DNA from: an uncultured Solirubrobacterales bacterium
Lineage (GTDB): Bacteria; Actinomycetota; Thermoleophilia; Solirubrobacterales; 70-9
DNA: 64,000 nucleotides
Direction of reading: 5' to 3'
Assembly (NCBI GenBank): GCA_963819755.1
Contig: CAWFXB010000002.1
Coordinates: forward strand, 1,620,112 to 1,684,111
In this document: positions 1 to 64,000 of the stretch, piece by piece
Numbering within the stretch: position 1 is the first letter of the stretch
Layout of the letters: every line of letters starts with the position of its first letter
Notes under the pieces: generated by a model
The model's database searches: none
What the model was told of the DNA's origin: nothing
What the model saw: the letters and a program-made list of their open reading frames with translations, nothing else
Translations under genes and position numbers: made by a program

Positions 1-828
1 GAGGCGAATCTCGACGCCGAGGTGCTCAGCCTGCTCGCCGAGGCGATCTTCGCCTACATCGATGAGCTCTCAGCCGACTCGGTCGAGGGCTACGCGGAGG
101 CGCAGGCGGAACTGGAGGACCAGCGCCGGCGCCGCACCGCCGAGCTGGCGGCGCTACTCGTGCGCGAGCCAGCGGTCGAGCAGGCAGACATCCGCTCCGC
201 GGCACAGATCGCGGGCTGGGCCCTGCCGGGCCGGGTTGCGGCTCTGGCGCTTCCCGAGGCGGCTCTGGGGTTGGTCGCACGACGGCTGCCGGTGGATTCG
301 CTGGCGACGGTCCTCGACGGCGGTGGCTGCATCCTCTTCCCCGATCCCGATGGACCGGGACGTACCGCGTTGCTCGAGCAGGCGGCTGCTGACTTTCCCC
401 TGGCGCGGGGGCCCGCCGGAACGCTTGCAGACCTACCCGCCTCCTGGGCCCTGGCAAGGGCGACGCTGCGGGCGGTGCAGGCGGGTGCGCTGCCTGCCAC
501 CGGCCTCGTGTCTGCCGAGGACCGTCTCGTCGATCTGCTCCTCTTCGAGGGGAGCGCACTTGCCGCCCGGATTGCGGCTCGCCGTCTCGAGCCGTTCGAG
601 GCGCTCACCGAGAAGGCCCGGGAGCGGATGCGGGAGACCGCCCTCGCCTACGTACGCCACGAGGGCAACGCCGTGGCGATGGCCGGCGCGCTGCACGTGC
701 ATCCGCAGACCGCCCGCTACCGAATCGCCCGCCTGCGCGAGCTGCTCGGCGACCAGCTGGAGGACCCCGACGCCCGCTTCGAGTTGGAGATCGCGCTCCG
801 ACACCAAGAAAATAGAATGGCGATTTAG
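1..828 (+). CDS. PucR-family transcriptional regulator, C-terminal part (5' end probably outside the window)
   Basis: The frame is open from base 1 (ORF track 22..828). The C-terminal helix-turn-helix HVHPQTARYRIARLRELLGDQLEDPDARFELEIAL is typical of the PucR C-terminal HTH. Confidence 0.6.
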   Translation, partial: EANLDAEVLSLLAEAIFAYIDELSADSVEGYAEAQAELEDQRRRRTAELAALLVREPAVEQADIRSAAQIAGWALPGRVAALALPEAALGLVARRLPVDSLATVLDGGGCILFPDPDGPGRTALLEQAAADFPLARGPAGTLADLPASWALARATLRAVQAGALPATGLVSAEDRLVDLLLFEGSALAARIAARRLEPFEALTEKARERMRETALAYVRHEGNAVAMAGALHVHPQTARYRIARLRELLGDQLEDPDARFELEIALRHQENRMAI

Positions 829-870
829 TGGTTCAGATCTAGCGACCGGAACGAGCAGAGAGGAGCATCA

Positions 871-1338
871 GTGAACCTCCCCCATCCCCCAGAGCGAGTC
901 GCGTTCGTCCAGTCCGGCTGGCACAAGCAGATCGTCGACGAGTGCAGATCTTCGTTCATGACGGAGATCGGACGATCCGGAGTGGCCGAGTCCCGGGTCG
1001 ACGTCTTCGAGGTCACCGGAGCCTTCGAGATCCCGCTGCACGCAAAGAAGCTCGCCGATAGCGGCCTCTACAGCGCGATCGTTGCCGCCGGTCTGGTCGT
1101 GGATGGGGGGATCTATCGCCATGAGTTTGTTGCGGAGGCGGTGATCGACGGATTGATGCGCGTGCAGCTCGACACCGGGGTGCCCGTCATCTCCGCGGTC
1201 CTCACCCCGCATAGCTTCCACGAGCATGAGACCCACCAGGCCTTCTTCTCAGAGCACTTCAGGACCAAGGGTCGTGAGGCTGCGCGCGCCTGCGCGCACA
1301 CCATCGAGTCCTTGGCAGAGCTTCCTGCGGTGGCTTGA
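871..1338 (+). CDS. ribH: 6,7-dimethyl-8-ribityllumazine synthase, type II (RibH2-like)
   Basis: The 155-aa product carries the blocks FVQSGWHKQIVDE, GAFEIPLHAKKLA, GGIYRHEFVA and VLTPHSFHE, which are collinear with type-II lumazine synthases. Confidence 0.8.
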   Translation: MNLPHPPERVAFVQSGWHKQIVDECRSSFMTEIGRSGVAESRVDVFEVTGAFEIPLHAKKLADSGLYSAIVAAGLVVDGGIYRHEFVAEAVIDGLMRVQLDTGVPVISAVLTPHSFHEHETHQAFFSEHFRTKGREAARACAHTIESLAELPAVA

Positions 1339-1482
1339 CCCCACGCTCCCCGAACGGCGGGGTACAGCGAGGTCCGTGATGCGGTCAGCTTCCTTGGCGC
1401 GCGGGATGCGGCCAGCCCGTGGGTTTTCGACACCGTCGTCGCGATCTCGGGCCTCTCCCTCTTCGCTCTTGCAGCCGCGCTC

Positions 1483-1956
1483 GTGCTCGACGCGCCGCGC
1501 AGCCTGCGTGGACGACTTGGCCCGGCGCTGATCGCGCTCACCGGTCTGGCGCAGATCCTCGATGGCTTTCCCTTTCCCGCCGGCTGCCGTCGCACGATCG
1601 ATGCCGGCTGCCACGCCCGTGAACTGGCCGGCGAGCTTTCCTGGCAGCACTACGCCCACGGCTGGGCCTACTTCTTCGGCGGCGCCGCCCTGCTGCTGTC
1701 CGTGTTCGCGATGGCCTGGCGATTTCGCGGCGATCCCCGCTGGGGTAGGGCGGACGTGCTCGCTTTCGGCGCGGGGATCATCGCCATCGTGATCTTCGGC
1801 GGCCTCTTCTTCTTCACCGGCAAGGGCTTCGGCGGCCACTACGGGCTGGCCCAACGCTTTGCGCTGGTGGCAGCCATCGTCTGGATAGGAGCCCTCGCGC
1901 TGGCACTGATCGACCTCTATGGCCGCCAGCGCTTCTTGAAGGAGAGCCCTACCTAG
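1483..1956 (+). CDS. Integral membrane protein, DUF998-like (N-terminus uncertain)
   Basis: The product is a hydrophobic multi-helix protein. The first in-frame start codon is GTG 1483, but membrane-protein-like sequence (VSFLGARDAASPWVFDTVVAISGLSLFALAAAL) continues upstream to the ribH stop without a start codon. Confidence 0.5.
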   Translation: MLDAPRSLRGRLGPALIALTGLAQILDGFPFPAGCRRTIDAGCHARELAGELSWQHYAHGWAYFFGGAALLLSVFAMAWRFRGDPRWGRADVLAFGAGIIAIVIFGGLFFFTGKGFGGHYGLAQRFALVAAIVWIGALALALIDLYGRQRFLKESPT

Positions 1957-2579
1957 CCGCGGCGCTGCTTGGGCAGCGTGCGGAAGACGACGTCCCAAAG
2001 GGGCGAGGAGACGCCGTAGCCGTAGCGGTGATCTTGGAAGTGGTGGCGCATGTGCTGCTCGCGCAGCCGCTTGCCGAGCTCGGACTTGGGCACGAAGTGG
2101 TGCACGTAGTAGTGCGTGTAGTCGTAGAAGAGGTAGCCGGCGAGGAAGCCGGCGAAGAGCGGGTAGGCGGCCGGCGTGCCGAAGATCAGCGTGAAGGCGA
2201 AGAAGAAGAGCGCCGCCAGGGGGATCGAGACCGCTGGCGGCATCACCAGCCGCATCTTGTCGTTCGGATGGTCGTGGTGGATGCCGTGGATGATGAAGTG
2301 CATGCGGCGCCCGAACCCGTTGTCGGGCTCCCAGTGGAAGACCATCCGGTGCAGCCAGTACTCGGTCAGGGTCCAGATGCCGACGCCGGCGAGGCTGAGC
2401 AGGACGAGCTGCCAGGCGACCTTTCCCTGATCGGCCGCGAGCCACTCCATGGCGACGATCACGGGCACGAAGACGATCGCCGGGATCGAGGGGTGGACCC
2501 GCGAGAAGAAGTTGAGGAATTCGCTCTCGAACAGCTGCGGCGAGGCCGCGAGCTTGTTGGTGCGGTCGTGTGCCTCCAT
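1953..2579 (-). CDS. Fatty acid hydroxylase / sterol desaturase superfamily membrane protein
   Basis: Histidine boxes HRMVFH, HGIHHDHP and HMRHHF are present with TM segments. The start is set at MEAHDRT (ATG 2579), preceded by a G-rich RBS. Confidence 0.8.
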   Translation of the reverse strand: MEAHDRTNKLAASPQLFESEFLNFFSRVHPSIPAIVFVPVIVAMEWLAADQGKVAWQLVLLSLAGVGIWTLTEYWLHRMVFHWEPDNGFGRRMHFIIHGIHHDHPNDKMRLVMPPAVSIPLAALFFFAFTLIFGTPAAYPLFAGFLAGYLFYDYTHYYVHHFVPKSELGKRLREQHMRHHFQDHRYGYGVSSPLWDVVFRTLPKQRRG

Positions 2580-2705
2580 TCGCCCCAATGGTAGCGGCGG
2601 GTGGAGCCGACCCCCGCAAGACGCGGGGAAGATGTGACGACTCTGTGTCAAGAACGTTGCGCTTTGCGGAATCAGGCGTCACGGAAGTGCAACAGCCTTG
2701 CCAAG

Positions 2706-2903
2706 ATGCCCGCCGTGCCGCGCAAGCCCAAGCCACCGACCTGCGACGACTGCTACTTCCGCCGCAACCAGCTCTGCGCCCTCCAGCTCGACGAGCCCTG
2801 CACGACCTTCCGGCCCAATCGGCCGGAGGGCCTGGTTCCTCCCCGCCAGCCGGTTCTTCTGATGCGCCCGCCCCGTTGGGCAAATCAGGCCCAGCCTGCC
2901 TAG
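2706..2903 (+). CDS. Small 4-Cys hypothetical protein
   Basis: The ATG at 2706 lies within ORF 2601..2903. The product MPAVPRKPKPPTCDDCYFRRNQLCALQLDEPCTTFRP has CxxC plus two further Cys. It sits directly upstream of hsp20-lon on the same strand. Confidence 0.4.
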   Translation: MPAVPRKPKPPTCDDCYFRRNQLCALQLDEPCTTFRPNRPEGLVPPRQPVLLMRPPRWANQAQPA

Positions 2904-2915
2904 GTCCCGCTCGCC

Positions 2916-3380
2916 GTGGCGGCTATGTTTTGCGCCATGCCTGAGCGAGACGTATTTGCGAATTTTGCCCGCATGCGCAGGGAGATGGATCAGATGCTCG
3001 GTGGGGCCTGGGGTCGCACCACCTACGTGAGCAGGAGGAGCACCGGCTTCTCTCCCAACGTCGACGTCTACTACTGCGGCGATCCGCAGCGCGCTGTCGT
3101 GAAGGTCGATCTGGCCGGTGTGGACCTCGATCAGGTCGGGATCGAGGTCAGCGGTAGGCAGCTGGCGATCGTCGGGGAACGGCCGGTGCAGGAGACCGAG
3201 GGGCGGGTCTACCAGCAGGTCGAGATCCCCTCGGGCCCCTTCCGCCGCGTGGTCGAGCTGCAGGTCGACGTCGATGCCGACCAGGCCAAGGCCACCTACG
3301 AGGACGGCATCCTGCGGATCGACCTGCCGCTGCGCGACCCGGCGCAGAGCACCCGGCGCGTGCCGATCGGGCGCGACTAG
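2916..3380 (+). CDS. Hsp20/alpha-crystallin small heat-shock protein
   Basis: An alpha-crystallin domain is recognisable: FSPNVDVYY...VVKVDLAGVD...GILRIDLPL. Alternative starts are ATG 2925 and ATG 2937. Confidence 0.85.
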   Translation: MAAMFCAMPERDVFANFARMRREMDQMLGGAWGRTTYVSRRSTGFSPNVDVYYCGDPQRAVVKVDLAGVDLDQVGIEVSGRQLAIVGERPVQETEGRVYQQVEIPSGPFRRVVELQVDVDADQAKATYEDGILRIDLPLRDPAQSTRRVPIGRD

Positions 3381-3382
3381 CG

Positions 3383-5788
3383 ATGGAGAGCACGCCCGTC
3401 CTCGAAGTGGTCGAGTCCCAACTCGACGCCGAGGACGCGATCCGCGCCAGCCAGCCGCTGCCCGACGCGCTGCCGGTGCTGCCGCTGCGCGAGACGGTCA
3501 CCTTCCCCGAGACCCTCACCCCGCTCGCGGTGGGCCAGGAGCGCTCGATCAAGCTGGTCGACGACGTGCTTGGCGCCAGCCGCATGCTGGCGATGGTCGC
3601 GGCGCGCGATCCCGAGGACGAGGAGCCGGGCCCGGACGGGCTCTACGAAGTAGGCGTCGTCGGCGTCGTCGCCCGCATGCTCAAAGTCCCCGACGGGACG
3701 CTGCGCATCCTCGTCCAGGGCACCCAGCGCGTGCGCCTCGGTCCCTATGTCGCCGAGGAGCCCTACCTCGTCGCGCGGATCGCCGAGCTGCCCGACGTGA
3801 TCGACGAGGGTCCCGAGCTGGAGGCGCTGACCCGCAACGTGCAACGCACCTTCTCGGAGATCGTCGAGCACATCCCCTATCTGCCCGAGGAGCTGCAGAT
3901 GGCGGTGGCCAACATCGAGGATCCGGCGGCGCTCGGTCACCTGATCGCCGGCGCGCTGCGAATCACCACCGAGGAAAAGCAGGAGCTGCTGGAGGAGATA
4001 GACGTCGCCGCCCGCCTGCGCCGGCTCTCCCAGATCCTCGCCCGCGAGCTCGAGGTGGTCCAGCTCGGCAGCCAGATCCAGTCCCAGGTCCAGTCCGAAG
4101 TCGACAAGGGCCAGCGCGAGTTCTTCCTGCGCCAGCAGCTGAAAGCGATCCAGGACGAGCTGGGGGAGGGGGACGAGCAGCAGGCCGAGGCCAACGAGCT
4201 GCGCCAGCGCGTCGAGGAAGCCGAGCTGCCCGAGCACGCCCTCAAAGCTGCCGAGCGCGAGCTCTCCCGACTGGAGAAACTGCCCCCGGCGGCGGCCGAG
4301 CATGGCGTAATCCGCAGCTATCTCGAGTGGCTGGTCGAGCTGCCGTGGTCCAAAACGACCGAGGACGACCTCGACATCGCCCACGCCCGTGAGGTGCTCG
4401 ACGCCGATCACTACGACCTGGAGAAGGTCAAGGACCGCATCCTCGAGTACCTGGCGGTGCGCAAGCTGAAGCCGGACTCGCCGGGGCCGATCCTCTGCTT
4501 CGCCGGCCCGCCGGGAGTCGGCAAGACCAGCCTCGGGCGTTCGATCGCCAAGGCACTGGGCCGTGAGTTCGAGCGCATCTCGGTCGGCGGGGTCCGCGAC
4601 GAGGCTGAGATCCGCGGTCACCGCCGCACCTACATCGGCGCCCTGCCGGGGACGATCGTGCGCGCCCTGCGCGACGCCGGCTCGCGCAACCCCGTCTTCA
4701 TGATCGACGAGATCGACAAGATGGGCGCCGACTTCCGCGGCGACCCCTCCTCGGCGATGCTCGAGGTGCTGGACCCGGCTCAGAACGACAGCTTCCGCGA
4801 CCACTACCTCGACCTCGAGTTCGACCTCTCCGAGGTCCTCTTCATCGCCACCGCGAACGTCCTCGACACGGTCCCCGGCCCTTTGCAGGACCGGATGGAG
4901 ACGATCGAGCTGGCGGGCTACACGCTGGAGGAGAAGCGCCACATCGCCCGCCGCTACCTCGTTCCCCGCCAGATCGAGGCCAACGGCCTCAAGCCCTCGC
5001 AGATCGAGTTCTCCGACGCGGCCCTGACCGCGATCGTCGAGGAGTACACCCGCGAGGCCGGCGTCCGCAACCTCGAGCGCCAGGTCGGCACGATCTGCCG
5101 CAAAGTCGCCCGCGACGTCGCCGAGGCCCAGGGGAAACGCAACGGCAAGGCCAAGGTCGGCAAGGCACGGATCTCGGCGAAACGGGCGCGCGAGCTGCTC
5201 GGCCGCCGTCGCGTCTTCGCCGAGCAACGGCGGCGCACGAAGGACCCTGGCGTCGCCACCGGGCTCGCCTGGACGCCGGCGGGCGGCGACGTGCTCTTCA
5301 TCGAGGCGACCGCGATGCCGGGATCGGGCGGGTTGACGATCACCGGCCAGCTCGGCGACGTGATGAGGGAGTCGGCGCAGGCGGCGCTCTCCTACGTGCG
5401 CGGTCACTGGCGCGACATCGCCCCAGACCTGGAGGAGAGCTGGTTCGCCGAGCACGACATCCACATCCACGTCCCGGCCGGCGCGGTGCCCAAGGACGGG
5501 CCCTCGGCAGGCGTCGCGATGACGGTGGCGCTGTCATCGCTGATCTCCGGCCGGCCCGTGCGCAACGATGTCGCGATGACCGGCGAGGTGACCCTGACCG
5601 GACAGGTGCTGCCGATCGGCGGGCTCAAGGAGAAGTCGCTTGCGGCCCAACGGGCCGGGATCAAGCGGGTGATCGTGCCGAAGCGCAACGAAGGGGACGT
5701 CACGGAGATCCCCGAGCACGAGCGCAGCGCGCTGGAGTTCGTCTACGTCGACGAGGTCTCGAAGGCGATCGACGCCGCCCTCAAATAA
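3383..5788 (+). CDS. lon: ATP-dependent Lon protease (endopeptidase La)
   Basis: The 801-aa product has a LON N-domain, the Walker A motif GPPGVGKTS, and a protease domain with PKDGPSAGVAM and the catalytic Ser context. Confidence 0.95.
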   Translation: MESTPVLEVVESQLDAEDAIRASQPLPDALPVLPLRETVTFPETLTPLAVGQERSIKLVDDVLGASRMLAMVAARDPEDEEPGPDGLYEVGVVGVVARMLKVPDGTLRILVQGTQRVRLGPYVAEEPYLVARIAELPDVIDEGPELEALTRNVQRTFSEIVEHIPYLPEELQMAVANIEDPAALGHLIAGALRITTEEKQELLEEIDVAARLRRLSQILARELEVVQLGSQIQSQVQSEVDKGQREFFLRQQLKAIQDELGEGDEQQAEANELRQRVEEAELPEHALKAAERELSRLEKLPPAAAEHGVIRSYLEWLVELPWSKTTEDDLDIAHAREVLDADHYDLEKVKDRILEYLAVRKLKPDSPGPILCFAGPPGVGKTSLGRSIAKALGREFERISVGGVRDEAEIRGHRRTYIGALPGTIVRALRDAGSRNPVFMIDEIDKMGADFRGDPSSAMLEVLDPAQNDSFRDHYLDLEFDLSEVLFIATANVLDTVPGPLQDRMETIELAGYTLEEKRHIARRYLVPRQIEANGLKPSQIEFSDAALTAIVEEYTREAGVRNLERQVGTICRKVARDVAEAQGKRNGKAKVGKARISAKRARELLGRRRVFAEQRRRTKDPGVATGLAWTPAGGDVLFIEATAMPGSGGLTITGQLGDVMRESAQAALSYVRGHWRDIAPDLEESWFAEHDIHIHVPAGAVPKDGPSAGVAMTVALSSLISGRPVRNDVAMTGEVTLTGQVLPIGGLKEKSLAAQRAGIKRVIVPKRNEGDVTEIPEHERSALEFVYVDEVSKAIDAALK

Positions 5789-5793
5789 CGACC

Positions 5794-7395
5794 ATGGAGG
5801 CAGCCGAAGCCCTGGGCAGGGGCAACCTGTCGACGTTGTACGAGGCGCTTCGCGAGGCGGTGCGAGCGCGCTCGCGGGCCTTCTGGATCGTCGCCGGGCT
5901 GACCGTTCTCGCGGCGACGCTGCGCTTCGCCACGCTGGGGGTGCAGGCCTACCACCACGACGAGATCGTCACGGCCAGCCGCGTGCTGCGCGACGGCTTC
6001 TGGCATGCGATGGAAGCGGTCGGCTTCAGCGAGTCGGCACCGCCGCTCTACTACGCGCTGGCCTGGTTTTGGACACAGGTGACCGGGACCGGTGAGGTCG
6101 GCCTGCGCTCGGTCTCGGCGCTGGCCGGGGTGGCGACGGTGCCTGTCGCCTACCTGCTCGGCGCCGAGTTGCGCGACCGCCGGGCGGGGATCGTCGCCGC
6201 GGCGCTGGTCGCCGTCAACCCGATGCTGCTCTGGTACTCGCAGGAGGCTCGCAGCTACGCCTTGCTCGTCTTATTGACGGCAGCCGCGGCGCTCTACTTC
6301 GTCCGCGCCCTCAACCGCCCGAGGGACGTGCCGGTGGAGAGAGGTCCATATGGACCTCTCTCCACCGGCACGTCTATGGAGGGGCGTAGGGATCTGGTGC
6401 TGTGGGGGGTGTTCTCGGCGCTCGCGCTCGCGACCCACTATTTCGCGATCTTCCCGATCGCGCTCGAGGGTGGCTGGCTCCTCTGGCGCCGGCGGCGCGA
6501 CGCGCTGGTGGGGCTCTGGATCGTCCTCCTAGCCGGCTTGGCGCTGGCTCCTCTGGCGATCCACCAAATGTCGCTGGGCCACGCCGAGTGGATCGGCGAC
6601 CGCAGCCTCGGCCACCGGGTTTGGGAGGCGGGCGTGACCTTCGTCGTCGGCGAGACCGGCGACGTCGTTTCCCGGCCCGAGACCGTGCTGCCGGCTGTCC
6701 TGCCGCTTCTCGCCGTCCTGGCCGGGCTGCTGCTCCTTGCGCTGCGCGCCGATCGGGGCGAGCGGCGAGCGGGAGGGCTGATGCTGGCCTTGGCCGCGGT
6801 GACCGTCGCCGGGCCGCTGGCCCTGGCGCTCGTCGCTCCCGCCAAGGACTATGTCCTCGCGCGCAACCTGCTGCCGGCGCTGGTACCCCTGCTGGTTGCG
6901 GTGGCGATCGGGGTGACCGCGCGCCGCGCGCGGCGCAGCGGCATGGTCATCGCAGCCGTCCTCGTCGCCTACTCGCTTGGCTTCTGCGTCTGGGTCAGCA
7001 TCTCGCCGGCCTGGCAGCGGCCCGACTGGGACACGGTGGCGGCGCGGCTGGGAGAGCCGGCGGCGCCACGGGCGATCGTCCTCTGGACCCTGGGAGCGGC
7101 ATCGCTGCGCTACTACCTCTCGACCGGCTCGTTCCAGGCGCAGCCCTCCGAAGGCTTCGCCTGGAGCGTGCACGAAGTCGACTTCGTCTCCGACGGCCCC
7201 GCCCCACCCGTCCCGGCCAGCTCGCTTGGACCCCGCTTCCGCCAGGTCGGCTACGAACAGGCCGGCCGTCTTTACGTGCGGCGCTACGCGCTGCCCGGCC
7301 CCGACCTCGCCCACCTGCGCTTGCGGCGGATCCGCGACGCCGACCTCAACTTCCGCAGCAACGGAGTGCTTTTGGACGGGATTGGTCCTCAGTAA
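5794..7395 (+). CDS. GT39/ArnT-like membrane glycosyltransferase (PMT_2-like), carrying an in-frame palindromic insert
   Basis: The 533-aa polytopic membrane protein has an N-terminal YHHDE motif region typical of the dolichyl-phosphate-mannose/ArnT-type GT-C fold. Residues DVPVERGPYGPLSTGTS are encoded by the 50-nt palindrome. Confidence 0.75.
   Translation: MEAAEALGRGNLSTLYEALREAVRARSRAFWIVAGLTVLAATLRFATLGVQAYHHDEIVTASRVLRDGFWHAMEAVGFSESAPPLYYALAWFWTQVTGTGEVGLRSVSALAGVATVPVAYLLGAELRDRRAGIVAAALVAVNPMLLWYSQEARSYALLVLLTAAAALYFVRALNRPRDVPVERGPYGPLSTGTSMEGRRDLVLWGVFSALALATHYFAIFPIALEGGWLLWRRRRDALVGLWIVLLAGLALAPLAIHQMSLGHAEWIGDRSLGHRVWEAGVTFVVGETGDVVSRPETVLPAVLPLLAVLAGLLLLALRADRGERRAGGLMLALAAVTVAGPLALALVAPAKDYVLARNLLPALVPLLVAVAIGVTARRARRSGMVIAAVLVAYSLGFCVWVSISPAWQRPDWDTVAARLGEPAAPRAIVLWTLGAASLRYYLSTGSFQAQPSEGFAWSVHEVDFVSDGPAPPVPASSLGPRFRQVGYEQAGRLYVRRYALPGPDLAHLRLRRIRDADLNFRSNGVLLDGIGPQ
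6325..6374. repeat. Perfect 50-nt palindrome, copy 1 (inside the GT39 CDS, in frame)
   Basis: The sequence gacgtgccggtggagagaggtccat|atggacctctctccaccggcacgtc is its own reverse complement. It is identical to 30780..30829. Confidence 0.95.
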
Positions 7396-7458
7396 GAACG
7401 GGAATCCCGAATGGAGTTATCCTGAGCATCCCCCAGCAGAATCCAGCGAGGAGATGGC

Positions 7459-7887
7459 ATGACCAAGACGAAGGCGAACCAGGCTGCGGACCTCTATTCG
7501 ACTGCCCGTGAGAACCCCTACGTGCAGCGCCTGATCGAGGACGAAGAGCTGCGCGACAGCCTCCGCGACGCCTTCGAGGCCGCACGGGGCGCTTACGGTC
7601 GAGCGACCGACAGCAGCAAGGGCCCGGTCAAGGCCGTGAGCAGCGACAAGAAGGTGCAGAAGGACCTACGCACGGCAGCGGAGAGCCTGCGCGAGGTCTC
7701 GGAGCGTCTGAAGGCGCCGAAGAAGCGCAAGAAGAGCCGCCTTGGGCGCCTCATCCTCTTCGCTCTGATCGGCGGAGCGATCGCTCTTATCGTCAGCGAG
7801 GACGCTCGCAAGACCGTGTTGGATGCTCTCTTTGGCGCCGAGGAGGAGTTCGAGTACACCTCGACGACCAGCATCAACGGCGCCTAG
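7459..7887 (+). CDS. Hypothetical protein with one C-terminal TM helix
   Basis: The 142-aa product is preceded by a gaggag RBS. It has a charged helical N-terminal part followed by LGRLILFALIGGAIALIV. Confidence 0.5.
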   Translation: MTKTKANQAADLYSTARENPYVQRLIEDEELRDSLRDAFEAARGAYGRATDSSKGPVKAVSSDKKVQKDLRTAAESLREVSERLKAPKKRKKSRLGRLILFALIGGAIALIVSEDARKTVLDALFGAEEEFEYTSTTSINGA

Positions 7888-7934
7888 CGCCGTCCGCCGC
7901 GGGGCGCGCCCGCTCCGCGCCGTAGACTGGATTC

Positions 7935-8543
7935 ATGGAGGCTGCGACCAAAGAGCGCGAGCTGAGCGGGGAAAAGGCGCAGCGCATCATCGATGCGATG
8001 CGCGAGAGCGTCGCCAAGCGCGGTGCCGCCGGCTCGACTTTCGAGCATGTGGCCCGCGAGGCCGGGGTCAGCCGTGGGCTCCTCCACTACTACTTCGGCA
8101 CCAAGGAGCGGCTGCTGGTCGAGGTCGTCCGCCGCGATTCTGAGATCCGCGTCGCCCGCCTCGACGAACCGCTGGCGAATGCCGAGACGGCTGACGACGT
8201 GATCGACATTCTGCTCGCCAGCCTCAACGACCTGATCGAGAACGAACCCGCCTTCTTCCTGCTCCTCTACGAGCTGTTCAGCGCCGGCCTGCGCAACCCT
8301 GAGATCCAGCGCGAGGTTGGTCAGCTGTTCGATCGCACCCGCTCCCACGTCGCCGAGATCCTCGAGGCGAAGGAGCGCGAGGGCGTGCTCAGCCTGCGCT
8401 ACGAGGCCGACGCGATCGTCGCCTACCTGTTCGCCGTGGCCGACGGCTTCGCGCTGCAGGCGCTCTCCGACACCGAACGCGACATCGGCCCCGCCCTAGC
8501 CGCCGGCGCAGCCTCCGCCCGGTTCCTGCTCGCGGGCGAGTGA
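7935..8543 (+). CDS. TetR/AcrR family transcriptional regulator
   Basis: The N-terminal HTH block ...RGAAGSTFEHVAREAGVSRGLLHYYFGTKERLL is the TetR signature. Confidence 0.85.
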   Translation: MEAATKERELSGEKAQRIIDAMRESVAKRGAAGSTFEHVAREAGVSRGLLHYYFGTKERLLVEVVRRDSEIRVARLDEPLANAETADDVIDILLASLNDLIENEPAFFLLLYELFSAGLRNPEIQREVGQLFDRTRSHVAEILEAKEREGVLSLRYEADAIVAYLFAVADGFALQALSDTERDIGPALAAGAASARFLLAGE

Positions 8544-8571
8544 TCCTCCTCACAGACTCCTAGGTTCTGTT

Positions 8572-8598
8572 GCATAAAGCTGGCTAACCAGCCAATGC
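8572..8598. promoter_or_regulatory. Imperfect inverted repeat, candidate TetR operator
   Basis: The sequence gcataaagctgg-ctaa-ccagccaatgc lies between tetR and the MMPL gene and overlaps the first ATG of the MMPL ORF. The arms are imperfect. Confidence 0.25.
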
Positions 8599-10796
8599 GT
8601 GAGTCGATGACCAAGCTCGCTGGATTCCTGGGACGCAGGCGGCGTCTTGTCCTGGTCGCCTGGATCGCCACGTTGGTTGTCGCGCTGCCGATCGCCTCGC
8701 ACCAGACCGATCACCTGACCGGCGGTGGCTTCGACGTCCCCGGCAGCCAGTCGAAGGCGGTCAGCGACTCGCTCGAAAAGGACTTCGCCGCGCACGCCGA
8801 CGGCATCGGGGTGCTGCTCAAAGCCGAGCCCAATGCGTCGCCGTCCCAGCGCACGGCTGCTGTCCTGCGCGTGCGTCGCGCCGTTGCCGAGCTCGATCGG
8901 GTGACGCTCTCACCCGCGGCTGCGCACAGCGCCGAGGCGCAATTGCAGCGCACCGGGGTCGCGATGTTGCCGTTGCGCAGCGACCAATCCTCCGACCTGT
9001 TGATCGACTCCGCTACGACCCTGCGGGGTGACCTCGATCCCGGCACCGTCGACGGCGGGGTGACGACGTACCTCGCCGGCCAGCCGACGATCTGGGCCGG
9101 CATGCAGGAGCTCTCCAAGAAGGACCTCTCGAAGGCCGAGGCGGGTGGCTTCCCGATCGTCGCGCTGATCCTGCTCATCGTCTTCGGGTCGCTCGCCGCC
9201 GCCGCGCTGCCGCTGGCGCTCGGCTTCATCAGCGTGATCGTCACTGGGGCCCTCATCTACTTCATCTCGCTGAACATGGAGACCTCGGTCTTCGTCACCA
9301 ACATGGCCTCGATGATCGGGATCGGAGTCGCGATCGACTACTCGCTGTTCATCCTCGCCCGCTATCGCGAGGAGCGCCGGGCGGGGCGCAGCGAGGAGGA
9401 GGCGCGTGCGGAGGCCCTGGCGACCTCGGGCCTCGCGGTCACCTTCTCGGGCCTGGCCGTGATCGTCTCCCTCGCCGGGCTCTGGATGGTCGACAACCAG
9501 GCACTGCGCTCGATGGCTTTGGGGGCGATGACCGTTGTCGCCGTCTCGATCCTCACCGCGATAACCCTGCTGCCCGCCCTGATCGCGATGCTCGGTGACC
9601 GCGTGCTGCCCGGGGGAATCGTGGCGCGGGTGCTCTCCTTCTTCAAGCACCGCGTGTTTCGCCGGCCGGACCGGCCGGCAACGACCGAATCGGCCTTCTG
9701 GCAGCGCTGGACGGCCAGCGTCATGGCCCGTCCCTGGACCGCCGTGATCGGGGTCAGCGCCGTTCTGCTCACCCTTGCGATCCCGGTGCTTTCGCTGACC
9801 ACCGGCACCCAGGCGCTCGGCCAGTTCCCCAAGGACAGCGACGTGCGAGTCGGCAACGAACTGGCCTCGAAGCAGGTCGGCGGCGGCACCGACCCGGTGC
9901 AGATCGTCGCCGCGTTCGACGGCCAGGTTGACCGCGCCGCGATCCCTGGCTTCATCCGCACGGTCGAAGCGACGCCCGGCGTCAGCTCCGTTGCGCCGCC
10001 GGCCTTCGCCGCCGGCAGCGTCCTGATCCAGGCGACGCCGAGAGCTCCGAGCGAGTCCGACGCGGCGGCGGCGCTGGTCGACCGCCTGCGCACGGTCGTG
10101 CCCTCGACCAGGCTGGCGCGCCTCGCCACCGTGAACGTCGGCGGCGAGACGGCGCGCAGCCACGACGTGCGCCAGCTGATCAGCGGCTCGATGTGGAAGA
10201 TCATCCTCTTCGTCCTCGCCCTCAGCTTCCTGGTCCTGATGGCGATGCTGCGCTCGCTGCTCCTGCCGCTGAAGGCCGTGCTGATGAACCTGCTCTCGAT
10301 CGGGGCGGCCTTCGGCGTCCTCGTCGCGATCTTCCAGTGGGGCTGGTTCGACGGCCTGCTCGGCCTCGAAAGCCAGGGGGCGCTCGACACGATCAACGTG
10401 CCGCTGATCTTCGCCGTCGTCTTCGGCCTCTCGATGGACTACGAGGTCTTCCTGATGTCGCGGATTCGCGAGCGTTACATGGAGCACGGCGACAACGAAC
10501 GGGCGGTTGCCGAGGGCCTCTCCTCCAGCGCCCGCACGATCTCCTCGGCGGCGCTGATCATGACCTGCGTCTTCGCCGTCTTCTTCCTCACCGGCGTCCC
10601 CTCGATCAAAGAGCTGGGCCTCGGCTGCGCCGTCGCGATCGCCCTCGACGCGACCCTGGTGCGGCTGATCCTGGTGCCGGCGGCGATGAAGCTGCTGGGC
10701 GACTGGAATTGGTGGATGCCGTCCTGGCTCGACCGCCTGCTGCCGGACTTCTCCTTCGAGAGCGGCAGCGCCGAGCCTGAGCCCGCCAAGGCCTAA
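8595..10796 (+). CDS. MMPL-family (RND superfamily) membrane transporter
   Basis: The 733-aa product has two 6-TM bundles with large extracytoplasmic loops and duplicated ...DYSLFILARYREE / ...MDYEVFLMSRIRE motifs. An alternative start is ATG 8607. Confidence 0.85.
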   Translation: MRESMTKLAGFLGRRRRLVLVAWIATLVVALPIASHQTDHLTGGGFDVPGSQSKAVSDSLEKDFAAHADGIGVLLKAEPNASPSQRTAAVLRVRRAVAELDRVTLSPAAAHSAEAQLQRTGVAMLPLRSDQSSDLLIDSATTLRGDLDPGTVDGGVTTYLAGQPTIWAGMQELSKKDLSKAEAGGFPIVALILLIVFGSLAAAALPLALGFISVIVTGALIYFISLNMETSVFVTNMASMIGIGVAIDYSLFILARYREERRAGRSEEEARAEALATSGLAVTFSGLAVIVSLAGLWMVDNQALRSMALGAMTVVAVSILTAITLLPALIAMLGDRVLPGGIVARVLSFFKHRVFRRPDRPATTESAFWQRWTASVMARPWTAVIGVSAVLLTLAIPVLSLTTGTQALGQFPKDSDVRVGNELASKQVGGGTDPVQIVAAFDGQVDRAAIPGFIRTVEATPGVSSVAPPAFAAGSVLIQATPRAPSESDAAAALVDRLRTVVPSTRLARLATVNVGGETARSHDVRQLISGSMWKIILFVLALSFLVLMAMLRSLLLPLKAVLMNLLSIGAAFGVLVAIFQWGWFDGLLGLESQGALDTINVPLIFAVVFGLSMDYEVFLMSRIRERYMEHGDNERAVAEGLSSSARTISSAALIMTCVFAVFFLTGVPSIKELGLGCAVAIALDATLVRLILVPAAMKLLGDWNWWMPSWLDRLLPDFSFESGSAEPEPAKA

Positions 10797-10809
10797 TACC
10801 CTCCCGGCC

Positions 10810-12217
10810 ATGAGCGAGGAGATCGCTTTCGCGGGGGCCGCGAAGCAGGCGGAGATGGTGCGGGCGGGGGAGGTCTCGCCGCGTGAGTTGGTGGAGCTTT
10901 ACCTCGGTCGGATCGAGCGGCTCGATCCTCAGCTGAACTCGTTCCGGGTGGTGCTCGCCGAGCGGGCCCTGCTCGAAGCGGAGCAGGCCGAGGCGCGGCT
11001 GAAGGGCGGCGACGAGCGGCCCCTGTTGGGGGTCCCGATCGCGCTCAAGGACGAAGTCGACCTCGCCGGAGAGCTGAGCACGCACGGCACCGACGCCTAT
11101 CCTGATCCGGCAGCGGCCGACTGCGAGATGGTCCGCCGGCTGCGCGAGGCGGGAACGATCGTCGTCGGCAAGACGCACCTGCCCGAGCTGGCGATCTGCG
11201 GCTTCACCGAGTCGGCGACCTGGGGAGTGACGCGTAACCCCTGGGATCCGCAGCGCACCCCGGGTGGCTCCAGCGGCGGCAGCGCCGCGGCGGTCGCCGC
11301 TGGCCTCGTCCCGATCGCCTCGGCCTCCGACGGCGGCGGCTCGATTCGCATCCCCGCGTCGTCGTGCGGCCTCTTCGGCCTGAAACCCTCGCGCGCTCGA
11401 GTTTCCCTGGCGCCCCTGGTCGAGCATTGGAACGGGCTTTCGGCGGCCGGCTGTCTCAGCCGCAGCGTGCTCGACACCGCCCTCTGGCTCGACGTCGTCA
11501 GCGGCGGCTCGGCCGACCCGGAGGCGCCACAGCTTCCCGAGCGGCCCTTCGTCGAGTCGGCGCGCACCTCGCCGGGCAAGCTGCGGATCGCCTACTCCAC
11601 CGCGCCGCCCCGCGCCGCCGCTCCCCCCACCGTCTCCGACGTCGCGAAAGACGCCGTCGCCGAGACCGCCGAGCTGCTGCGATTGCTGGGCCATGAGACG
11701 GCGCAGCGCGATCCCGACTGGGGAGGGATCGGCAACAACATCACCCCCCGCTACCTGCGTGGAGTCGCCGAAGACGTGGCAACCGTTCCGCGCCCCGAGC
11801 GGCTCGAACGTCGCACCAAGGGGTTCGCCCAGCTCGAGCCGGCTGATCACCGATGGCATGTTCGAGCGGGCGATGCGTGGCCGCCGGGCCGACGCGGCGC
11901 GCGTCAACGCGATCTTCGCGGACCACGACGTCCTGATGACCCCGGTGATGGGGGGTACGGCGCTGCCGGTGCGCCGCTGGGAGGGACGGGGCGCGCTGTG
12001 GACGATCCTCGGGATGAGCCGCTTCTATCCCTACTGCGTGCCGTGGAACCACCTCGGCAACCCGGCGATGTCAGTGCCGGCCGGCTTCGCCGCCGACGGC
12101 ATGCCGCTCGCGGTCCAGATCGTCGGTCGCCCCGGCGACGAGGCGACCCTGTTGTCGCTCGCCGCCCAGCTCGAGGCCGAGCGGCCCTGGGCGGACAAGC
12201 GCCCGCCGATCTCCTGA
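10810..12217 (+). pseudogene. Amidase (amidase-signature family) with an apparent +1 frame break near 11835-11850
   Basis: The N-terminal ~340 aa (GGSSGGSAAAVAAG...ASDGGGSIRIPAS) lie in ORF 10810... The genuine-looking C-terminus (LMTPVMGGTALP...WNHLGNPAMSVPAGF...PLAVQIVGRPGDEATLLSLAAQLE) lies in ORF 11693..12217, one frame over. The tail of the 10810 ORF is Arg-rich off-frame sequence. Confidence 0.7.
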
Positions 12218-12223
12218 GCGCCG

Positions 12224-13510
12224 CTAGCTGAAGACCTTGCGCATCCGCGCGATCTCGCGGATCTTGCCGCGGGGGCGGAGGCGGCGCTGGAGGATCATCT
12301 TCAGTGGTTTCGCTTCCGGCTTGCCCATGGCGACGAAGTCGGCCCAGTTCGCCTCGATCGTCAGGGTTGGGTTGGGGGCCTCGCCCGGCTCGGCCCTGGT
12401 CGAGCCGTTGTCGATCGTCATGTGCCAGGGGTCGGCGTCGCTGAAGCGGTACTGGTAGACGAGCGGCGAGCCGTTGGCGGCGGCCGGGTTGGCGACGCGC
12501 TTGACCACGTCGAAGTAGAGCCGCTGCGTCTCCGGCGAGGCATCGGGGACCGGGCCGTCGGGCGGGCCGAGGACACCGGCCTCCATCAGCTGCACCTGGC
12601 GCGCGGCGACTTCCTCGGCAGAGGCCTCGGGGTCGAAGGGAAAGACCCCGGGCGGCATCTCCTCGGTCGGATAGCCGATCGTCCGCCAGCGCTGGCGGAT
12701 CAGTTTGAGGCCGAAGGAGAAGATGTCCTCGAGCGAGAAGCCGTAGCACTCGGTGTAGGAGCGGTCCATGTTGGGCGGATAGAAGACGGCCGGCCCGTAG
12801 GGCAGCGTTTCGCGCAGCAGCTCAGTGACAGCGGCGCGATTCTCCTCCCAGCCCGGGTTGCCTTCCCCCAGTAACTCGGAGAGCACCTTGACGCCGAAGC
12901 CGATGTGACGCTGCTCGTCCTTGGAGACGTTGCCCATGCCCTCGCTGAAGCCGGGCATCGTTTCCTTGGAGGCGAAGAAGTCTTCGATGAAGTGCTGGCC
13001 GGGTTGGGCGAGGCTGCCCTCGACGATCAGGTGGTAGAGGGTGATCGCCTGCGCGTACTTTGGCAGCGAGCGGTCCTTGCGCAGTTCCTCGGCCATCAGG
13101 TCGAGCCGGTCGAAGATCCCGCGGTAGCCCCAGTTGAGCTGCGGCATCGTCGAGGAGAGGGTCTGCTGGATCGAGTCGCCGCCGACCCCGATGACCTCCT
13201 TGAAGAAGCGGTGGAAGAAGATCGAGTGACGGACCTCGTCGACCTGCTGGGTGGCGAGGAAGTAGGACTGCTCCTCGGTCGGGGCGGCGTTGATGTAGGG
13301 GGCGAGGGTGTCGGCGACACGGTCCTCGCCGTAGTAGAACATCGAGTAAATCCACATCGCCGAGCGCCGCTGGATGTCGCTCAGCGCCTCCCAGCCGTTG
13401 CGATCCTCGGAGAAGTCGATGTCGTAGGCGCTCCAGTTGCCCTGCTCCCAGCGCTTGTAGAGGTCCACGTAGGTGACGTTGTCCATCAGGCTCTGCGATG
13501 CGACGCTCAT
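12224..13510 (-). CDS. Ferritin-like di-metal carboxylate protein (RNR-R2-like / R2lox-like) fused to a C-terminal SCP2 domain
   Basis: Metal ligands are arranged as YYGEDR, QQVDEVRHS, LIVEGS and SKDEQRHIG (E, ExxH, E, ExxH). The C-terminal ~100 aa (YQYRFSDADPWHMTIDNG...LTIEANWADFVAMGKPEAKPLKMILQRRLRPRGK) are SCP2-like. A strong RBS (aaggagagag) precedes the ATG. Confidence 0.75.
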   Translation of the reverse strand: MSVASQSLMDNVTYVDLYKRWEQGNWSAYDIDFSEDRNGWEALSDIQRRSAMWIYSMFYYGEDRVADTLAPYINAAPTEEQSYFLATQQVDEVRHSIFFHRFFKEVIGVGGDSIQQTLSSTMPQLNWGYRGIFDRLDLMAEELRKDRSLPKYAQAITLYHLIVEGSLAQPGQHFIEDFFASKETMPGFSEGMGNVSKDEQRHIGFGVKVLSELLGEGNPGWEENRAAVTELLRETLPYGPAVFYPPNMDRSYTECYGFSLEDIFSFGLKLIRQRWRTIGYPTEEMPPGVFPFDPEASAEEVAARQVQLMEAGVLGPPDGPVPDASPETQRLYFDVVKRVANPAAANGSPLVYQYRFSDADPWHMTIDNGSTRAEPGEAPNPTLTIEANWADFVAMGKPEAKPLKMILQRRLRPRGKIREIARMRKVFS

Positions 13511-13588
13511 CTCTCTCCTTGGGTCGGGGCGGCTGTGAGCAGGTTACCGCGATCCTGGCCAGCCAGCCAGTTTAGGTGGGTGACTTCG

Positions 13589-15088
13589 TCACACAGCGGC
13601 GGGGGTCTCGATCTCCCGCTTGAGGATCTTGCCGGTGGGGCCCTTGGGCAGCTCGTCGAGGAACCAGACGAGGCGGGGGTACTTGTAGGCGGCGATGCGG
13701 TCCTTGACGTAGGCGCTGATCTCCTCGGGGCCCAGCTCCTCGCCGTCGTGGAGGACGACCGCGGCGCCGATCTCCTCGCCCCACTGATCATGGGGGACGC
13801 CGACCACGGCCGCTTCGCGGATCTTCGGGTGCTCGTAGAGAACCTCCTCGACCTCGCGCGGGTAGACGTTGTAGCCGCCGCGGATGATCAGGTCCTTCTT
13901 GCGGTCGACGATGTAGAAGAAGCCGTCCTCGTCGACGCGGGCCATGTCGCCGCTGTGGAACCAGCCGCCGCGCATCGCCTCCTCGGTCGCTTCGGGACGC
14001 TGCCAGTAGCCCTTCATGACGTTGTGGCCGCGGATCACGATCTCGCCGACCTCGCCCTGGGCGACCGGCTCGTCATCCTCGTTGACGACTCGCATCTCGA
14101 CCCCCTCGATCGGGGTGCCGATCGAGCCCGCCTTGCGCTCTTTGTCGGGGTGGTTGGAACAGGCGACGGGCGAGGTCTCCGAGAGGCCGTATCCCTCCAT
14201 CACCTTCGCCCCGAAAGCGTCTTCGAAGCCGCGCAGCACCTCGACCGGCATCGAGGCGCCGCCGGTGATGCAGATGCGCAGCGCGGAGGTGTCGAAGCTC
14301 TTGCGCTCGGGGTGGTGGAGCAGTGCGCCGTACATCGTCGGCACGCCGTAGAAGTGGGTGACTCCGTCGCGCTGCATCGTCGCCAGCGCCTCGCCGGGGT
14401 CGAATTTGGGCACCAGGGTGAGGCAGGCGCCGACGCCGAGCGAGGCGTTCATCGCGACGGTCTGGCCGAAGGAGTGGAAGAGGGGGAGAGCGCCGAGGAC
14501 GACGTCGCCGGCGCCGATCTCGGAGGTCGTGCGGGAGGAGACGTCGGCGTTGCGCGCCAGGTTGGCGTGGGTCAGCTCTGCGCCCTTGGGCTTGCCGGTG
14601 GTGCCCGAGGTGTAGAGGATCACCGCCGTGTCGTCCTCCGCCGTATCGGCCAAGCCGGGGGTGGGCTCGTTCTCCGTCAGGGTCGCGGCGAAGGCCGCCG
14701 GCTCGACCTCGACCAACTCGGCGCCCGCCTCGGCGGCACCGTCGCCGGCCTCGTCGCAGAAGCCATGCCAGGCAAGCAGCACCTTCGTGCCCGAGTCCTC
14801 AACGTAGAAGGCGATCTCGCGCCGCTTCAACAGCACGTTCATCGGCACGACGATGGCCCCCGCGCGCAGCACGCCGTAGTAGGCGATCGGGAACTCGGGC
14901 ACGTTGGGCAACATCACCCCGACCCGGTCGCCCGGCTGCACCCCATTCTCAGCCAGCAGGGTCGCCAGGCGGGCGCTGCCGTCGTTCAGGTCGCCGTAGC
15001 TCAGCTCGGCCTCGCCGAGGCGGATCGCCGGCGCGCCGGGCGATCGCCCGGCGCGCTCGGTCAGCAGCGATGCGAGGTTCAACCCCAT
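13589..15088 (-). CDS. Long-chain-fatty-acid--CoA ligase (AMP-dependent synthetase)
   Basis: The AMP-binding motif ILYTSGTTGKPKGA is present, with GYGLSETSP, the C-terminal hinge DRKKDLIIRGGYNVYP and PKGPTGKILKRE. The start is set at MGLNLASLL (ATG 15088, GGAG RBS). Confidence 0.9.
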   Translation of the reverse strand: MGLNLASLLTERAGRSPGAPAIRLGEAELSYGDLNDGSARLATLLAENGVQPGDRVGVMLPNVPEFPIAYYGVLRAGAIVVPMNVLLKRREIAFYVEDSGTKVLLAWHGFCDEAGDGAAEAGAELVEVEPAAFAATLTENEPTPGLADTAEDDTAVILYTSGTTGKPKGAELTHANLARNADVSSRTTSEIGAGDVVLGALPLFHSFGQTVAMNASLGVGACLTLVPKFDPGEALATMQRDGVTHFYGVPTMYGALLHHPERKSFDTSALRICITGGASMPVEVLRGFEDAFGAKVMEGYGLSETSPVACSNHPDKERKAGSIGTPIEGVEMRVVNEDDEPVAQGEVGEIVIRGHNVMKGYWQRPEATEEAMRGGWFHSGDMARVDEDGFFYIVDRKKDLIIRGGYNVYPREVEEVLYEHPKIREAAVVGVPHDQWGEEIGAAVVLHDGEELGPEEISAYVKDRIAAYKYPRLVWFLDELPKGPTGKILKREIETPAAV

Positions 15089-15098
15089 CTCGCTCCGG

Positions 15099-15386
15099 TT
15101 ACAGCTTGATGATCTTGTGGACCGGGAACTCCTTGATGTCCGGCGGGCCGCCCGGCCCTTCGTCGCCGACGCTCGCAATCGCCGGGCCCAGACGACTCTC
15201 TGCAAAGCGGTCGAAGTGCTCGCGTGACTCCCAGAAGTCGATGATCCCCCAGCCGCCCTCGATTGGGCCGGCAGAGTGAAGGATCAGCCCCTCGGGCGGG
15301 TCTGCCTCGACGCCCAGCTTTGCGTCCACCGCGTCGTACATCTCCTGCGTTCCTCCATCAATCTTCATCCGCAATCCAATTGCCAT
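15099..15386 (-). CDS. Small hypothetical protein (possible dimeric alpha/beta-barrel, ABM-like)
   Basis: The 95-aa ORF lies 10 nt upstream of the acyl-CoA synthetase on the same strand. The fold assignment is a guess from size and pattern only. Confidence 0.45.
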   Translation of the reverse strand: MAIGLRMKIDGGTQEMYDAVDAKLGVEADPPEGLILHSAGPIEGGWGIIDFWESREHFDRFAESRLGPAIASVGDEGPGGPPDIKEFPVHKIIKL

Positions 15387-15490
15387 CGTGTCCTCTTCCT
15401 GTAGGGAGCCGGGCGAGCATAGCCCTCCATATGAGCAATGGGCAAGGGCTCGGGCGCACGGAGCCGTGGCCCGCTAGGCTCGGACCTGCG

Positions 15491-15853
15491 ATGGACGATC
15501 TCGGCACGCCAACCTCCTTCCTCACCCTGCCGAAGGGCGTGCCGGTGTACTCCAGCGATGGCGAGGAGGTCGGCAAGGTGGAGCACGTGCTCTCTGCCCC
15601 CAACATCGACATCTTCGACGGGATCGTCCTCGACACCAGTGTCCTCCCAGGCGGGCATCGCTTCGTCGATGCCCCCGAGGTCGCGGAGATCTACGAGCGC
15701 GGCGTGGTGCTGTCGATCGATGCGACGGCGGCCCAGAACCTGCCCGAGCCGAGCGCCAACCCGGGGTCGGTCAGTGTCGATCCCAGCGACCTGGTGGGCG
15801 GGCATCAGAGCAAGCTGAGCCGCGCCTGGGACCTGATCTCCGGCAAGGGCTGA
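15491..15853 (+). CDS. PRC-barrel-like domain protein
   Basis: The pattern LPKGVPVYSSDGEEVGKVEHVL...FDGIVLD resembles a PRC barrel. The start is chosen at MDDLG, with ATG 15431 as an alternative. Confidence 0.5.
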   Translation: MDDLGTPTSFLTLPKGVPVYSSDGEEVGKVEHVLSAPNIDIFDGIVLDTSVLPGGHRFVDAPEVAEIYERGVVLSIDATAAQNLPEPSANPGSVSVDPSDLVGGHQSKLSRAWDLISGKG

Positions 15854-15898
15854 GAGGCCGAAGGCATCTTGCTGCGAAGTTCTCTAGCATTGCGCGCC

Positions 15899-16411
15899 GT
15901 GAAGCTGCCGATCGCCCTGATTGCGCTGTGCGCCGTGCTGGCATTCGCCGGCTGCGGTAGCAGCAGCGACTCCTCAAGTGGTTCGAGCGAATCGACCGGG
16001 GCTACGACGGAATCGACCTCCGCCGAAGCGGCCGGTGGCGAAAAGACCAAGCCGAAGGTCACGGTGCCCACGGGCGCTCCACCGAAGAAGCTCGAAGTCA
16101 AGGAACTCGAAGAAGGCAGCGGCGCCGAAGCGAAATCGGGCGACCAAGTCACCGTCCAGTACGTCGGTGTCGACTACAAGAACGGCAAGGAATTCGATTC
16201 CTCCTGGAGCCGCAACGAACCGTTCAGCTTCAAGCTCGGTGCGGGAGAAGTGATTCCCGGCTGGGACCAGGGCGTCGAAGGAATGAAGGCCGGCGGCCGC
16301 CGCGAGCTGATCATCCCGCCGGAACTCGCCTACGGCGAATCCGGCGCCCCGCCCGCGATCGGTCCGAACGAAACGCTCGTGTTCGTGATCGACCTGCTCG
16401 AAGTCAGCTAG
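15899..16411 (+). CDS. FKBP-type peptidyl-prolyl cis-trans isomerase lipoprotein
   Basis: There is a lipobox LAFAGC. The FKBP core reads GDQVTVQYVGVDYKNGKEFDSSW...FKLGAGEVIPGWDQGVEGMKAGGRRELIIPPELAYG. The GTG start gives MKLPIALIAL. Confidence 0.85.
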   Translation: MKLPIALIALCAVLAFAGCGSSSDSSSGSSESTGATTESTSAEAAGGEKTKPKVTVPTGAPPKKLEVKELEEGSGAEAKSGDQVTVQYVGVDYKNGKEFDSSWSRNEPFSFKLGAGEVIPGWDQGVEGMKAGGRRELIIPPELAYGESGAPPAIGPNETLVFVIDLLEVS

Positions 16412-16479
16412 GAACCGCCGAGCCAAGGGGGCGTCCGCGCGCCGGGTGTCCGTCGCTTTAATTGCTTAGGATATTCGTA

Positions 16480-16986
16480 GTGAAGGCTCCGATGTTTCTG
16501 ATTGCGACGTGCGCCGTCCTGGCGATGGCCGGCTGCGGTGGCGGCGACGACTCCTCCGGCGAATCCGCGGCTGCTGCGACGAGCGAATCGCCGGCGCTGA
16601 CCAGCAAGCCCGTGGTCGCGGTCCCGGAAGGCCCGCCACCGGAACAGCTGGAAATAAAAGATCTGCAGGAAGGTAGCGGCGCCCCCGTCGAACGCGGTGA
16701 CTACGTCACGGTCCAGTACGTGGGGGTCGACTACGAAACCGGTAAGCAATTCGACTCTTCCTGGGGTGGCAAGCCGCTCAGCTTCACGGTCGGCGCCGGC
16801 GAAGTGATACCCGGCTGGGAAAAGGGCATCGAAGGAATGAGGCCCGGCGGTCGCCGGGAGTTGATCGTCCCGCCTGGCCTCGCCTATGGCAAGGCTGGTT
16901 CTCCACCGGCAATCGGGCCGAGCCAGACGCTTGTATTCGTAATCGATCTGTTTGAAACCAGCACGCCCCCGCCCAATTCTCGCTGA
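16480..16986 (+). CDS. FKBP-type peptidyl-prolyl cis-trans isomerase lipoprotein (tandem paralogue)
   Basis: There is a lipobox LAMAGC. The FKBP core reads GDYVTVQYVGVDYETGKQFDSSW...FTVGAGEVIPGWEKGIEGMRPGGRRELIVPPGLAYG. Confidence 0.85.
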   Translation: MKAPMFLIATCAVLAMAGCGGGDDSSGESAAAATSESPALTSKPVVAVPEGPPPEQLEIKDLQEGSGAPVERGDYVTVQYVGVDYETGKQFDSSWGGKPLSFTVGAGEVIPGWEKGIEGMRPGGRRELIVPPGLAYGKAGSPPAIGPSQTLVFVIDLFETSTPPPNSR

Positions 16987-17989
16987 GCGCCTGACCGCGC
17001 AGGCCCTGTCCGGGAGCCCGCTGGCCGATCCTGCCGCAGTCGCCGAGCGACTCCTCGCCGTCCAGGGCCAGGACCCACGCGGCTTCAGGCTCGCCATTCG
17101 GGCGCGCACCGAGAGGCTTGCCGCGGCTGACGTCGAGCGTGCCTTGGCGGGGCGCGAACTAGTCGTTACCTGGCTCAACCGCGGGACGCTGCATCTGGTT
17201 CGCAGCGAGGACTACCCGCTGCTGCAGTCTCTGACCACGCCGCCGCTCCTCACCTCCAGCGTCCGGCGATTACGGCAGGAGGGTGTGAGCGAGGCCAAGG
17301 CCGAGCGGGCGGTCGAGACGATCGAGCGGGCACTCGAAGACGAGGGCCCGCTGACGCGGATCCAGCTGCGCGAGCGGATCGACGCCGCCGGCGTGCGAAC
17401 CGATGGCCAGGCGATGATCCACCTGCTCTTCCTCGCGGCCCTGCGCGGTGTTGTCGTGCGCGGGCCGGCGATCGGCAAGCAGCATGCCTACGTGCTGGTG
17501 CGGGATTGGTTGGGCGAACCCCCGGCGATCGACCGCGAGAAGGCACTGGCCGAGCTTGCGCGCCGCTACCTGGTGGGCCACCAGCCGGCGACCGATCGCG
17601 ACCTCGCCAAGTGGGCCGGCCTGCCGCTGCGCGACGCCCGCGCCGGCCTGCAGGCGATCGGCTCCGAGCTGGAGGAGGGGGGAGATGGGCTGGTCAGCCT
17701 CGCCAAGCGCGCCGCGCCGGAGAAGCTTCCGCCGCCACGCCTGCTCGGTGCCTTCGACCCGGTCCTGCTCGGCTGGACCTCTCGCGAGCCGATCCTCGGC
17801 GAGCACGAGCCACGCGTCGTCACCGGCGGCATCTTCCGTCCCTTCGCGATGGCCAAAGGCCGCGCCGTCGCCGGCTGGACGCTGGCCAAGGGCAGGGTGG
17901 CAACCGAGCCATTTGGCGATCTCTCGCGGCAGACGTCCGCCGCGCTCCAGGAGGAGGCGGCGGACGTCGAGCGATTCCTTATGCGCTAG
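16952..17989 (+). CDS. Winged-helix DNA-binding protein of the YcaQ/AlkZ (DUF1006) family
   Basis: The N-terminal pattern AVAERLLAVQGQDPRGFRLAIRAR...LVVTWLNRGTLHLV and the length are typical of this family. The start is uncertain because the ORF overlaps the FKBP stop. Confidence 0.65.
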   Translation: MKPARPRPILAERLTAQALSGSPLADPAAVAERLLAVQGQDPRGFRLAIRARTERLAAADVERALAGRELVVTWLNRGTLHLVRSEDYPLLQSLTTPPLLTSSVRRLRQEGVSEAKAERAVETIERALEDEGPLTRIQLRERIDAAGVRTDGQAMIHLLFLAALRGVVVRGPAIGKQHAYVLVRDWLGEPPAIDREKALAELARRYLVGHQPATDRDLAKWAGLPLRDARAGLQAIGSELEEGGDGLVSLAKRAAPEKLPPPRLLGAFDPVLLGWTSREPILGEHEPRVVTGGIFRPFAMAKGRAVAGWTLAKGRVATEPFGDLSRQTSAALQEEAADVERFLMR

Positions 17990-19887
17990 GGAGCGACAAC
18001 TGGCGATTCGACTTCGCCGCTGATCGCCGGCGCATTCAGCGCTTGAGCCGTAACCACGAGTTTCATCGTGTGGGTCACGGCTTCCGGAGTGGGCGTGACC
18101 GTGACCACCGGTGCGGTGAAGTTCGCTCCGGACGGGAGCCGGCAGGTCACCTGGCCCCCCGACGGAGTGGTGCAGTCGATGTTCTGGCCGGCGATCTGGA
18201 TCGAGTCGAGCGTCGTTTTTTCCGGCAGGGTGAACGTCGCCGTCGGTTCGTCGAGCCCGCCGGTACTCGCTTGGACTTCCGCCGTGAACACTGCCGGTTC
18301 TCCTGCTTCCGGAGTCGGGGGAGAGGTGTATTTCGGCGTGAGGGTGATCGACGTGTTGATGAGCTCCGTGTCCAGCGCGTCGATTTCGTCCCGGGCGGTG
18401 AGCGTGGCGCCGCCTGCCAGGTAGGTCCCGAAGAAGCGGAAGTTGGCGGGACTGCTTTGGCCAGGGGCATCGGCGGGCATCGCGAAGGTGACCGTCTGCG
18501 TCGTCTGCTGCCCGCTCGCCAGGCCGCCCACCGGGCAGCTGGCCAGACCCTGGGAGAAGGGGCCGGGAGCAACTGAGACCGTGCATCCTGGGCTGCCCGA
18601 GATGAACGAGCTGCCTGCGGGCAGGGCCACGGTGGCCTGTCCCGCTGCCAGTGCACTGCTTGCCGGCACGGCATTGGGAGTGAAGAGGAGGCTGCTCGAC
18701 GGGACCGCTTCCGTGTTGGTCGCCACGGCGTTGACGCTTGCCGCTCCAGTGCCGAACGAGTAGCCGACGAAGGCCTCGTTTCCGCCGGCTTCGTTTCCGC
18801 CCGGGTAGTCAAAGCGGAAGCGACCGTCGGAGAAGAGCACCAGTTGGAAGTTCCTCAGAGGCAGGGTGCCGTTGCAGCACTGGCCGGTGTGCCACTGGAA
18901 GGCGACCGAGTTGCCGTCCGCGGCCACGACCTCTTTGACGCTGCCGCTACCGGTGGTCGGCTCGCCGATGTTGAGGTCGGCCCAATAGGGCATGATCCCC
19001 CGCGCGATGTTGCCGACTATCTCGTTCACTCCGCGATAGTCGGAGGACTGCTCGTCCCCCCAGTAGTCCCAGGCGGGGCTGCCGAAGCTGACCCAGCCGT
19101 TGGTCGAGACGCTGATCTTGCGCTCCTTGATCCCGCCGAACGGGAAGTCGAACGGCAGGTCCAGGGTCACCTGGCCATCGTCTTCGTCGGGAAGGGCGAG
19201 GTCGGTGGTGGTCCCCCCGGCCAGCGGCTGGGGGGCGATGTCCGAGCGGGCGTAGCCGGCCTGGCCGGGGATCGCGTTGCCGGAGGTAAGCGTTGCGGTG
19301 ACCGGATCGCCGGGTTTGGGCTCGTGTCCTTCGGCGTTCTCGACGAAGCCCCAGTCGAGGCCGTCGGTCATCGTGAACGCGGGCCTGGCGGGGCCGGGCA
19401 GGGGCGCTGGGGTCGGCAGGGGCGTGAGTTTGAACTGCTTGGACGCCCGACAGTTGTCCTTCTCCTTCGATTCACGCAAGCTCTTGCCGTCGTCCGCGCA
19501 GGCGATCAGCCGGTAGGTGCCCGGGACGGATTTCGCCGGCAAGAGCACTTTGAATTTGGCTTTGACTTTTTTGTGGGAGCGAAGCGCTTTGACCCTCGTG
19601 CGCTTCAAACGCAGATCTTTGTGCGTGAGTTTCTTGCCCTTGGCCAAGTAAAGCCCCACCTTGCTCTTGCGGGCTTTTGCCTGACCCTTGTTGCGCAACT
19701 TGACTGAAATGGTGATCTTGGACCCGACGACGACGCTGGCGGGCGGCTTCGAGACCTTGCCGACGACGAGGTCGGGCAGCAGCGGCCCTTTCCCGTGTTT
19801 CGCCTGCTTGGCGTTTGCAAGGGGGACCGCAGCGAGAAGCGCGATCAGCCCGAGCCCGACAGTGAGTGCAATCTTTGCGCGGATCAT
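17986..19887 (-). CDS. Large secreted protein with an N-terminal CARDB-like domain
   Basis: The signal peptide is MIRAKIALTVGLGLIALLAAVPLANA. It is followed by LPDLVVGKVSKPP...ITISVKLRNKGQAKA...YRLIACADD (CARDB pattern) and C-terminal beta-rich repeats. Confidence 0.65.
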   Translation of the reverse strand: MIRAKIALTVGLGLIALLAAVPLANAKQAKHGKGPLLPDLVVGKVSKPPASVVVGSKITISVKLRNKGQAKARKSKVGLYLAKGKKLTHKDLRLKRTRVKALRSHKKVKAKFKVLLPAKSVPGTYRLIACADDGKSLRESKEKDNCRASKQFKLTPLPTPAPLPGPARPAFTMTDGLDWGFVENAEGHEPKPGDPVTATLTSGNAIPGQAGYARSDIAPQPLAGGTTTDLALPDEDDGQVTLDLPFDFPFGGIKERKISVSTNGWVSFGSPAWDYWGDEQSSDYRGVNEIVGNIARGIMPYWADLNIGEPTTGSGSVKEVVAADGNSVAFQWHTGQCCNGTLPLRNFQLVLFSDGRFRFDYPGGNEAGGNEAFVGYSFGTGAASVNAVATNTEAVPSSSLLFTPNAVPASSALAAGQATVALPAGSSFISGSPGCTVSVAPGPFSQGLASCPVGGLASGQQTTQTVTFAMPADAPGQSSPANFRFFGTYLAGGATLTARDEIDALDTELINTSITLTPKYTSPPTPEAGEPAVFTAEVQASTGGLDEPTATFTLPEKTTLDSIQIAGQNIDCTTPSGGQVTCRLPSGANFTAPVVTVTPTPEAVTHTMKLVVTAQALNAPAISGEVESPVVAP

Positions 19888-19929
19888 TGCGCGAGCATAT
19901 TGCACCGATTCCCGCCAGGATGGGAATCG

Positions 19930-20151
19930 CTAGTCCAGCTTGGGGCTGCGCCAGGGCTGGGCCAGGCGTTTCGCCAGGTCATCGGCCAGGCCATCGATCG
20001 GGACCCGGGATTGCTCCAGCGAGTCGCGGTCGCGCAGGGTGACGGTGTCGTCTTCCATCGTCTGGTGGTCGACGGTGATTCCCCAGGGGGTGCCGATCTC
20101 GTCCTGGCGGCGGTAGCGCTTGCCGATCGAGCCGCCCTCATCGAACTCGGC
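19930..20151 (-). pseudogene. Orphan duplicate of the glyQS 3' end (last ~73 codons plus stop)
   Basis: This 222-nt ungapped match to 20737..20958 has 11 mismatches by hand alignment. It encodes [72 protein letters not shown]. Confidence 0.85.
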
Positions 20152-20400
20152 AGTTTCGCAGACCTGGCGAGGGTTTTTCGTTGCCCCTGGGGCGAACTTG
20201 CCCTGCTGCGCTCTTGGTAGCGGGTGGGAAAGCGAAAGGGTCGCCAGCGACATACACAGTTCATGGATGCAAGTTCAGAGAAGGTCGCCAGGATGGCTCG
20301 CGATCGATCCCTCCCGGTCGCGCTACGCCGCAAGGCGCAAGCAGAAGAGAAGGAGCGAAAGCTCCGTAACCGACAGAAACGCGAAAGCAATTGAACGAGC

Positions 20401-20733
20401 ATGAAGCCCTACACTCAAAACGTGTCGAAACGTCCTCGATACCGATGGCGGACCTGGCTCCGGGGGCATTTGCCCTGGGCCCTGGTGGATTTTTTTCCTC
20501 GGGGCGCAAAAGACTGCGGTGACCACGAGTGGTTTCGTTTCGATCACGACACCGACCTGTGCTACCACTGCGAAGTCGGGGAGCGAGAGCACCAGCACAC
20601 TCCCATCGACTGGAGCAGCGGCTTATGGCGGGAACTGACCCGCCTGGCCGACGAAGGCGACGAGGACTACCACCAACTCATCCGGCAGATGCGCCGCGAG
20701 GAAGCGGAAGCGCAGCGCCACATAACCATCTAG
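20401..20733 (+). CDS. Hypothetical 110-aa Cys/His-containing protein inside the glyQS-flanked insert
   Basis: The ATG ORF contains CGDHEW...CYHCEVGEREHQH followed by an acidic helical tail. Its stop lies 3 nt from the glyQS stop. I recognise no homolog. Confidence 0.45.
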   Translation: MKPYTQNVSKRPRYRWRTWLRGHLPWALVDFFPRGAKDCGDHEWFRFDHDTDLCYHCEVGEREHQHTPIDWSSGLWRELTRLADEGDEDYHQLIRQMRREEAEAQRHITI

Positions 20734-20736
20734 CGG

Positions 20737-20958
20737 TCAGCCGAGCTTCGGGCTGCGCCAGGGCTGGGCCAGGCGTTTCGCCAGGTCATCGGCAAGGCCC
20801 TCGATTGGGACCCGGGATTGCTCTAGCGAGTCGCGGTCGCGCAGGGTGACGGTGTCGTCTTCCATCGTCTGGTGGTCGACGGTGATTCCCCAGGGGGTGC
20901 CGATCTCGTCCTGGCGACGGTAGCGCTTGCCGATCGAGCCGCCCTCGTCGAACTCGGC
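20737..20958. repeat. Direct repeat partner (functional glyQS 3' end) of 19930..20151
   Basis: See the hand alignment: 222 nt with 11 mismatches. Confidence 0.9.
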
Positions 20959-22128
20959 GGGGACGCGGCGGCGCACCTCGTTGAAGATCTCGCGGGCCTT
21001 CTCCGGCATTCCCTCCTTGGAGACGAGCGGCAGGATCGCCACCTTGACCGGTGCCAGGCGGGGATGGAGGCGCAGCACGGTGCGCTCGCGTCCCTCGACC
21101 TCCTCGACCTCGTAGGAGTCGACGAGGAAGGCGAGCGTCGCGCGGTCGGCGCCGGCGGCCGGCTCGATCACGTGGGGGACGTAGCGCTCTTTGGTCTGTT
21201 GGTCGAAGTACTCGAGCTTCTCGCCGCTGAACTTGGCGTGCTGGGTGAGGTCGAAGTCGCCGCGGTTGGCGATCCCCTCCAGCTCCGACCAGCCGATCGG
21301 GAAGAGGTACTCGATGTCGCTGGTCGCCGAGGAGTAGTGCGAGAGCTCGTCGGCACCGTGGGCGCGCACCCGCAGCAGGTCGGGGCGGATGCCGAGGTCG
21401 GTGTACCAATGCTCGCGCTCCTCCATCCAGATCTTGTGCCACTTTTCGGCTTCGGCGGGGGGGACGAAGAACTCCATCTCCATCTGCTCGAACTCGCGGG
21501 TGCGGAAGATGAAGTTGCCGGGGGTGATCTCGTTGCGGAAGGACTTGCCGATCTGGGCGATTCCAAATGGCGGCTTCTTGCGGGCGAAGCCGAGCACGTT
21601 CTTGAAGTTGATGAAGATGCCCTGCGCGGTCTCCGGCCGCAGGTAGACCTCCGAGCCCTCGCCCGCCACCGGGCCGACGTGGGTCTCGAACATCAGGTTG
21701 AACTGGCGCGGCTCGGAGAGCTCGCCGCCGCACTCCGGGCAGCGCAGCTCCGCCTCGGGGTCGCCGCCTTCGGCCTCGACCGCCTCGCGCAGATGATCCT
21801 CGCGCCAGCGCCGCTTGCACTTGCCCAGGCACTGCACCAGGGGGTCGGTGAAGCCCTCCAGGTGGCCCGAGGCCTCCCAGACCCGCGGGTGCTGGAGGAT
21901 CGCCGAGTCGAGCGCGACGATGTCGTCGCGCTCCTGCAGCATCGCCCGCCACCACTCGGCCTTGACGTTGTTCTTCAGCAGCACGCCGTAATGGCCGTAG
22001 TCGTAGGTCGAGCCGAGTCCGCCGTAGATCTCCGAGGAGGGGAAGACGAAGCCGCGCCGCTTGCAGAGAGCGACGATCTCCTCCATCGAGGTCTCGGTGC
22101 TGCGCGTCTCCTGCCCGGCGCTTGCCAT
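20737..22128 (-). CDS. glyQS: Glycine--tRNA ligase (class II, homodimeric GlyQS type)
   Basis: The N-terminus has IVALCKRRGFVFPSSEIYGGLGSTYDYGHYG, class II motifs are present, and there is a C-terminal anticodon-binding domain. The start is set at MASAGQE (22128) because ATG 22167 would overlap the divergent gene start. Confidence 0.95.
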   Translation of the reverse strand: MASAGQETRSTETSMEEIVALCKRRGFVFPSSEIYGGLGSTYDYGHYGVLLKNNVKAEWWRAMLQERDDIVALDSAILQHPRVWEASGHLEGFTDPLVQCLGKCKRRWREDHLREAVEAEGGDPEAELRCPECGGELSEPRQFNLMFETHVGPVAGEGSEVYLRPETAQGIFINFKNVLGFARKKPPFGIAQIGKSFRNEITPGNFIFRTREFEQMEMEFFVPPAEAEKWHKIWMEEREHWYTDLGIRPDLLRVRAHGADELSHYSSATSDIEYLFPIGWSELEGIANRGDFDLTQHAKFSGEKLEYFDQQTKERYVPHVIEPAAGADRATLAFLVDSYEVEEVEGRERTVLRLHPRLAPVKVAILPLVSKEGMPEKAREIFNEVRRRVPAEFDEGGSIGKRYRRQDEIGTPWGITVDHQTMEDDTVTLRDRDSLEQSRVPIEGLADDLAKRLAQPWRSPKLG

Positions 22129-22165
22129 GGCTGAACCGTACCGGCTGCGATAATCGCCCACCGTC

Positions 22166-22468
22166 ATGCCGATCTACGAGTACAAATGCACCAACGGCCA
22201 CGTCTTCGACGTGATCCAGCGGATGAGCGATGAGGCGCTGACCGAGTGCCAGGAGTGCGGCGCTCCCGCCGAGCGCGTCCTGCACCCCGTCGCGATCCAC
22301 TTCAAGGGGTCGGGCTTCCACAACACCGACTACGGTAAGAAGAAGACCGGCGCCAACGGTGGCCCCTCCGAGGGGGGCAAGGACTCGGGCGACTCGAAGC
22401 CGAGTGAGAGCAAGCCCTCAGACTCCAAGTCAAGCGACTCGAAAACCACAGCCGCAACCGGCGACTGA
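22166..22468 (+). CDS. FmdB-family zinc-ribbon protein
   Basis: MPIYEYKCTNGHVFDVIQRMSDEALTECQECGAPAERV is the CxxC_CxxC_SSSS signature. The C-terminal tail is low-complexity and rich in Ser/Lys/Asp. Confidence 0.8.
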   Translation: MPIYEYKCTNGHVFDVIQRMSDEALTECQECGAPAERVLHPVAIHFKGSGFHNTDYGKKKTGANGGPSEGGKDSGDSKPSESKPSDSKSSDSKTTAATGD

Positions 22469-22471
22469 ACC

Positions 22472-22497
22472 ATTTGCCCCCCGAATCGGGGGCAAAT
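22472..22497. terminator. Hairpin between convergent genes (candidate bidirectional terminator)
   Basis: The arms atttgccccc and gggggcaaat form a 10-bp stem with a 6-nt loop, immediately after the FmdB stop and before the LCP stop. Confidence 0.5.
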
Positions 22498-22504
22498 CGA
22501 CCAC

Positions 22505-23734
22505 TCAGCCGAGCAACTTCTTGACGGCCCGGCGCCGCTCGCTGTCCGGCACTTCGATCGAGCCGCCTGGGCCCGGTTCGCAGCCGGAGTTGGCGCCGCT
22601 GCAGAGCACGTCGGCCTTGCTTTCGCCCCCGATCGCCGCTGAGAGGATCAACTGCGGCATCGTGAAGAAGCCCATGTCGCTGACGAAGGCTTTCGGCGCG
22701 TCCCAGCCGATGATCGGGCCGTGGATGAAGTTGTAGGGCGCGCGGAGGGGGTCGGTGAGGCGGTCCTTGATGCCGGCGATCACCGCCTGCTGGGCCTTCT
22801 CGCGGTCGAGGTCTTCGTAGCCGAACGTGTAGGCGCTCTTGCCGGGGCCGGGGCATTCGCTCGGCTCGCGGATGCGCGAGTAGATCAAGGCCTTTTCCCC
22901 ATCGAGGGTGTTCTCGCCCTTGCCCAAGCGCAGCGTGAAGCCACCCTGGCCGCCGCCGGCCCCGCCGGAGATGTTGGCGCAGATCTTCTGCGGCACGTCG
23001 ACCGTGACCCCACCGACCGCGTCGATCAGGTCTTCGAAGCCGGTGAAGTCGACGATCGCGACATGGTCGACTTCGATCCCGAGGAACTTTTCGACTGCTT
23101 CGATCTGCGCCTTGGCGCCGCCGAAGGCGTAGGCCGCATTGATCTTCTGCGGGCTCTGGCCGGGGATTTCGGCGTAGCTGTCGCGCGGGATCGAGAGTTT
23201 TCGGAAGGCTCCCCCGCCGGCGCGGATCAGCATCAGCGTGTCGGCGCGGAATTCGCCCTGCGAGCAGTTGCCATGCGGAGAGTCGCCGTGCGACTGCTGT
23301 TCGAAGCACTCCTGCGAGGGGGCCGCGCCCGGCTCCTTGGTGTCGGGCGGGCGGGCGTCGGTGCCGAGCACGAGGATCGTCTGCGCGCTGGGCAGCAGGA
23401 AGGGGTTGCCGTGCAGGGCGGACTTGGCTTCGCCGGAGAGCTTGAAGGCCTGCAGCTGGGCGGAGACCGCGAAGGCCAGGAAGCTGAGCAGGATCCAGCC
23501 AAGCGCCACCAGGCCGATCCATTTCAGCGCTCGGCGTAGGCCGGGTCGGGGTGGCCGTGGGCCGCGCTCGCGCCCGGGGCGGTCGGGCAGCTTCGGCATT
23601 TTCGGGGCGCGCCAGTCACGCTCGCGCAGGCCCGAGAGGTCGGGCTTGCGGAAGCGCGAGAAGAACCCCCGGCGGGCTCGGTAGACCTTGTAGTCGGGCG
23701 GCCCTTGCGGCCGCTGCTCGTCATCGTTGCCCAT
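22505..23734 (-). CDS. LytR-CpsA-Psr (LCP) family cell-envelope phosphotransferase
   Basis: There is one N-terminal TM helix, then TILVLGTDAR...DTLMLIR...LSIPRDSYAEIPG...KINAAYAFGG...VDHVAIVDFTGFEDLIDAVGGV. The upstream part of the 607-aa ORF is off-frame extension. Confidence 0.85.
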   Translation of the reverse strand: MGNDDEQRPQGPPDYKVYRARRGFFSRFRKPDLSGLRERDWRAPKMPKLPDRPGRERGPRPPRPGLRRALKWIGLVALGWILLSFLAFAVSAQLQAFKLSGEAKSALHGNPFLLPSAQTILVLGTDARPPDTKEPGAAPSQECFEQQSHGDSPHGNCSQGEFRADTLMLIRAGGGAFRKLSIPRDSYAEIPGQSPQKINAAYAFGGAKAQIEAVEKFLGIEVDHVAIVDFTGFEDLIDAVGGVTVDVPQKICANISGGAGGGQGGFTLRLGKGENTLDGEKALIYSRIREPSECPGPGKSAYTFGYEDLDREKAQQAVIAGIKDRLTDPLRAPYNFIHGPIIGWDAPKAFVSDMGFFTMPQLILSAAIGGESKADVLCSGANSGCEPGPGGSIEVPDSERRRAVKKLLG

Positions 23735-23794
23735 GAAAGACTCCGGAATCATGCCGATGACCGCGGTCGCCCGCGCCAAGAGTTGCGAAAAGAG

Positions 23795-24760
23795 ATGAGC
23801 CAGCCTGAAGCGATAGGCGTCGATCTGGGCGGCACGAAGATGCTGCTCGGCGTCCTCGACGGCGACTCGAGGACCGTCTGGGAGAGCCGCGAGCGCTCCG
23901 CCGGCGAGGGCGAGGAGGAGCTGGTCGAGCTGCTCGTCCGCGAGATCTCCGAGGCGCAGGCGCAACGGTCCGGAATCGAAGCGGTCGGGATGGGAATCCC
24001 GGCGACGATCGACCACGAGAAGGGCCTCGCGGTCGCGGCGGTCAACCTGCCGATCGAGAACCTGCCGATCCGCGATCTGGTCGTCGAGCGGACGGGCCTG
24101 CCCACCTTCGTCGACAACGACGCCAACGTCGCCGCCCTCGCCGAGCATCTCTTCGGCGCGGCGCGCGGGGCCGAGAACGCGGTGATGTTGACGATCGGCA
24201 CGGGAATCGGCGGTGGCCTCATCCTCGGCGGCGAGATCTATCGCGGCTCGACCGGCGCCGGCGCCGAGCTCGGCCACGTGGCGATCCAGCTCGACGGCCC
24301 GGCCTGCCAGGGCAACTGTCCTGGCCACGGCTGCGTCGAGACCCTCGCCTCCGGTACCGCGCTGGGCCGCGAAGGCCGCGCCGCCGCGGAAAGCAACCCC
24401 GACTCCGCCCTCGGCAAGCTGCTCGCCGAGGGCAGCGAGATCGACGGCAAGGTGGTCACCGTCGCGGCCCAGGAAGGAGACGAGACGGCGATCGGCGTCT
24501 TCGACCTCATCGGCAGCCGCCTCGGCGTCGCCCTCGCCAGCTTCGCCAACATCTTCGAGCCGGAAGTGATCGTCATCGGCGGCGGCGTGATCGCCGCCGG
24601 GGAGCTGCTGCTCGCGCCCGCCCGCCGCGAGCTCGAAGCGCGGGCTCTGCGGCCGATGAACCGCACCCCGGTCGTCCCCGCCGAGCTGGGCGAAGACGCG
24701 GGGATGATCGGCGCCGCCGCGATGGCGCGAATCGAATTGGAAGCGGAGCAGGAAGGCTGA
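23795..24760 (+). CDS. ROK-family sugar kinase (glucokinase-like)
   Basis: The motifs IGVDLGGTK, DNDANVAALAE, GTGIGGGLI and the Zn motif GHVAIQLDGPACQGNCPGHGCVE are present. The start is set at MSQPEA. Confidence 0.85.
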   Translation: MSQPEAIGVDLGGTKMLLGVLDGDSRTVWESRERSAGEGEEELVELLVREISEAQAQRSGIEAVGMGIPATIDHEKGLAVAAVNLPIENLPIRDLVVERTGLPTFVDNDANVAALAEHLFGAARGAENAVMLTIGTGIGGGLILGGEIYRGSTGAGAELGHVAIQLDGPACQGNCPGHGCVETLASGTALGREGRAAAESNPDSALGKLLAEGSEIDGKVVTVAAQEGDETAIGVFDLIGSRLGVALASFANIFEPEVIVIGGGVIAAGELLLAPARRELEARALRPMNRTPVVPAELGEDAGMIGAAAMARIELEAEQEG

Positions 24761-25587
24761 TGCCGGGGTCGCTGATCGTCTGCCCGACGCCGATCGGCAA
24801 CCTCGACGACATCACGATCCGCGTGCGCGACGCGCTGGTCGCCGCCGACTACATCGCCTGCGAGGACACGCGTCGCACCGGCGGCCTGCTCGACAAGCTC
24901 GGCATCCGGCCGGCGCCGCAGCTGATCTCGATCCACGAGGGCAACGAAGCGCCGCGCGCGATCGAGCTGGCGCAGCGGATCGAACGCGGTGAGATCGTCG
25001 CCCTCGTCTCCGACGCCGGCATGCCGGCGATCTCAGACCCCGGCTTCCGCCTGATCCGCCGCTGCATCGAACGCAACCTCGAGGTGACCGTGCTGCCGGG
25101 CCCCTCGGTGGTGCCGGTGGCCCTGGTCGCCTCCGGGCTGCCCACCGACCGCTGGCGCTTCGAGGGCTTCCTGCCGAAGCGCTCCGGTGAGATGGAGCGG
25201 GTCCTGCGCTCGACCGAGACGGTCATCGCCTTCGAGTCGCCGCGCCGGGTGGGCGATTCGCTTGCCGCCCTGGCCGCGATCGCCCCCGACCGCCCGGCCG
25301 CGGTCTGCCGCGAGCTGACCAAGATGCACGAGGAGGTCTCGCGCAGCACGCTGGCCGAGCTGGCGCGTCGCTTCCGCGGCGACGTCAAGGGCGAGATCGT
25401 GTTGGTGATCGCGCCCGCATCCGCCGACGACCACGACAAAGACGTCGGCTTCGCCGTCGATGCGCTGCGCCATCTGGTCCAGTCAGGCGCCCGCCCGCGC
25501 GCCGCCGCCAGCGTCGTCGCCGCCCTGACCGGCACCCGCGCCAACGACCTCTACCGGGCGCTGACCGGCCGCGAGCCACGCAAGTAA
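24760..25587 (+). CDS. rsmI: 16S rRNA (cytidine1402-2'-O)-methyltransferase
   Basis: The N-terminal block LIVCPTPIGNLDDITIRVRDALVAADYIACEDTRRTGGLL is present, and the start overlaps the upstream stop as ATGA. Confidence 0.9.
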   Translation: MPGSLIVCPTPIGNLDDITIRVRDALVAADYIACEDTRRTGGLLDKLGIRPAPQLISIHEGNEAPRAIELAQRIERGEIVALVSDAGMPAISDPGFRLIRRCIERNLEVTVLPGPSVVPVALVASGLPTDRWRFEGFLPKRSGEMERVLRSTETVIAFESPRRVGDSLAALAAIAPDRPAAVCRELTKMHEEVSRSTLAELARRFRGDVKGEIVLVIAPASADDHDKDVGFAVDALRHLVQSGARPRAAASVVAALTGTRANDLYRALTGREPRK

Positions 25588-25760
25588 CGCAACTCGGCGC
25601 CCGCTGCCCGTCTCGGAGGCTTCACGGCTATGTTACAAAAATGTCTGACAAATACACTAAATTATGCAACGAACTCACGCCGGGCCACAGTCAATGGGTA
25701 GCCCGACGTGAGTCGTCAAACAATCGTGGCGCGCAATGCGCCAGACAAAGGAGAGAGTAA

Positions 25761-26384
25761 ATGAAGCACGCGAAGCTGTTTGGTCTTTGCCTTCTCGGCG
25801 TAGTGGCCGCGATGGCAGTGATGGGAGTGGGTACTGCATCGGCTACGAAGCTGTGCTCGGAAAACAAAACCCCGTGCCCGGCTGGGTCGACGGTCAAAAC
25901 CGGCTCGGCGATCAAAGCCCAACTGGTCGCTGGGACCAAATCTGTCTTCACGACCTCGCTGCTCGTCGTCGAATGCTCAGAATCGACGATAGAAGGCAAA
26001 ACGACGAACGAAGGCGGCAGCGGCGCTGCAGTTCCGGTCAAAGGGGAAATTACGTCAGTCGTCTGGAAAAGCTGCAAAGCGGGCGGTGGATCCTGCACCG
26101 CGGCGGCACTGGGCCTTCCGTGGACCTCTGAAGTGACCGGCAGCGAAGGTAATGGGACGATGACCGTGCTGAAATCGGGCGGGAAATTCACCTGCACGGT
26201 CACCTGCGAATACGAAGCCGCCTCGCTGGCGACCTCTGCGACCGGCGGAAACCCGGCCGTGATCAAAGCGAACAAAGCCAGCCTCAAAAAGAAAGGTGGC
26301 AGCTTCCTCTGCCCCTCGACGGCAACGTGGACCTCTGAATACGAAGTCACCACGCCGAAACCGCTGTTCGTCGTGAGCGAATAG
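25761..26384 (+). CDS. Secreted Cys-rich hypothetical protein
   Basis: The RBS is aaaggagag and the signal peptide is MKHAKLFGLCLLGVVAAMAVMGVGTASA. The mature part is beta-rich with about 10 Cys. The gene and its upstream region are visibly more A/T-rich than the neighbours. Confidence 0.6.
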   Translation: MKHAKLFGLCLLGVVAAMAVMGVGTASATKLCSENKTPCPAGSTVKTGSAIKAQLVAGTKSVFTTSLLVVECSESTIEGKTTNEGGSGAAVPVKGEITSVVWKSCKAGGGSCTAAALGLPWTSEVTGSEGNGTMTVLKSGGKFTCTVTCEYEAASLATSATGGNPAVIKANKASLKKKGGSFLCPSTATWTSEYEVTTPKPLFVVSE

Positions 26385-26411
26385 AAGGATGGATCGGCTG
26401 GGCTGATCGGG

Positions 26412-26443
26412 ACCGGGCGGCTGCCTTGCAGCCGCCCGGTTTG
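26412..26443 (+). terminator. Intrinsic terminator-like hairpin after the secreted-protein gene
   Basis: The sequence accgggcggctgc-ctt-gcagccgcccggt forms a 13-bp stem and is followed by ttg. Confidence 0.6.
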
Positions 26444-26478
26444 CGACATGGCGCACGTTGCTAGCGTGCCGGTCCAGG

Positions 26479-27993
26479 ATGAGCCGGGAGAGCTTCTACG
26501 TCACCACGCCGATCTACTACGTCAACGCCGAGCCACATCTCGGCCACGCGTACTCGACGCTGGTGGCTGACGTCCTCGCCCGGCACATGCGCCAGCGTGG
26601 CGAGGACGTCTTCTTCCTCACCGGCACCGACGAGCACGGCGAGCCGATCGAGCTGGCGGCCGAGCGCGAGGGCGTGACGCCGCAGGAGCTGGCCGACCGC
26701 AACGCCGCCAAGTTCGAAGCGCTGATGCCGATCATCGACGCCAGCAACGACTTCTTCATCCGCACCTCCGACCCGCGCCACGCCGAGAAGGTCGCCGAGA
26801 TCATGCAGCGGGTCTACGACAACGGCTGGGTCAACAAGGGCACCTACGAAGGCTGGTACTGCCCGCGCTGCGCCGACTTCAAAACCGAGCGCGAGCTCGG
26901 CCCCGGCCAGACCTGCCCGATCCACGAGATCCCGTTGGAGCGGATCAAGGAGGAGAACTGGTTCTTCCGCCTCTCTGCCTTCCAGGAGCGGCTCGAAGCG
27001 CTCTACGAGGAGCGGCCCGACTTCGTCGTGCCCGACTTCCGTCGCAACGAGGCGGTCTCCTTCATCGAGGGGGGGCTGGAGGACGTCTCGCTCTCGCGGC
27101 CGAAGCTGAAGTGGGGGATGCGGCTGCCCTGGGACCCCGAGCAGCGGATGTACGTGTGGTTTGACGCGCTGCTCAACTACGTCACCGCGCTCACCTTCGC
27201 CCGCGAGGGTGAGGATCTGACCGAGCGCTTCTGGCCGGCGAGCCTGCACGTGATGGCCAAGGACATCCTCAAGTTCCACGCGGTGATCTGGCCGGCGCTG
27301 CTCTGGGCGGCGGACCTCGAGCCGCCGAAGCGGATGGCGATCCATGGCTATCTGATGATGGGTGAGAAAAAGATGTCGAAGTCGCTCGGCAACGTGCTCG
27401 ACCCCTTCGAGGCGATCGACCGCTTCGGCGCCGACGCGCTGCGCTTCTACTGCTTCCGCGAGGTCAGCTTCGGCCAGGACGGCTCGATCTCGACCGCCGG
27501 CTTCGAGGCCCGCTACGAGACCGAGCTGGCCAACGACTTCGGCAACCTCGCCAGCCGCGTGCTGGCGATGGTCGAGCGCTACCGCGACGGCGTCGTCCCG
27601 GAGGCACAGGTCGACGCCGTGCTGGCCGAGGACTTCGAAGGCGTCGCCAGCCGCTTCAGCGAGTTGCTCGACAAGGCTGAGTTGACTCAGGCGCTGGAGG
27701 AGGCCTGGAAGCTGGTCCGTCGCCTCAACCGCTACGTCGAGGAGACCCGGCCGTGGGAGCTGGCGAAGGACGAGGCCGACCCGGAGCGCCTCGACGAAGT
27801 CCTCTACAACCTCGTCGAGGGCCTGCGGGTGACGACGCTGCTGCTCGTTCCCTACCTGCCGCAGACGAGCGAGCAGCTGCTCACCGCTCTAAACGAGGAC
27901 TCTCGCCAGCTCAACGAGCTAGGAGCCCGGGCTGGCGGCCAAAAGGTCGAACGGGTCCCACCGCTGTTCCCGAAGATCGAGACGCCCGCTTAG
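26479..27993 (+). CDS. metG: Methionine--tRNA ligase
   Basis: The HIGH region reads YYVNAEPHLGHAYS and the KMSKS motif reads KMSKSLGN. There is a Cys knuckle, CPRCADF...CPIH. Confidence 0.95.
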   Translation: MSRESFYVTTPIYYVNAEPHLGHAYSTLVADVLARHMRQRGEDVFFLTGTDEHGEPIELAAEREGVTPQELADRNAAKFEALMPIIDASNDFFIRTSDPRHAEKVAEIMQRVYDNGWVNKGTYEGWYCPRCADFKTERELGPGQTCPIHEIPLERIKEENWFFRLSAFQERLEALYEERPDFVVPDFRRNEAVSFIEGGLEDVSLSRPKLKWGMRLPWDPEQRMYVWFDALLNYVTALTFAREGEDLTERFWPASLHVMAKDILKFHAVIWPALLWAADLEPPKRMAIHGYLMMGEKKMSKSLGNVLDPFEAIDRFGADALRFYCFREVSFGQDGSISTAGFEARYETELANDFGNLASRVLAMVERYRDGVVPEAQVDAVLAEDFEGVASRFSELLDKAELTQALEEAWKLVRRLNRYVEETRPWELAKDEADPERLDEVLYNLVEGLRVTTLLLVPYLPQTSEQLLTALNEDSRQLNELGARAGGQKVERVPPLFPKIETPA

Positions 27994-29144
27994 GCCAGCG
28001 CGTCCGGGCCGAGCTGGTCCGGGCTCGTGTAGCCGCACAGCGCCAGCGTCAGGTCGAGCTCCCCCAGGACCATCTTGAGCACGGCTTCGACTCCCGCCTG
28101 TCCGTCCAGCGCCAGGCCCCAGACGTAGGGGCGCCCGAGGCAGACGGCGTCGGCGCCGAGGGCGAGCGCCTTGAGCGCGTCAGCGCCGCTGCGGATGCCG
28201 CTGTCGAAGAGGACCGCGATCTCGTCGCCGACGGCCTCCGCAATCGGCGCCAGCGCGTCGAGCGAGGCAAGCGCGCCGTCGACCTGGCGGCCGCCGTGGT
28301 TGGAGACGACGATGCCGTCGACCCCGCGCGCTACAGCTTCGCGGGCGTCGTCGACATGCTGGATGCCCTTGATCGCGATAGGCAGCGAGGTCACCTCGCG
28401 CAGCCACTCGAGGTCGTCCCAGCTCAGCGACGGATTGGCCTGGACGCCGAGGAAGTGGCCGGTCGCCGCGCCCTGGTCCTCCTCCGGGGTCTTCTCCAGG
28501 GCGGCGCGGAAGACCGGGTCCTGGAAGTAGTTGGCGACGCCCATCCCGTTGAGGAAAGGCAGCCATGCCTGCTGCAGGTCGCGCGGCTTCCAACCGGGGA
28601 TGAAGGTGTCGACGGTGAGCACGATCGCCGCGTAGCCCGCGGCCTCGGCGCGCTTGACGAAGCTCTCCGCCAGGTCGCGATCGTTGGGGCAGTAGAGCTG
28701 GAACCAGCGCGGCGAGCCACCCCCCGCCTCCGCGATCTCCTCCAGGGTGAAGTGCGAGTTGGTGCTGGCGATCATCGGCAGGCCGAGCGCTGCTGCGGCA
28801 CGGGCGGTCGCCAGCTCGCCGTCCTCGTGGAGCACCTTCTGCACGCCGATCGGGGCCAGCAGCAACGGCGCGGGCATCGGCGTGCCGAGCAGCTCAGTCG
28901 AGAGGTCGCGCGTGGCGACGTCGCGCAGCATGCGGGGCACGATGCGGTGGCGCTCGAAGGCCTCGCGGTTGGCCTGCATCGTCCGCTCGCCACCGGCCCC
29001 GGCGAAGACGTAATTGGCCGCACGCTCCTCCATCGCCTCTCTCGCGCGCTGCTCCAGCTCCGCGACCGCGACCGGGATAGCGGGTGGCTCGCCGCCGAGT
29101 CCCCGGATGTAGATCTCAAGGTAGTAGTCGGCGAAGTCGGCCAT
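27990..29144 (-). CDS. FMN-dependent alpha-hydroxy-acid oxidase/dehydrogenase (lactate 2-monooxygenase-like)
   Basis: The motifs ANREAFERHRIVPRMLRDV, LYCPNDRD, VLTVDT, VVSNHGGRQVDG and FDSGIRSGADALKALALGA are present. Confidence 0.85.
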   Translation of the reverse strand: MADFADYYLEIYIRGLGGEPPAIPVAVAELEQRAREAMEERAANYVFAGAGGERTMQANREAFERHRIVPRMLRDVATRDLSTELLGTPMPAPLLLAPIGVQKVLHEDGELATARAAAALGLPMIASTNSHFTLEEIAEAGGGSPRWFQLYCPNDRDLAESFVKRAEAAGYAAIVLTVDTFIPGWKPRDLQQAWLPFLNGMGVANYFQDPVFRAALEKTPEEDQGAATGHFLGVQANPSLSWDDLEWLREVTSLPIAIKGIQHVDDAREAVARGVDGIVVSNHGGRQVDGALASLDALAPIAEAVGDEIAVLFDSGIRSGADALKALALGADAVCLGRPYVWGLALDGQAGVEAVLKMVLGELDLTLALCGYTSPDQLGPDALA

Positions 29145-29156
29145 CGGCCGCGAAGG

Positions 29157-30725
29157 CTATTTCAGGCCGATGCGGCGGCGCCAGTCGCGGGCGTTGAAGG
29201 CGCGGGCGGCACGGCCGATCAGGCCGCGGCGGGCCTTCGTGTACGGATACCAGGTCGGCTCGCGCTTGCCGCCAAAACGGGCGACGATCACCGACTCCGG
29301 CCGGCAGTACTTCTTGATCCCGTACTCGCCGTGGCGGAAGCCGATCCCCGACTCCTTCCAGCCGCCCATCGGCACGTCCATCAAAACGTAGTTGACGATC
29401 ACGTCGTTGACGTTGACCGCGCCGGCCTCGATCCGCCTGCCGACCATCTCGGCCCGCTCCTTCTCACCGAAGACCGAGGCGGCGAGGCCGTAGCGGGTGT
29501 CGTTGGCGAAACGCAGAGCCTCCTCGGAGTCGCGCACCTTCATCACTCCGACGACCGGGCCGAAGGTCTCGTCGCGCATTACCGTCATCGAGTGGTCGAC
29601 GTCGACGAGCACGGTCGGTTCGAAGTAGTCGCCTGGGCCCTCGACCCGCTTGCCGCCGGTCGCCGCCTTTGCCCCCTTGGCCAGCGCGTCCTCGACCTGC
29701 GCTTCGACTATCGCCCGCTGGTTGGGCGAGGTCATCGCACCGACGTCCTTTTCAGGCGTCTTGCCGTCGGCGCCCTGGCGCAGCGCCCCGACCGCCTTGG
29801 TCAGCTTGGCGACGAACTCGTCGTAGACAGGCTCCTCGACGTAGATCCGCTCTACCGAGAGGCAGACCTGGCCCGAGTTGAACATCCCGCCCCAGGTAGC
29901 GGCGTTGGCGGCGCGGTCGACGTCGGCGTCGGAGAGGACGATCATCGGGTCCTTGCCGCCGAGCTCGAGGCTGACCGGGGTCAGCGTCTCGGCGGCACGC
30001 GCCATCACCTTGCGGCCGGTGCGGTCCGAGCCGGTGAACTGGATGAAATCGACGTTGTCGACCAGTGCGCCGCCGGTCTCACCCGTGCCGTGCACGCAGT
30101 CGAACACGTCGGGGCCGCCGATCTCACGCTTCCAGGCCTCGACGATCTCGGCCAGGCCCAGCGGCGTGAACTCCGAGGGCTTGACGACAACCGCCGCGCC
30201 CGCCTGCAGGGCCGGGATCGCGTCGCCCAGCGCCAGCGCCAGCGGAAAGTTCCAGGGACTGATCACGCCGACCACCGGGTAGGGCCGGTACTGGACCATC
30301 AGCTTCTTGGAAGCCGCCAATGCCGAGTGCGGCCTGACCGTTTCGTCGCCGATGAACTTGGCGGCCTTGGTCCCGTAGAAGTTGATCAGGTCGGTGAGGT
30401 AGACCGTCTCAGCCGTGGTGTCGCCGCGGACCTTGCCGGTCTCGGCCTGCATCGTGTCGAGCACGCGCTCGTGGTTGTCGAAGAGCCAGTCGCGCAGCTC
30501 GCCGAGCCAGCGGTAGCGGCCATCGATGCCCAGCGCCTCCCACTCGGCCTGGTTGCCGCGCACCCGCGCGACGGTCGCGGCGACGCTCTCGGCGGAGTCG
30601 ACCGCGACGCTGCCGATGGCGGTCCCGGTTGCCGGATTGAGCACCTCGATTCGCTCGGCACTGACTCCGTTGGAGCTCGCCCCGTTTACCGTCTCGCCGA
30701 CTTTCGGTGCCGTTCCGCTCTCCAC
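29157..30725 (-). CDS. NAD(P)-dependent aldehyde dehydrogenase
   Basis: The motifs VISPWNFPL, FTGSDRTGRKV, ELGGKDP and FNSGQVCLSVERIYV (catalytic Cys) are present. The GTG start is uncertain. Confidence 0.9.
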   Translation of the reverse strand: MESGTAPKVGETVNGASSNGVSAERIEVLNPATGTAIGSVAVDSAESVAATVARVRGNQAEWEALGIDGRYRWLGELRDWLFDNHERVLDTMQAETGKVRGDTTAETVYLTDLINFYGTKAAKFIGDETVRPHSALAASKKLMVQYRPYPVVGVISPWNFPLALALGDAIPALQAGAAVVVKPSEFTPLGLAEIVEAWKREIGGPDVFDCVHGTGETGGALVDNVDFIQFTGSDRTGRKVMARAAETLTPVSLELGGKDPMIVLSDADVDRAANAATWGGMFNSGQVCLSVERIYVEEPVYDEFVAKLTKAVGALRQGADGKTPEKDVGAMTSPNQRAIVEAQVEDALAKGAKAATGGKRVEGPGDYFEPTVLVDVDHSMTVMRDETFGPVVGVMKVRDSEEALRFANDTRYGLAASVFGEKERAEMVGRRIEAGAVNVNDVIVNYVLMDVPMGGWKESGIGFRHGEYGIKKYCRPESVIVARFGGKREPTWYPYTKARRGLIGRAARAFNARDWRRRIGLK

Positions 30726-30779
30726 CTGACCGCTCCCTTCGAGTTTGGCTGGTCAGCCAACTGTATCGCCCACCCGCCG

Positions 30780-30829
30780 GACGTGCCGGTGGAGAGAGGT
30801 CCATATGGACCTCTCTCCACCGGCACGTC
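30780..30829. repeat. Perfect 50-nt palindrome, copy 2 (overlaps the stop codon of the sugar dehydrogenase gene)
   Basis: It is identical to 6325..6374. It lies in the 102-nt gap between two minus-strand genes, and the stop codon at 30828-30830 shares 2 nt with it. Confidence 0.95.
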
Positions 30830-31991
30830 AGTGGCGCGGGACGAGTCGATAGACCGGGCCGTCGAGCGAGCAGACATAGACACGACCGCGGTCGTCTTCG
30901 CCGAAGGAGCTGGGGGAGGAGACGCTGAGGCCGAGCTTGTGCTCGTCGCTCGCCCCGTGCAGGTGGGGGACGAGGCTGCGCAGCTGGCCCTCGCAGAGGT
31001 CGGCGTAGACATAGCGCTTGTAGAGCGAGGTCAGGTGCGGATCGGCGACCACGTAGCCGCCGATGATCGCGCAGCTGCCGCCGCGGCTGTGCGGATAAGC
31101 GAAGATCGGCTTGACCGTGCCGCCCGGATCCGGCGTGCCGCTGTTTTCTTCTTCGTAGGGGGCGAACCCCTCGAAGGCGTCCCAGCCGAAGTTGGCGCCC
31201 TGTGCCGCGGCGACCGTGGTGTAGTCGACCTCCTCGAAGCGGTTCTGGCCGACGTCGCCGATCGCCAGCCGCGGCTGCCCCGGGTCCGTCACCCGGTCGA
31301 AGGAGAAGCGGAAGGGATTGCGCAGGCCGATGCTGTAGATCTGCGGTTTGGCGCCGGCGCGCTGTGGGTCGATCCGCAGCAGCTTGCCGAGCAGTTTGTG
31401 CGGGTTCTGGGCGTTGTTCGGCGGATCGCCGCCCGAGCCGCCGTCGCCGGTGCCGAAGTAGAGCCAGTTGCCGAGGAACTGGAGCTGGCCGCCGTTGTGA
31501 TTGGAGTTGACCGGGTGGGGTATCCGGACTATTGCGCGACGGGAGCCCCGCGCGGCTTGCGTCGCGCTCCTACGTTTGAGTTCGTCGATCCTGATGTTGC
31601 CCTGGGGATCGGTGTCGTAGACGTAGAAGCGGCCGCTGCTCTTGTAGTCGGGGGGGAAGGCGATCGAGAGCAGGCCGCGCTCGCCGCCGGAGGAGATCAG
31701 GTCGTGGATGTCGAGGAAGGGACGAGCCTGCTTGTGCCCGTTGCGCAGCACCTGCACCGTCCCGCCCTGCTCGACAACGAAGAGCAGCTTTGGGAAGCCG
31801 GGTGCGCCGGTGACGTAGACCGGGCTTTCGAAGCTGCCGATCTGCTTCAGGCCGACGCCCTGAGCTGCCGATTGCGCCGCTTCCTCGGGCGGCTGAGCCG
31901 ATCCGCAGGCCGGTAGGGCCAGCGCCAAGAGCAGCGCGAGGGCGCTACTTGCCGCTGTGCGTCTTCCCTTCGATTTCAACGACTTCGCCAT
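30828..31991 (-). CDS. PQQ-dependent soluble sugar (glucose/sorbosone) dehydrogenase lipoprotein
   Basis: There is a lipobox LALPAC, with the motifs GGERGLLSIAFPPDY, HNGGQLQFL and GLRNPFRFSFD. Confidence 0.85.
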   Translation of the reverse strand: MAKSLKSKGRRTAASSALALLLALALPACGSAQPPEEAAQSAAQGVGLKQIGSFESPVYVTGAPGFPKLLFVVEQGGTVQVLRNGHKQARPFLDIHDLISSGGERGLLSIAFPPDYKSSGRFYVYDTDPQGNIRIDELKRRSATQAARGSRRAIVRIPHPVNSNHNGGQLQFLGNWLYFGTGDGGSGGDPPNNAQNPHKLLGKLLRIDPQRAGAKPQIYSIGLRNPFRFSFDRVTDPGQPRLAIGDVGQNRFEEVDYTTVAAAQGANFGWDAFEGFAPYEEENSGTPDPGGTVKPIFAYPHSRGGSCAIIGGYVVADPHLTSLYKRYVYADLCEGQLRSLVPHLHGASDEHKLGLSVSSPSSFGEDDRGRVYVCSLDGPVYRLVPRH

Positions 31992-32640
31992 TGTCCTTCA
32001 CTTCCGTTTCCGGCGGGACATTCGTGATCTGCGCGCCGAAGGAGCCGCCCGCTTCGGTGCCCGTATCGCCGGGTGCCGGGATCTCCGCCTTCGCCGTGCC
32101 GCTGAGGCCGGCGCCGATCTCGTAGAAAAGCCTGTAGCTCCCCGCCCTGACGGCGTTCAGCTTCCATACGGCCTCGGTCGTCTTACCCGGCTTCAGCGGC
32201 CCGAAGGCGAAGGTCTTGGGGCTCGAGGTTTCGGCTCCGGCCGTTTCCGCGGAGCCGTTCGTTCTCGGGTAGCGCGCCGAGAGCACCCAGACCGGGCGGT
32301 CGGGCTGGGCGAGGCCGGGCGCCGGGTCGCGGTAGCCGAAGGGCAGCGTCGAGTCACGCCCCTCCTTGCCGCCGACCGAGATCGTCACGGTCAGCGCCGG
32401 GAGGGCCTTGGCCCCGATGTTGCGCACGCCGAGCCGCAGCAGCGTCGTTTCGCCGAGCCGCTGCTTGGCGGGGAATTCCGCGGTGACGATCTTGACCGGG
32501 TACTTGCCGGCCGGCTCGTTCGCGTCGGAGGACGATTCGCCACCGCAGGCGGCGAACGAGAGAGCTATCGCCGCAGCGACGGCACCCGCCGCGCCAGCGG
32601 CGACTCGGGAATGCCCTCCGTATCTGCTATTCCCCCCCAA
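31945..32640 (-). CDS. Hypothetical lipoprotein
   Basis: There is a lipobox LSFAAC followed by a beta-rich 200-aa domain. It overlaps the downstream lipoprotein gene by 47 nt. Confidence 0.5.
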   Translation of the reverse strand: MGGNSRYGGHSRVAAGAAGAVAAAIALSFAACGGESSSDANEPAGKYPVKIVTAEFPAKQRLGETTLLRLGVRNIGAKALPALTVTISVGGKEGRDSTLPFGYRDPAPGLAQPDRPVWVLSARYPRTNGSAETAGAETSSPKTFAFGPLKPGKTTEAVWKLNAVRAGSYRLFYEIGAGLSGTAKAEIPAPGDTGTEAGGSFGAQITNVPPETEVKDNGEVVEIEGKTHSGK

Positions 32641-32701
32641 AGCCGGGCGAACATACCATGAAGAATCGGCCGTTCCTGCGGCTCGGAGAGCATGCCGATT
32701 G

Positions 32702-32731
32702 GGTTAGCCGGATCTCAACACTCGGCTAACC
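32702..32731. promoter_or_regulatory. Inverted repeat upstream of the mlaE-like operon
   Basis: The sequence ggttagccg-N12-cggctaacc has perfect 9-bp arms and lies about 50 nt upstream of the first permease start. Confidence 0.3.
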
Positions 32732-32782
32732 GAGGTCGCTGGCCCATCCCATACACTCAGAGTACGGAGGAGGGGCCGCCCG

Positions 32783-33619
32783 ATGCGGCCCCGCTTTGCC
32801 GGAGGAGAGATGGAAGCAGCCGCATCCATAGGCAGGAGGATCGCACCCGCCAAGTCGTTCTTCGAGCAGGTGGGGGACATGATGATCCTCACCGCGCGGA
32901 CGATGGTTTCCGCGGTCAGGCCTCCCTACCCCTATGGCGAGGAGTTCATCGGCCAGTTCCTCTTCGCCCTGCAGCTCTGCTGGTTCCCGCTGCTCGTCTC
33001 CACCATCGCCTTCGGCTTCGGCGCGCCCGGCCTGCAGGCGGCCAACTTCCTCACCCTCTTCGGCTCGCTGGACCGGCTCGGCGGCTTCTTCGTCCTCGCC
33101 TCGATCCGCGAGTTCGCACCCTTCGTCACCGCCGTCGTCGTCGCCGGCGTCGCTGGTACCGCGATCACCGCCGACCTCGGCGCCCGCAAGATCCGCGAGG
33201 AGCTCGACGCGCTGCAGGTGCTCGGCGTCGACCCGATCAAGAACCTGGTCGTGCCGCGCTTCCTGGCGTTGATGGTGATTACCGGCCTACTCGACATCTA
33301 CGCGCTGATCTTCGGCATCAGCGGCGGCATCCTCACCGAGATGCTCTACAACCAGCCGCTCGGCGGCTTCTTCGCGACGCTCTTCACCAACGCCTCGATT
33401 ACCGATCTCTGGGGCTCGGTGATCAAGTGCACCCTGTTCGGGGCGATCATCTCGGTGGTCTGTTGTTACAAGGGGATGACCGCGTCCGGAGGCGCCGCCG
33501 GCGTCGGCCGCGCCGTTAACCAGGCCGTGGTGATCTCCTTCATGGGCGTCTTCGCCTTCAACTACGTCTTCACCCAGACCCTGCTGGCGACGAACCCCGA
33601 ACTGCAGACGATTCGATGA
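32783..33619 (+). CDS. MlaE/YrbE-family ABC permease (A copy)
   Basis: The motifs REFAPFVTAVVVAGVAGTAITADLGARKIREELDALQVLGVDPIKNLVVPR are present. Confidence 0.85.
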   Translation: MRPRFAGGEMEAAASIGRRIAPAKSFFEQVGDMMILTARTMVSAVRPPYPYGEEFIGQFLFALQLCWFPLLVSTIAFGFGAPGLQAANFLTLFGSLDRLGGFFVLASIREFAPFVTAVVVAGVAGTAITADLGARKIREELDALQVLGVDPIKNLVVPRFLALMVITGLLDIYALIFGISGGILTEMLYNQPLGGFFATLFTNASITDLWGSVIKCTLFGAIISVVCCYKGMTASGGAAGVGRAVNQAVVISFMGVFAFNYVFTQTLLATNPELQTIR

Positions 33620-34413
33620 ACGCCTGGCTCGAAGTGCCCCGCGGCTGGCTCGACTCCTTCGGCGAGATAGCCCGCTTCGGCTCGCGCGTCGCCGGCCTCG
33701 TCTACAGCGGTCGCGTCCTGCGCTTCTTCGGCGAGAGCCTGCGCCAGGCCGGCATCCTGATCCTCGGCTCCGCCGTGGTCATCTGGGGCCTGGTCTTCAT
33801 CCTCGGCCTGCAGTGCGGGATCGAGGGCGCCTATCTGCTGCGCGCCAACGGCGCCCCCGCCTACGCCGGCGTCTTCTCGGCCTGGTGTGACCTGCGCGAG
33901 ATCATGCCCTACGCCTTCGGCTACATGCTGGCGGCCAAGGTGGGCACCGGGATCGTCGCCGAGCTCGGCGCGATGCGGATCTCCGACGAGATCGACGCGC
34001 TCGAGGTGATGGGCGTGCCGCCCGTCACCTTCCTCGCCGCAACCCGCCTGCTGGCCGCCTGGATCTCCTTCCCGTTCATGTACCTGGTCGGGATCGGGAT
34101 CATGTACCTGGCCAGCTACCTGGCCGTGGTCGAACAGATCGGCGACGTCTCCTCGGGTGGCTACCTGCTGATCTTCTGGATGTTCCAGAACCCGCCCGAC
34201 CTGATCTTCAGCCTGATCAAGGGAATGTTCATGGCGACCGCGATCGTGATGGTCGGCTGCTACTACGGCTACACCGCCTCGGGCGGACCGGTCGGGGTTG
34301 GTACCGCGACCGCCAAGTCGATGGTCCTCAACATCGTTCTAGTTCACATCATCGGGATGCTCGGCACGCTGGTCTTCTGGGGTGCCAACCCGCGAGCGCC
34401 AATAGGAGGCTAA
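33616..34413 (+). CDS. MlaE/YrbE-family ABC permease (B copy)
   Basis: The motifs LAAKVGTGIVAELGAMRISDEIDALEVMGVPPVTFLAATR are present. It overlaps the upstream gene by 4 nt. Confidence 0.85.
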   Translation: MNAWLEVPRGWLDSFGEIARFGSRVAGLVYSGRVLRFFGESLRQAGILILGSAVVIWGLVFILGLQCGIEGAYLLRANGAPAYAGVFSAWCDLREIMPYAFGYMLAAKVGTGIVAELGAMRISDEIDALEVMGVPPVTFLAATRLLAAWISFPFMYLVGIGIMYLASYLAVVEQIGDVSSGGYLLIFWMFQNPPDLIFSLIKGMFMATAIVMVGCYYGYTASGGPVGVGTATAKSMVLNIVLVHIIGMLGTLVFWGANPRAPIGG

Positions 34414-34421
34414 GTACCCTT

Positions 34422-35324
34422 ATGGAGATGGACGAGCAGCAGCAGGCGAGCGGTCCCTACATCAGCGAGGACGGGGCGACGATGGGCCGCGACTTCGTCA
34501 TCCCCGGCGTCGACCCGACCGAGTCCGACCCCTACCGCTTCCACACCGGGCGCAAGCGCGACCACGGCAGCACCGACGCGATCGAGATCATCAACCTGGT
34601 CAAGCAGTTCGGCCGGGCGCGGATCCTCAACGGGCTCAACCTCGGCCTCCCCGAAGATCAGGTCTCGATGGTGCTGGGCCCGTCGGGCACCGGCAAGAGC
34701 GTCCTGATCAAGCACATCGTCGGGCTGCTCTACCCGGACTCGGGCGACGTGCTCGTGCACGGCGAATCGATTCCGGCGATGACCGACGACGAACTCTTCG
34801 ACGTGCGCAAAAAGTTCGGCCTGCTGTTCCAGGACGGGGCGCTCTTCGGCTCGATGAACATCTACGACAACACCGCCTTCCCGCTGCGTCAGCACACCGA
34901 CAAAAGCGAGGAGGAGATCGGCGAGATCGTCAACCGGCGGCTCAAGGAGGTCGGCCTGATCGAGGCGATCTACAAGATGCCGAACGAGCTCTCGGGCGGC
35001 ATGCGCAAGCGCGCCGGCTTCGCTCGCGCACTGGTGCTCGAACCGGCGATCGTGATGTTCGACGAGCCCGATTCCGGCCTCGACCCAGTCCGCACGGCGC
35101 TGCTCTGCGAGCTGATCCGCGAGGTCCACGCCGAGAACGGCGGCTGCTATCTGGTGATCAGCCACGACCTCAACACGGCCCGCCGGATCTCCGACTTCAT
35201 TGCCGTCCTCTGGAACGGCAAAATCGTCGAGTCGGGCCCGAAAGAGGAACTCTTCGACTCGGAAAACCAGTTTGTGCATCAGTTCCTCAATGCGGACGTG
35301 ACTGGTCCGCTTTCGATGGATTGA
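34422..35324 (+). CDS. MlaF/Mkl-type ABC transporter ATP-binding protein
   Basis: The Walker A motif is GPSGTGKS, the signature is LSGGMRKRAGFARAL and the Walker B is VMFDEPDSGLDP. Confidence 0.9.
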   Translation: MEMDEQQQASGPYISEDGATMGRDFVIPGVDPTESDPYRFHTGRKRDHGSTDAIEIINLVKQFGRARILNGLNLGLPEDQVSMVLGPSGTGKSVLIKHIVGLLYPDSGDVLVHGESIPAMTDDELFDVRKKFGLLFQDGALFGSMNIYDNTAFPLRQHTDKSEEEIGEIVNRRLKEVGLIEAIYKMPNELSGGMRKRAGFARALVLEPAIVMFDEPDSGLDPVRTALLCELIREVHAENGGCYLVISHDLNTARRISDFIAVLWNGKIVESGPKEELFDSENQFVHQFLNADVTGPLSMD

Positions 35325-35325
35325 G

Positions 35326-35483
35326 CTCCCGGCGGGCGGGTCCTGGCATCGGGCGCGGGTGTCCTCGCGTTGCTGGGTTTTTCGCCTGCGGCGCTGGCGG
35401 TCGTCCGAGGTTGTGGGTGGGGCGAAAAAGAGGACGCCGCTGCCGCGAGGACACCCGCGCCCGATGCCACCCGCCCGAGGGAG
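35326..35483. repeat. Long structured inverted repeat filling the mlaF-mmpL intergenic region (repeat family B, copy 1)
   Basis: Perfect 25-bp arms lie at 35345-35369 and 35444-35468, flanked by a 9-bp stem (35333-41 / 35469-77) and a 5-bp stem (35326-30 / 35479-83). The inner core is gctgggtttttcgcc ... ggggcgaaaaagaggacgccgc. Confidence 0.85.
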
Positions 35484-35488
35484 GCTGA

Positions 35489-38065
35489 ATGGCAGCGATA
35501 GCCAGCTGGTCGGTTCGTCGTGCGAAGCTGATCCTTGCGTTCTGCTTGTTCCTGGCGGTTGGAGCTGGGGTGGTTGCTACGCAGCTGCCTACCGATGCCG
35601 CCACTAACACGCTGGTCGATTCGGATACCGCGAGCTACCAGGCAACGCAGCAGGTCAAGCGGGACTTCGGCGAAGAACCGGTGGTCATCCTCGCCGAGGG
35701 GGACCTGCAGCGCCTTGTCTTGACCTCGAATCTCGGACGCTTGCTGCGGCTCGAGGGTTGTCTCTCGGGCAAGGTGCCGAAGGGAGCCGAACCGATCCCC
35801 GGGCCTTGCGCCGAACTCGCTGAACAGGACCCGGTGCGCTCGATCGCCGGTCCGGCCACCTTCCTCAACGAGGCGGTGATTCAGATCCAGCGGCAGCTGA
35901 ACCGGCTCGTCGCCACGGTTCCGCCCGCGCAGCTGCGCGAACTGCTGCTCGAAATAGCGGCGCGCTATGGGATCACCAGCGCGCCCAGCCTCTCCAACCC
36001 CAACTTCCTCGCCGCGATCGTCTTCGACCTGCACAAGTCCCGCGGGACCCCGAAGGCGCGCCTCTCCTACCTCTTCCCAAACAAGCACTCGGCTCAGATC
36101 ATCTTGCGCTTACGATCCGACCTCAGCGAAGCCGAGCGCCACCAAGCAATAGAAACGATCAAGGCGATCGTCCACGATCCCGTGGTCCGTCCGGAGTGCA
36201 AGTTCAAGGGCAAGCCGGAACGTTGCTTCGAGCTGCACGGCGGCAACTTCGTCATTTCCGGAGTACCGGTCGTAATCGACGGGGTGACGCGGGCGCTCAA
36301 GGATGCGCTGCTGGTGCTGCTCGGGGTGGCATTGGTCGTTATGGCCCTGACCCTGATGCTCGTCTTCCGCTCCCGCTGGCGGCTGCTGCCGCTCGGCATC
36401 GCGCTGGCGGCGGCAGCTCTCACGTTCGGCCTCTTCGGGCTCGTCGGCGGCTCGCTAACGATGGCTTCAATCGCCGCCCTTCCCATTTTGGTCGGTCTCG
36501 CAGTCGATTACGCGATCCAGCTACAAGCTCGTTACGACGAGGCGATTGCGATTGGTGCGAGCCCCGGGGCCGACGCCGCTCGCCTCGCCGCATCTGGCGG
36601 CGGCCCCACGATCGCTATTGCTTGCCTGGCGACTGGCGCGGGCTTCCTGGCTCTTCAGCTTTCACCGACGCCGATGGTGCGCAGCTTTGGGCTGCTCCTG
36701 ATCGTCGGTATCGCTATCGCCTTTGCGCTGGCGTTCATTGCGGGCTTTGCAGCGCTCAGCCTGCGTGGGGAGGCGGGAGCGCCGGGTCCCCCTCCGCGCG
36801 CTGGGTTTTTCGCCGGGCGGCTTGCGTCTCTCGCTGAGCGGGCGGGGCGAAAAACAGGACGCCGCGCGTCTCCGGGGGACCCGACACTCCCGCCTCTACT
36901 CCAGCGCGTTCTTGCAATGGCACAGGGGCACCCGATGCGGGTCCTTGGCATCGGACTTGCACTTGCAGTGATCGGTTGGGGCGTGGGGACCCAGATCGAA
37001 ACCCAGACCAATATCCAGGAGCTGGCGCCACAGAACGTGGAGGCCGTGCGCGAACTGAACGAGCTTCAAGACGCTACGGGGGTCTCCGGCGAGCTGGATG
37101 TGAGTGTCAAGGCCCCAGATCTCACGGATCCGGCGACGATTCAATGGATGGCCGCGTTCAAGCGCCGCGTTCTCAGGGCGGGCGGCTTTTCTGGCTCCAA
37201 TCCAAGCTGCCAGGAGGCGGAAGTTTGCCCGGGCCCCGCCCTATCCGACTTCGTGACGGGAGGCGGCCTTACTACCGGCACGGAGGGACCATTGACCCGA
37301 CGCAGCATCCGCGCGGCCTTGGGTCAGATCCCCGCCTATGACTTGCGGCAGGTGACTACGGTCGATCCGAAGACCGGGCTGCCCGCCGGGACCGCGCTGC
37401 TGGGGTTCGGCATCCGCGCCCAGTCATTAGACGACCAGCAGGCACTGATCGATCGGATCCGTGACGAGATCGGGACGCCCGGTGAGAAGGGTGGGCCGCC
37501 TGCCGGGGTGGAGGTTGAGCTTGCTGGGTTGCCGGTGATCGCCGCCTCGGCTGCCTCCGATTTGTCGAGCAGTCGTTACCTGTTGACGTTGGTTGGTCTG
37601 GTCGCTGTGGCGCTGGTGCTGCTTCTGGTCTACCGCTCCTTCTCTCGCGCCCTGGTGCCGTTGGTGCCTATCGTGCTGGCAACCGGTTGGTCGGCACTTG
37701 TTCTCTGGCTGACGCGCGTTCCGCTCAACCCGATGTCGGCTGCGCTCGGGGCTTTGACGATCGCTATCGCCACCGAGTTCAGCGTGATCCTTGCTGCTCG
37801 CTTCCGCCAGGAGCGTCGGGCTGGGCGTGAGCTTGGGGTGGCATTGCATCAGGCGTACTCACGTACCGGCGCGGCCGTGCTGGCGTCGGGGGTGACGGCG
37901 ATTGCCGGCTTCGCCGTGTTGATCGCCAGTGACGTCGGGATGCTGCGCCAGTTCGGCTTCGTCACCGTGATCGACCTCGCGGTCGCCCTGCTGGGCGTGA
38001 TCGTGGCGCTGCCCGCGGCGCTCGTCTGGACGGAGGGCTGGGGGAGGGGAGGGGCGGAAAGGTGA
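35489..38065 (+). CDS. MMPL/HAE3-type RND-superfamily membrane transporter
   Basis: The 858-aa product has two TM bundles with ...LPILVGLAVDYAIQLQARYDE... and ...IAIATEFSVILAARFRQER... plus two large extracytoplasmic domains. Confidence 0.85.
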   Translation: MAAIASWSVRRAKLILAFCLFLAVGAGVVATQLPTDAATNTLVDSDTASYQATQQVKRDFGEEPVVILAEGDLQRLVLTSNLGRLLRLEGCLSGKVPKGAEPIPGPCAELAEQDPVRSIAGPATFLNEAVIQIQRQLNRLVATVPPAQLRELLLEIAARYGITSAPSLSNPNFLAAIVFDLHKSRGTPKARLSYLFPNKHSAQIILRLRSDLSEAERHQAIETIKAIVHDPVVRPECKFKGKPERCFELHGGNFVISGVPVVIDGVTRALKDALLVLLGVALVVMALTLMLVFRSRWRLLPLGIALAAAALTFGLFGLVGGSLTMASIAALPILVGLAVDYAIQLQARYDEAIAIGASPGADAARLAASGGGPTIAIACLATGAGFLALQLSPTPMVRSFGLLLIVGIAIAFALAFIAGFAALSLRGEAGAPGPPPRAGFFAGRLASLAERAGRKTGRRASPGDPTLPPLLQRVLAMAQGHPMRVLGIGLALAVIGWGVGTQIETQTNIQELAPQNVEAVRELNELQDATGVSGELDVSVKAPDLTDPATIQWMAAFKRRVLRAGGFSGSNPSCQEAEVCPGPALSDFVTGGGLTTGTEGPLTRRSIRAALGQIPAYDLRQVTTVDPKTGLPAGTALLGFGIRAQSLDDQQALIDRIRDEIGTPGEKGGPPAGVEVELAGLPVIAASAASDLSSSRYLLTLVGLVAVALVLLLVYRSFSRALVPLVPIVLATGWSALVLWLTRVPLNPMSAALGALTIAIATEFSVILAARFRQERRAGRELGVALHQAYSRTGAAVLASGVTAIAGFAVLIASDVGMLRQFGFVTVIDLAVALLGVIVALPAALVWTEGWGRGGAER
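36782..36884. repeat. Repeat family B, copy 2 (in frame inside the MMPL CDS)
   Basis: It shares gctgggtttttcgcc (36800-36814) and ggggcgaaaaacaggacgccgc (36844-36865) with copy 1 at similar spacing (29 vs 32 nt). Its own outer stem is cgggtccccc / gggggacccg. Confidence 0.65.
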
Positions 38066-38718
38066 GGGACCGCTACTCGATCCTGGTCGGCCTCCTCTTC
38101 GTCGCGATCGTCGCGGTGGCGCTGATCCACGGGGTCCCTGGCGGCGGTGGCACGCTCGGGCTCGACAAGCAGCCGGCCCGCTGGGCGCTGCCCGAGTTCG
38201 CCGTCCCGGTGGCCGCCGGCAAGCTCGAAGGCGATGCCAACATCGCCCAGGACGACTGCTCGGCGGGGGAGCTGCCCTGTCCCCCGGACTCCCGCCGCTC
38301 ACCTGCCTGCCGGGTTCGCACGCCCGGGGCGATCCGTGTCTGCGACCTCTTTGACCGGCCCTCGGTGATCTCTTTCTGGTTCAGCAAGGGGGGCGACGAT
38401 TGCGTCGTCCAGCAGGACGTCGTCAGCCAGGTCTACTCGCGCTACCGTGGACGCGTGAACTTCCTCTCGCTGGACATTCGCGATGACCGTGAAACCGTCC
38501 GCGGGCTGATCCGCGGTCGCGGCTGGAAGATGCCTGTCGGCTACGACCGCGACGGGGCCGTCGGCGGCCTCTATCGCGTCGGTGGCTGCCCGACGTTCGC
38601 CTATGTCTATCCCGGCGGGACGCTGGAGAGCGCCAGCATCGGCAAGCTCGACGTGAGCGGGTTGAGCGAACGGATCGAGCGGCTGTTGAGTGCCAGCCGC
38701 ACCGCGGGGGCGAGCTGA
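38062..38718 (+). CDS. Membrane-anchored thioredoxin-fold (TlpA/redoxin-like) protein lacking the CxxC motif
   Basis: There is an N-terminal TM helix. A redoxin-like core reads PSVISFWFSKGGDDCVVQQ...VNFLSLDIRDD...GWKMPVGYDRDG...YRVGGCPTFAYV. It overlaps the MMPL stop as GTGA. Confidence 0.6.
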   Translation: MRDRYSILVGLLFVAIVAVALIHGVPGGGGTLGLDKQPARWALPEFAVPVAAGKLEGDANIAQDDCSAGELPCPPDSRRSPACRVRTPGAIRVCDLFDRPSVISFWFSKGGDDCVVQQDVVSQVYSRYRGRVNFLSLDIRDDRETVRGLIRGRGWKMPVGYDRDGAVGGLYRVGGCPTFAYVYPGGTLESASIGKLDVSGLSERIERLLSASRTAGAS

Positions 38719-38719
38719 A

Positions 38720-39391
38720 GTGGGTGCTGGGGCGGTTGGCTCGGACCTGGGCCGGGAGCCCGCGCCGGCCTTTGGCTGGGTGGCTCCCCACGTCGCCGCC
38801 GAGTTCCCCGGGCTGGGGATCTCCTGGATCGAGTTGGATGGCCGCCCCGGGCGCAGCCCCCGCCCGGTCGAGCGCCGCCTCAGCGAGACCTCGGACCGCT
38901 TCTACGGGGCGCACGCGATCCACCTGCGCGAACGGCCGATCCCCTGGGCCTACCGCGTCTTCTTCCGTCAGATAGGCCTCGACCCCGACCGCACCCGGAC
39001 TCCAGTTGAGCAACTCGCCATCGATCGCCTCCAGGACGGCGGCTTCAAAACCCACGGCCTGCCTGTCGACGCGCTGACCATCGCCACGGTGGAGACCGGG
39101 ATCGCGCTTCGTGCCTTCGACGCCGGGCAGCTCGAAGGGGCGCTCTGCATCCGCGACTCGGCGCCTGGGGAGTCACTGGAGGGCCGGCCGGGAGAGCTTT
39201 CGCACGGGACCCTGGTGATCGCCGACGAGCGTGGTCCGGCCGGGCTGCTCTTCGGAGCCACCGGCGAGGGTCGCGACGTCAGCCGCGCCACCCGTCGCAT
39301 AGCAATCGCCGCCATCCAGGTCGACGGCGTCCCACAGATCGCCGTAGACGAGGCCCTCTGGATGGTTGCCACAACGCTACGGGCGGCCTGA
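38720..39391 (+). CDS. B3/B4 tRNA-binding-domain-like protein
   Basis: The pattern ...YRVFFRQIGLDPDRTRTPVEQLAIDRL...LPVDALTIATVETGIALRAFD...LVIADERGPAGLLFG resembles the PheRS-beta B3/4 domain family. The GTG 38720 start was chosen to avoid overlap. Confidence 0.6.
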   Translation: MGAGAVGSDLGREPAPAFGWVAPHVAAEFPGLGISWIELDGRPGRSPRPVERRLSETSDRFYGAHAIHLRERPIPWAYRVFFRQIGLDPDRTRTPVEQLAIDRLQDGGFKTHGLPVDALTIATVETGIALRAFDAGQLEGALCIRDSAPGESLEGRPGELSHGTLVIADERGPAGLLFGATGEGRDVSRATRRIAIAAIQVDGVPQIAVDEALWMVATTLRAA

Positions 39392-39452
39392 CAGGCTCTT
39401 AACGCGACGATTGCTATCCGGTCGGCGCATTGATTTACACTCGTCTTGGGCT

Positions 39453-40142
39453 ATGCCGGATCTGCTCGACCGAGACAGACGCACTGCGCTTCGCATAGGC
39501 GGCGACGAGCGGCTCGCCAGGGTCGAGCTGCGGCGTCAGATCGGCCGTCTCGAGGCACAGCTCGGCTCACTCTTTGCCGATGCCTTCCCCCGTGTCGAGA
39601 TCGACGCCGGCATCGGTGCCCTCTCGAGCGAGCCGCGGACGCTGGGTCTCGGCGATCTCGAGGCCATCCGCGACTCGCTCGCGACCCGGATTGGCGCCGC
39701 GCGGCATCGGCTGCAGGATCGGGCCGAGCTCGAGACCCGCAACCGCGAGCTGCTGGAGCATATGCTGACCACGCCAGCCGAGCACAAGTGGCTGCGGATC
39801 TCACGCGCCGACGTCGGCGAGCCGGGTTGCGGCCACTGGCATTCCCGCCCGCGCCTCGGTCCGCTCGGCATGCTGATGGGCTGGTGGCGGGTCAAGGTCT
39901 CCTCCGGATGCCCGTTATCCGGGCGGCTTGCGGCCGTTGAGCGAGAAACCCAAGGGCAGCAAGCGAGCTCCACGCGCCGACGATCGTCCGCCGGCACCGT
40001 GGGGCTCGTTCCCCCTCGCCGAGCTGAGCGTGCTCGCCGGCATCATCGCCCTGGTGGCCGGGGTCGTGAGCAAGAGCCCGACGACGGTCGGCGCCGGCGT
40101 CGTCCTCGCCACCCTGGGCGGGCTCAAGGTCTCCGCCCGTGA
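39453..40142 (+). CDS. Hypothetical coiled-coil protein; 3' end doubtful
   Basis: The sequence is convincing from MPDLLDRDRR to ...LGMLMGWWRVKVSSGCPL (about 39920). The remaining ~72 codons are Arg-rich and overlap the next gene in another frame. Confidence 0.4.
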   Translation: MPDLLDRDRRTALRIGGDERLARVELRRQIGRLEAQLGSLFADAFPRVEIDAGIGALSSEPRTLGLGDLEAIRDSLATRIGAARHRLQDRAELETRNRELLEHMLTTPAEHKWLRISRADVGEPGCGHWHSRPRLGPLGMLMGWWRVKVSSGCPLSGRLAAVERETQGQQASSTRRRSSAGTVGLVPPRRAERARRHHRPGGRGREQEPDDGRRRRRPRHPGRAQGLRP

Positions 40143-40356
40143 GCACTTCGCCGGCTACCGCTCACACACGACCCTTCTGGCCGGCACCGTCTTCGTCATC
40201 GTCACCGGCGCCCTCTTCTACCTAGCCGGACTGGTCCTGGCCATCTGCCTAGCCAGCGGCGCCGCAGCCTTCGCCCTCTCCTTCTATTTCTTGCGCCGCG
40301 CCTTCCAAAAGGCCTCGGGCGGCCTCTCCTTCAAGGCCGGCGGCCTCAGGGGCTGA
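39928..40356 (+). CDS. Hypothetical membrane protein (3-4 TM helices)
   Basis: The TTG-initiated ORF has a basic N-terminus followed by LSVLAGIIALVAGVV, TLLAGTVFVIVTGALFYLAGLVLAICLASGAAAFALSFYFL. Confidence 0.5.
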   Translation: MRPLSEKPKGSKRAPRADDRPPAPWGSFPLAELSVLAGIIALVAGVVSKSPTTVGAGVVLATLGGLKVSAREHFAGYRSHTTLLAGTVFVIVTGALFYLAGLVLAICLASGAAAFALSFYFLRRAFQKASGGLSFKAGGLRG

Positions 40357-40366
40357 GCAGCCCTCG

Positions 40367-40744
40367 TCAGACGAGGACTGCTTCGCGCGAACGCGAACCG
40401 AGCGCGGAGGTCAGCAGCGCCCGCTGGCGCGGCGTAAGCGTCCCGATCCGCTTGTTCTCACTCAGCGCAACGGCCTGAAGAAGCTTGCGGGCACGAGTCC
40501 GGCCCCAGCGGCGCTGGCTGGTCAGCAGCTCGGCCAGGGTCATGCTCTCGGTCTCCCACGGGCAGTCCCGGATCACCTCGGCGACGTCCACCTCGCCCCG
40601 TCCGATCGATCGCTTCAGCTCCGCTCTGGCGAGCCGCACCCGGTTGGCGCGGGCCAAGGCCTGCATATGTTGCGGCGTCCGCACCGGGGTCGGGCTTGGC
40701 GAGGCAGGGGCGATCGAAACGGCTTCCACAGGGGCTCCTCCCAT
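40367..40744 (-). CDS. Actinobacterial integration-host-factor (mIHF)-like DNA-binding protein
   Basis: RVRLARAELKRSIGRGEVDVAEVI...MTLAELLTSQRRWGRTRARKLLQAVALSENKRIGTLTPRQRALL is collinear with the mIHF pattern as recalled from Mycobacterium mIHF. The start is uncertain, with an alternative at MQALARA. Confidence 0.55.
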   Translation of the reverse strand: MGGAPVEAVSIAPASPSPTPVRTPQHMQALARANRVRLARAELKRSIGRGEVDVAEVIRDCPWETESMTLAELLTSQRRWGRTRARKLLQAVALSENKRIGTLTPRQRALLTSALGSRSREAVLV

Positions 40745-40937
40745 AGGGGGTATTGACTGGTTTCATGCACCGGGCCGGCACTTCCTTGCCCGGTCGAGTT
40801 GAACTGACTGCGCCGCGTCCTCCTGACCCGGATGCGCGGCGAGGTCGCAAGCTACGCGCTGGAGGCGGCGAGCGTCAACCCGAACTCAGCGATGAGCCCC
40901 CGGCGCGGTCGCTAAGAGCATCTTTTTCTCGCTGCAT

Positions 40938-40965
40938 CCGCCTTGTCCAATTCTGGACAAGGCGG
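40938..40965 (-). terminator. Hairpin downstream of the alpha-oxoamine synthase gene
   Basis: The sequence ccgccttgtcca-attc-tggacaaggcgg forms a 12-bp stem 32 nt beyond the stop. There is no U-tract on the minus strand. Confidence 0.4.
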
Positions 40966-40996
40966 AAACTACCCCCACAGGGGGATGCATAGCCAC

Positions 40997-42253
40997 TCAC
41001 GTACGCGGAAGCTCAGGGAAGTCCTTGATGGTCCGGGCGATTGTCTCCAGGGCGCGGTCGAGGTGCTCGCGCTCGTGGGTCGCCATCAGGCTGGTGCGGA
41101 GCAGGGCGCCGCCCGGCGGAACAGCGGGATGGATCGCGACGTTGGTGTAGACGCCGGCGTCGAAGAGCGCCTTCCAGAGCAGCACCGCCTGCCAGTCGTC
41201 GCCGACCATTACCGGGACGACAGGCGTGGTGGCGGTCGAGCCATCGGGCAGCGTGCCCGGCTCGACCACCTTCAGGCCGAGGTCGCGCAGTCCCTCGCGC
41301 AGGTACTCGGCGTTGCCGAGCAGACGCTCGAACAGCTGCGGGCCCTCGGCGCGGATCACGCGCAGGGCCGCCAGTGCGGCCCCGACCGCCGCCGGTACCG
41401 CCGATGCGCTGAAGATGAAGGAGCGCGAGGAGATCCGCAGGTACTCGATCACGTCGGCGGGACCGGCGATGAAGCCGCCGCAGGAGGCGAGGCTCTTGGA
41501 GAAGGTCCCCATCCGCAGGTCGACCTCGTCCTCCAGCCCGAACAGCTCGCATGCGCCGGCGCCGCGCGCGCCGAGCACGCCGGCCCCGTGCGCCTCGTCG
41601 ACCATCAGCCGCGCCCCGTGCCCGCGGCAGAGCTCGACGATCCGCGGCAGGTCGCAGACGTCGCCCTCCATCGAGAAGACCCCGTCGACGACGACGAGCA
41701 CCCCGCCGCCGTCCTCGCCCGCCCGCTGCAGCATCTTCTCCAGCTTGTCCATGCGGTTGTGGCGGAAGGGACGCAGCTTCGCCCCGGAGAGCTTGCAGCC
41801 GTCGAGGATCGACGCATGGTCGCCGGAGTCGCAGACCACGGTGTCGCCCGGCCCGACGATGGCGCCCAGACAGCCGACGTTCGCCTGGTATCCGGTGGTG
41901 AATGCCAGCGCATCCTCGGTTCCCATCCAGGCGGTGATCTCACCCTCGAGCTCGACGTGGAGAGGCGTCGTGCCGTTCATGAAGCGCGAGCCGGTCAGCG
42001 CGGTTCCGTACTCGTCCAGCGCCTCCCGAGCGCCCCGCCTCACTCGCTCGTCGCCGGTCAGGCCGAGGTAGTTGTTGGAGCCGAGCATCACCACCTCGTG
42101 ACCCTCGACCTCCATGACCGGCCCGGCCTCGGACTCGATCAGGCGGAAGTAGGGAAGGAGATCGTGCTGCTTGGCTGCTTCGAGCTGCTCGAGCCGATCG
42201 TGGCTGCGGGCCTTCTCGAAGACGTCGACGGGGGCCTTCGCGGTTTCGCTCAT
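40997..42253 (-). CDS. PLP-dependent alpha-oxoamine synthase (serine-palmitoyltransferase/KBL/BioF family)
   Basis: The motifs LGSNNYLGL, GSRFMNGT, TGYQANVG, DSGDHASILDG, FRHN, DEAHGAGVLG and the GTFSKSL (PLP Lys) are present. The start is set at MSETAKAP. Confidence 0.9.
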   Translation of the reverse strand: MSETAKAPVDVFEKARSHDRLEQLEAAKQHDLLPYFRLIESEAGPVMEVEGHEVVMLGSNNYLGLTGDERVRRGAREALDEYGTALTGSRFMNGTTPLHVELEGEITAWMGTEDALAFTTGYQANVGCLGAIVGPGDTVVCDSGDHASILDGCKLSGAKLRPFRHNRMDKLEKMLQRAGEDGGGVLVVVDGVFSMEGDVCDLPRIVELCRGHGARLMVDEAHGAGVLGARGAGACELFGLEDEVDLRMGTFSKSLASCGGFIAGPADVIEYLRISSRSFIFSASAVPAAVGAALAALRVIRAEGPQLFERLLGNAEYLREGLRDLGLKVVEPGTLPDGSTATTPVVPVMVGDDWQAVLLWKALFDAGVYTNVAIHPAVPPGGALLRTSLMATHEREHLDRALETIARTIKDFPELPRT

Positions 42254-42277
42254 GCCCAGAGTGTAGGTTCCGCTTCC

Positions 42278-43438
42278 GTGGCAAGCGTCGAAATCCGCTC
42301 CGTTCAAAGCAAGCGCGACCTGAAGCGCTTCGTCAAGGTCCCCTTCCGGCTCCATCGCGATCACCCGCAGTGGGTGCCGCCGCTGATCTTCGAGCGGATG
42401 GAGTTCCTCAACCGCGGCAAGAACCCCTGGTTCGAGCACGGCGAGGCCGAGTACTTCATCGCCGAACGAGACGGCGAGCCGGTCGGGCGGATCACCGCCC
42501 AGATCGACGAGCTCTGGGACGAGGCCCACGGGGGCAGCGACGCGATGTTCGGCTTCTTCGAGACGGTCGAGGACCCCGCCGTCGCGGCGGCCCTGCTCGA
42601 CGCCGCGACCGAGTGGGCGGCTTCCCGCGGTCGCTCCCGCATCCTCGGCCCGATGGACTTCACCACCAACGACGAGGTCGGCATCCTGATCGAGGGCTAC
42701 GAGCTGCGCCCCTACATCCTCGAGAACTGGCACCCGCCCTTTTACAAGACGTTGCTCGAGGAGCACGGCTTCGGCAAGGCGATGGACCTGCTGATGTGGC
42801 AACTCGAGCTCGGCAAGCTCAAAGAGGGCGAGGAATTCGATCCCGCGATCCACGCCGCCGCGGAGAAGGCGCTGCGCGACGAAGGGGTGACGATCCGCAA
42901 CATCGACAAGGGCAATCTGGCCCACGAGATGCGCCTCTTCACCCCCGTCTACAACGACGCCTGGTCCGACAACTGGGGCTTCGTACCGGCGACCGATGCC
43001 GAGATCGAGTTCCACGCCAAGAACCTCAAGCAGGTGCTCGACGAGGACTGGGCCTACATCGCCGAAAAGGACGGCGAGGCGATCGGCGCCGCGCTCACCC
43101 TCCCCGACGTCAACCAGGTGATGGCGAAGCTCGGCGGGCGGCTGCTGCCCTTCGGTTGGCTGCGCTTCCTGCTCGGCAAGCGCAAGATCGACCGCCTGCG
43201 CGTCTTCGCGCTCGGCGTCAAGCGCGAGTACCACCACAGCGGCGTCGCCGCCGGCCTCTACCTCAAGCACCTCGAGACCGCCAACAAGCCGGGCACGATC
43301 GAAGGCGGCGAGATGGGTTGGATCCTCGAGACCAACGAGCCGATGAACCGGGCGATGAAGGGGATGGGCGGCGAGGTCGTCAAGAAGTACCGGATCTACG
43401 AGAAGGCGATTCAGTCGCCTGACTCCCAGGTCGGTTAA
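42278..43438 (+). CDS. GNAT-like acyltransferase-fold protein (about 386 aa), function unknown
   Basis: The real part of chimeric ORF 40943..43438 begins at GTG 42278. The motifs are EIRSVQSKRDLKRFVKVPF...GRITAQID...GWILETNEPMNRAMKGMGG. The family assignment is tentative. Confidence 0.65.
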   Translation: MASVEIRSVQSKRDLKRFVKVPFRLHRDHPQWVPPLIFERMEFLNRGKNPWFEHGEAEYFIAERDGEPVGRITAQIDELWDEAHGGSDAMFGFFETVEDPAVAAALLDAATEWAASRGRSRILGPMDFTTNDEVGILIEGYELRPYILENWHPPFYKTLLEEHGFGKAMDLLMWQLELGKLKEGEEFDPAIHAAAEKALRDEGVTIRNIDKGNLAHEMRLFTPVYNDAWSDNWGFVPATDAEIEFHAKNLKQVLDEDWAYIAEKDGEAIGAALTLPDVNQVMAKLGGRLLPFGWLRFLLGKRKIDRLRVFALGVKREYHHSGVAAGLYLKHLETANKPGTIEGGEMGWILETNEPMNRAMKGMGGEVVKKYRIYEKAIQSPDSQVG

Positions 43439-43497
43439 CGGCGCAGTTTCCGGCTTTATGGCTCGATCGAGCTGATCGGATCGTTAAGGTCGAGCCG

Positions 43498-43758
43498 GTG
43501 AGCGAGTTTGAGCTTGAGCCGGTTCGTGTTCGCGTGCTGCCGCACGAGACGCCCGGTGCGCTGGCCCTTAGCAGTGAGGCGCGTACGGCTGCGATTGCTG
43601 CTGTCGGTGGGGTTCTCGCCGGGGCCGCGACGGTTGCTGTGGTGCGGACGGTCGGTGCGGCGGCGAAGCAGGGCAGGCTGCTGCCGCGGCGTGGGAAGCA
43701 GCCCAAGGTCGTCGCCAGCCGGTCATTTCTCGTGGACGTTCACCTGCTCGGCAGGTGA
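43498..43758 (+). CDS. Small hypothetical membrane protein
   Basis: The 86-aa product has one hydrophobic segment, AAIAAVGGVLAGAATVAVV. Its stop overlaps the next gene's start as GTGA. Confidence 0.35.
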   Translation: MSEFELEPVRVRVLPHETPGALALSSEARTAAIAAVGGVLAGAATVAVVRTVGAAAKQGRLLPRRGKQPKVVASRSFLVDVHLLGR

Positions 43759-44663
43759 AGAGCCTTGAAGTAGAGGTCCGGCCGCCCTCGCCCTTCCGGC
43801 TGCCCGGGTACAGCAGCGAGGACCGGGTTATGCGGGTTGCCGATGGGGTCGTCTCGCGGCTGCTGCGGGTCGGGCAGAGCCCGGTCCTGGTGCGTGCCTG
43901 GGAACCGGCCCAAGGCCGGGTCCAGCTGCGTGCCGAGCCGGTCGATCCGGCGGCGGTGAGCGCGCCGCGGTCGATCCCGGCGGCGTCGAGTCAGGCCGCC
44001 GGTCCGGCGCAGCTGCGGATGGCGGTGGAGCGGATGCGCTTCGCGCTCGGTGTCGACGACGACCTCGGTGAGGTCTATCGGCGCTTCCGTCGCGATCCGC
44101 TGCTCGGGCCGCTTCTGCGACGGCGTCCCTGGCTGCGCCCGCGCCGCCGCCCGTGGGCCTGGGAGGCGCTCGCCTGGGCGGTCGTCAAGCAGCTGATCGA
44201 GAGCGAGCGGGCGGCGGTCATCCAGCGCCGCATCGTCGGCCGCTGGGGGTCGCGCCTGGGTCGGGACCGGGGGGCGCTGTGCGATATGCCGGGGGCGGAG
44301 ACGATCGCCGGGCGGGCGCCGGCCGAACTCGCCTCGCTGGATCTTTCGCCAGCTCGCTCGATCGCCCTGCGCGCGGTCGCCCGCGAGATCGCCGCCGGGC
44401 GGGTGTCTCCCGGCGACCCCGCCGCGGACGCGCGACTGCTCGCGATCCCCGAAGTCGGCCCCTGGACCGTGCAGTGCCTGGGCCTGTTCGGCCGCGGCGA
44501 TCCCGACTCGCTCCCGGCCGGGGATCTGATCTACCTGAAGCTGGTCGGCCGCCTCGCCCGCCTCGGCCGCCGCGCCACGGTCGAGGAGGTCGAGGAGTTC
44601 TACGCGCCGTACGCGCCATTCCGCGGCCTGGCGAGCCTGTGGACGATCGGCCTGTACAGATAG
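43755..44663 (+). CDS. HhH-GPD superfamily DNA glycosylase (AlkA-like)
   Basis: The motifs WEALAWAVVKQLIE, LLAIPEVGPWTVQCLGLFGRGDPDSLPAGDL and the C-terminal YAPFRGLA are present. Confidence 0.75.
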   Translation: MKSLEVEVRPPSPFRLPGYSSEDRVMRVADGVVSRLLRVGQSPVLVRAWEPAQGRVQLRAEPVDPAAVSAPRSIPAASSQAAGPAQLRMAVERMRFALGVDDDLGEVYRRFRRDPLLGPLLRRRPWLRPRRRPWAWEALAWAVVKQLIESERAAVIQRRIVGRWGSRLGRDRGALCDMPGAETIAGRAPAELASLDLSPARSIALRAVAREIAAGRVSPGDPAADARLLAIPEVGPWTVQCLGLFGRGDPDSLPAGDLIYLKLVGRLARLGRRATVEEVEEFYAPYAPFRGLASLWTIGLYR

Positions 44664-44705
44664 GCGCAGGCTTCAAGGAACCATCGACCTTGCCGATAGG
44701 CCCGC

Positions 44706-47006
44706 ATGGCACGCGAGGGCGATTCTAGGGGCGAGGGATGGCCCGAAGAGCGGGTATCCGAGTTCCTCGAGGAGATTTCCTCGGCGGGCGACGACTACCG
44801 CCGCCTGGTCGAGCGCCTGCCGGCGATCGTCTACTCCTGCGAGCTGGGCGAACGGGGTCGCTGGCGCTATGTCAGCCCCCAGATCGAGGAGATCCTCGGC
44901 TACAGCCCGGAGGAGTGGATGGCCGACCCCGGGCTCTGGGCGCAGCGGCTTCACCCCGACGACCGCGAGCGCGCGCTCGAACAGGAGACCCACAAGGTGG
45001 CTGCCGAAGGGGGTGCCCCGCCGGTCGACTACAGGATGATCACCCGCGAGGGCGCCACCGTCTGGATCCTCGACGAGGCGGTGCTCGAGCCCGACGCTGA
45101 TGGGACCCCTGTCTGGCACGGCGTCCTCTACGACATCACCGAGCGCAAGATCGCCGAGCAGGAGCTGAAGCGAGCCGCCGCCCAGCAGGCGGCGGTGGCA
45201 CGGCTGGGCCGCTACGCGCTCCAGGACGGCGACCCGACGCGGCTGGCCAAGCAGGCGGTGCCGCTGATGACCGAGATCGACGGGGTCGAGGCGGCCTGCG
45301 TCTGGGAAGCGGGCCGCGAGGGCCGGCGGCTTCACCTGCGCGCCGGGCTCGAGGAGCGGGAGGGGGGCGCGGAGCGCCGCGCCTCGGCGGCCCGCGACTC
45401 GCACGCGGGCGCCGCGCTGGAGTCGGGCCTGCACGTGATCGTCGACGACTGGTCGAGCGAGCGGCGCTTCTCGATGCCGCCGGCGCTGCGGGTGCTCGGC
45501 GTGCGCAGCAGCCTCGCGGTGCCGATCGCCGGCAAGGAGCGCCCCTTCGGCGTGCTCGACATCCACTCCACCGAGCCCACCCACTTCACCCCCCAGGACG
45601 TCCACTTCGTCCAAGCCTCGGCGAACGTGCTGGCCGACGCCCTGGAGCGCCACAATGCCGACGAGGCCTTGCGCCACCGGGTCCTGCACGACTCGCTGAC
45701 CGGCCTGCCCAACCGGCCCAGCTTCGTCGACTCGCTGCGCGACGCGCTGCGCCGCAGCATCGCCTCGGGCTCGCCGGTCGGCATCCTCTTCCTCGACCTC
45801 GACCACTTCAAGCTGATCAACGACAGCATCGGCCACCACGCCGGCGACGATCTGCTGCGCGCCGTCGCTCCCCGCCTGCGCGCCCATCTGCGGCCGGGCG
45901 ACATCGTCGCCCGCTTCGGCGGCGACGAGTTCGGCATCCTCGTCGACCGGCTGACCGACGAGGAGGAGGCGCTGGCGATCGCCGACCGGGTGGCGGGTGC
46001 GTTCGCGGAGCCCTATTCCATGGGCGGTGCCGACCATTTCGTCACCGCCAGCATCGGCATCGCCGTCGCCCGGCCGACAGGTCGCGAGCCGGTCGACGCC
46101 GAGTTGTTGATCCGTGACGCCGACGCGGCGATGTACCGGGCCAAGGAGCGCGGCCGGGGGCGTTGCGAGGTCTTCGACGCCGAGATGCGAGCGCGTGCCG
46201 TGCGCCGGCTCGAGACCGAGCGCGAGCTGCGCCACGCGCTCGACCGCGACGAGCTGGAGCTGCACTACCAGCCGGTGGTCGCCCTCGGCAACGGCGAGAT
46301 CGTCGGCGTCGAGGCGTTGGTGCGCTGGAACCACCCCGAGCGCGGCCTGCTCGACCCCGGCGAGTTCGTCTCGATCGCCGAGGACAGCGGCCTGATCGAG
46401 CCGATCGGGCGCTGGGTGCAGGAGACGGCCTGCCGCCAGGCGCTCGGCTGGCACGATCTGCGTCCCGACCAGCGGCCCCTCGATGTCGCCGTCAACCTCT
46501 CGGCCCGTCAGGTGGCGCACCGCGACCTGGCCGGCTCGGTGCGCGAGATCCTCGCCCGCACCGGCCTCGACCCGGTCAACCTGCGACTGGAGGTGACCGA
46601 GAGCGTCCTGGTCGAAGAGTCGGCCAGCGCCACCGCGACCCTGGAGGCGCTGAGCGAGATCGGCGTCCGCCTCGTCCTCGACGACTTCGGCACCGGCTAC
46701 TCGTCGCTCGCCTACCTCAACCGCTTCCCCTTCGACGCGCTGAAGATCGACCGCTCCTTCGTCGAAGGGCTCGGAGTCGAACAGGAGCGCACGGCGATCG
46801 TCGAGGCGGTGATCGGCATGGCCCGCGCCCTCTCGCTCGACGCGATCGCCGAGGGGGTCGAGAACGAGGCGCAGCTCTCGGAGCTTCGCCGGCTCGGCTG
46901 CGACTACGCCCAGGGCCACCTCTTCTCGCGCCCGCTCGCGGCGCAGAAGGTGACGAGCCTGCTGCGCGAGGGGGGCTTCGAGCTAATCGGGGATCTGGCC
47001 CGCTAG
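44706..47006 (+). CDS. PAS-GAF-GGDEF-EAL signalling protein (c-di-GMP turnover)
   Basis: The domains are PAS (YVSPQIEEILGYSPEEW), a GAF-like region, GGDEF (RFGGDEFGIL) and EAL (EALVRW...DDFGTGYSSL...KIDRSF). Confidence 0.9.
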   Translation: MAREGDSRGEGWPEERVSEFLEEISSAGDDYRRLVERLPAIVYSCELGERGRWRYVSPQIEEILGYSPEEWMADPGLWAQRLHPDDRERALEQETHKVAAEGGAPPVDYRMITREGATVWILDEAVLEPDADGTPVWHGVLYDITERKIAEQELKRAAAQQAAVARLGRYALQDGDPTRLAKQAVPLMTEIDGVEAACVWEAGREGRRLHLRAGLEEREGGAERRASAARDSHAGAALESGLHVIVDDWSSERRFSMPPALRVLGVRSSLAVPIAGKERPFGVLDIHSTEPTHFTPQDVHFVQASANVLADALERHNADEALRHRVLHDSLTGLPNRPSFVDSLRDALRRSIASGSPVGILFLDLDHFKLINDSIGHHAGDDLLRAVAPRLRAHLRPGDIVARFGGDEFGILVDRLTDEEEALAIADRVAGAFAEPYSMGGADHFVTASIGIAVARPTGREPVDAELLIRDADAAMYRAKERGRGRCEVFDAEMRARAVRRLETERELRHALDRDELELHYQPVVALGNGEIVGVEALVRWNHPERGLLDPGEFVSIAEDSGLIEPIGRWVQETACRQALGWHDLRPDQRPLDVAVNLSARQVAHRDLAGSVREILARTGLDPVNLRLEVTESVLVEESASATATLEALSEIGVRLVLDDFGTGYSSLAYLNRFPFDALKIDRSFVEGLGVEQERTAIVEAVIGMARALSLDAIAEGVENEAQLSELRRLGCDYAQGHLFSRPLAAQKVTSLLREGGFELIGDLAR

Positions 47007-47990
47007 ATAGGCGTTGCTGAGCACTTCGGCAGTCGTCGGACGGCCGGAGATCAGTCCGTTTTCGTTCATCCAGGCGATGAACGCCTTCCACTCGGCGGGG
47101 TTCATCGTGCCGCGTCTGGAGAGCAGCGGCAGCGTCGCTGCGACCTCGGCCCTGGTCAGCTTCGGATCGAGGTTCGGGTTGGCTTCGAGCAGCGCCTTGG
47201 TCGTCGCTTCGGGGCTCTTGATCGCGGCGGCGGTGCCGCGCGCCAGCGCGCCGAGGAAGAGGCGGATCGCCTGCGGGTCTTCTTCGAGCCGGTCGCGGCG
47301 GGCGACGAGGACGAGCTCGTCGTAGGTCGGTACGCCCAGCTTGTCGACCGGGGTGACGACCGGGTCCTTGCCGCGCAACCGCAGGTCGACTCCCTCGACG
47401 TTGCTGAACCCGCCCAGCATCGCCTGGGCGCTGCCGCCGGCGAGCGCCGGCAACAGCCCGTAGCCGACGTTGACGGTCTTGACGTCTGCGGGGGTCAGCT
47501 TGGCGCGGGCGAGGATCGTCTTCAGGTAGGCGTCCTGGTAGGGGATGCCCGCGGTGGCGATCGTCTTGCCGCGCAAGCCGGCCACCCCTTTTATGCCCGA
47601 TTTCTGCAGCCAGATCAGCGAGGTCAGCGGGCGGTCGACGAGGGCGCCGACGGCGACCACGTCGAGACCCTGTTCGCGGGCCAGCATCACCTCGGGCTCG
47701 TATGAGATCGCCAGGTCGGTCTGCCCCGCGGCGACCTGCTTGATCGGCGCCGCCGGGTCGGAGGGGGTCTGGATCGAGACGTCGAGGCCGGCTTCGCGGA
47801 AGTAGCCGAGCTTCTTCGCCATGTAGATGCCGGCGTGGTCGGGGTTGGGGTAGAAGTCGAGCGTCAGGCTGAGCGGTTCGGTCGCCGCGCCGGTCGTGTC
47901 GTCGCTCTTCTCACCGCAGGCGGCCAGCCCCAGGGCGAGGGCGAGGAGGGCGACGGCGAGGGCGATCGCCGACAGTCGGGGGAACTTCAT
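46983..47990 (-). CDS. ABC transporter substrate-binding lipoprotein, NMT1/THI5-like
   Basis: There is a lipobox GLAACG, with LTLDFYPNPDHAGIYMAKKLGYFREAGLDV...AAGQTDLAISYEPEV. Confidence 0.8.
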   Translation of the reverse strand: MKFPRLSAIALAVALLALALGLAACGEKSDDTTGAATEPLSLTLDFYPNPDHAGIYMAKKLGYFREAGLDVSIQTPSDPAAPIKQVAAGQTDLAISYEPEVMLAREQGLDVVAVGALVDRPLTSLIWLQKSGIKGVAGLRGKTIATAGIPYQDAYLKTILARAKLTPADVKTVNVGYGLLPALAGGSAQAMLGGFSNVEGVDLRLRGKDPVVTPVDKLGVPTYDELVLVARRDRLEEDPQAIRLFLGALARGTAAAIKSPEATTKALLEANPNLDPKLTRAEVAATLPLLSRRGTMNPAEWKAFIAWMNENGLISGRPTTAEVLSNAYLAGQIPD

Positions 47991-48000
47991 CCCCTGCTTT

Positions 48001-48792
48001 CTATCGCCAAGTGACGATGCGGCGCTCTGCGAGAGCCAGAATGCCGTACAGGCCGATCGCGATGAAGGCCAAAATGGTCACGGAAGCGAACATGCGCGCG
48101 GTTTCCAGCTGCGCGCTGTCCTGCCGCATCAGGACCCCCAGGCCCGAGTTCGCTCCAGCCCACTCGCCGAAGACCGCGGCGATCGGCGCGAAGGCAATCG
48201 CGATCCGGGCGCCGCTGAAGGCAAAGGGCAGCGAGGTCGGGGCTTCCACTCGCCAGAGAAGCTGCCGGCGCGAGGCGTCGAGAGTCCGCATCATCTTGGT
48301 CGTCTCGGGGTCGACCGAGCGCAGCCCGTCGGCAGTGGCCACGCCGATCGGGAAGAAGCAGACCAGGGCGATGATCGCCAGCTTGGGCCCGATTCCGTAG
48401 CCGAACCAGACGACCAGGATGGGGGCGATGATGAGGATTGGTACGGCCTGCGAGGCGACCATCAGCGGGTAGGCGGCCCGGCGCAACAGCCCGGAGAGGC
48501 GGAGAAGCAGGGCAAAGCCGAGCCCAGCAGCCAGCCCGCAGAGGAAGCCGAGCAGGACCTCCTGCAGCGTCACCCAAGCGTTTTCGGCCAACAGTGAGCG
48601 GTTGTCCCACAGCGAGGAGGCGATTTCGGCGGGCGAGGGGACGAGGAAGCTTTCGACGTTGAGCACGCTTGCGAGCGCCCCCGTGCTCGCAGCGACCTGC
48701 CAGGCGCCGATCAGCGTCGCGAGGAGCAGCAGCGGAAGCAGCCATGTGGCGAGTTTCCCGTCTATATGACGGGTAAGGCGCCACGCATTCAT
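48001..48792 (-). CDS. ABC transporter permease (NitT/TauT family)
   Basis: The 263-aa product has 6 TM helices and a BPD-transport EAA-like loop, ...DPETTKMMRTLDASRRQLLWRVEAP... Confidence 0.85.
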   Translation of the reverse strand: MNAWRLTRHIDGKLATWLLPLLLLATLIGAWQVAASTGALASVLNVESFLVPSPAEIASSLWDNRSLLAENAWVTLQEVLLGFLCGLAAGLGFALLLRLSGLLRRAAYPLMVASQAVPILIIAPILVVWFGYGIGPKLAIIALVCFFPIGVATADGLRSVDPETTKMMRTLDASRRQLLWRVEAPTSLPFAFSGARIAIAFAPIAAVFGEWAGANSGLGVLMRQDSAQLETARMFASVTILAFIAIGLYGILALAERRIVTWR

Positions 48793-49547
48793 TGGGTGCC
48801 CCTGTGCAAGGCGGCCATCGCCCGCTCGCGGACGGCGACGAACTCGGGATCGGTGACCGCGGCGTCGCGATCGGCTGCCCGCGGCGCTGGCGCGCTCAGT
48901 TCCTCGACCACATGAGCGGGCCTGGCGGAAAGGACGGCGACGCGATCGCAGAGGTAGAGCGCCTCCTCGACGTCGTGGGTGACGAGGACCACCGTGCGCG
49001 GGTCCGCGGCCAGGGCTTCAGACAGCCAGGCCTGCATCTCGGCGCGGGTGATCGCGTCGAGCGAGGCGAACGGCTCGTCCAGCGCCAGCACCGGCTTTCC
49101 GGCAACGAGCGTGCGCAGGAAGGCGACGCGCTGCCGCATCCCACCCGAGAGCTCGGCCGGCCGCGTGCGCTCGAAGCCCGCGAGGCCGAGGCGCTCGAAG
49201 AAGAGCCCTGCCTGCTCGCGCGCCGCGCGGCGGCGGACACCGCGGTTGCGCAGCGCCAGCGCGGCGTTGTCGACCGCCGACAGCCAGGGCAGCAGCATGT
49301 CGCGCTGCGGCATGAAGGCACAGTGGGCGAGGCGCTCGGCCGGATCGCTGTCCCCGTCCACCTCGATCTCGCCCACGCTCGGCTGCTGCAGGCCGGCGAT
49401 CAGCTCGAGCAGGGTGGACTTCCCGCAACCCGAGGGACCGACCAAGCCGAGCACCCCTTGCTCCGGCACCTCCATGTCGAGGCGCTCGATCGCCTCCAGC
49501 TCGCCGTAGGAGTGGCTGAGGCCGCGGATCGAAACCATGGCGGGCAC
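48789..49547 (-). CDS. ABC transporter ATP-binding protein (NitT/TauT family)
   Basis: The motifs GPSGCGKSTLL, LSGGMRQRVAFLRTL and LALDEPFASLD are present. An alternative start is ATG 49538. Confidence 0.9.
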   Translation of the reverse strand: MPAMVSIRGLSHSYGELEAIERLDMEVPEQGVLGLVGPSGCGKSTLLELIAGLQQPSVGEIEVDGDSDPAERLAHCAFMPQRDMLLPWLSAVDNAALALRNRGVRRRAAREQAGLFFERLGLAGFERTRPAELSGGMRQRVAFLRTLVAGKPVLALDEPFASLDAITRAEMQAWLSEALAADPRTVVLVTHDVEEALYLCDRVAVLSARPAHVVEELSAPAPRAADRDAAVTDPEFVAVRERAMAALHRGTQ

Positions 49548-49567
49548 CTTGGTATTCTCCCGTACTC

Positions 49568-49615
49568 CTCGCTCCTGACCAATCCAGTCGAGAAAGTAGG
49601 AAAGTCAGGAGCGAG
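49568..49615. promoter_or_regulatory. 12-bp perfect inverted repeat that includes the AGGAG of the tauE-like gene
   Basis: The arms ctcgctcctgac (49568-79) and gtcaggagcgag (49604-15) enclose a 24-nt loop. The right arm ends 5-8 nt before the TTG/ATG starts at 49621/49624. Confidence 0.4.
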
Positions 49616-49620
49616 ATAGA

Positions 49621-50535
49621 TTGATGGACCCGGCAATCATCTTCTTCGGTCTCGGTATCGGCGTGCTCGTCGGCATGACGGGCATGGGCGGGGGATCCCT
49701 GATGACGCCGCTGCTGATCCTGATCTTCGGGATCCAGCCGACGACGGCGATCGGCACCGACATCTTCTACTCGGCCGTGACCAAGACGGTCGGCGGCTGG
49801 CGCCACCTACGGATGAAGACCGTGAACATGGAGCTGGTCAAATGGCTGGCCCTCGGCAGCGTCCCGGCGGCGGTCAGCGGCGTCGCGATCGTCTCGGTGC
49901 TCAAGAAGCACATCGGCGAAGACCGGCTCGACTCGCTCGTCTATGCGGTTCTCGGCGGCACCCTGCTGATGGTCGGCATCATCACCCTCGCCCGGGCCCT
50001 GATCCTGCGCGATCTGGTCGACGAGCGCGACCGCTTCGACGTCGAGCGCCGCCACAAAGTCGCCGCCGTCCTGATCGGCGCCACGACCGGCTTCGTGATC
50101 GGCATCACCTCGGCCGGGTCGGGCACCGTGATCGCGATTCTGCTGATCGCCGTCTACCGCCTGGCGCCCAAAAAAGTCGTCGGCACCGACGTCTTCCACG
50201 CCGCGATCCTACTCTGGGCCGCCGGCATCGCCCACTGGATAGGCGGCAACGTCGATTTCGTCCTCGCTGGCAACATCCTGATCGGCTCGATCCCGGGAGT
50301 GATCGTCGGCGCCGCCCTCTCCAGCAAAGCCCCGCAGGGCTTCATCCGCACGGCCCTGGGCCTCGTCCTGGTCGGCTCGGGGATCGTCACGATCCAGAAA
50401 GGCGACCCAAATGTATGGCCCATCGCGGCTCTCGTCGCGGGAATCGGCCTCGGCGCGGTTCTCGCCGCCCCCCGCATCCTCCACCGCCGCCGCCAGCGCG
50501 AAGCAGCGGAGCTTGCGCTCGAATCGACCGGCTAA
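49621..50535 (+). CDS. TauE/SafE-family (DUF81) anion exporter membrane protein
   Basis: The product has the motif GIGVLVGMTGMGGGSLMTPLLILIF and 7-8 TM helices. The likely start is ATG 49624. Confidence 0.85.
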   Translation: MMDPAIIFFGLGIGVLVGMTGMGGGSLMTPLLILIFGIQPTTAIGTDIFYSAVTKTVGGWRHLRMKTVNMELVKWLALGSVPAAVSGVAIVSVLKKHIGEDRLDSLVYAVLGGTLLMVGIITLARALILRDLVDERDRFDVERRHKVAAVLIGATTGFVIGITSAGSGTVIAILLIAVYRLAPKKVVGTDVFHAAILLWAAGIAHWIGGNVDFVLAGNILIGSIPGVIVGAALSSKAPQGFIRTALGLVLVGSGIVTIQKGDPNVWPIAALVAGIGLGAVLAAPRILHRRRQREAAELALESTG

Positions 50536-50567
50536 CCCGCGTGCTGAGTGCCTGATTAACTAGCTCT

Positions 50568-51023
50568 ATGCGTGTTTCAGCAAAAGCCGACTACGCCGTC
50601 CGCGCCGCCGCCGAGCTCGCCGCGGCCGGCGACGAGCCCGTCAAGGGGGAGCGGCTGGCCGACGCGCAGGACATCCCGCTGCAGTTCCTCGAGCACATCC
50701 TGCTGGAGCTGAAGCACCACGGCATCGTCCGCGCCCGCCGCGGCGCCAAGGGCGGCTACTGGCTCGCCAAGCCTGCCGACGAGGTGACGATCGCCGACGT
50801 CGTCCGCGCGGTCGAGGGCCCGATCGCCCACGTCCAGTCTTCCCCGCCCGAGGCGATCGAGTACCGCGGTAACGCCGAGCACCTCCAGGAGGTCTGGATC
50901 GCCGTGCGCGCCAACCTCCGCGCCGTCCTCGAGCACGTGACCCTCGCCGACCTCGTGGCCGGCGAGCTCCCCAGCTCCATCAAGGAGCTCGCGGCGCCCG
51001 GCGACGCCTGGGCGCCGCGTTAG
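50568..51023 (+). CDS. Rrf2-family transcriptional regulator (no Cys ligands)
   Basis: The motifs KADYAVRAAAELA...IPLQFLEHILLELKHHGIVRARRGAKGGYWLAKPADEVTIADVVRAVEGP are present. The product contains no cysteine. Confidence 0.85.
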   Translation: MRVSAKADYAVRAAAELAAAGDEPVKGERLADAQDIPLQFLEHILLELKHHGIVRARRGAKGGYWLAKPADEVTIADVVRAVEGPIAHVQSSPPEAIEYRGNAEHLQEVWIAVRANLRAVLEHVTLADLVAGELPSSIKELAAPGDAWAPR

Positions 51024-51125
51024 CCTCTTTTTTCGCTCTCTTCCTGACTTTGCTGATCGACTTTCTGCTAAGGTGCCCGCCTTCATTCCTAATCAACTTC
51101 ATCAAGAAAGAAGGGAAGGGGTTAG

Positions 51126-52164
51126 ATGACGAACCCTGGTAAGGGCAGGAAGACGATCGGATTGGGCTTTGTGGCCGCCCTGCTCGCGCTGGTTACCCTG
51201 GCGGTGACCGGCTGCGGCAGCAGCGACTTCGAGCTCGAGCTCCTCGGGCGGCGGCAAGCTCGACGTGGTCGGCTACTCGACCCCCGAATCCGTCTACCAG
51301 GAAGCCCTGGAGCCGGCATTCGAAAAGACCTCCGAGGGCTCGGGCGTCAGCTTCAGCAACTCCTTCGGCGCCTCTGGCGACCAGAGCCGCGCTGTCGTGG
51401 CCGGCCAGCCGGCCTCCGTCGTCCACTTCTCGCAGGCCGGCGACATGGAACGCCTGGTCGAAGAAGGCGAACTCGTCTCCAAGGACTGGGAAAAGCAGCC
51501 CTACGGCGGCATCGCCACCGACTCGGTGGTCGTCCTCGTGGTTCGCAAAGGCAACCCGAAGGGAATCCACTCCTTCGATGACCTGCAGACCAAGGACGTC
51601 GGCATCGTCACCCCCAACCCGTTCAGCTCCGGCTCGGCTCGCTGGAACCTGATGGCCGTCTACGGGACCGCCCTCAACGAGGGCAAGTCACCGGCCCAGG
51701 CGCTCGAAGCGGTCAAGACCGTGCTCGAAAAGACCAAGGCCCAGCCGGGTAGCGGCAGCGATGCGCTTGCCGCCTTCACCCAGGGCGAGGGCGACGTGCT
51801 GCTCAGCTATGAGAACGAGGCGATCAAGGCCGAAAACGAGGGGGAAGACGTCGAATACGTGATCCCGCCCTCGACGATCCAGATCGAAACGCCGATCGCC
51901 GTCACCGAAAGCGCTCCGGAGCCCGCGGCGGAAGATTTCCTCAAGTTCCTCTGGTCCGACGAAGGTCAGGAACTCTGGGCCGAAAACGGCTACCGGCCGG
52001 TCAACCCGAAGCTGGTCGACCCGAAGCAGTTCCCGACCCCCAAGGACCTGTTCAAGATCAGCCAGTTCGGCGGCTGGGGCAAGGTCAACGAAGAATTCTT
52101 CGACTCGGAAACCGGTTCGGTGGCGAAGATCGAGAGTGAACTCGGAGTCTCCACTTCCGGCTAG
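51126..52164 (+). pseudogene. sbp: Sulfate/thiosulfate ABC substrate-binding lipoprotein with an apparent +1 frame break after the lipobox
   Basis: The signal peptide and lipobox (MTNPGKGRKTIGLGFVAALLALVTLAVTGCGSS) are in the frame of ORF 51126... The Ser/Gly linker and mature domain (SSSSSSGGGKLDVVGYSTPESVYQEALEPAFEKT...SFGASGDQSRAVV) are in the frame of ORF 51265..52164. That frame has no start codon between the TGA at 51205 and GTG 51265. Confidence 0.75.
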
Positions 52165-52167
52165 CCC

Positions 52168-53076
52168 ATGGAGGCTCACGCGGCAAGCGCGGCAGCACCC
52201 CGGGCGGGATTCCGCCTGCCCGGGGTCGGCGCCGGCCTCGGCCGGGGGACGGTCGTGCTCTACCTGAGCCTGATCGTCCTGCTGCCGCTGGCGGCTCTGA
52301 CCAGCCAGGCATTCGAAGACGGGCTCTCCACCTTCTGGCATCAGGTCACCTCGCCCCAGGCGGTCAGGTCGCTCGAGCTGACGGTGATCGCGTCGCTGAT
52401 CGTGGTCGCGATCAACGCGGTCTTCGGCACGATCATCGCCTGGCTCCTCGTCCGCGACGAATTCCCCGGCAAGTCGGTCGTCAACGCGGTGATCGACCTG
52501 CCGTTTGCGCTGCCGACGATCGTCGCCAGCCTCACCCTGATCACGCTGTACGGCAACGACAGCCCGTTCAATATTCATCTTGCCGCGACGCAGGCCGCGG
52601 TCGTGGTCGCCCTGCTCTTCGTCACCCTGCCCTTCGTCGTCCGTGCGGTGCAACCCCTGTTGATCGAGATGGACCACGAGATGGAGGAGGCGGCGGCGTC
52701 GCTGGGCGCCAGCGGCTTCACGGTCTTCCGCCGCATCATCTTTCCCAACCTGCTGCCGGGGCTCGCCGCCGGAGTCGCCCTTGCCTTCGCCCGCGCGCTC
52801 GGCGAGTACGGCTCCGTTCTGCTCTTCGCCGGTGGCCTGCCGAATACGACGGTCTCCTCGGTCTTCATCCGTCAACAGATCGAGTCCGGAAACAATGTCG
52901 GGGCGGCTGCCGTCTCGGTCGTCTTGCTGGCCGCCTCGCTGCTGATGCTTGCCGCGATCAGCCTGATCCAGCGCTGGGGCAGCCGGCATGAACGCAGCGG
53001 TGGAGCGGGGCTGACCGTGATGCCGATGAGCGGCGAGGATTTCACCGTGGAGGGCGGCAGCGATGAGGACCGCTGA
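52168..53076 (+). CDS. cysT: Sulfate ABC transporter permease CysT
   Basis: The product is a polytopic permease with the EAA loop EEAAASLGASGFTVFRRIIFPNL. It follows sbp. Confidence 0.85.
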   Translation: MEAHAASAAAPRAGFRLPGVGAGLGRGTVVLYLSLIVLLPLAALTSQAFEDGLSTFWHQVTSPQAVRSLELTVIASLIVVAINAVFGTIIAWLLVRDEFPGKSVVNAVIDLPFALPTIVASLTLITLYGNDSPFNIHLAATQAAVVVALLFVTLPFVVRAVQPLLIEMDHEMEEAAASLGASGFTVFRRIIFPNLLPGLAAGVALAFARALGEYGSVLLFAGGLPNTTVSSVFIRQQIESGNNVGAAAVSVVLLAASLLMLAAISLIQRWGSRHERSGGAGLTVMPMSGEDFTVEGGSDEDR

Positions 53077-53872
53077 CGGCAAGCGCAGCCGCTGGGGGCT
53101 GCGAGCGCTCGGGCTCGGCTATCTCGCGCTGCTCCTGCTCGCGCCTTTGGTGACGATCTTCTACAAGACCTTCGAGCATGGCCTGGGGCCGCCGCTCGAA
53201 GCGATCACCTCCTCCGACGGCCTGCACGCGTTGAAGCTGAGCCTGCTGATGGTCGCGATTGCGGTGCCGCTCAACACGGTCTTCGGCGTCGGCTGCGCAC
53301 TCCTGCTCGTTCGCCACCGTCGCCGTGGCAACGCCCTGATCGATGCCGTGATCAACCTTCCCTTCGCGATCTCGCCGATCGTGATCGGCCTCTCGCTCTT
53401 CCTGCTCTACGGGACCAATGGTTGGTTCGGCCCTGGGCTGGCAGAAGCGGGGATCAAGGTTCTCTTCTCGGTGCCGGGGATGGTCCTCGCCAGCATCTTC
53501 GTCTCGCTGCCCTTCGTCGTGCGCGAGACGGTGCCGGTGCTGCAGGAGATCGGTACCGAGCAGGAGCAGGCGGCTTCGACCCTGGGCGCAAACGCCTGGC
53601 AGACTTTCTGGCGCGTCACCCTGCCGGCGATCCGCTGGGGGGTCGCCTACGGGGTCGTGCTGACCACCGCCCGGGTCCTTGGCGAGTTCGGCGCCGTTTC
53701 GATCGTCTCCGGCCAGATCTCAGGCGAGACCGAAACTCTGCCGCTCTTCGTCGAAAAGCAGTTTCAGAACTTCAACCAAGCCGGTGCCTTCGGAGCCTCC
53801 GTGGTCCTCGCGATGCTTGCCCTGGCAACCCTCCTGGCAATGAACGTCCTAAAGAGAAAGGAGGACGCCTGA
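53063..53872 (+). CDS. cysW: Sulfate ABC transporter permease CysW
   Basis: The EAA loop reads [23 protein letters not shown]. It overlaps cysT by 14 nt. Confidence 0.85.
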
Positions 53873-54912
53873 TGGGAATCTCAGTCGAGGGAGCATCGAA
53901 GCGCTTCGGTGACTTTCAGGCGCTTCAAGACGTATCGATCGCCGTCCCGGACGGATCTCTGACCGCACTGCTGGGCCCGAGCGGTAGCGGCAAGTCCACC
54001 CTGCTGCGCGCGATCGCCGGACTCGAGACGCTCGATGCGGGCCGCGTCCTGATCGACGGCGAAGACGTCTCCAAGAAGCCGACCCAGAAGCGCGAAGTCG
54101 GCTTCGTCTTCCAGCACTATGCGGCTTTCAAGCACATGACGGTGTTCGAGAACGTCGGCTTCGGGCTGAAGATCCGCAAGTGGGACAAGGCGAAGATCTC
54201 TGCGCGGGTGCACGAGCTGCTCAACCTCGTCCAGCTCGACGGGCTCGCCGATCGCTACCCCTCGCAGCTCTCCGGCGGCCAGCGCCAGCGCATGGCGCTC
54301 GCCCGGGCGCTCGCCGTGCAACCGCAGGTGCTGCTGCTCGACGAGCCCTTCGGGGCGCTCGACGCCAAGGTCCGCAAGGACCTGCGCACCTGGCTGCGCC
54401 ATCTCCACGACGAGATGCACGTGACGACGATCTTCGTCACCCACGACCAGGAGGAGGCGATGGACGTCGCCGGCCAGCTGGTCGTGATGAACGAGGGCCG
54501 GGTCGAGCAGTCCGGCAGCGCCGATGACCTCTACGACCACCCCGCCAACGAGTTCGTGATGAGCTTCGTCGGCGAGGTCAACCGGCTCGGCGAGCACTTC
54601 GTGCGGCCGCACGACATGGAAGTCGTGCTCGATGCCGACGAGCGGACCGAGGAGGCGATGGTGCAGCGCATCGTTGCCCTCGGCTTCGAGATCCGGGTTG
54701 AGTTCGTGCTCGGCGACGGGACCGAGGTATGGGCGCAGCTGACCCGCGCCGAGCTGCAGAAGCTCGAGCTGCGCGAAGGTCAGATCGTCCACCTGCGGCC
54801 CGGTCAGCTCAAGAGCTTCAGCGGTGATGTCCCGCCGCCTGGCGATCGTGGGGCCTCGACTCCCCGCGACGGTCAGGACGACGACGACGCAGAGGTAACT
54901 GCAGCCGCCTGA
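53872..54912 (+). CDS. cysA: Sulfate ABC transporter ATP-binding protein CysA
   Basis: The motifs [26 protein letters not shown] and [11 protein letters not shown] are present with a C-terminal regulatory domain. The ATG overlaps the cysW stop. Confidence 0.9.
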
Positions 54913-54921
54913 AGGGGCGAC

Positions 54922-54958
54922 GGGGCGGGGCGCGCTTTGCCGGGTGGCGCCCCGCCCC
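54922..54958 (+). terminator. GC-rich hairpin after cysA
   Basis: The arms ggggcggggcgc and gcgccccgcccc form a 12-bp stem with a 13-nt loop, 10 nt after the stop. There is no U-tract. Confidence 0.45.
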
Positions 54959-55061
54959 ATCTCGCCATCTACGTTACGCGACGTTCGAAGGTCTTCTTCA
55001 AGGACTGTGTCACCTGCTATTCTTGACTTTCAAACTCAACAAACTCTAGAAAGGAGAAGCG

Positions 55062-55262
55062 ATGAGCTCGAAAAGCACGACCAAGTTCACCTCGAGGGGC
55101 AGGCTCGCCGGCCTGGTCCGCGACGAGATCGGAGTCAGCGCCGGCCCCAACCGGGCCAACCGCGCCGCCCAGCGCGGCCCGGGCCAGTCCTCAGCCGACG
55201 AGGCCCTCTACTACCGGGCCCGTCTGATTCTCGGCGATTCCCTGGCCCGTCCCACCCGCTGA
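55062..55262 (+). CDS. Small hypothetical protein (66 aa)
   Basis: A strong RBS (aaaggag) precedes the ATG by 5 nt. The upstream region is A/T-rich and contains ttgact. A strong hairpin follows the gene. Confidence 0.4.
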   Translation: MSSKSTTKFTSRGRLAGLVRDEIGVSAGPNRANRAAQRGPGQSSADEALYYRARLILGDSLARPTR

Positions 55263-55287
55263 GCGGGGGACCCGATGACCAAGCGCG

Positions 55288-55325
55288 ATACGGGCCACAG
55301 CGGACATTGCCGCTGTGGCCCGTAT
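55288..55325. terminator. 16-bp perfect hairpin between convergent genes
   Basis: The sequence is atacgggccacagcgg-acattg-ccgctgtggcccgtat. It is followed by a 20-nt palindrome, ccggccagctagctggccgg (55335-55354), which contains the minus-strand stop. Confidence 0.6.
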
Positions 55326-55342
55326 CCGATCCGGCCGGCCAG

Positions 55343-56014
55343 CTAGCTGGCCGGTTTCGCCGTGGGGGCTTCGGTGGTTTCCGGAGTTTCCGGCGGCTGT
55401 GGGTAGGCCTGCACCGCGAGGTTCCAGCTCTTCAGCACGAAGGCGACTTTCGCCGCGCCGGCGTACTGGACCGCGATGGTGTGCCCGCCTTTGCCCAGCA
55501 CCGTCGTCTGCGTCACCGAGTGGACCAGCGCCGCGGCTTTGGAGCCTTCGGAGGTCGGGGTGGCAGGGGCAAAGTTGACTTTGCCCGTCGACTGCCCATC
55601 GACCAGGATCTGGATCGGGCAGGCGAGTTCCGATACCGGTTTGTCCGCGAGGCACGTCGCCGTCCCGGAGAAGGTGATCACGGTCGGCGCGATCCCTTTC
55701 GTCGCGAACGAGGTGAAGGCGGTGGGGATGTCGCCGGCCGTCGTCGCCTGGGCGATGAAGGGCGCGGTCCCGGCCGCGATGCCGACAATTGGCGTCAGCG
55801 GCGCTTCGGCCTTCTTCACGTAGATGTTGCCGGCTGCTTTTTTCTTCAGGTAGAGCGCGTTGCCTTTCTTGTTGGTGACGTAGAGATGCGCCGCTTTCTG
55901 ACTCGTGAGAAAGGATCCGGCGAACGAGGGGTTGGCGGCGACGACGACGGCAAGCGCCGCGGCGACCGCGACCACTAGTGCCGCGCGAGGCCTGGACAGT
56001 CTTCTGTTGAGCAA
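55343..56014 (-). CDS. Secreted hypothetical protein
   Basis: The start is GGAGG-N5-TTG at 56014. The signal-like N-terminus reads LLNRRLSRPRAALVVAVAAALAVVVAANPSFA. The product is beta-rich with a Pro/Thr/Glu tail, and the region is more A/T-rich. Confidence 0.55.
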   Translation of the reverse strand: MLNRRLSRPRAALVVAVAAALAVVVAANPSFAGSFLTSQKAAHLYVTNKKGNALYLKKKAAGNIYVKKAEAPLTPIVGIAAGTAPFIAQATTAGDIPTAFTSFATKGIAPTVITFSGTATCLADKPVSELACPIQILVDGQSTGKVNFAPATPTSEGSKAAALVHSVTQTTVLGKGGHTIAVQYAGAAKVAFVLKSWNLAVQAYPQPPETPETTEAPTAKPAS

Positions 56015-56150
56015 TTGAACCTCCGTATTCAGGGCTTGCCGGGAAGCCTTCTTTAGTAAAGAGGTCAATAAAGTACAGAAGCTGGTAGGGTCTTGTCGAG
56101 TAAGACACTCAACAAGCTCCAGAACCCGGCAGGAAAGGAAGTAAATACGC

Positions 56151-56975
56151 ATGAAAAGCAAGACCCTCGCCATAACGGTGATCGCCCTCTTGGGGCTCGC
56201 CGCTCCGGCGTCTGCCGGTGCCGTGACCCTGATCGGGTCTGGCTCGGTTGCAGCGCAGCCCGTGCTACAGGCCCTGTTCGCCCAGTACACGAAGGTGACC
56301 AAAGGCAAGGTCAAGTTCGTCTACACCGCCAACGGCGGCAACGCCGGCGTCAAAGACGTCCAGAACGGGACCAGCCAATTCGCCGGGCAGGCCCGCACGC
56401 CGCTCCCCAGCGATGCCGGCACGACCTACGTCAAGCTCTACCTCGACGGCCTCTGCATGGACGTCAACCCGAAGAACAAGCTGAGCGACATCAGCATCCA
56501 GCAGACCCACGACATCTACCGCGGTCTGATCACCAACTGGAGCGGGATCCCCGGCTCGGGGCTCGACACGACCATCGACCCGGTCGGTCGCGACACCAAC
56601 GGAGGGACGTACAACTTCTTCCTGCAGGCGGTCCTCAACAACGAACCGCCGGCGTCCAACGTCAACGCGCTGACCGCCGACGGCCTCGTCGTCAATGCGG
56701 TCAAACAGGACCCGAACGCGATCGGCTACGACGGGCTTGCCTGGCAGGGCAAGGGCCAGAAGGCGCTGAAAGTGAACGGCGTCCCCTGCGTGGCCTCGAA
56801 GATCAGCGTCGAGCCGCTCAAGTACCCGCTCTCGCGTTACATCTTCATCGTCCTGCCGACCGCCAACCCGAACCCGGCGGTGCAGAAGTTCGTCGACTGG
56901 GCGCGCCGTGACCCGGTTGCCGGTGAAGTGATTGCCAAAGCCGGCGGTGTGGCCGCCTTCAACAAGAAGAAGTAG
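56151..56975 (+). CDS. pstS: Phosphate ABC transporter substrate-binding protein (PstS family)
   Basis: There is a signal peptide, then TLIGSGSVAAQPVL...ANGGNAGVKDVQNGTSQFAG...TNWSGIPGSG...GRDTNGGTYNFF...YPLSRYIF. Confidence 0.85.
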   Translation: MKSKTLAITVIALLGLAAPASAGAVTLIGSGSVAAQPVLQALFAQYTKVTKGKVKFVYTANGGNAGVKDVQNGTSQFAGQARTPLPSDAGTTYVKLYLDGLCMDVNPKNKLSDISIQQTHDIYRGLITNWSGIPGSGLDTTIDPVGRDTNGGTYNFFLQAVLNNEPPASNVNALTADGLVVNAVKQDPNAIGYDGLAWQGKGQKALKVNGVPCVASKISVEPLKYPLSRYIFIVLPTANPNPAVQKFVDWARRDPVAGEVIAKAGGVAAFNKKK

Positions 56976-57970
56976 TGGAGGAGTCCTACCCCGAGGAGTA
57001 CGGCCCACGGTGGTCGGACCGGCGCGTCGAGCGGATGCTCGGCGCGCTGGTCTGCGCCGTCGTGGCGCTGCTGCTGGCGATGATCGTCATCGTCTTCATC
57101 AAAGCGTGGCCGTCGTTTGCCCACAACGGCCTCGCCTGGTTCGGCGCCGGCGGCAACGTCGACGACCAGCTCAACGCGATCTTCCTCTCCGGCCAGGCCG
57201 GGGCCGAATACATCTACACCTTCCACGCCTGGCCGCTGATCTGGAGCACGCTGCTGATCACCGGCGGCGCCGTCACGATCGCCCTCTTCTCAGCTCTCTT
57301 CGTCGCTGTCTTCATCGTCGAGTTCGCGCCCGAGTGGATGAGCAACATCCTCCAGCCGGTCGTCCGTTTCCTGGCCAGCGTCCCCTCGGTGATCTACGGT
57401 CTGCTTGGCGTCCTGGTCTTGGTCCCGTTCATCGGCAACCACTTGGTCAGCGAGTCGCAGAAGGCCTCGGTCGCCGGCGTGATCTCGCTCAGCGGCTACA
57501 GCCTGCTCGCCGCGGTCACCGTGCTCACGGTGATGATCGCGCCGCTGATGGTCTCGATTTTCTCCGACGGCCTGCGGGCGGTGCGACCCGGCTGGCTCGA
57601 GGGCTCCCTCGCCCTCGGAGTCAACCGCTGGCGCACCACCTGGAAAATCGCCGTGCGCACCGCCCGCCCGGCGATCGTCGCCGGCACGGTGCTGGCGGTG
57701 GCGAGGGCGATCGGCGAGGCGGTGATGCTGGCGATGATCTCGGGCTCGGTCGGCTTTGCTCCCAACCCTGCCGACGGCGCGATCTTCATCTTCGAGCCCT
57801 CGCGGCCGCTGGCGCCGACGATCGTCAAGAACATCGACCAGCTGAGCTCACCGCCGGCCAATGCGACGCTGTTCGCGATCGCCGCCGTGCTGCTCTTCTC
57901 GGCCGCGCTGCTCTCGCTCACCGGCTGGGCGGCACGGCGAGCGATGCGCAAATACGGGGCGACGGCCTGA
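56975..57970 (+). CDS. pstC: Phosphate ABC transporter permease PstC
   Basis: The product is a polytopic permease with ...WLEGSLALGVNRWRTTWKIAVRTARPAIV. The GTG overlaps the pstS stop. Confidence 0.9.
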   Translation: MEESYPEEYGPRWSDRRVERMLGALVCAVVALLLAMIVIVFIKAWPSFAHNGLAWFGAGGNVDDQLNAIFLSGQAGAEYIYTFHAWPLIWSTLLITGGAVTIALFSALFVAVFIVEFAPEWMSNILQPVVRFLASVPSVIYGLLGVLVLVPFIGNHLVSESQKASVAGVISLSGYSLLAAVTVLTVMIAPLMVSIFSDGLRAVRPGWLEGSLALGVNRWRTTWKIAVRTARPAIVAGTVLAVARAIGEAVMLAMISGSVGFAPNPADGAIFIFEPSRPLAPTIVKNIDQLSSPPANATLFAIAAVLLFSAALLSLTGWAARRAMRKYGATA

Positions 57971-58971
57971 TGGGCGCCCCGGTCGCGACGCCACCTGCTG
58001 CTCCTCCGCCTGGTGGGGCCCCGCCGCAGCCCGGCAAGGCGGCGGTCGAGGGCAGCGCCACCTGGCGGCTCACCGACCGCATCGGCCTGGCGATCTGCTG
58101 GGCGCTCGGGCTGCTCTTCTGCGCGATCGCCGTCGCGATCGCCGTCTATCTCTTCCTGCAGGGGATCAAGTACCTGAAGCCGTCGATGCTGGTCACCCCG
58201 GCTTCGGCGGGGTTCACGCAGGGCGAAAGCGGCGGCTTCTCCGATGCTCTCTTCGGCACCATGATCGTCGCCACGATGGGGATCGCGATCGCCCTGCCGA
58301 TCGGCATCGGCATCGCGGTCTGGCTGGTCGAGTACGGCCGGCCCGCCGGCCTCGCCCGGATCACCGAGTCGACGATCGAGGCGATCGCCGGCATCCCCTC
58401 GATCGTCCTGGCGCTGTTCGGCACCGTGATCTTCTCCAGCACCGCGCTGGGGTTTTTGAGCCGCAGCTCGGACGGCATCGTCTTCGGTCGCTCCTTCTTC
58501 GCCGCCTCGGTGATGCTCTCGCTGGTCGCCCTGCCGCTGGTCGTCGCCAGCACCCGCGAGGGGTTGAACTCGATCCCCCGCCACGTGCGCGAGGCCTCCT
58601 ACGCCGTCGGCAAGACCAAGGCGGCGACGACGCGGCGGATCCTGATCCCCGCCAGCCGTCCACAGATCGCGACCGGGGCGATGCTCGGCCTGGGCAGGAT
58701 CATCGGCGACACGGCGATCATCGTCGTCCTGCTCGGCGCGACCCAGAACTTCGCCCCGGTCGAAGGCGCGGCCTTCCCGTTCAACTACCTGCGCGGCGCC
58801 GGCACCACGCTGACCAACTTCGTCTACGAGGCCTCTCCCACCGGGAACCTCAACCAGCCGCAGAAGGCCTACGCGGCGGCCTTCGTCCTGCTGCTGATGG
58901 TGCTGGCCCTGAACGCGGCCGTCGACGTCGTCCACCGCCGCGCACGAAAGGTTGGGGCATGGAGCCACTAG
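57970..58971 (+). CDS. pstA: Phosphate ABC transporter permease PstA
   Basis: The motif ...REASYAVGKTKAATTRRILIPASRPQIATG is present. The ATG overlaps the pstC stop. Confidence 0.9.
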   Translation: MGAPVATPPAAPPPGGAPPQPGKAAVEGSATWRLTDRIGLAICWALGLLFCAIAVAIAVYLFLQGIKYLKPSMLVTPASAGFTQGESGGFSDALFGTMIVATMGIAIALPIGIGIAVWLVEYGRPAGLARITESTIEAIAGIPSIVLALFGTVIFSSTALGFLSRSSDGIVFGRSFFAASVMLSLVALPLVVASTREGLNSIPRHVREASYAVGKTKAATTRRILIPASRPQIATGAMLGLGRIIGDTAIIVVLLGATQNFAPVEGAAFPFNYLRGAGTTLTNFVYEASPTGNLNQPQKAYAAAFVLLLMVLALNAAVDVVHRRARKVGAWSH

Positions 58972-59924
58972 TAGACGTGTCCGAGGTTACGGCTCGTATT
59001 GGAGCGGAAAACTCGGACACGCCCCGCGTTCCGCCACCGATCCGGCGGCTGCCGCTCGAGGACGTACCCGCTGCAACGCAGGCGCCGCCTGCCGGTATCG
59101 GCAGCAATGACGCACCAAGCCCGGGCGGCTTCACCGGCGCCCGCCGGTCGATCGGTGCGCCCCAGTTCTCGATCCGCCGTATGGAGATCGACGACGTCTC
59201 CGTCTCCTACGCCGACCGCGAAGCGGTGAAGTCGGTCTCGCTGCCCGTCCGCCAGGGCGAGGTGCTGTCGATGATCGGCCCGTCGGGTTGCGGCAAGACG
59301 ACGCTGCTGCGCTCGCTCAACCGGCTCACCGAGCTGACCAGCACGGCCACGCTGCGTGGCCGCATCCTGCTCGACGACGTCGACATAACCCAGATCGAGC
59401 CGACCCTGCTGCGCCGCCGCGTGACGATGGTCTTCCAGCAGCCCAACCCGTTCCCGATGAGCGTCTTCGACAACATCGCCTACGTCCTGCGCGAGCAGGG
59501 GTCGCGGCGCCAGCGCAAGAAGACCCTCGAGCCCAAGGTGCACAGCGCCCTCGACCGGGCCGGCCTCTTCGAGGAGGTCAAGGACAACCTCGACCATCCC
59601 GCGCTGAAGCTCTCCGGCGGCCAGCAGCAGCGGCTCTGCATCGCCCGCGCGCTGGCGGCCGAGCCCGAGGTGCTGCTGCTCGACGAGCCCTGCTCGGCGC
59701 TCGACCCGCAGTCGACCCAGGTGATCGAGGACCTGATCGTGAAGCTGCGCGACGACGTCGCCGTCGTGATCGTCACCCACAACCTGCAGCAGGCCTACCG
59801 GATCGCCGACCACGTCGCCTTCATGTATCTGGGCGAGCTGGTCGAGTACAACAGCGCGACCACCCTCTTCGGCTCGCCCCGTGAGCGACGGACGCAGGAG
59901 TACGTGAGCGGTGCGTTCGGCTAG
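58959..59924 (+). CDS. pstB: Phosphate ABC transporter ATP-binding protein PstB (long N-terminal extension, or start at ATG 59181)
   Basis: The motifs GPSGCGKTTLLRSLNR, MVFQQPNPFPMSVFDNIAY, LSGGQQQRLCIARAL and LLLDEPCSALDP are present. Confidence 0.9.
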   Translation: MEPLVDVSEVTARIGAENSDTPRVPPPIRRLPLEDVPAATQAPPAGIGSNDAPSPGGFTGARRSIGAPQFSIRRMEIDDVSVSYADREAVKSVSLPVRQGEVLSMIGPSGCGKTTLLRSLNRLTELTSTATLRGRILLDDVDITQIEPTLLRRRVTMVFQQPNPFPMSVFDNIAYVLREQGSRRQRKKTLEPKVHSALDRAGLFEEVKDNLDHPALKLSGGQQQRLCIARALAAEPEVLLLDEPCSALDPQSTQVIEDLIVKLRDDVAVVIVTHNLQQAYRIADHVAFMYLGELVEYNSATTLFGSPRERRTQEYVSGAFG

Positions 59925-60120
59925 CCCCCGCATCTCGCGAGTCGGGATTCTCGCCGTCTGCGGGCTGCTGCTCGTCGGTGCCTTTGCGGGCTGCTCGACG
60001 ACCCAGGAAAAGGCGGCTTTACAGCAGGCGCAGTCCAAGCGCATCCTCGAAGCCCGCGAGAAGAGACAGCAGCGAAAACAGCGATCGAAATCGCACGACC
60101 ACGGAGGCCGCGAGCGATGA
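59911..60120 (+). CDS. Small putative lipoprotein
   Basis: The 69-aa product has a lipobox LLVGAFAGCS and a basic Lys/Arg/Gln-rich tail. The GTG start overlaps the pstB end. Confidence 0.4.
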   Translation: MRSASPRISRVGILAVCGLLLVGAFAGCSTTQEKAALQQAQSKRILEAREKRQQRKQRSKSHDHGGRER

Positions 60121-60788
60121 AGACCCAAATTGAGCATCAGCCGACTATCAACAGCCCGGTTCAGTACGAGCCCTGCGAGGAGTGCGGCGCACCGCTCGAC
60201 CCGCAGCAGCGCTACTGCGTCGAATGCGCGGCGCGGCGCGGCAACGGCGCCAACCCGTCATCCCGCTACTTCGCCGCGATGAGCAAACGCGCCCGGCGGC
60301 CGGTGTCGCGCCCGGTGGCCAAAGCCGGATCGGGCAGCCGTGCGGCGGCGGTCGGGTTCTTTGCCCTGCTGCCGATCGCGGTTGCGATCGGCGTGGTCGT
60401 TGGTCGCAGCGGCTCCGACGGCGGCGAAAACGAGGCGCTGCTCGAAGCGCTGCGCAACCAGAACAACGCCGCGGTTGCGGCCACGCCTTCCGCTGGTGCC
60501 ACGACGACGGCGACCGGCACGAAGAAAGGCAAGTCCAAGCAGGCCGGCAAGGCCGTCACCAAAGGCGATGGCAAGGTGCTCGCCAAGACCAGCAACGGCA
60601 CCGTCCACCAGGTGACCGGCTTCAAGCCGAGCGCGCAGAAGACCGAAGAAGACACCAAGCTGGTCGAAGGCAACGTCAAACAGACGGGCTCGACCTACAT
60701 CAAGGCGCAGCAGAACCTGCCCGACGTGATCGTCGTCGGCGGCGAACCGGGCTCCGCGCCGGCTCCGACCTCGGGGAGCCAGCCATGA
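60117..60788 (+). CDS. Zinc-ribbon membrane protein, function unknown
   Basis: There is an N-terminal CEECGAPLDPQQRYCVEC ribbon, one TM helix (AAAVGFFALLPIAVAIGVVV) and a Lys/Thr-rich C-terminal region. ATGA overlaps occur at both ends. Confidence 0.55.
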   Translation: MKTQIEHQPTINSPVQYEPCEECGAPLDPQQRYCVECAARRGNGANPSSRYFAAMSKRARRPVSRPVAKAGSGSRAAAVGFFALLPIAVAIGVVVGRSGSDGGENEALLEALRNQNNAAVAATPSAGATTTATGTKKGKSKQAGKAVTKGDGKVLAKTSNGTVHQVTGFKPSAQKTEEDTKLVEGNVKQTGSTYIKAQQNLPDVIVVGGEPGSAPAPTSGSQP

Positions 60789-61192
60789 GCGGGCTTGCCG
60801 AGATCCTGCGGCGACCGCCGCGCCCGCGAAAACCGGCCGAGGAGCCGAAGGCAAAGCAGCCCGCCGCGCCTCCCGAGAAGCCGGAGGAGAGCGCCGAGCT
60901 GGTCGCCCAGCGCGATCGTCTGTTGGAGAAGTTCACGATCATGCAGGCCGACCTCGGCGGCGCCTTCTACGAGATGGCGATCCGCGACCACGTGCGGATG
61001 GACGTCCTGACCCGCAAGGCCGCCGAGCTGCAGCGGGTCGACGCCGAGTTGCTCGGGGTCGAGCGCCTGCTCGAGCTGGAGCGTGCCGATGCCGCCGGGA
61101 TGTGCCCCAGCTGCGGCTCTCCCTTTGGCCCGGCGGTCCGCTTCTGCGGCCAGTGCGGCCACGTGCTGGTGCCGGGGGAGGCTGCTCCATGA
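60785..61192 (+). CDS. Coiled-coil protein with a C-terminal zinc ribbon, function unknown
   Basis: The C-terminal ribbon is CPSCGSPFGPAVRFCGQCG. ATGA overlaps occur with both neighbours. Confidence 0.55.
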   Translation: MSGLAEILRRPPRPRKPAEEPKAKQPAAPPEKPEESAELVAQRDRLLEKFTIMQADLGGAFYEMAIRDHVRMDVLTRKAAELQRVDAELLGVERLLELERADAAGMCPSCGSPFGPAVRFCGQCGHVLVPGEAAP

Positions 61193-62556
61193 AAGGCCTG
61201 CGTGGGCGGTTCGACCGCGCCGTGGCGACTGCCGCGACGCTGACCGGGAAACGCTTTGGCCTGCTGGTCGCCTCCTCGGTGGTGGCGACGTCGGCGATCG
61301 TCGCCAGCGCGATGACCGGGACCGGCAACAGCGCCGCCCTCGCCGCTCTGCTCGCCCACAACCTCTCCGCCGGCAACGCTCCGGTGGCCAGCAGCCCCCC
61401 GGCGGAAAGCTCTCCCTCCGCCGGCGGTAGTGACGGCGCACCGGCACCGGCGGAAGCCAGCTCGACGGCGCCGAGCAGCGTGCCTCTGACCTCACCCGAA
61501 CCTGCCGCTCCGCCGCCCGAAAGCGCTCCGAGCAGCGAACCGCCGCCGGCGGCCCCGGCGCTGCCAGAAGCCGGCCGGATCAAACACGTCTTCGTCATCT
61601 CGCTCACCAGCCCGGGCTACGAAGCGACCTTCGGCGAAACGTCGCAGATGCAGTACCTGGCGACGCAGTTGCAGCCAAAGGGCGAGCTGCTGAGCGGCTA
61701 CACGCTGCTCGACGCCGCCACTCTTCCCAACGGCGTCGCCTCGGTCAGCGGCCAGTCGCCGAACGCATCGACCAAGGCCAACTGCTCGACCTACACTGAA
61801 TTTCCGTCCAGCGCCAAGGTTGCCGCGAATGGCGTCGTCTCGGGGGCGGGCTGCGTCTACCCGGTCGAAACGCTGACGATCGCCGACCAACTCGCCAGCG
61901 GTCGCTTCAGCTGGCGCGGCTACATGGAGGGGATGGTCGACGAAACCGGCAAGCCGGCGAACTGCGTCCACCCCGATGCCGACGCTACGGATGCTCCCCC
62001 GCCAGGGGCGTACGCCTCCGCGCAGAACCCCTTCGTCCACTTTCACTCGTTGCTCGACCTCGGCGATTGCGCGACCAACGACGTCCCGCTCGAACAGCTG
62101 CCGAAGGACCTGGGCAAGGCCACGGGGACGGCGAACTACTCCTACATCGCCCCGACGCCGTGTGACTCCGGCGCCACGGGGCAATGTCCGCCCGGCTCGG
62201 TCGAAGGCGCGGCCGCGGCCGATGCCTTCCTCGCCAAATGGGTGCCCCAGATCCTCGCTTCGCCGGCCTACAAGGAAGACGGCCTGTTGGTCGTCACCTT
62301 CGGTGCCACCAATCCAGCCACCTCCGAAGCCGCGCCGGCGCCGGCGACGGCACCAGCCAACGATCCTCTTCACGTCGGGACCCTCCTGGTCTCACGCTTC
62401 CTCAGCAGCGGCTCCACCAACGCGACGAACTACGGCCCGTACTCCCTCCTGCGCACCACTGAGGACCTCTTCGGCCTCGAGCACCTCGGCCTCGCTGGCG
62501 ATGAAAAAACCGCCTCCTTCGCGCCCGAGCTGCTCGGGGAAACGAGTGGCGACTAG
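61189..62556 (+). CDS. Phosphoesterase-family (PLC/acid-phosphatase-like) exported protein, possibly divergent at catalytic motifs
   Basis: There is an N-terminal TM/signal segment and a Pro/Ser/Ala linker, then IKHVFVISLTSPGYEATFG..., TLPNGVASVSGQSP..., NYSYIAPTPCDSG...FLAKWVPQILASPAYKEDGLLVVTFG. These are collinear with the phosphoesterase family as I recall it. Confidence 0.65.
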   Translation: MKGLRGRFDRAVATAATLTGKRFGLLVASSVVATSAIVASAMTGTGNSAALAALLAHNLSAGNAPVASSPPAESSPSAGGSDGAPAPAEASSTAPSSVPLTSPEPAAPPPESAPSSEPPPAAPALPEAGRIKHVFVISLTSPGYEATFGETSQMQYLATQLQPKGELLSGYTLLDAATLPNGVASVSGQSPNASTKANCSTYTEFPSSAKVAANGVVSGAGCVYPVETLTIADQLASGRFSWRGYMEGMVDETGKPANCVHPDADATDAPPPGAYASAQNPFVHFHSLLDLGDCATNDVPLEQLPKDLGKATGTANYSYIAPTPCDSGATGQCPPGSVEGAAAADAFLAKWVPQILASPAYKEDGLLVVTFGATNPATSEAAPAPATAPANDPLHVGTLLVSRFLSSGSTNATNYGPYSLLRTTEDLFGLEHLGLAGDEKTASFAPELLGETSGD

Positions 62557-63027
62557 ATGATCGGGCCCACGGTCCAGGTCACCGCCAAGGTCGACTACGC
62601 CGTCAGGGCGATGGTCGAGCTGGCGGCCGCGGATGGGGGATCGGTCAAGGGCGAAGCGATCGCGACCGCGCAGGGGGTGCCGTTCCGCTTCCTCGAGAAC
62701 ATCCTGCTGGAGCTGCGCCACGCGAGGCTCGTTCGCAGCCAGCGAGGATCTGACGGCGGCTACCGCCTGGCGCGGCCGGCAGAGACGATCACGATCGCCG
62801 ACGTGATCCGCACCGTCGACGGACCGATCGCGAGCATCCGCTCCGAGCGGCCGGACGAGCTCACCTACTCCGGCGCGGCGGCGTCGCTGCAGGACGTCTG
62901 GGTCGCGCTCCGCGCCAACATGCGCGCCGTGTTGGAGTCGGTGACCCTGGCGGACGTGGCCAGGGGCCAACTGCCCGCCGAGATCCTGCGCCTGACCCAG
63001 GAGCCCGAGGTCTGGGAGCCGCACTAA
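62557..63027 (+). CDS. Rrf2-family transcriptional regulator (no Cys ligands), paralogue of 50568..51023
   Basis: The motifs KVDYAVRAMVELA...VPFRFLENILLELRHARLVRSQRGSDGGYRLARPAETITIADVIRTVDGP are present. The start abuts the upstream stop as TAGATG. Confidence 0.85.
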   Translation: MIGPTVQVTAKVDYAVRAMVELAAADGGSVKGEAIATAQGVPFRFLENILLELRHARLVRSQRGSDGGYRLARPAETITIADVIRTVDGPIASIRSERPDELTYSGAAASLQDVWVALRANMRAVLESVTLADVARGQLPAEILRLTQEPEVWEPH

Positions 63028-63662
63028 GGCTTCAGGCGGAAGGGCGGGTACTCGTCGGTGACGAGGGTGAAGGCGTAGCCGTATACGCGGTTGCTCCAGC
63101 GGAAGGTGCCCTCGACGAAGGTGAAGATGCCGCGTGGGTAGCGGCCGGTGAAGAGGATCGCGAACCAGGCGCCGATCACGGCGAAGATGACGCCGATGTA
63201 GAGGAAAGTGAGGACGAAGTAGTGGGGGACGGCGAGCAGCCACTTGACGAGAGGCAATCCCCGCTCGAGCCGTTCAGCGTCGGGGTAGGGGAGGTTGACG
63301 TGAACCGCCTGCTGTTCGTCGGTCGAGGGGTATTCGTCGTCCATCAGCGCTAGGTAGACGGAGATTCGGTTGGTGAAACGGGTGAATTCGAGGTTCCAGT
63401 CGAACCACCAGCGCGGGTATTTCTTCTTGAAGAGGATCATCAAAACGGTAGGCATGAGCACGAGGGTGCCGCCGCTGAATGCCAGGGTGGAGCCGTAGCT
63501 GCTGATGCTTGAGCCCGGCATGAGCTCGAGGATGATCGCGATCGGGATCACCGTGAAGATGCGGAAGAACGTGGTCAGCCGGTTGAGCTGCCGCTCCGGG
63601 TAGTCGACCGAGAACGTGACCGGGTACGGGTTCGGGCTGGGTGCGGCGATGCTCGTCTCCAT
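63024..63662 (-). CDS. DUF4389-like membrane protein
   Basis: The motifs YPVTFSVDYPERQLNRLTTFFRIFTVIPIAIIL...WLLAVPHYFVLTFLYIGVIFAVIGAWFAILFTGRYPRGIFTF are present. A strong RBS (aaaggggag) precedes ATG 63662. Confidence 0.7.
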   Translation of the reverse strand: METSIAAPSPNPYPVTFSVDYPERQLNRLTTFFRIFTVIPIAIILELMPGSSISSYGSTLAFSGGTLVLMPTVLMILFKKKYPRWWFDWNLEFTRFTNRISVYLALMDDEYPSTDEQQAVHVNLPYPDAERLERGLPLVKWLLAVPHYFVLTFLYIGVIFAVIGAWFAILFTGRYPRGIFTFVEGTFRWSNRVYGYAFTLVTDEYPPFRLKP

Positions 63663-63789
63663 ACTTCTCCCCTTTCGCGAGTTGGCGGGATGATCGCCCA
63701 CCAGGCGGCGGCAGTTTCGACACAAAGTCGGCGCGCAATTCTTTGAATCCGCGCACCACACGCGCGATCTGGGTGCTCACGATTGGTCC

Positions 63790-64000
63790 ATGCAGACGGT
63801 TGCGAACATCGGCCTTGCGACTTCCATACTGGAACTGGCGGCGACTTCGGTTGGCTACGGAGTTGTGGTTGGGGGTTTTGTGGCGTCCGGTGCCGGCATG
63901 GTCAGCGGATGGTCGCGCAAAGAGATGGAGGCAAGCGCCTTCAGGGACGCGTTCTGGGGAGGGCTACTAGGAATGTCTTGTCTGTGCTTCGACTTGATTT
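63790..64000 (+). CDS. Possible partial ORF (hydrophobic), 3' end outside the window
   Basis: From ATG 63790 the frame is open to the window end (MQTVANIGLATSILELAATSVGYGVVVGGFVASGAGMVSGW...). It is not in the ORF track because no stop is seen. Support is weak. Confidence 0.25.
   Translation, partial: MQTVANIGLATSILELAATSVGYGVVVGGFVASGAGMVSGWSRKEMEASAFRDAFWGGLLGMSCLCFDLI

Follow-up and report, generated by a model that had tools for sequence, protein, structure and literature searches.

A dispersed, apparently mobile 50-nt hairpin repeat in uncultured soil Solirubrobacterales

The 50-nt palindrome identified in the window, which is the whole 64,000-nt stretch of DNA analysed here, was found to be one copy of an apparently mobile and previously undescribed family of hairpin repeats in uncultured soil Solirubrobacterales. 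Identical copies occupied unrelated sites, orthologous sites were polymorphic for the presence and absence of the element, and genomes held subfamilies of their own, all of which fit a mobile or recombinogenic element. The initial annotation had proposed such an element, small, palindromic and tolerated within coding sequence, and was supported by these observations. A dispersed 50-nt hairpin family behaving as a REP/REPIN-like, non-autonomous mobile element is probably the best explanation of the data. No description of this repeat was found in the literature.

Two identical copies and the family to which they belong

The sequence was exactly self-complementary across all 50 nt and recurred identically at a second, unrelated site (Table 1), as the initial annotation had stated. 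No third match was present in the window even when up to three mismatches were allowed (0 expected from shuffled sequences), and the same 50-mer was also found at a third site, in L136. The first copy lies in codon phase 0 within a gene for a membrane glycosyltransferase (Pfam PMT_2/PMT) with more than 2500 homologues, the close ones being Solirubrobacterales GT39 proteins. Its in-frame location was confirmed, and the insert (aa 178-194) fell between hydrophobic stretches at aa 152-174 and 201-224. The encoded peptide is DVPVERGPYGPLSTGTS, of which the element itself accounts for DVPVERGPYGPLSTGT(S). The 17 codons had been counted with the preceding G, which was the wrong base; position 6325 is codon position 1, and the 17 codons (6325-6375) consist of the element and the next T. 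Judged only by its arginine-rich flanks, the site is most likely a cytoplasmic loop. The AlphaFold model of the glycosyltransferase (mean pLDDT 45) is of use only in showing a coil between two helices. The absence of stop codons in all six frames was also correctly noted, but it is no evidence by itself, since 36% of random 50-nt palindromes at 68% GC were equally stop-free. The RNA hairpin of the 50-mer was very stable (-68.8 kcal/mol, z = -10 vs shuffles).

Table 1. Positions of the repeat copies, their neighbouring genes and the inserted stretch in the window
Feature	Positions	Strand	Evidence or remark
GT39 / PMT_2-type membrane glycosyltransferase, 533 aa, host of copy 1	5794..7395	+	Pfam PMT_2 5.7e-12, PMT 4.6e-8
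Copy 1, 50-nt palindromic element	6325..6374	.	Exact palindrome; nhmmer family profile E = 4.6e-10
54-nt (18-codon) stretch without counterpart in the closest empty allele (L181/P0023)	6325..6378	+	Allele alignment
Aldehyde dehydrogenase gene, downstream of copy 2	29157..30725	-	Pfam Aldedh 1.2e-130
Copy 2, identical to copy 1, intergenic	30780..30829	.	Directly 3' of the GSDH-like gene, 54 nt before the aldehyde dehydrogenase start codon
Glucose/sorbosone dehydrogenase-like (GSDH-like) gene	30828..31991	-	ORF list; Pfam GSDH 5.3e-20

The second copy is a typical post-stop-codon copy, located on the minus-strand side between the GSDH-like ORF and the start of the aldehyde dehydrogenase gene. 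The TGA stop codon of the former is formed by one flanking T and the first two bases of the element, giving a 2-nt overlap. The orthologous position in L169 was filled by a different variant of the element. The Rfam scan of the window gave no family at the gathering score and only sub-threshold microRNA hairpin noise at the element, and none of the public sequencing runs contained more than 9% of the locus words.

The family was defined by a scan of one genome per species with the pattern GACGTGCCG-N32-CGGCACGTC, which gave at least 118 stretches. About 90% of the listed pattern matches were in Solirubrobacterales MAGs, and dozens of these MAGs carried several copies each, with a lower bound of at least 6-11 copies per genome of 2.5-2.9 Mb. 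The element is thus not confined to two places; such confinement was what the initial annotation had named as speaking against its proposal. Matches in unrelated taxa and viral contigs were rejected as chance matches on the absence of the palindromic interior; viral contigs gave chance matches only, and phage carriage was not found among them. The family is restricted to a clade of uncultured Solirubrobacterales that live in soil and have small genomes.

Among the matches listed, 110 of 113 elements were exactly 50 nt long, and the arms of these 110 paired at 17-25 of 25 positions, 14 copies being perfect. A 9-bp foot (GACGTGCCG...CGGCACGTC) was common to all copies, the conservation of the 9-nt ends being partly an ascertainment effect, since the search pattern demanded those ends. 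The foot is followed by an outer-stem segment of 3-4 bp, which is genome-specific, common to the copies within a genome and remains base-paired, and then by the conserved segment (C/G)TTA...TAA(G/C), an inner stem with loose pairing and a conserved CCATATGG-like centre. Arm positions 10-12 were hypervariable and still 83-92% paired. A few copies have common outer arms of CCCCAAC..GGG / CCC..GTTGGGG. Two other descriptions of the repeat unit were rejected. The 9-mer is not dispersed in its own right, for instance as an uptake sequence, as apparent solo ends were either degenerate 50-nt copies or occurred at chance frequency (165 vs approximately 132 expected in the 1.67 Mb searched). Nor is a longer element hidden in the flanks, whose self-complementarity equalled that of the mismatched-partner control.

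Position of the copies relative to genes

The classification of the 110 listed copies gave 84 intergenic (approximately 76%) and 26 coding ones, while approximately 83% of the sequence was coding. The parallel drawn earlier with Rickettsia palindromic elements (RPEs) therefore held for in-frame insertion but not for the general placement, about three quarters of the copies being extragenic. The listed intergenic copies were located between tandem genes in 49 cases, convergent genes in 17 and divergent genes in eight, divergent regions being under-represented. Between tandem genes, 44 of the 49 copies were closer to the upstream stop codon than to the next start (median distance, 9 nt). Over the whole family, overlap of a stop codon with the end of an element was seen for 15 of 83 gene ends. 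Only a G at -1 and a C/T at +1 marked the junctions; the left flank was C-rich and the right flank G-rich, and neither a conserved target word nor a target tetranucleotide was found beside the element.

Placed tightly behind stop codons, with many copies in convergent regions and few in divergent ones, the family could alternatively be a host-functional 3'-end element that terminates transcription in both directions, stabilises mRNA as a hairpin or modulates the termination of translation. Selection for function, not selfish mobility, would then explain the spread and conservation of the family, and the intragenic copies would be accidents. The high stability of the hairpin and the continued occupation of orthologous sites across species agree with such a role, and REPs are considered to be RNA elements that function past the ends of ORFs (PMC3733652). 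It is also compatible with mobility. As the main explanation, however, we consider it unlikely. A rho-independent terminator consists of a GC-rich stem and a T/U tract, whereas no T/U tract followed the stem here (right-flank T of 0.06-0.17 beyond +1), though related loci do hold canonical A/T-tract terminators. Stem mismatches of the G:U type and the A:C type were equally frequent (108 vs 110), and the split on the sense strand was 67 vs 78 without bias, so that nothing points to selection on one RNA strand. Moreover, pairing of the inner stem decays freely across the family, many orthologous sites are empty with no substitute hairpin, and a terminator role hardly accounts for the copies within DnaE, GT39 and other genes.

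The intragenic hosts included GT39, DnaE, CobA-HemD, a Ser/Thr kinase, a class IV aminotransferase, an amidohydrolase, a GT4 glycosyltransferase and MiaA. Inserts of the DVP..GTS type were found in GT39, DnaE, CobA-HemD, an aminotransferase and two unnamed proteins, and the element was read in other phases in a kinase, an amidohydrolase and a GT4 enzyme. The clearly internal sites numbered approximately 6-7 in phase 0, one in phase 1 and two in phase 2.

Signs of movement and alleles at the glycosyltransferase site

Copies were far more alike within a genome than across genomes at the same site, and for 47.6 of 93 elements (4.0 expected) the nearest relative came from the same genome. In OY970165.1, the GT39-site copy and an intergenic one had the same sequence (L096 and L111). 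At least five copies of one imperfect master sequence were present in OY970300.1; the repetition of this imperfect master indicated that the whole unit was copied, mismatches included. Orthologous sites were found both filled and empty. Some were occupied across species by different variants in different genomes, for which repeated targeting of a site, cassette-like replacement or gene conversion would have to be assumed. The inserted stretches exceeded 50 nt by a few non-conserved bases and were 54-55 nt where clear. Target-site duplication, suggested earlier as a sign of insertion, was not observed, direct repeats of at least 3 nt and of 2 nt occurring at 5 and 13 of 109 junctions, respectively, which was about chance. 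No de novo insertion was observed, the flanks of filled and empty sites often not being alignable to the base.

Approximate query sequences of IS200 TnpA and E. coli RAYT gave no match by phmmer/tblastn in 1.67 Mb of element-bearing loci. The search for a transposase-like ORF between or beside paired elements gave none, and no related IS or long element sharing the element ends was detected in the 1.67 Mb of loci. Asymmetric copies split 15:10 in orientation when set against local GC skew, and likewise against local gene strand; the difference was not significant. In OY970300.1, the orientation of seven of seven copies (four scored, three by eye) fitted the replichore if the origin was near position 0. 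Three of the four scored copies belonged to the master subfamily and one to another, and the three copies placed by eye were all of the master subfamily. This consistency, on the assumed origin, is suggestive only.

We infer that a putative trans-acting factor recognising the hairpin foot may copy all 50 nt of the element together, and that insertion would proceed without target-site duplication. Copies would survive mainly within a few bases past stop codons, where they may do least harm or serve as 3'-end RNA hairpins. The few intragenic survivors would be located in loops or linkers, and the frame giving the Pro/Gly-rich peptide DVPxxxxPYGxxxxGTS would be kept most often. A bolder proposal is a hairpin-foot-specific enzyme, neither RAYT nor IS200/IS605 TnpA, which swaps resident interiors for the current master of the genome at fixed sites. 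We regard this as rather improbable. If it were true, cassette replacement would explain the own variants at orthologous sites, the universal 9-bp foot and the genome-specific next 3-4 bp; it would be a novel way for hairpin repeats of bacteria to evolve in concert or to move, and the enzyme would possibly be the missing mobiliser of 'orphan' CGTC-type REPs.

The GT39 site in close orthologues was empty, or filled with a different yet palindromic variant, or marked by deletion scars. The 17 residues were missing from many orthologues at 79-95% identity, and the L181 allele was equal to the window allele minus 54 nt, so that the segment is an insertion and not, as the contrary case would have it, a part of the protein common to its relatives. 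The junction reads ...CCCGAGG[GACG..CGTCTATG]GAGGGGCG in the window and ...CCCGAGGGAGGGGCG in L181, and the boundaries of the 54 nt are uncertain by 1-2 nt because of a 3-nt GGA microhomology. A GAGG-GAGG tandem has one unit on either side of the insert; as this tandem is already present in the empty allele, it is not a duplication made on insertion. Short palindromes of 16-20 nt, consisting of the ends only, also exist at this site (L182: GACGTGCCGAGAGGCACGTC), and the short form in L183 keeps ACGTC+TACG, the flanking bases of filled alleles. These forms can therefore be read as deletion scars and not as precursors. A single clade of filled alleles was rejected, as the neighbour-joining order interleaved full, scarred and empty alleles. 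The first copy may represent an old in-frame insertion, which in other lineages would have been overwritten or replaced later by the variant of the respective genome, or partly deleted.

The reading frame through the insert was intact in approximately 50 GT39 orthologues, and this, together with the excess of phase 0 among the clearly internal sites, would agree with DVPxxxxPYGxxxxGTS being a functional module recruited by several proteins, the palindromy being secondary. Such recruitment is very improbable. Insert codons 4 and 14 were complementary in 36 of 49 GT39 orthologues (9.4 in shuffles), and the residue pairs at these positions (S-D, G-P, V-T and R-R) were those predicted by DNA complementarity, unlike a protein motif. 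About three quarters of the copies are untranslated, the kinase, amidohydrolase and GT4 enzyme use other phases, and many close orthologues lack the peptide or retain scars only. Independent origin in place, by fold-back or template-switch errors that lengthen a short local inverted repeat, could account for the ends-only palindromes of L182 and for the C-rich and G-rich flanks, but it is close to refuted by the same 50-mer at unrelated sites, by the 9-nt ends, TTAG segment and centre common to more than 100 sites in dozens of genomes, by the fixed length and by the reading of the short forms as scars. Chimeric reads or assembly graph errors can yield perfect palindromes, but an assembly or sequencing artefact is extremely unlikely, as the family was found at the same sites in many independent assemblies from different projects and record types (JGI metagenome contigs, NCBI/ENA whole-chromosome-labelled MAG records and Logan contigs) with the frame of the host gene preserved through the element.

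Comparison with known repeats and significance

The family resembles the REP/REPIN repeats of Pseudomonas and Enterobacteria as short, dispersed, non-coding hairpin repeats that lie mostly downstream of ORFs in tandem or convergent settings, form a population around a master sequence of the own genome, cause no target-site duplication and persist for long at fixed positions. REPs follow ORFs and may also lie inside genes, frequently those for replication or repair (PMC3733652), and the numerous copies found here downstream of ORFs, in tandem and convergent settings, agree with this placement. In size they differ, as a REP is by definition a small palindrome (20-40 bp; stem, 5-13 bp; loop, 2-20 nt; PMC3733652), whereas the present element is 50 nt long, its arms measure 25 nt and its effective loop 0-4 nt. 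It also has no unpaired GTAG tag. A REPIN consists of two inverted halves forming one long hairpin (PMC3337134, PMC3116915). Here, the two 25-nt arms of one hairpin correspond to these halves, but they are not small REP hairpins and form an uninterrupted 23-25 bp stem with no spacer. A genome-specific population around a master, characteristic of REPIN-RAYT systems, was observed, with identical or near-identical masters in OY970165.1, OY970300.1 and the window. REPINs are mobilised by RAYT, a tyrosine HUH transposase, whereas the 1.67 Mb of loci gave no match to the approximate RAYT query. The cognate RAYT is encoded by a single-copy Y1 HUH transposase gene, usually flanked by its repeats.

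Neisseria dRS3 and the REP-type Rickettsia elements RPE-4 and RPE-6 belong to the CGTC-tagged REP superfamily (Di Nocera et al. 2013, PMC3733652), for which no dedicated transposase is known (PMC3733652). Each strand of the present element likewise ends in CGTC, the first stem pair past the tag is A:T, and the copies are extragenic downstream of ORFs with some intragenic ones, including one in a replication gene (DnaE). The CGTC REPs combine stems of 8-9 bp and loops of 4-5 nt with a CCA tail and a tag that is left unpaired at one end; they usually form head-to-head dimers (PMC3733652). In contrast, GACG/CGTC is here paired together at both ends within a 25-bp arm, without a tail, and the shared 4-mer could be a coincidence. 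Actinomycetota, and with them the present host order, lie outside the coverage of the REP surveys considered here (PMC3733652).

RPEs are in-frame palindromic inserts in unrelated housekeeping genes, which add a short peptide while the gene is kept (PMC10969869). In-frame insertion into ORFs with a conserved peptide was also found here, in a minority of copies. RPEs are, however, approximately 100-150 bp long with a large share in ORFs, while the present element has 50 nt and is about three-quarters intergenic, and its hosts are free-living soil actinobacteria instead of obligate intracellular alphaproteobacteria. No sequence relationship was seen, the comparison being made by description (size and host) and not with RPE sequences. 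As the family is mainly extragenic, it is closer to REP elements than to RPEs.

Bacterial MITEs (Correia, ERIC, BOX, RUP and others) are small non-autonomous inverted repeats that form RNA or DNA hairpins and occasionally fuse in frame with ORFs (PMC10969869). The present family has the same small size, non-autonomous nature, inverted repeats and occasional in-frame fusion. MITEs typically have target-site duplications and are derived from an identifiable IS element. Here, in contrast, the junctions showed no such duplication, and no IS with the same ends was found in the 1.67 Mb searched. The 'peel and paste' transposition of IS200/IS605 acts on single strands, recognises hairpins, makes no duplication and can re-use its target. 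As a mechanistic analogy only, target re-use would fit the repeated occupation of the same sites, whereas the lack of a TnpA match with the approximate query, of a conserved target tetranucleotide and of an orientation bias (15:10) differs from these elements.

To our knowledge, nearly all work on REP/REPIN- and RPE-like behaviour has concerned Proteobacteria, and the present family extends the range of such repeats to small-genome soil Solirubrobacterales (Actinomycetota). Annotators of such MAGs should expect inserts of 17-18 residues of the DVP...GTS type and stop codons overlapping the element. The GT39 site offers a natural series within one protein loop, comprising the empty allele, several filled variants and deletion scars, which is useful for studying the tolerance of proteins to peptides from mobile elements and the upkeep or loss of perfect palindromes in bacteria. 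The combination of a universal foot, a genome-specific stem and replacement at the same sites bears on how hairpin repeats co-evolve with the factor that recognises them.

Insertion of the element at the glycosyltransferase site

A sequence search of the window bore out the initial annotation in that the 50-mer GACGTGCCGGTGGAGAGAGGTCCATATGGACCTCTCTCCACCGGCACGTC (copy 1) is an exact palindrome and recurs identically as copy 2. No further match with three or fewer mismatches was found in the window, and dinucleotide shuffles gave none. As RNA, the 50-mer formed a stable hairpin (-68.8 kcal/mol, z = -10). Copy 1 lies in frame in a membrane glycosyltransferase gene, as had been proposed, with 6325 as codon position 1. 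Its 17 codons, DVPVERGPYGPLSTGTS, correspond to 6325-6375, which is the element plus the following T and not the element plus the preceding G as was assumed. The expected location between two transmembrane segments agreed with hydrophobic stretches bordering the insert (aa 152-174 and 201-224). The 50-mer is indeed free of stop codons in every frame, but this was uninformative because 36% of random 50-nt palindromes (68% GC) were likewise stop-free.

Coordinates of the features (window positions unless a locus is named)
Feature	Position	Strand	Description
Copy 1	6325-6374		50-nt element, in frame in the GT39-type gene
Copy 2	30780-30829		Identical 50-mer between two minus-strand genes; GSDH-like ORF on one side, aldehyde dehydrogenase start 54 nt on
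GT39-type gene	5794-7395	+	Membrane glycosyltransferase; Pfam PMT_2 and PMT
Lon protease gene	3383-5788	+	Just upstream of the glycosyltransferase gene
697-aa ORF	3377-5470	-	Antisense, overlapping the Lon protease gene
1387-aa ORF	27753-31916	+	Antisense across several real genes and copy 2
Structured repeat, first copy	35344-35469		Outer stem 100% complementary
Structured repeat, second copy	36770-36896		Outer stem 91% complementary
32-nt palindrome	L040 18963-18994		GCGCGATCCTGGCCAGCTGGCCAGGATCGCGC
32-nt palindrome	L051 20626-20657		GCGCGATCCTGGCCAGCTGGCCAGGATCGCGC
32-nt palindrome	L052 19036-19067		GCGCGATCCTGGCCAGCTGGCCAGGATCGCGC

The two antisense ORFs in the table were rejected as genes, being typical high-GC shadow ORFs, and call for caution in any ORF-based interpretation of the surroundings of the palindrome.

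The protein search with the GT39-type product detected more than 2500 homologues. The best 120 of them showed 79-95% identity, originated from Solirubrobacterales MAGs where the source names an organism, and fell into two length classes of approximately 513 and 530 aa, which in an alignment of the closest homologues diverged precisely at the insert site. Clean-empty alleles read ..FVRALD-GGRRRDFTG.., filled alleles carried DVPxxxxxYGxxxxGTS with a variable interior, and short alleles retained only DVP and/or GTS. In DNA from 62 metagenome loci, the filled alleles contained 50-nt elements with common ends and differing interiors, in which 17-25 of the 25 arm positions were paired. The locus L181 (protein P0023) had the same flanks as the window and was shorter by precisely the 54 nt of 6325-6378, with a microhomology of GGA. 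Judging from these empty alleles, the 17 residues are an insertion relative to the orthologues, as the initial annotation had anticipated. Four other loci retained only remnants, namely GACGTGCCG-AGA-GGCACGTC in L182, ACGTC in L183 and L016, and GACGGCACGTC in L017, and these alleles are by their sequences evident deletion scars. Long perfect palindromes are unstable, and the loss of the centre or one side via short microhomologies fits such instability. When the orthologues were ordered by neighbour joining, empty, scarred and full alleles were intermixed, so this ordering did not decide between one filling and several. Within the insert, residues 4 and 14 co-varied according to DNA complementarity (S-D, G-P, V-T and R-R pairs) in 36 of 49 orthologues, compared with 9.4 in shuffles. 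Three more distant relatives harbored a conserved, perfect 32-nt palindrome, unrelated to the 50-nt family, downstream of GT39 at apparently the same distance of approximately 9 kb.

Extent and anatomy of the family

The pattern GACGTGCCG-N32-CGGCACGTC was searched with one genome per species and identified at least 118 stretches, with about 90% of the matches listed located in Solirubrobacterales MAGs of 2.5-2.9 Mb. The chromosome OY970300.1 contained at least about 11 copies, and three others at least about 6-8 each. Approximately 12 singletons in unrelated taxa and five viral-contig matches had non-palindromic interiors and were regarded as chance matches. Two contigs labelled Chloroflexota MAG238 (L104 and L144, JBLMYD01) carried true family members. 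Their flanks share 90-91% identity with loci from Solirubrobacterales (L157). These contigs were probably mis-binned from Solirubrobacterales and would not place the family in Chloroflexota.

Pooling of all loci gave 110 elements of exactly 50 nt, including 14 perfect palindromes. Arm positions 1-9 were invariant, in part because the search pattern demanded it, positions 10-12 were hypervariable but 83-92% paired, positions 13-16 were mostly (C/G)TTA, positions 16-21 were variable with only about 45-67% pairing, and position 22 was C, followed by a CCATATGG-like centre. A profile search of the 64-kb window detected the two copies and no more, a density that would extrapolate to tens per genome. 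The solo 8-mer ends occurred at chance frequency, indicating that the ends are not dispersed as a word in their own right.

The window also contains structured repeats of a second family, about 125 nt in length. Their conserved core, CTGGGTTTTTCGCC..(about 30 nt)..GGGGCGAAAAA(G/C)AGGACGCCGC, lies within an outer stem of 23-26 bp that differs in sequence between copies. Relatives were present in L035 (two copies), L040, L053 and L063, and no Rfam family matched.

Genomic positions and proposed mobility

Genes were called by a custom codon-usage caller, which recovered the Pfam-supported genes of the window. The copies were not limited to the two places in the window, with 84 intergenic and 26 in called coding sequence, in sampled DNA that was about 83% coding. 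The intergenic copies lay between tandem (49), convergent (17) or divergent (8) genes. In 44 of the 49 tandem copies, the upstream stop was closer than the downstream start (median 9 nt), and a stop codon (TA|G or T|GA) overlapped the element at 15 of 83 gene ends, including copy 2, where the TGA of the GSDH-like ORF borrows the first two bases. These positions are compatible with a function for the host at the 3' ends of mRNAs, which does not preclude mobility, but neither the mismatch pattern nor a U tract supported this function: stem mismatches were A:C 110 versus G:T 108 without sense-strand bias, and flank composition across the family revealed no T tract 3' of the element.

When calls at the extreme N-terminus were left out, clear intragenic copies remained in GT39, in a fusion of CobA and HemD, in a class IV aminotransferase, in the linker of a Ser/Thr kinase (phase 1), in a GT4 glycosyltransferase and an amidohydrolase (both phase 2), in two proteins lacking Pfam domains and at the C-terminus of MiaA. 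A further host was DNA polymerase III alpha, in which three genomes had the element at one and the same site between the domains HHH_6 and OB. Phase 0, giving the Pro/Gly-rich DVP...GTS peptide, was the commonest (about 6-7 distinct sites versus one in phase 1 and two in phase 2).

The nearest relative of an element was in its own genome in 47.6 of 93 cases, when compared to 4.0 expected. As with the identical copies 1 and 2, the GT39-site copy in OY970165.1 was the same as an intergenic copy. Five copies in OY970300.1 shared one imperfect master, indicating that mismatches were copied too and that the arms were not simply regenerated mutually. Orthologous sites with flanks 78-91% identical held each genome's own variant (e.g., copy 2 and its counterpart in L169), and empty orthologous sites were also present among the loci compared. 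Such different variants at one site might come from repeated targeting, from replacement in the manner of a cassette or from conversion of short tracts. Identical copies at different sites of one genome, the mixture of filled and empty orthologous sites, and the same-genome likeness support the earlier view of a small mobile or recombinogenic palindrome tolerated in coding sequence.

Neither a target-site duplication nor a conserved target word was found at the junctions; the flanks showed G at -1 (57%) and C/T at +1 (89%), C-rich on the left and G-rich on the right. Their self-complementarity was not above that of mismatched controls, giving no sign of a hidden longer element. Asymmetric copies had no association with gene direction, and their split against the GC skew and the gene strand of the surrounding DNA was non-significant (15:10). 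Seven OY970300.1 copies inspected by eye all fitted the replichore if the origin is taken to lie near position 0, which is suggestive. Approximate query sequences detected no Y1 transposase or other transposase-like ORF in 1.67 Mb of loci.

The intergenic site filled in OY970300.1 (L090 4202) held about 52 nt with an unrelated palindrome, GCTGCGGACTTTCTACGT...ACGTACAAAGTCCACAGCG, in L113, and a 328-nt repeat-rich insert in L071. Some spacers after stop codons seem to gather hairpin elements of several kinds.

Relation to known repeats

A classical MITE was rejected, as no duplication was found at the junctions and no parent IS in the 1.67 Mb of loci. Rickettsia palindromic elements (RPEs) behave similarly when intragenic (PMC10969869), but the present element is one third the size, mostly extragenic and from a different phylum. 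REPs have been sorted by Di Nocera et al. into GTAG- and CGTC-tagged superfamilies and are located mainly downstream of ORFs, while some lie within genes, frequently those for replication or repair; the CGTC REPs, which include Rickettsia RPE-4 and RPE-6, have no dedicated transposase (PMC3733652). Both strands of the 50-nt element terminate in CGTC, and these reported behaviours apply to it as well. It falls outside the structural definition of CGTC REPs, in which stems are 8-9 bp and loops 4-5 nt, the tag is unpaired and a CCA tail is present (PMC3733652). Like REPINs (PMC3337134, PMC3116915, 10.1101/2022.05.22.493013), it is made up of two inverted halves, and its master populations are specific to each genome. 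It lacks the GTAG tag, and the 1.67 Mb of loci yielded no RAYT. No description of this repeat was found in the searchable literature.

The simplest account of the 50-nt family is a REP/REPIN-like non-autonomous mobile hairpin. A trans-acting factor would recognize the hairpin foot, the 9-bp outer ends of the stem, and copy the element as one unit, while the next few base pairs may co-evolve with that factor lineage by lineage. Copies would persist where they are harmless or useful, just past stop codons and now and then in protein loops. The family is of moderate interest to the mobile-DNA and REP field and to annotators of these MAGs.

Follow-up and report, generated by a model that had tools for sequence, protein, structure and literature searches.

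As read from its sequence, the window, by which we mean the whole 64-kb stretch of DNA analysed here, carries two alternative gene sets of a single chromosomal hotspot in tandem. These sets, termed allele A and allele B, normally occupy the interval between alkZ and glyQS, the gene for glycyl-tRNA synthetase (GlyRS), and the mark left at their junction is a second copy of the last 222 nt of glyQS. The two alleles were, in our judgement, probably joined through two crossovers, one homologous and the other illegitimate, in a manner resembling homology-facilitated illegitimate recombination (HFIR) and with no dedicated integrase. Recombination scars of this kind are already known, and the present case stands out by its location, an essential gene for an aminoacyl-tRNA synthetase. 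It provides a clean natural example of hotspot gene sets that were stacked rather than swapped, with a duplicated piece of an essential gene as the scar. The chief lesson is one of method: once the relatives were compared, the parts that had looked native and foreign changed places, and a repeat that flanks an insert at the 3' end of a gene is insufficient to call an integrative element.

The duplicated 3' end of glyQS

Base-by-base comparison of 19930-20151 with 20737-20958 shows direct repeats of 222 nt, ungapped and with exactly 11 mismatches, whose similarity ends abruptly at both edges. An automated repeat search returned 19932-20151 and 20739-20958 at 96% identity and with a spacing of 807 nt. 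Read on the minus strand, each copy encodes the 73 C-terminal residues of GlyRS and then a stop codon (TAG in the orphan copy, TGA in the attached copy), and both match the Pfam family HGTP_anticodon; their products differ in two amino acids, a D/E exchange and a terminal D/G exchange. The attached copy runs on into a complete gene for a class II GlyRS of 476 aa, and the sequence beyond 20151, upstream of the orphan in the glyQS sense, is unrelated to glyQS. Read in the same sense, the orphan end is followed by the gene for a CARDB-domain protein and then by a convergent alkZ-like gene, which is found at the same position in nearly all relatives (Table 1). The 585-bp interval between the repeats holds two conserved genes on the plus strand, orf56 and orf110, which are convergent with glyQS.

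A sequence-only reading of this DNA had described the ungapped repeat, the last ~73 glyQS codons and stop in each copy, the continuity of one copy with the full gene and the unrelated sequence adjoining the other, and all of these observations were reproduced by direct comparison and translation. It had also called the interval between the repeats more A/T-rich than its surroundings, which is true, although the difference is mild (G+C of 0.58-0.62 over 20200-20600 vs 0.66-0.70 in the flanks). Neither a third copy of the glyQS-end repeat nor a larger element bounded by further repeats was found in the 64-kb window, and no tRNA or tmRNA targets were found there. In the region 19700-21100, searches returned no Rfam families at E up to 1 and no sigma-70-type promoters.

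Table 1. Features of the alkZ-glyQS region, with positions in the window
Feature	Position	Strand	Remarks
alkZ-like DNA glycosylase gene	16952..17989	+	Left conserved flank of the variable interval; Pfam AlkZ-like, E=2e-54
CARDB-domain secreted protein gene, 639 aa	17986..19905	-	Cargo of allele A; Pfam CARDB; orthologues between glyQS and alkZ in relatives
Orphan glyQS 3' end	19930..20151	-	Displaced end of allele A; 73 codons and TAG stop; 11/222 differences from 20737-20958
Junction filler, 37 nt	20152..20188	+	Probably a decayed relic of the allele B alkZ terminator; weak alignment to terminator palindrome; hairpin
Conserved leader upstream of orf56	20189..20223	+	Start of allele B homology; kept in 16 loci
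orf56, small basic protein	20224..20394	+	First gene of the allele B pair; beside orf110 in about 60 loci; no Pfam family
orf110, small zinc-knuckle protein (C-x2-H...C-x-H-C)	20401..20733	+	31 homologous clusters
Working glyQS 3' end, attached repeat copy	20737..20958	-	Continuous with the full gene
glyQS, class II glycyl-tRNA synthetase, 476 aa	20737..22167	-	Right conserved flank; Pfam tRNA-synt_2b and HGTP_anticodon

The alkZ-glyQS interval in relatives

In a protein search, the GlyRS of the window falls among those of uncultured Solirubrobacterales/Thermoleophilia, and it is 98% identical to the GlyRS of four loci (L081, L086, L087 and L088; relatives are referred to here by locus number). 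No second glyQS 3' end was found in a set of 80 genome loci, and among all 116 glyQS 3' ends examined a second copy is present in two only, those of the window and of L091. The comparison of synteny and identity with relatives spans about 8-31 kb, and the genes flanking the repeat region are, by this comparison, syntenic core genes.

While the flanks are conserved, the content of the interval between alkZ and glyQS varies widely. It measures only ~70 bp in L006 and L007, whereas L001, L002 and L003 have one to five unrelated genes there, which in L002 include those for a homologue of KwaB (Kiwa) and a DUF234 ATPase; across the relatives, the cargo includes Kiwa-like, ATPase, MFS or SIR2-kinase genes. 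The interval is hypervariable, a recombination hotspot in this Solirubrobacterales lineage with several old alternative forms. In allele A (type A), alkZ faces the CARDB gene and glyQS, which lie together on the opposite strand with no duplication (L087, L088, L089, L090 and L171). These loci are the empty site predicted by the sequence-only reading, in which glyQS would directly adjoin the CARDB gene. Their CARDB protein is 93% identical to that of the window in L087 and 66-67% identical in the more distant L171.

Allele B (type B) consists of alkZ followed, in the same orientation, by orf56 and orf110 and then by the convergent glyQS, and it was found in at least 25 relatives, none of which has a duplicated glyQS end. 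The closest of these are L081 and L086, both among the loci with a 98% identical GlyRS, and the type is further represented by L083, L084, L085, L092-L094, L096-L098, L102-L107, L109, L110, L112-L114, L125 and L126. The arrangement is compact in L086, L094, L097, L102 and L104, and many others have extra cargo on one or other side of the pair. In allele C (type C), a gene of the orf175 type directly follows glyQS (L174 and L175), and further forms of the interval carry different cargo. The genes that flank the interval are as close to those of the window in type A relatives as in type B relatives, at about 90-97% nucleotide identity. Identity tiles reveal the flanks to be a mosaic; the CARDB gene is 96-99% identical to that of L087 over 18201-19400 and is nearer to that of L090 over 19401-19700. 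With CARDB and the flanks being mosaic, the tiles single out neither a donor nor a direction of transfer.

Anatomy of the junction

The stretch from 19401 to 20151, which comprises the 5' end of the CARDB gene, the spacer and the orphan glyQS end, aligns with every type A locus as a single collinear HSP, and all type A alignments stop exactly at 20151. Type B alignments start at 20188/20189; in L086, the sequence from position 9732 onward, right after the stop codon of alkZ, aligns with the window from 20189 at 92-93%. The window is thus collinear with allele A up to 20151 and with allele B from ~20189, and both of these arrangements exist in relatives in a duplication-free form.

The filler left between the two alignments is matched nowhere else in the window or the loci. 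By eye, about 12 of 19 of its positions agree with the palindrome CCGGTTCCGCGGAACCGG and its T-run (...TTTCTC), which precede the orf56 leader in L082, L083 and L092-L098, and a terminator-like hairpin was called within it at 20154-20172 on the plus strand. To judge from this resemblance, the filler is probably what remains, in decayed form, of the terminator that follows alkZ in allele B. Since the homology to allele B starts after the alkZ stop codon in L086 and the filler is terminator-like, the joint brings together the two borders of the variable interval. The illegitimate joint would lie at 20151|20152, where position -222 of glyQS would meet a point shortly beyond the stop codon of alkZ; no extended similarity is seen across 20151|20152.

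Divergence of the two copies

The differences between the copies are distributed like those between working genes. Third codon positions hold 9 of the 11 mismatches, more than expected by random placement (p=0.0014), and 10 of the 11 fall on sites that are variable among 30 orthologues, in which 93 of the 222 sites vary (p=9e-4). An in-situ duplication followed by neutral decay of the orphan predicts ~53% of the differences at non-third positions, but only 2 of 11 were observed there (p=0.02). The copies therefore differ in the manner of orthologues and not in that of a gene and its decaying in-situ pseudogene, in keeping with the sequence-only reading. When polarised against the orthologues, the differences amount to about five private changes per copy, those of the attached copy being all synonymous.

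The two copies are also close to each other, differing at 11 sites vs 14 to the nearest orthologue, that of L088, and a neighbour-joining tree groups them as sisters (182 of 200 bootstraps). They have in common a few states, including Ser and Lys codons, that are absent from all sampled relatives, and the parental strains are not among the latter. The mismatches are unevenly spread, with 9 of the 11 lying within the 88 nt nearest to CARDB; among the orthologues, 54 variable sites lie in the last 88 nt and 39 in the first 134. These substitutions are most simply explained if each end evolved as part of a working gene, in one of two closely related strains, and the two were joined recently. Gene conversion or an in-situ origin would also make the copies sisters in the tree.

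Other scars in the hotspot

The second orphan, that of L091, lies on an independent JGI metagenome contig. It is decayed and frameshifted, corresponds to positions 62-198 of the 222 nt and stands directly before the orf56 leader. In the glyQS sense it is followed by the orf175 gene of allele C instead of CARDB, and since type C exists on its own in L174 and L175, L091 can be read as a combination of C and B, in the way that the window combines A and B. Compared with the window, L091 is without 20089-20188, a stretch that is bordered by CCCC(A/T)GGGG, and its orphan does not have any of the window-specific states. The junction points of the two orphans differ on both sides. L091 could record an event of its own or else the ancient junction that the window also has, altered by a deletion and a swap of cargo.

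A scar of another kind is present in L172 and L173, an overlapping pair of loci in which the same interval holds an orphan internal fragment of alkZ (residues 134-274). As both flanking genes leave fragments as scars, general recombination at the hotspot is favoured over an integrase specific for glyQS.

Origin of the arrangement

The joining of alleles A and B by one homologous and one illegitimate crossover would start with the entry of DNA from a related strain that carries the other allele. One crossover would occur inside shared sequence, in either glyQS or alkZ, and the other end of the incoming DNA would be joined illegitimately. In a type A recipient, glyQS would serve as the anchor, and the incoming glyQS end, orf110, orf56 and terminator would displace the resident last 222 nt together with CARDB. 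In a type B recipient, the anchor would be alkZ, and the incoming segment would consist of CARDB and 222 nt of the donor glyQS. The outcome would be one complete glyQS with the 3' end of one strain, the last 222 nt of the other strain being orphaned and still attached to CARDB. The segment formed by CARDB and the orphan has as good a claim to the name of insert. Owing to its 222-nt repeats, which could now mediate the RecA-dependent loss of orf56-orf110, the arrangement is potentially reversible; such a loss would leave allele A with a chimeric but intact glyQS. The host bacteria are uncultured, and the uptake of DNA by natural transformation or conjugation is an assumption of the two-allele model.

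Among the alternatives to this joining of A and B, a simple tandem duplication was rejected, as the contents of the two units differ (CARDB in the alkZ-side unit and orf56-orf110 in the glyQS-side unit). A more elaborate course would begin in an allele B genome with the tandem duplication of a segment whose ends lie just beyond alkZ and 222 nt within glyQS; the alkZ-proximal copy would later have been replaced by allele A in a normal homologous recombination, with alkZ and the orphan end as the arms, and L091 would go back to that duplication as well, having then received allele C and lost 100 nt. This course would explain why the two copies are mutually nearest and share derived states, why the joint geometry links the two interval edges, and why L091 is without exactly the window stretch 20089-20188, flanked by the CCCC(A/T)GGGG microhomology. 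The crowding of 9 of the 11 mismatches into the 88 nt by CARDB would likewise be expected if the later crossover fell within the orphan; however, that clustering towards the 3' end also fits the general variability profile of the gene (54 vs 39 variable sites). We consider the duplication and swap unlikely, given that the B-B tandem intermediate occurs in none of about 40 type B loci, that two or three steps are needed and that the orphan of L091 shares no window-specific states. A mis-joining by the assembler of an allele A strain and an allele B strain that occur together is very improbable. Close relatives with both alleles do coexist in soil metagenomes, some of them from the same study, and the proteins of the window have no 100% match in the protein collection, so that no independent copy of the junction is available. 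However, the joint lies between sequences that share no k-mer, where an overlap or graph error is not expected, the genes of the product are all complete and in the right orientation, the terminator relic has diverged and is not a fresh copy, and an analogous orphan exists in the independent JGI contig L091.

The sequence-only reading had interpreted the arrangement as the footprint of a site-specific integration, either a decayed relic or a minimal non-autonomous element mobilised in trans. In this interpretation, an 807-bp non-autonomous or decayed integrative element, made up of orf56-orf110 and a surrogate glyQS 3' end as attP, would have inserted site-specifically into glyQS, as e14 or phage 21 do in icd. 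The geometry that it described has stood, as one copy regenerates glyQS and the other is the displaced 3' end attached to its native downstream gene, and so has the empty site among the relatives. Direct repeats flanking the insert, orthologue-like copies and a module that begins at the same leader sequence in many contexts would all suit an integrative element, and L091, whose orphan precedes the same module but adjoins other downstream cargo, could be a second integration. The mechanism, however, found no evidence in its favour. At least 25 genomes have the module between alkZ and glyQS as the normal content of the interval and without an orphan, and some of them, such as L086 with 77 bp between alkZ and the small ORF that precedes the orf110 homologue, leave no room for one. 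The module appears to include, at its start, the relic of an alkZ terminator, the orphans of the window and of L091 have different junction points on both sides, and the gene pair has uvrA and pafBC-like genes as its neighbours in distant Actinobacteria. We therefore give integration by such an element a low probability.

Searches for signs of mobility point the same way. No recognisable integrase or recombinase lies between the repeats, in line with the sequence-only reading: neither orf56 nor orf110 bears the signature of an integrase or excisionase, and both are without a significant Pfam, PHROG or PDB-sequence hit and without a fold match. No recombinase is present among the best 25 of the 59 Pfam families in the 64-kb window, and its absence outside the repeat region is judged mainly from the synteny with relatives over about 8-31 kb. 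Neither a relative of orf110 nor a GlyRS C-terminal surrogate was found in IMG/VR, orf110 has no match in phage or plasmid collections, and both the module and a surrogate GlyRS end are absent from all of these. Nor is the module always bounded by repeats, as the type B loci that carry orf56-orf110 without a second glyQS end show. Nothing indicates that the insert is mobile. There is a slim chance that orf56-orf110 and the glyQS 3' end form a minimal non-autonomous cassette, moved in trans by an unlinked recombinase and repeatedly targeting the 3' end of glyQS; the window (into allele A) and L091 (into allele C) would then be independent insertions, and the orphan-less type B loci would be old insertions from which the orphan was deleted.

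Relation to known systems

In chromosomal integration hotspots, conserved core genes flank an interval of changing content. Similarly, alkZ and glyQS bracket variable content that includes defence-type genes, namely those for KwaB, the DUF234 ATPase and the SIR2-kinase. Most turnover at hotspots leaves no scar, in contrast to the window, where duplicated fragments of a flanking gene record an illegitimate joint.

Orphan arrays and the displacement of C-terminal regions at Rhs, CDI and T6SS effector loci have been proposed to arise by HFIR (PMC5361080), the experiments on which, and its properties, have been summarised (PMC3240628). As at these loci, a module anchored by homology in a conserved upstream gene would have brought in a new 3' end along with the genes downstream of it, the former 3' end and the gene that follows it would have been pushed aside and persist as orphans, one junction would be illegitimate, and related strains have alternative modules without orphans. 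However, the gene concerned here is an essential housekeeping aminoacyl-tRNA synthetase and not a polymorphic toxin, and its two 3' ends, unlike toxin tips, are functionally equivalent, being 95% identical and differing in two amino acids. The cargo is also different, consisting of a CARDB surface protein in one allele and a small repair-linked gene pair in the other. For this lineage, the likeness to HFIR is one of sequence arrangement.

In E. coli, e14 and phage 21 integrate into icd and leave icdC as an orphan 3' pseudogene (PMC13626634, citing Hill et al., 1989). The e14 element is a prophage of 15 kb that encodes an integrase of its own and is excised site-specifically upon SOS induction, and its loss forms icd-icdC chimeras (PMC13626634). 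The window resembles this system in that a protein gene is regenerated by a substitute 3' end while the native end is kept as a slightly diverged direct repeat, in that the differences are mostly synonymous, and in that recombination between the copies would give a functional chimeric gene. In contrast to e14, the 585-bp interval of the window is without a recombinase and is ordinary chromosomal content in most relatives.

The orf56-orf110 gene pair

Within the orf110 family, the residues C39, H42, C54, H56 and C57 are invariant. Neither orf56 nor orf110 has a Pfam match or a meaningful PHROG match, and a profile search of PDB sequences with orf110 returned nothing meaningful. The AlphaFold2 model of orf110 (pLDDT 79) found no fold match in the PDB with Foldseek (best E=4.6), showing only a faint resemblance to zinc-ribbon ribosomal proteins. 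The idea, taken from the C-x2-H...C-x-H-C motif, that orf110 might be an HNH/homing nuclease or a recombinase was rejected, as neither Pfam, PHROG, PDB sequences nor fold supported it.

In distant Actinobacteria, the pair lies directly upstream of uvrA, beside an MBL-fold gene, in at least 13 loci, and upstream of a PafBC-like WYL regulator in L149 and L165, which brings the distant loci with one or the other of these neighbours to 15; in the clade of the window it comes after alkZ in the same orientation. Owing to its place beside uvrA or the PafBC-like gene in the distant loci, orf56-orf110 looks like a chromosomal, DNA-repair-linked gene pair. A by-product of the analysis is thus a conserved, uncharacterised zinc-knuckle gene pair that is linked to DNA-repair genes (alkZ, uvrA and PafBC-like) across Actinobacteria.

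Flank-gene scars and mosaicism in the alkZ-glyQS hotspot

The hypervariable interval between alkZ and glyQS carries, in some relatives, orphan pieces of its conserved flank genes (see the table below). A decayed and frameshifted glyQS 3' end is found in L091, a metagenome contig independent of the window, where an orf175 gene, not the CARDB gene, follows downstream. Window positions 20089-20188, a stretch with CCCC(A/T)GGGG at its borders, are absent from this contig. In the relatives' loci L172 and L173 the hotspot shows another type of scar from a flank gene: an orphan alkZ fragment, accompanied by a SIR2_2 plus protein-kinase gene and by homologues of orf175 and orf110.

The gene for the CARDB-domain secreted protein is itself a mosaic when its identity to relatives is read in tiles. 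Tiles 18201-19400 are 96-99% identical to relative L087, above the identity of the surrounding core genes, whereas in tile 19401-19700 relative L090 reaches 93% and L087 83%. This switch from L087-like tiles to an L090-like one points to recent intragenic recombination.

Features of the hotspot, its relatives and the rest of the window
Feature	Sequence	Position	Remark
70-nt element	window	6315-6384; 30770-30839	present twice, at 90% identity
FKBP-type peptidyl-prolyl isomerase lipoprotein genes	window	15869-16411; 16462-16986	tandem paralogues
CARDB gene	window	17986-19905	mosaic
orf56-orf110 pair	window	20224-20733	small basic protein and zinc-knuckle protein; no known family
Second variable spot	window	25691-26449	between rsmI and metG
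Orphan glyQS 3' end	L091	4441-4577	directly before orf56 leader
Orphan internal alkZ fragment	L172; L173	4556-4976; 2-278	residues 134-274; inside alkZ-glyQS interval
KwaB (Kiwa) homologue with membrane partner, DUF234 ATPase	L002	11461-14783	
CRISPR-Cas module (Cas2, Cas4-Cas1 fusion)	L082	15428-20333	adjoins glyQS

Gene neighbourhoods

Conservation of the orf56-orf110 pair spans Actinobacteria, and DNA-repair genes are its neighbours. The pair lies downstream of alkZ in the window's clade, uvrA directly follows it in at least 13 distant loci (those named are L116, L117, L128, L130-L132, L139, L141, L142, L156, L159 and L163), and a PafBC-like WYL regulator lies downstream in two (L149, L165). 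The two genes may form an uncharacterised DNA-damage-response pair.

Defence-type genes occupy the alkZ-glyQS interval or its immediate neighbourhood in relatives L002 and L082.

Other features of the window

A long palindrome with almost no imperfections, GACGTGCCGGTGGAGAGAGGTCCATATGGACCTCTCTCCACCGGCACGTC, makes up the 70-nt element, which resembles repeats of the REP or MITE type. The tandem FKBP-type paralogues share 77-78% nucleotide identity across ~200 nt, and the gene is single-copy in some relatives. At the rsmI-metG spot, L087 gives the only match to tiles 25701-26600, a weak one (71-79%), and third-position G+C is low in the ORFs; one of these encodes a 207-aa protein with a candidate N-terminal signal peptide, judged by eye.
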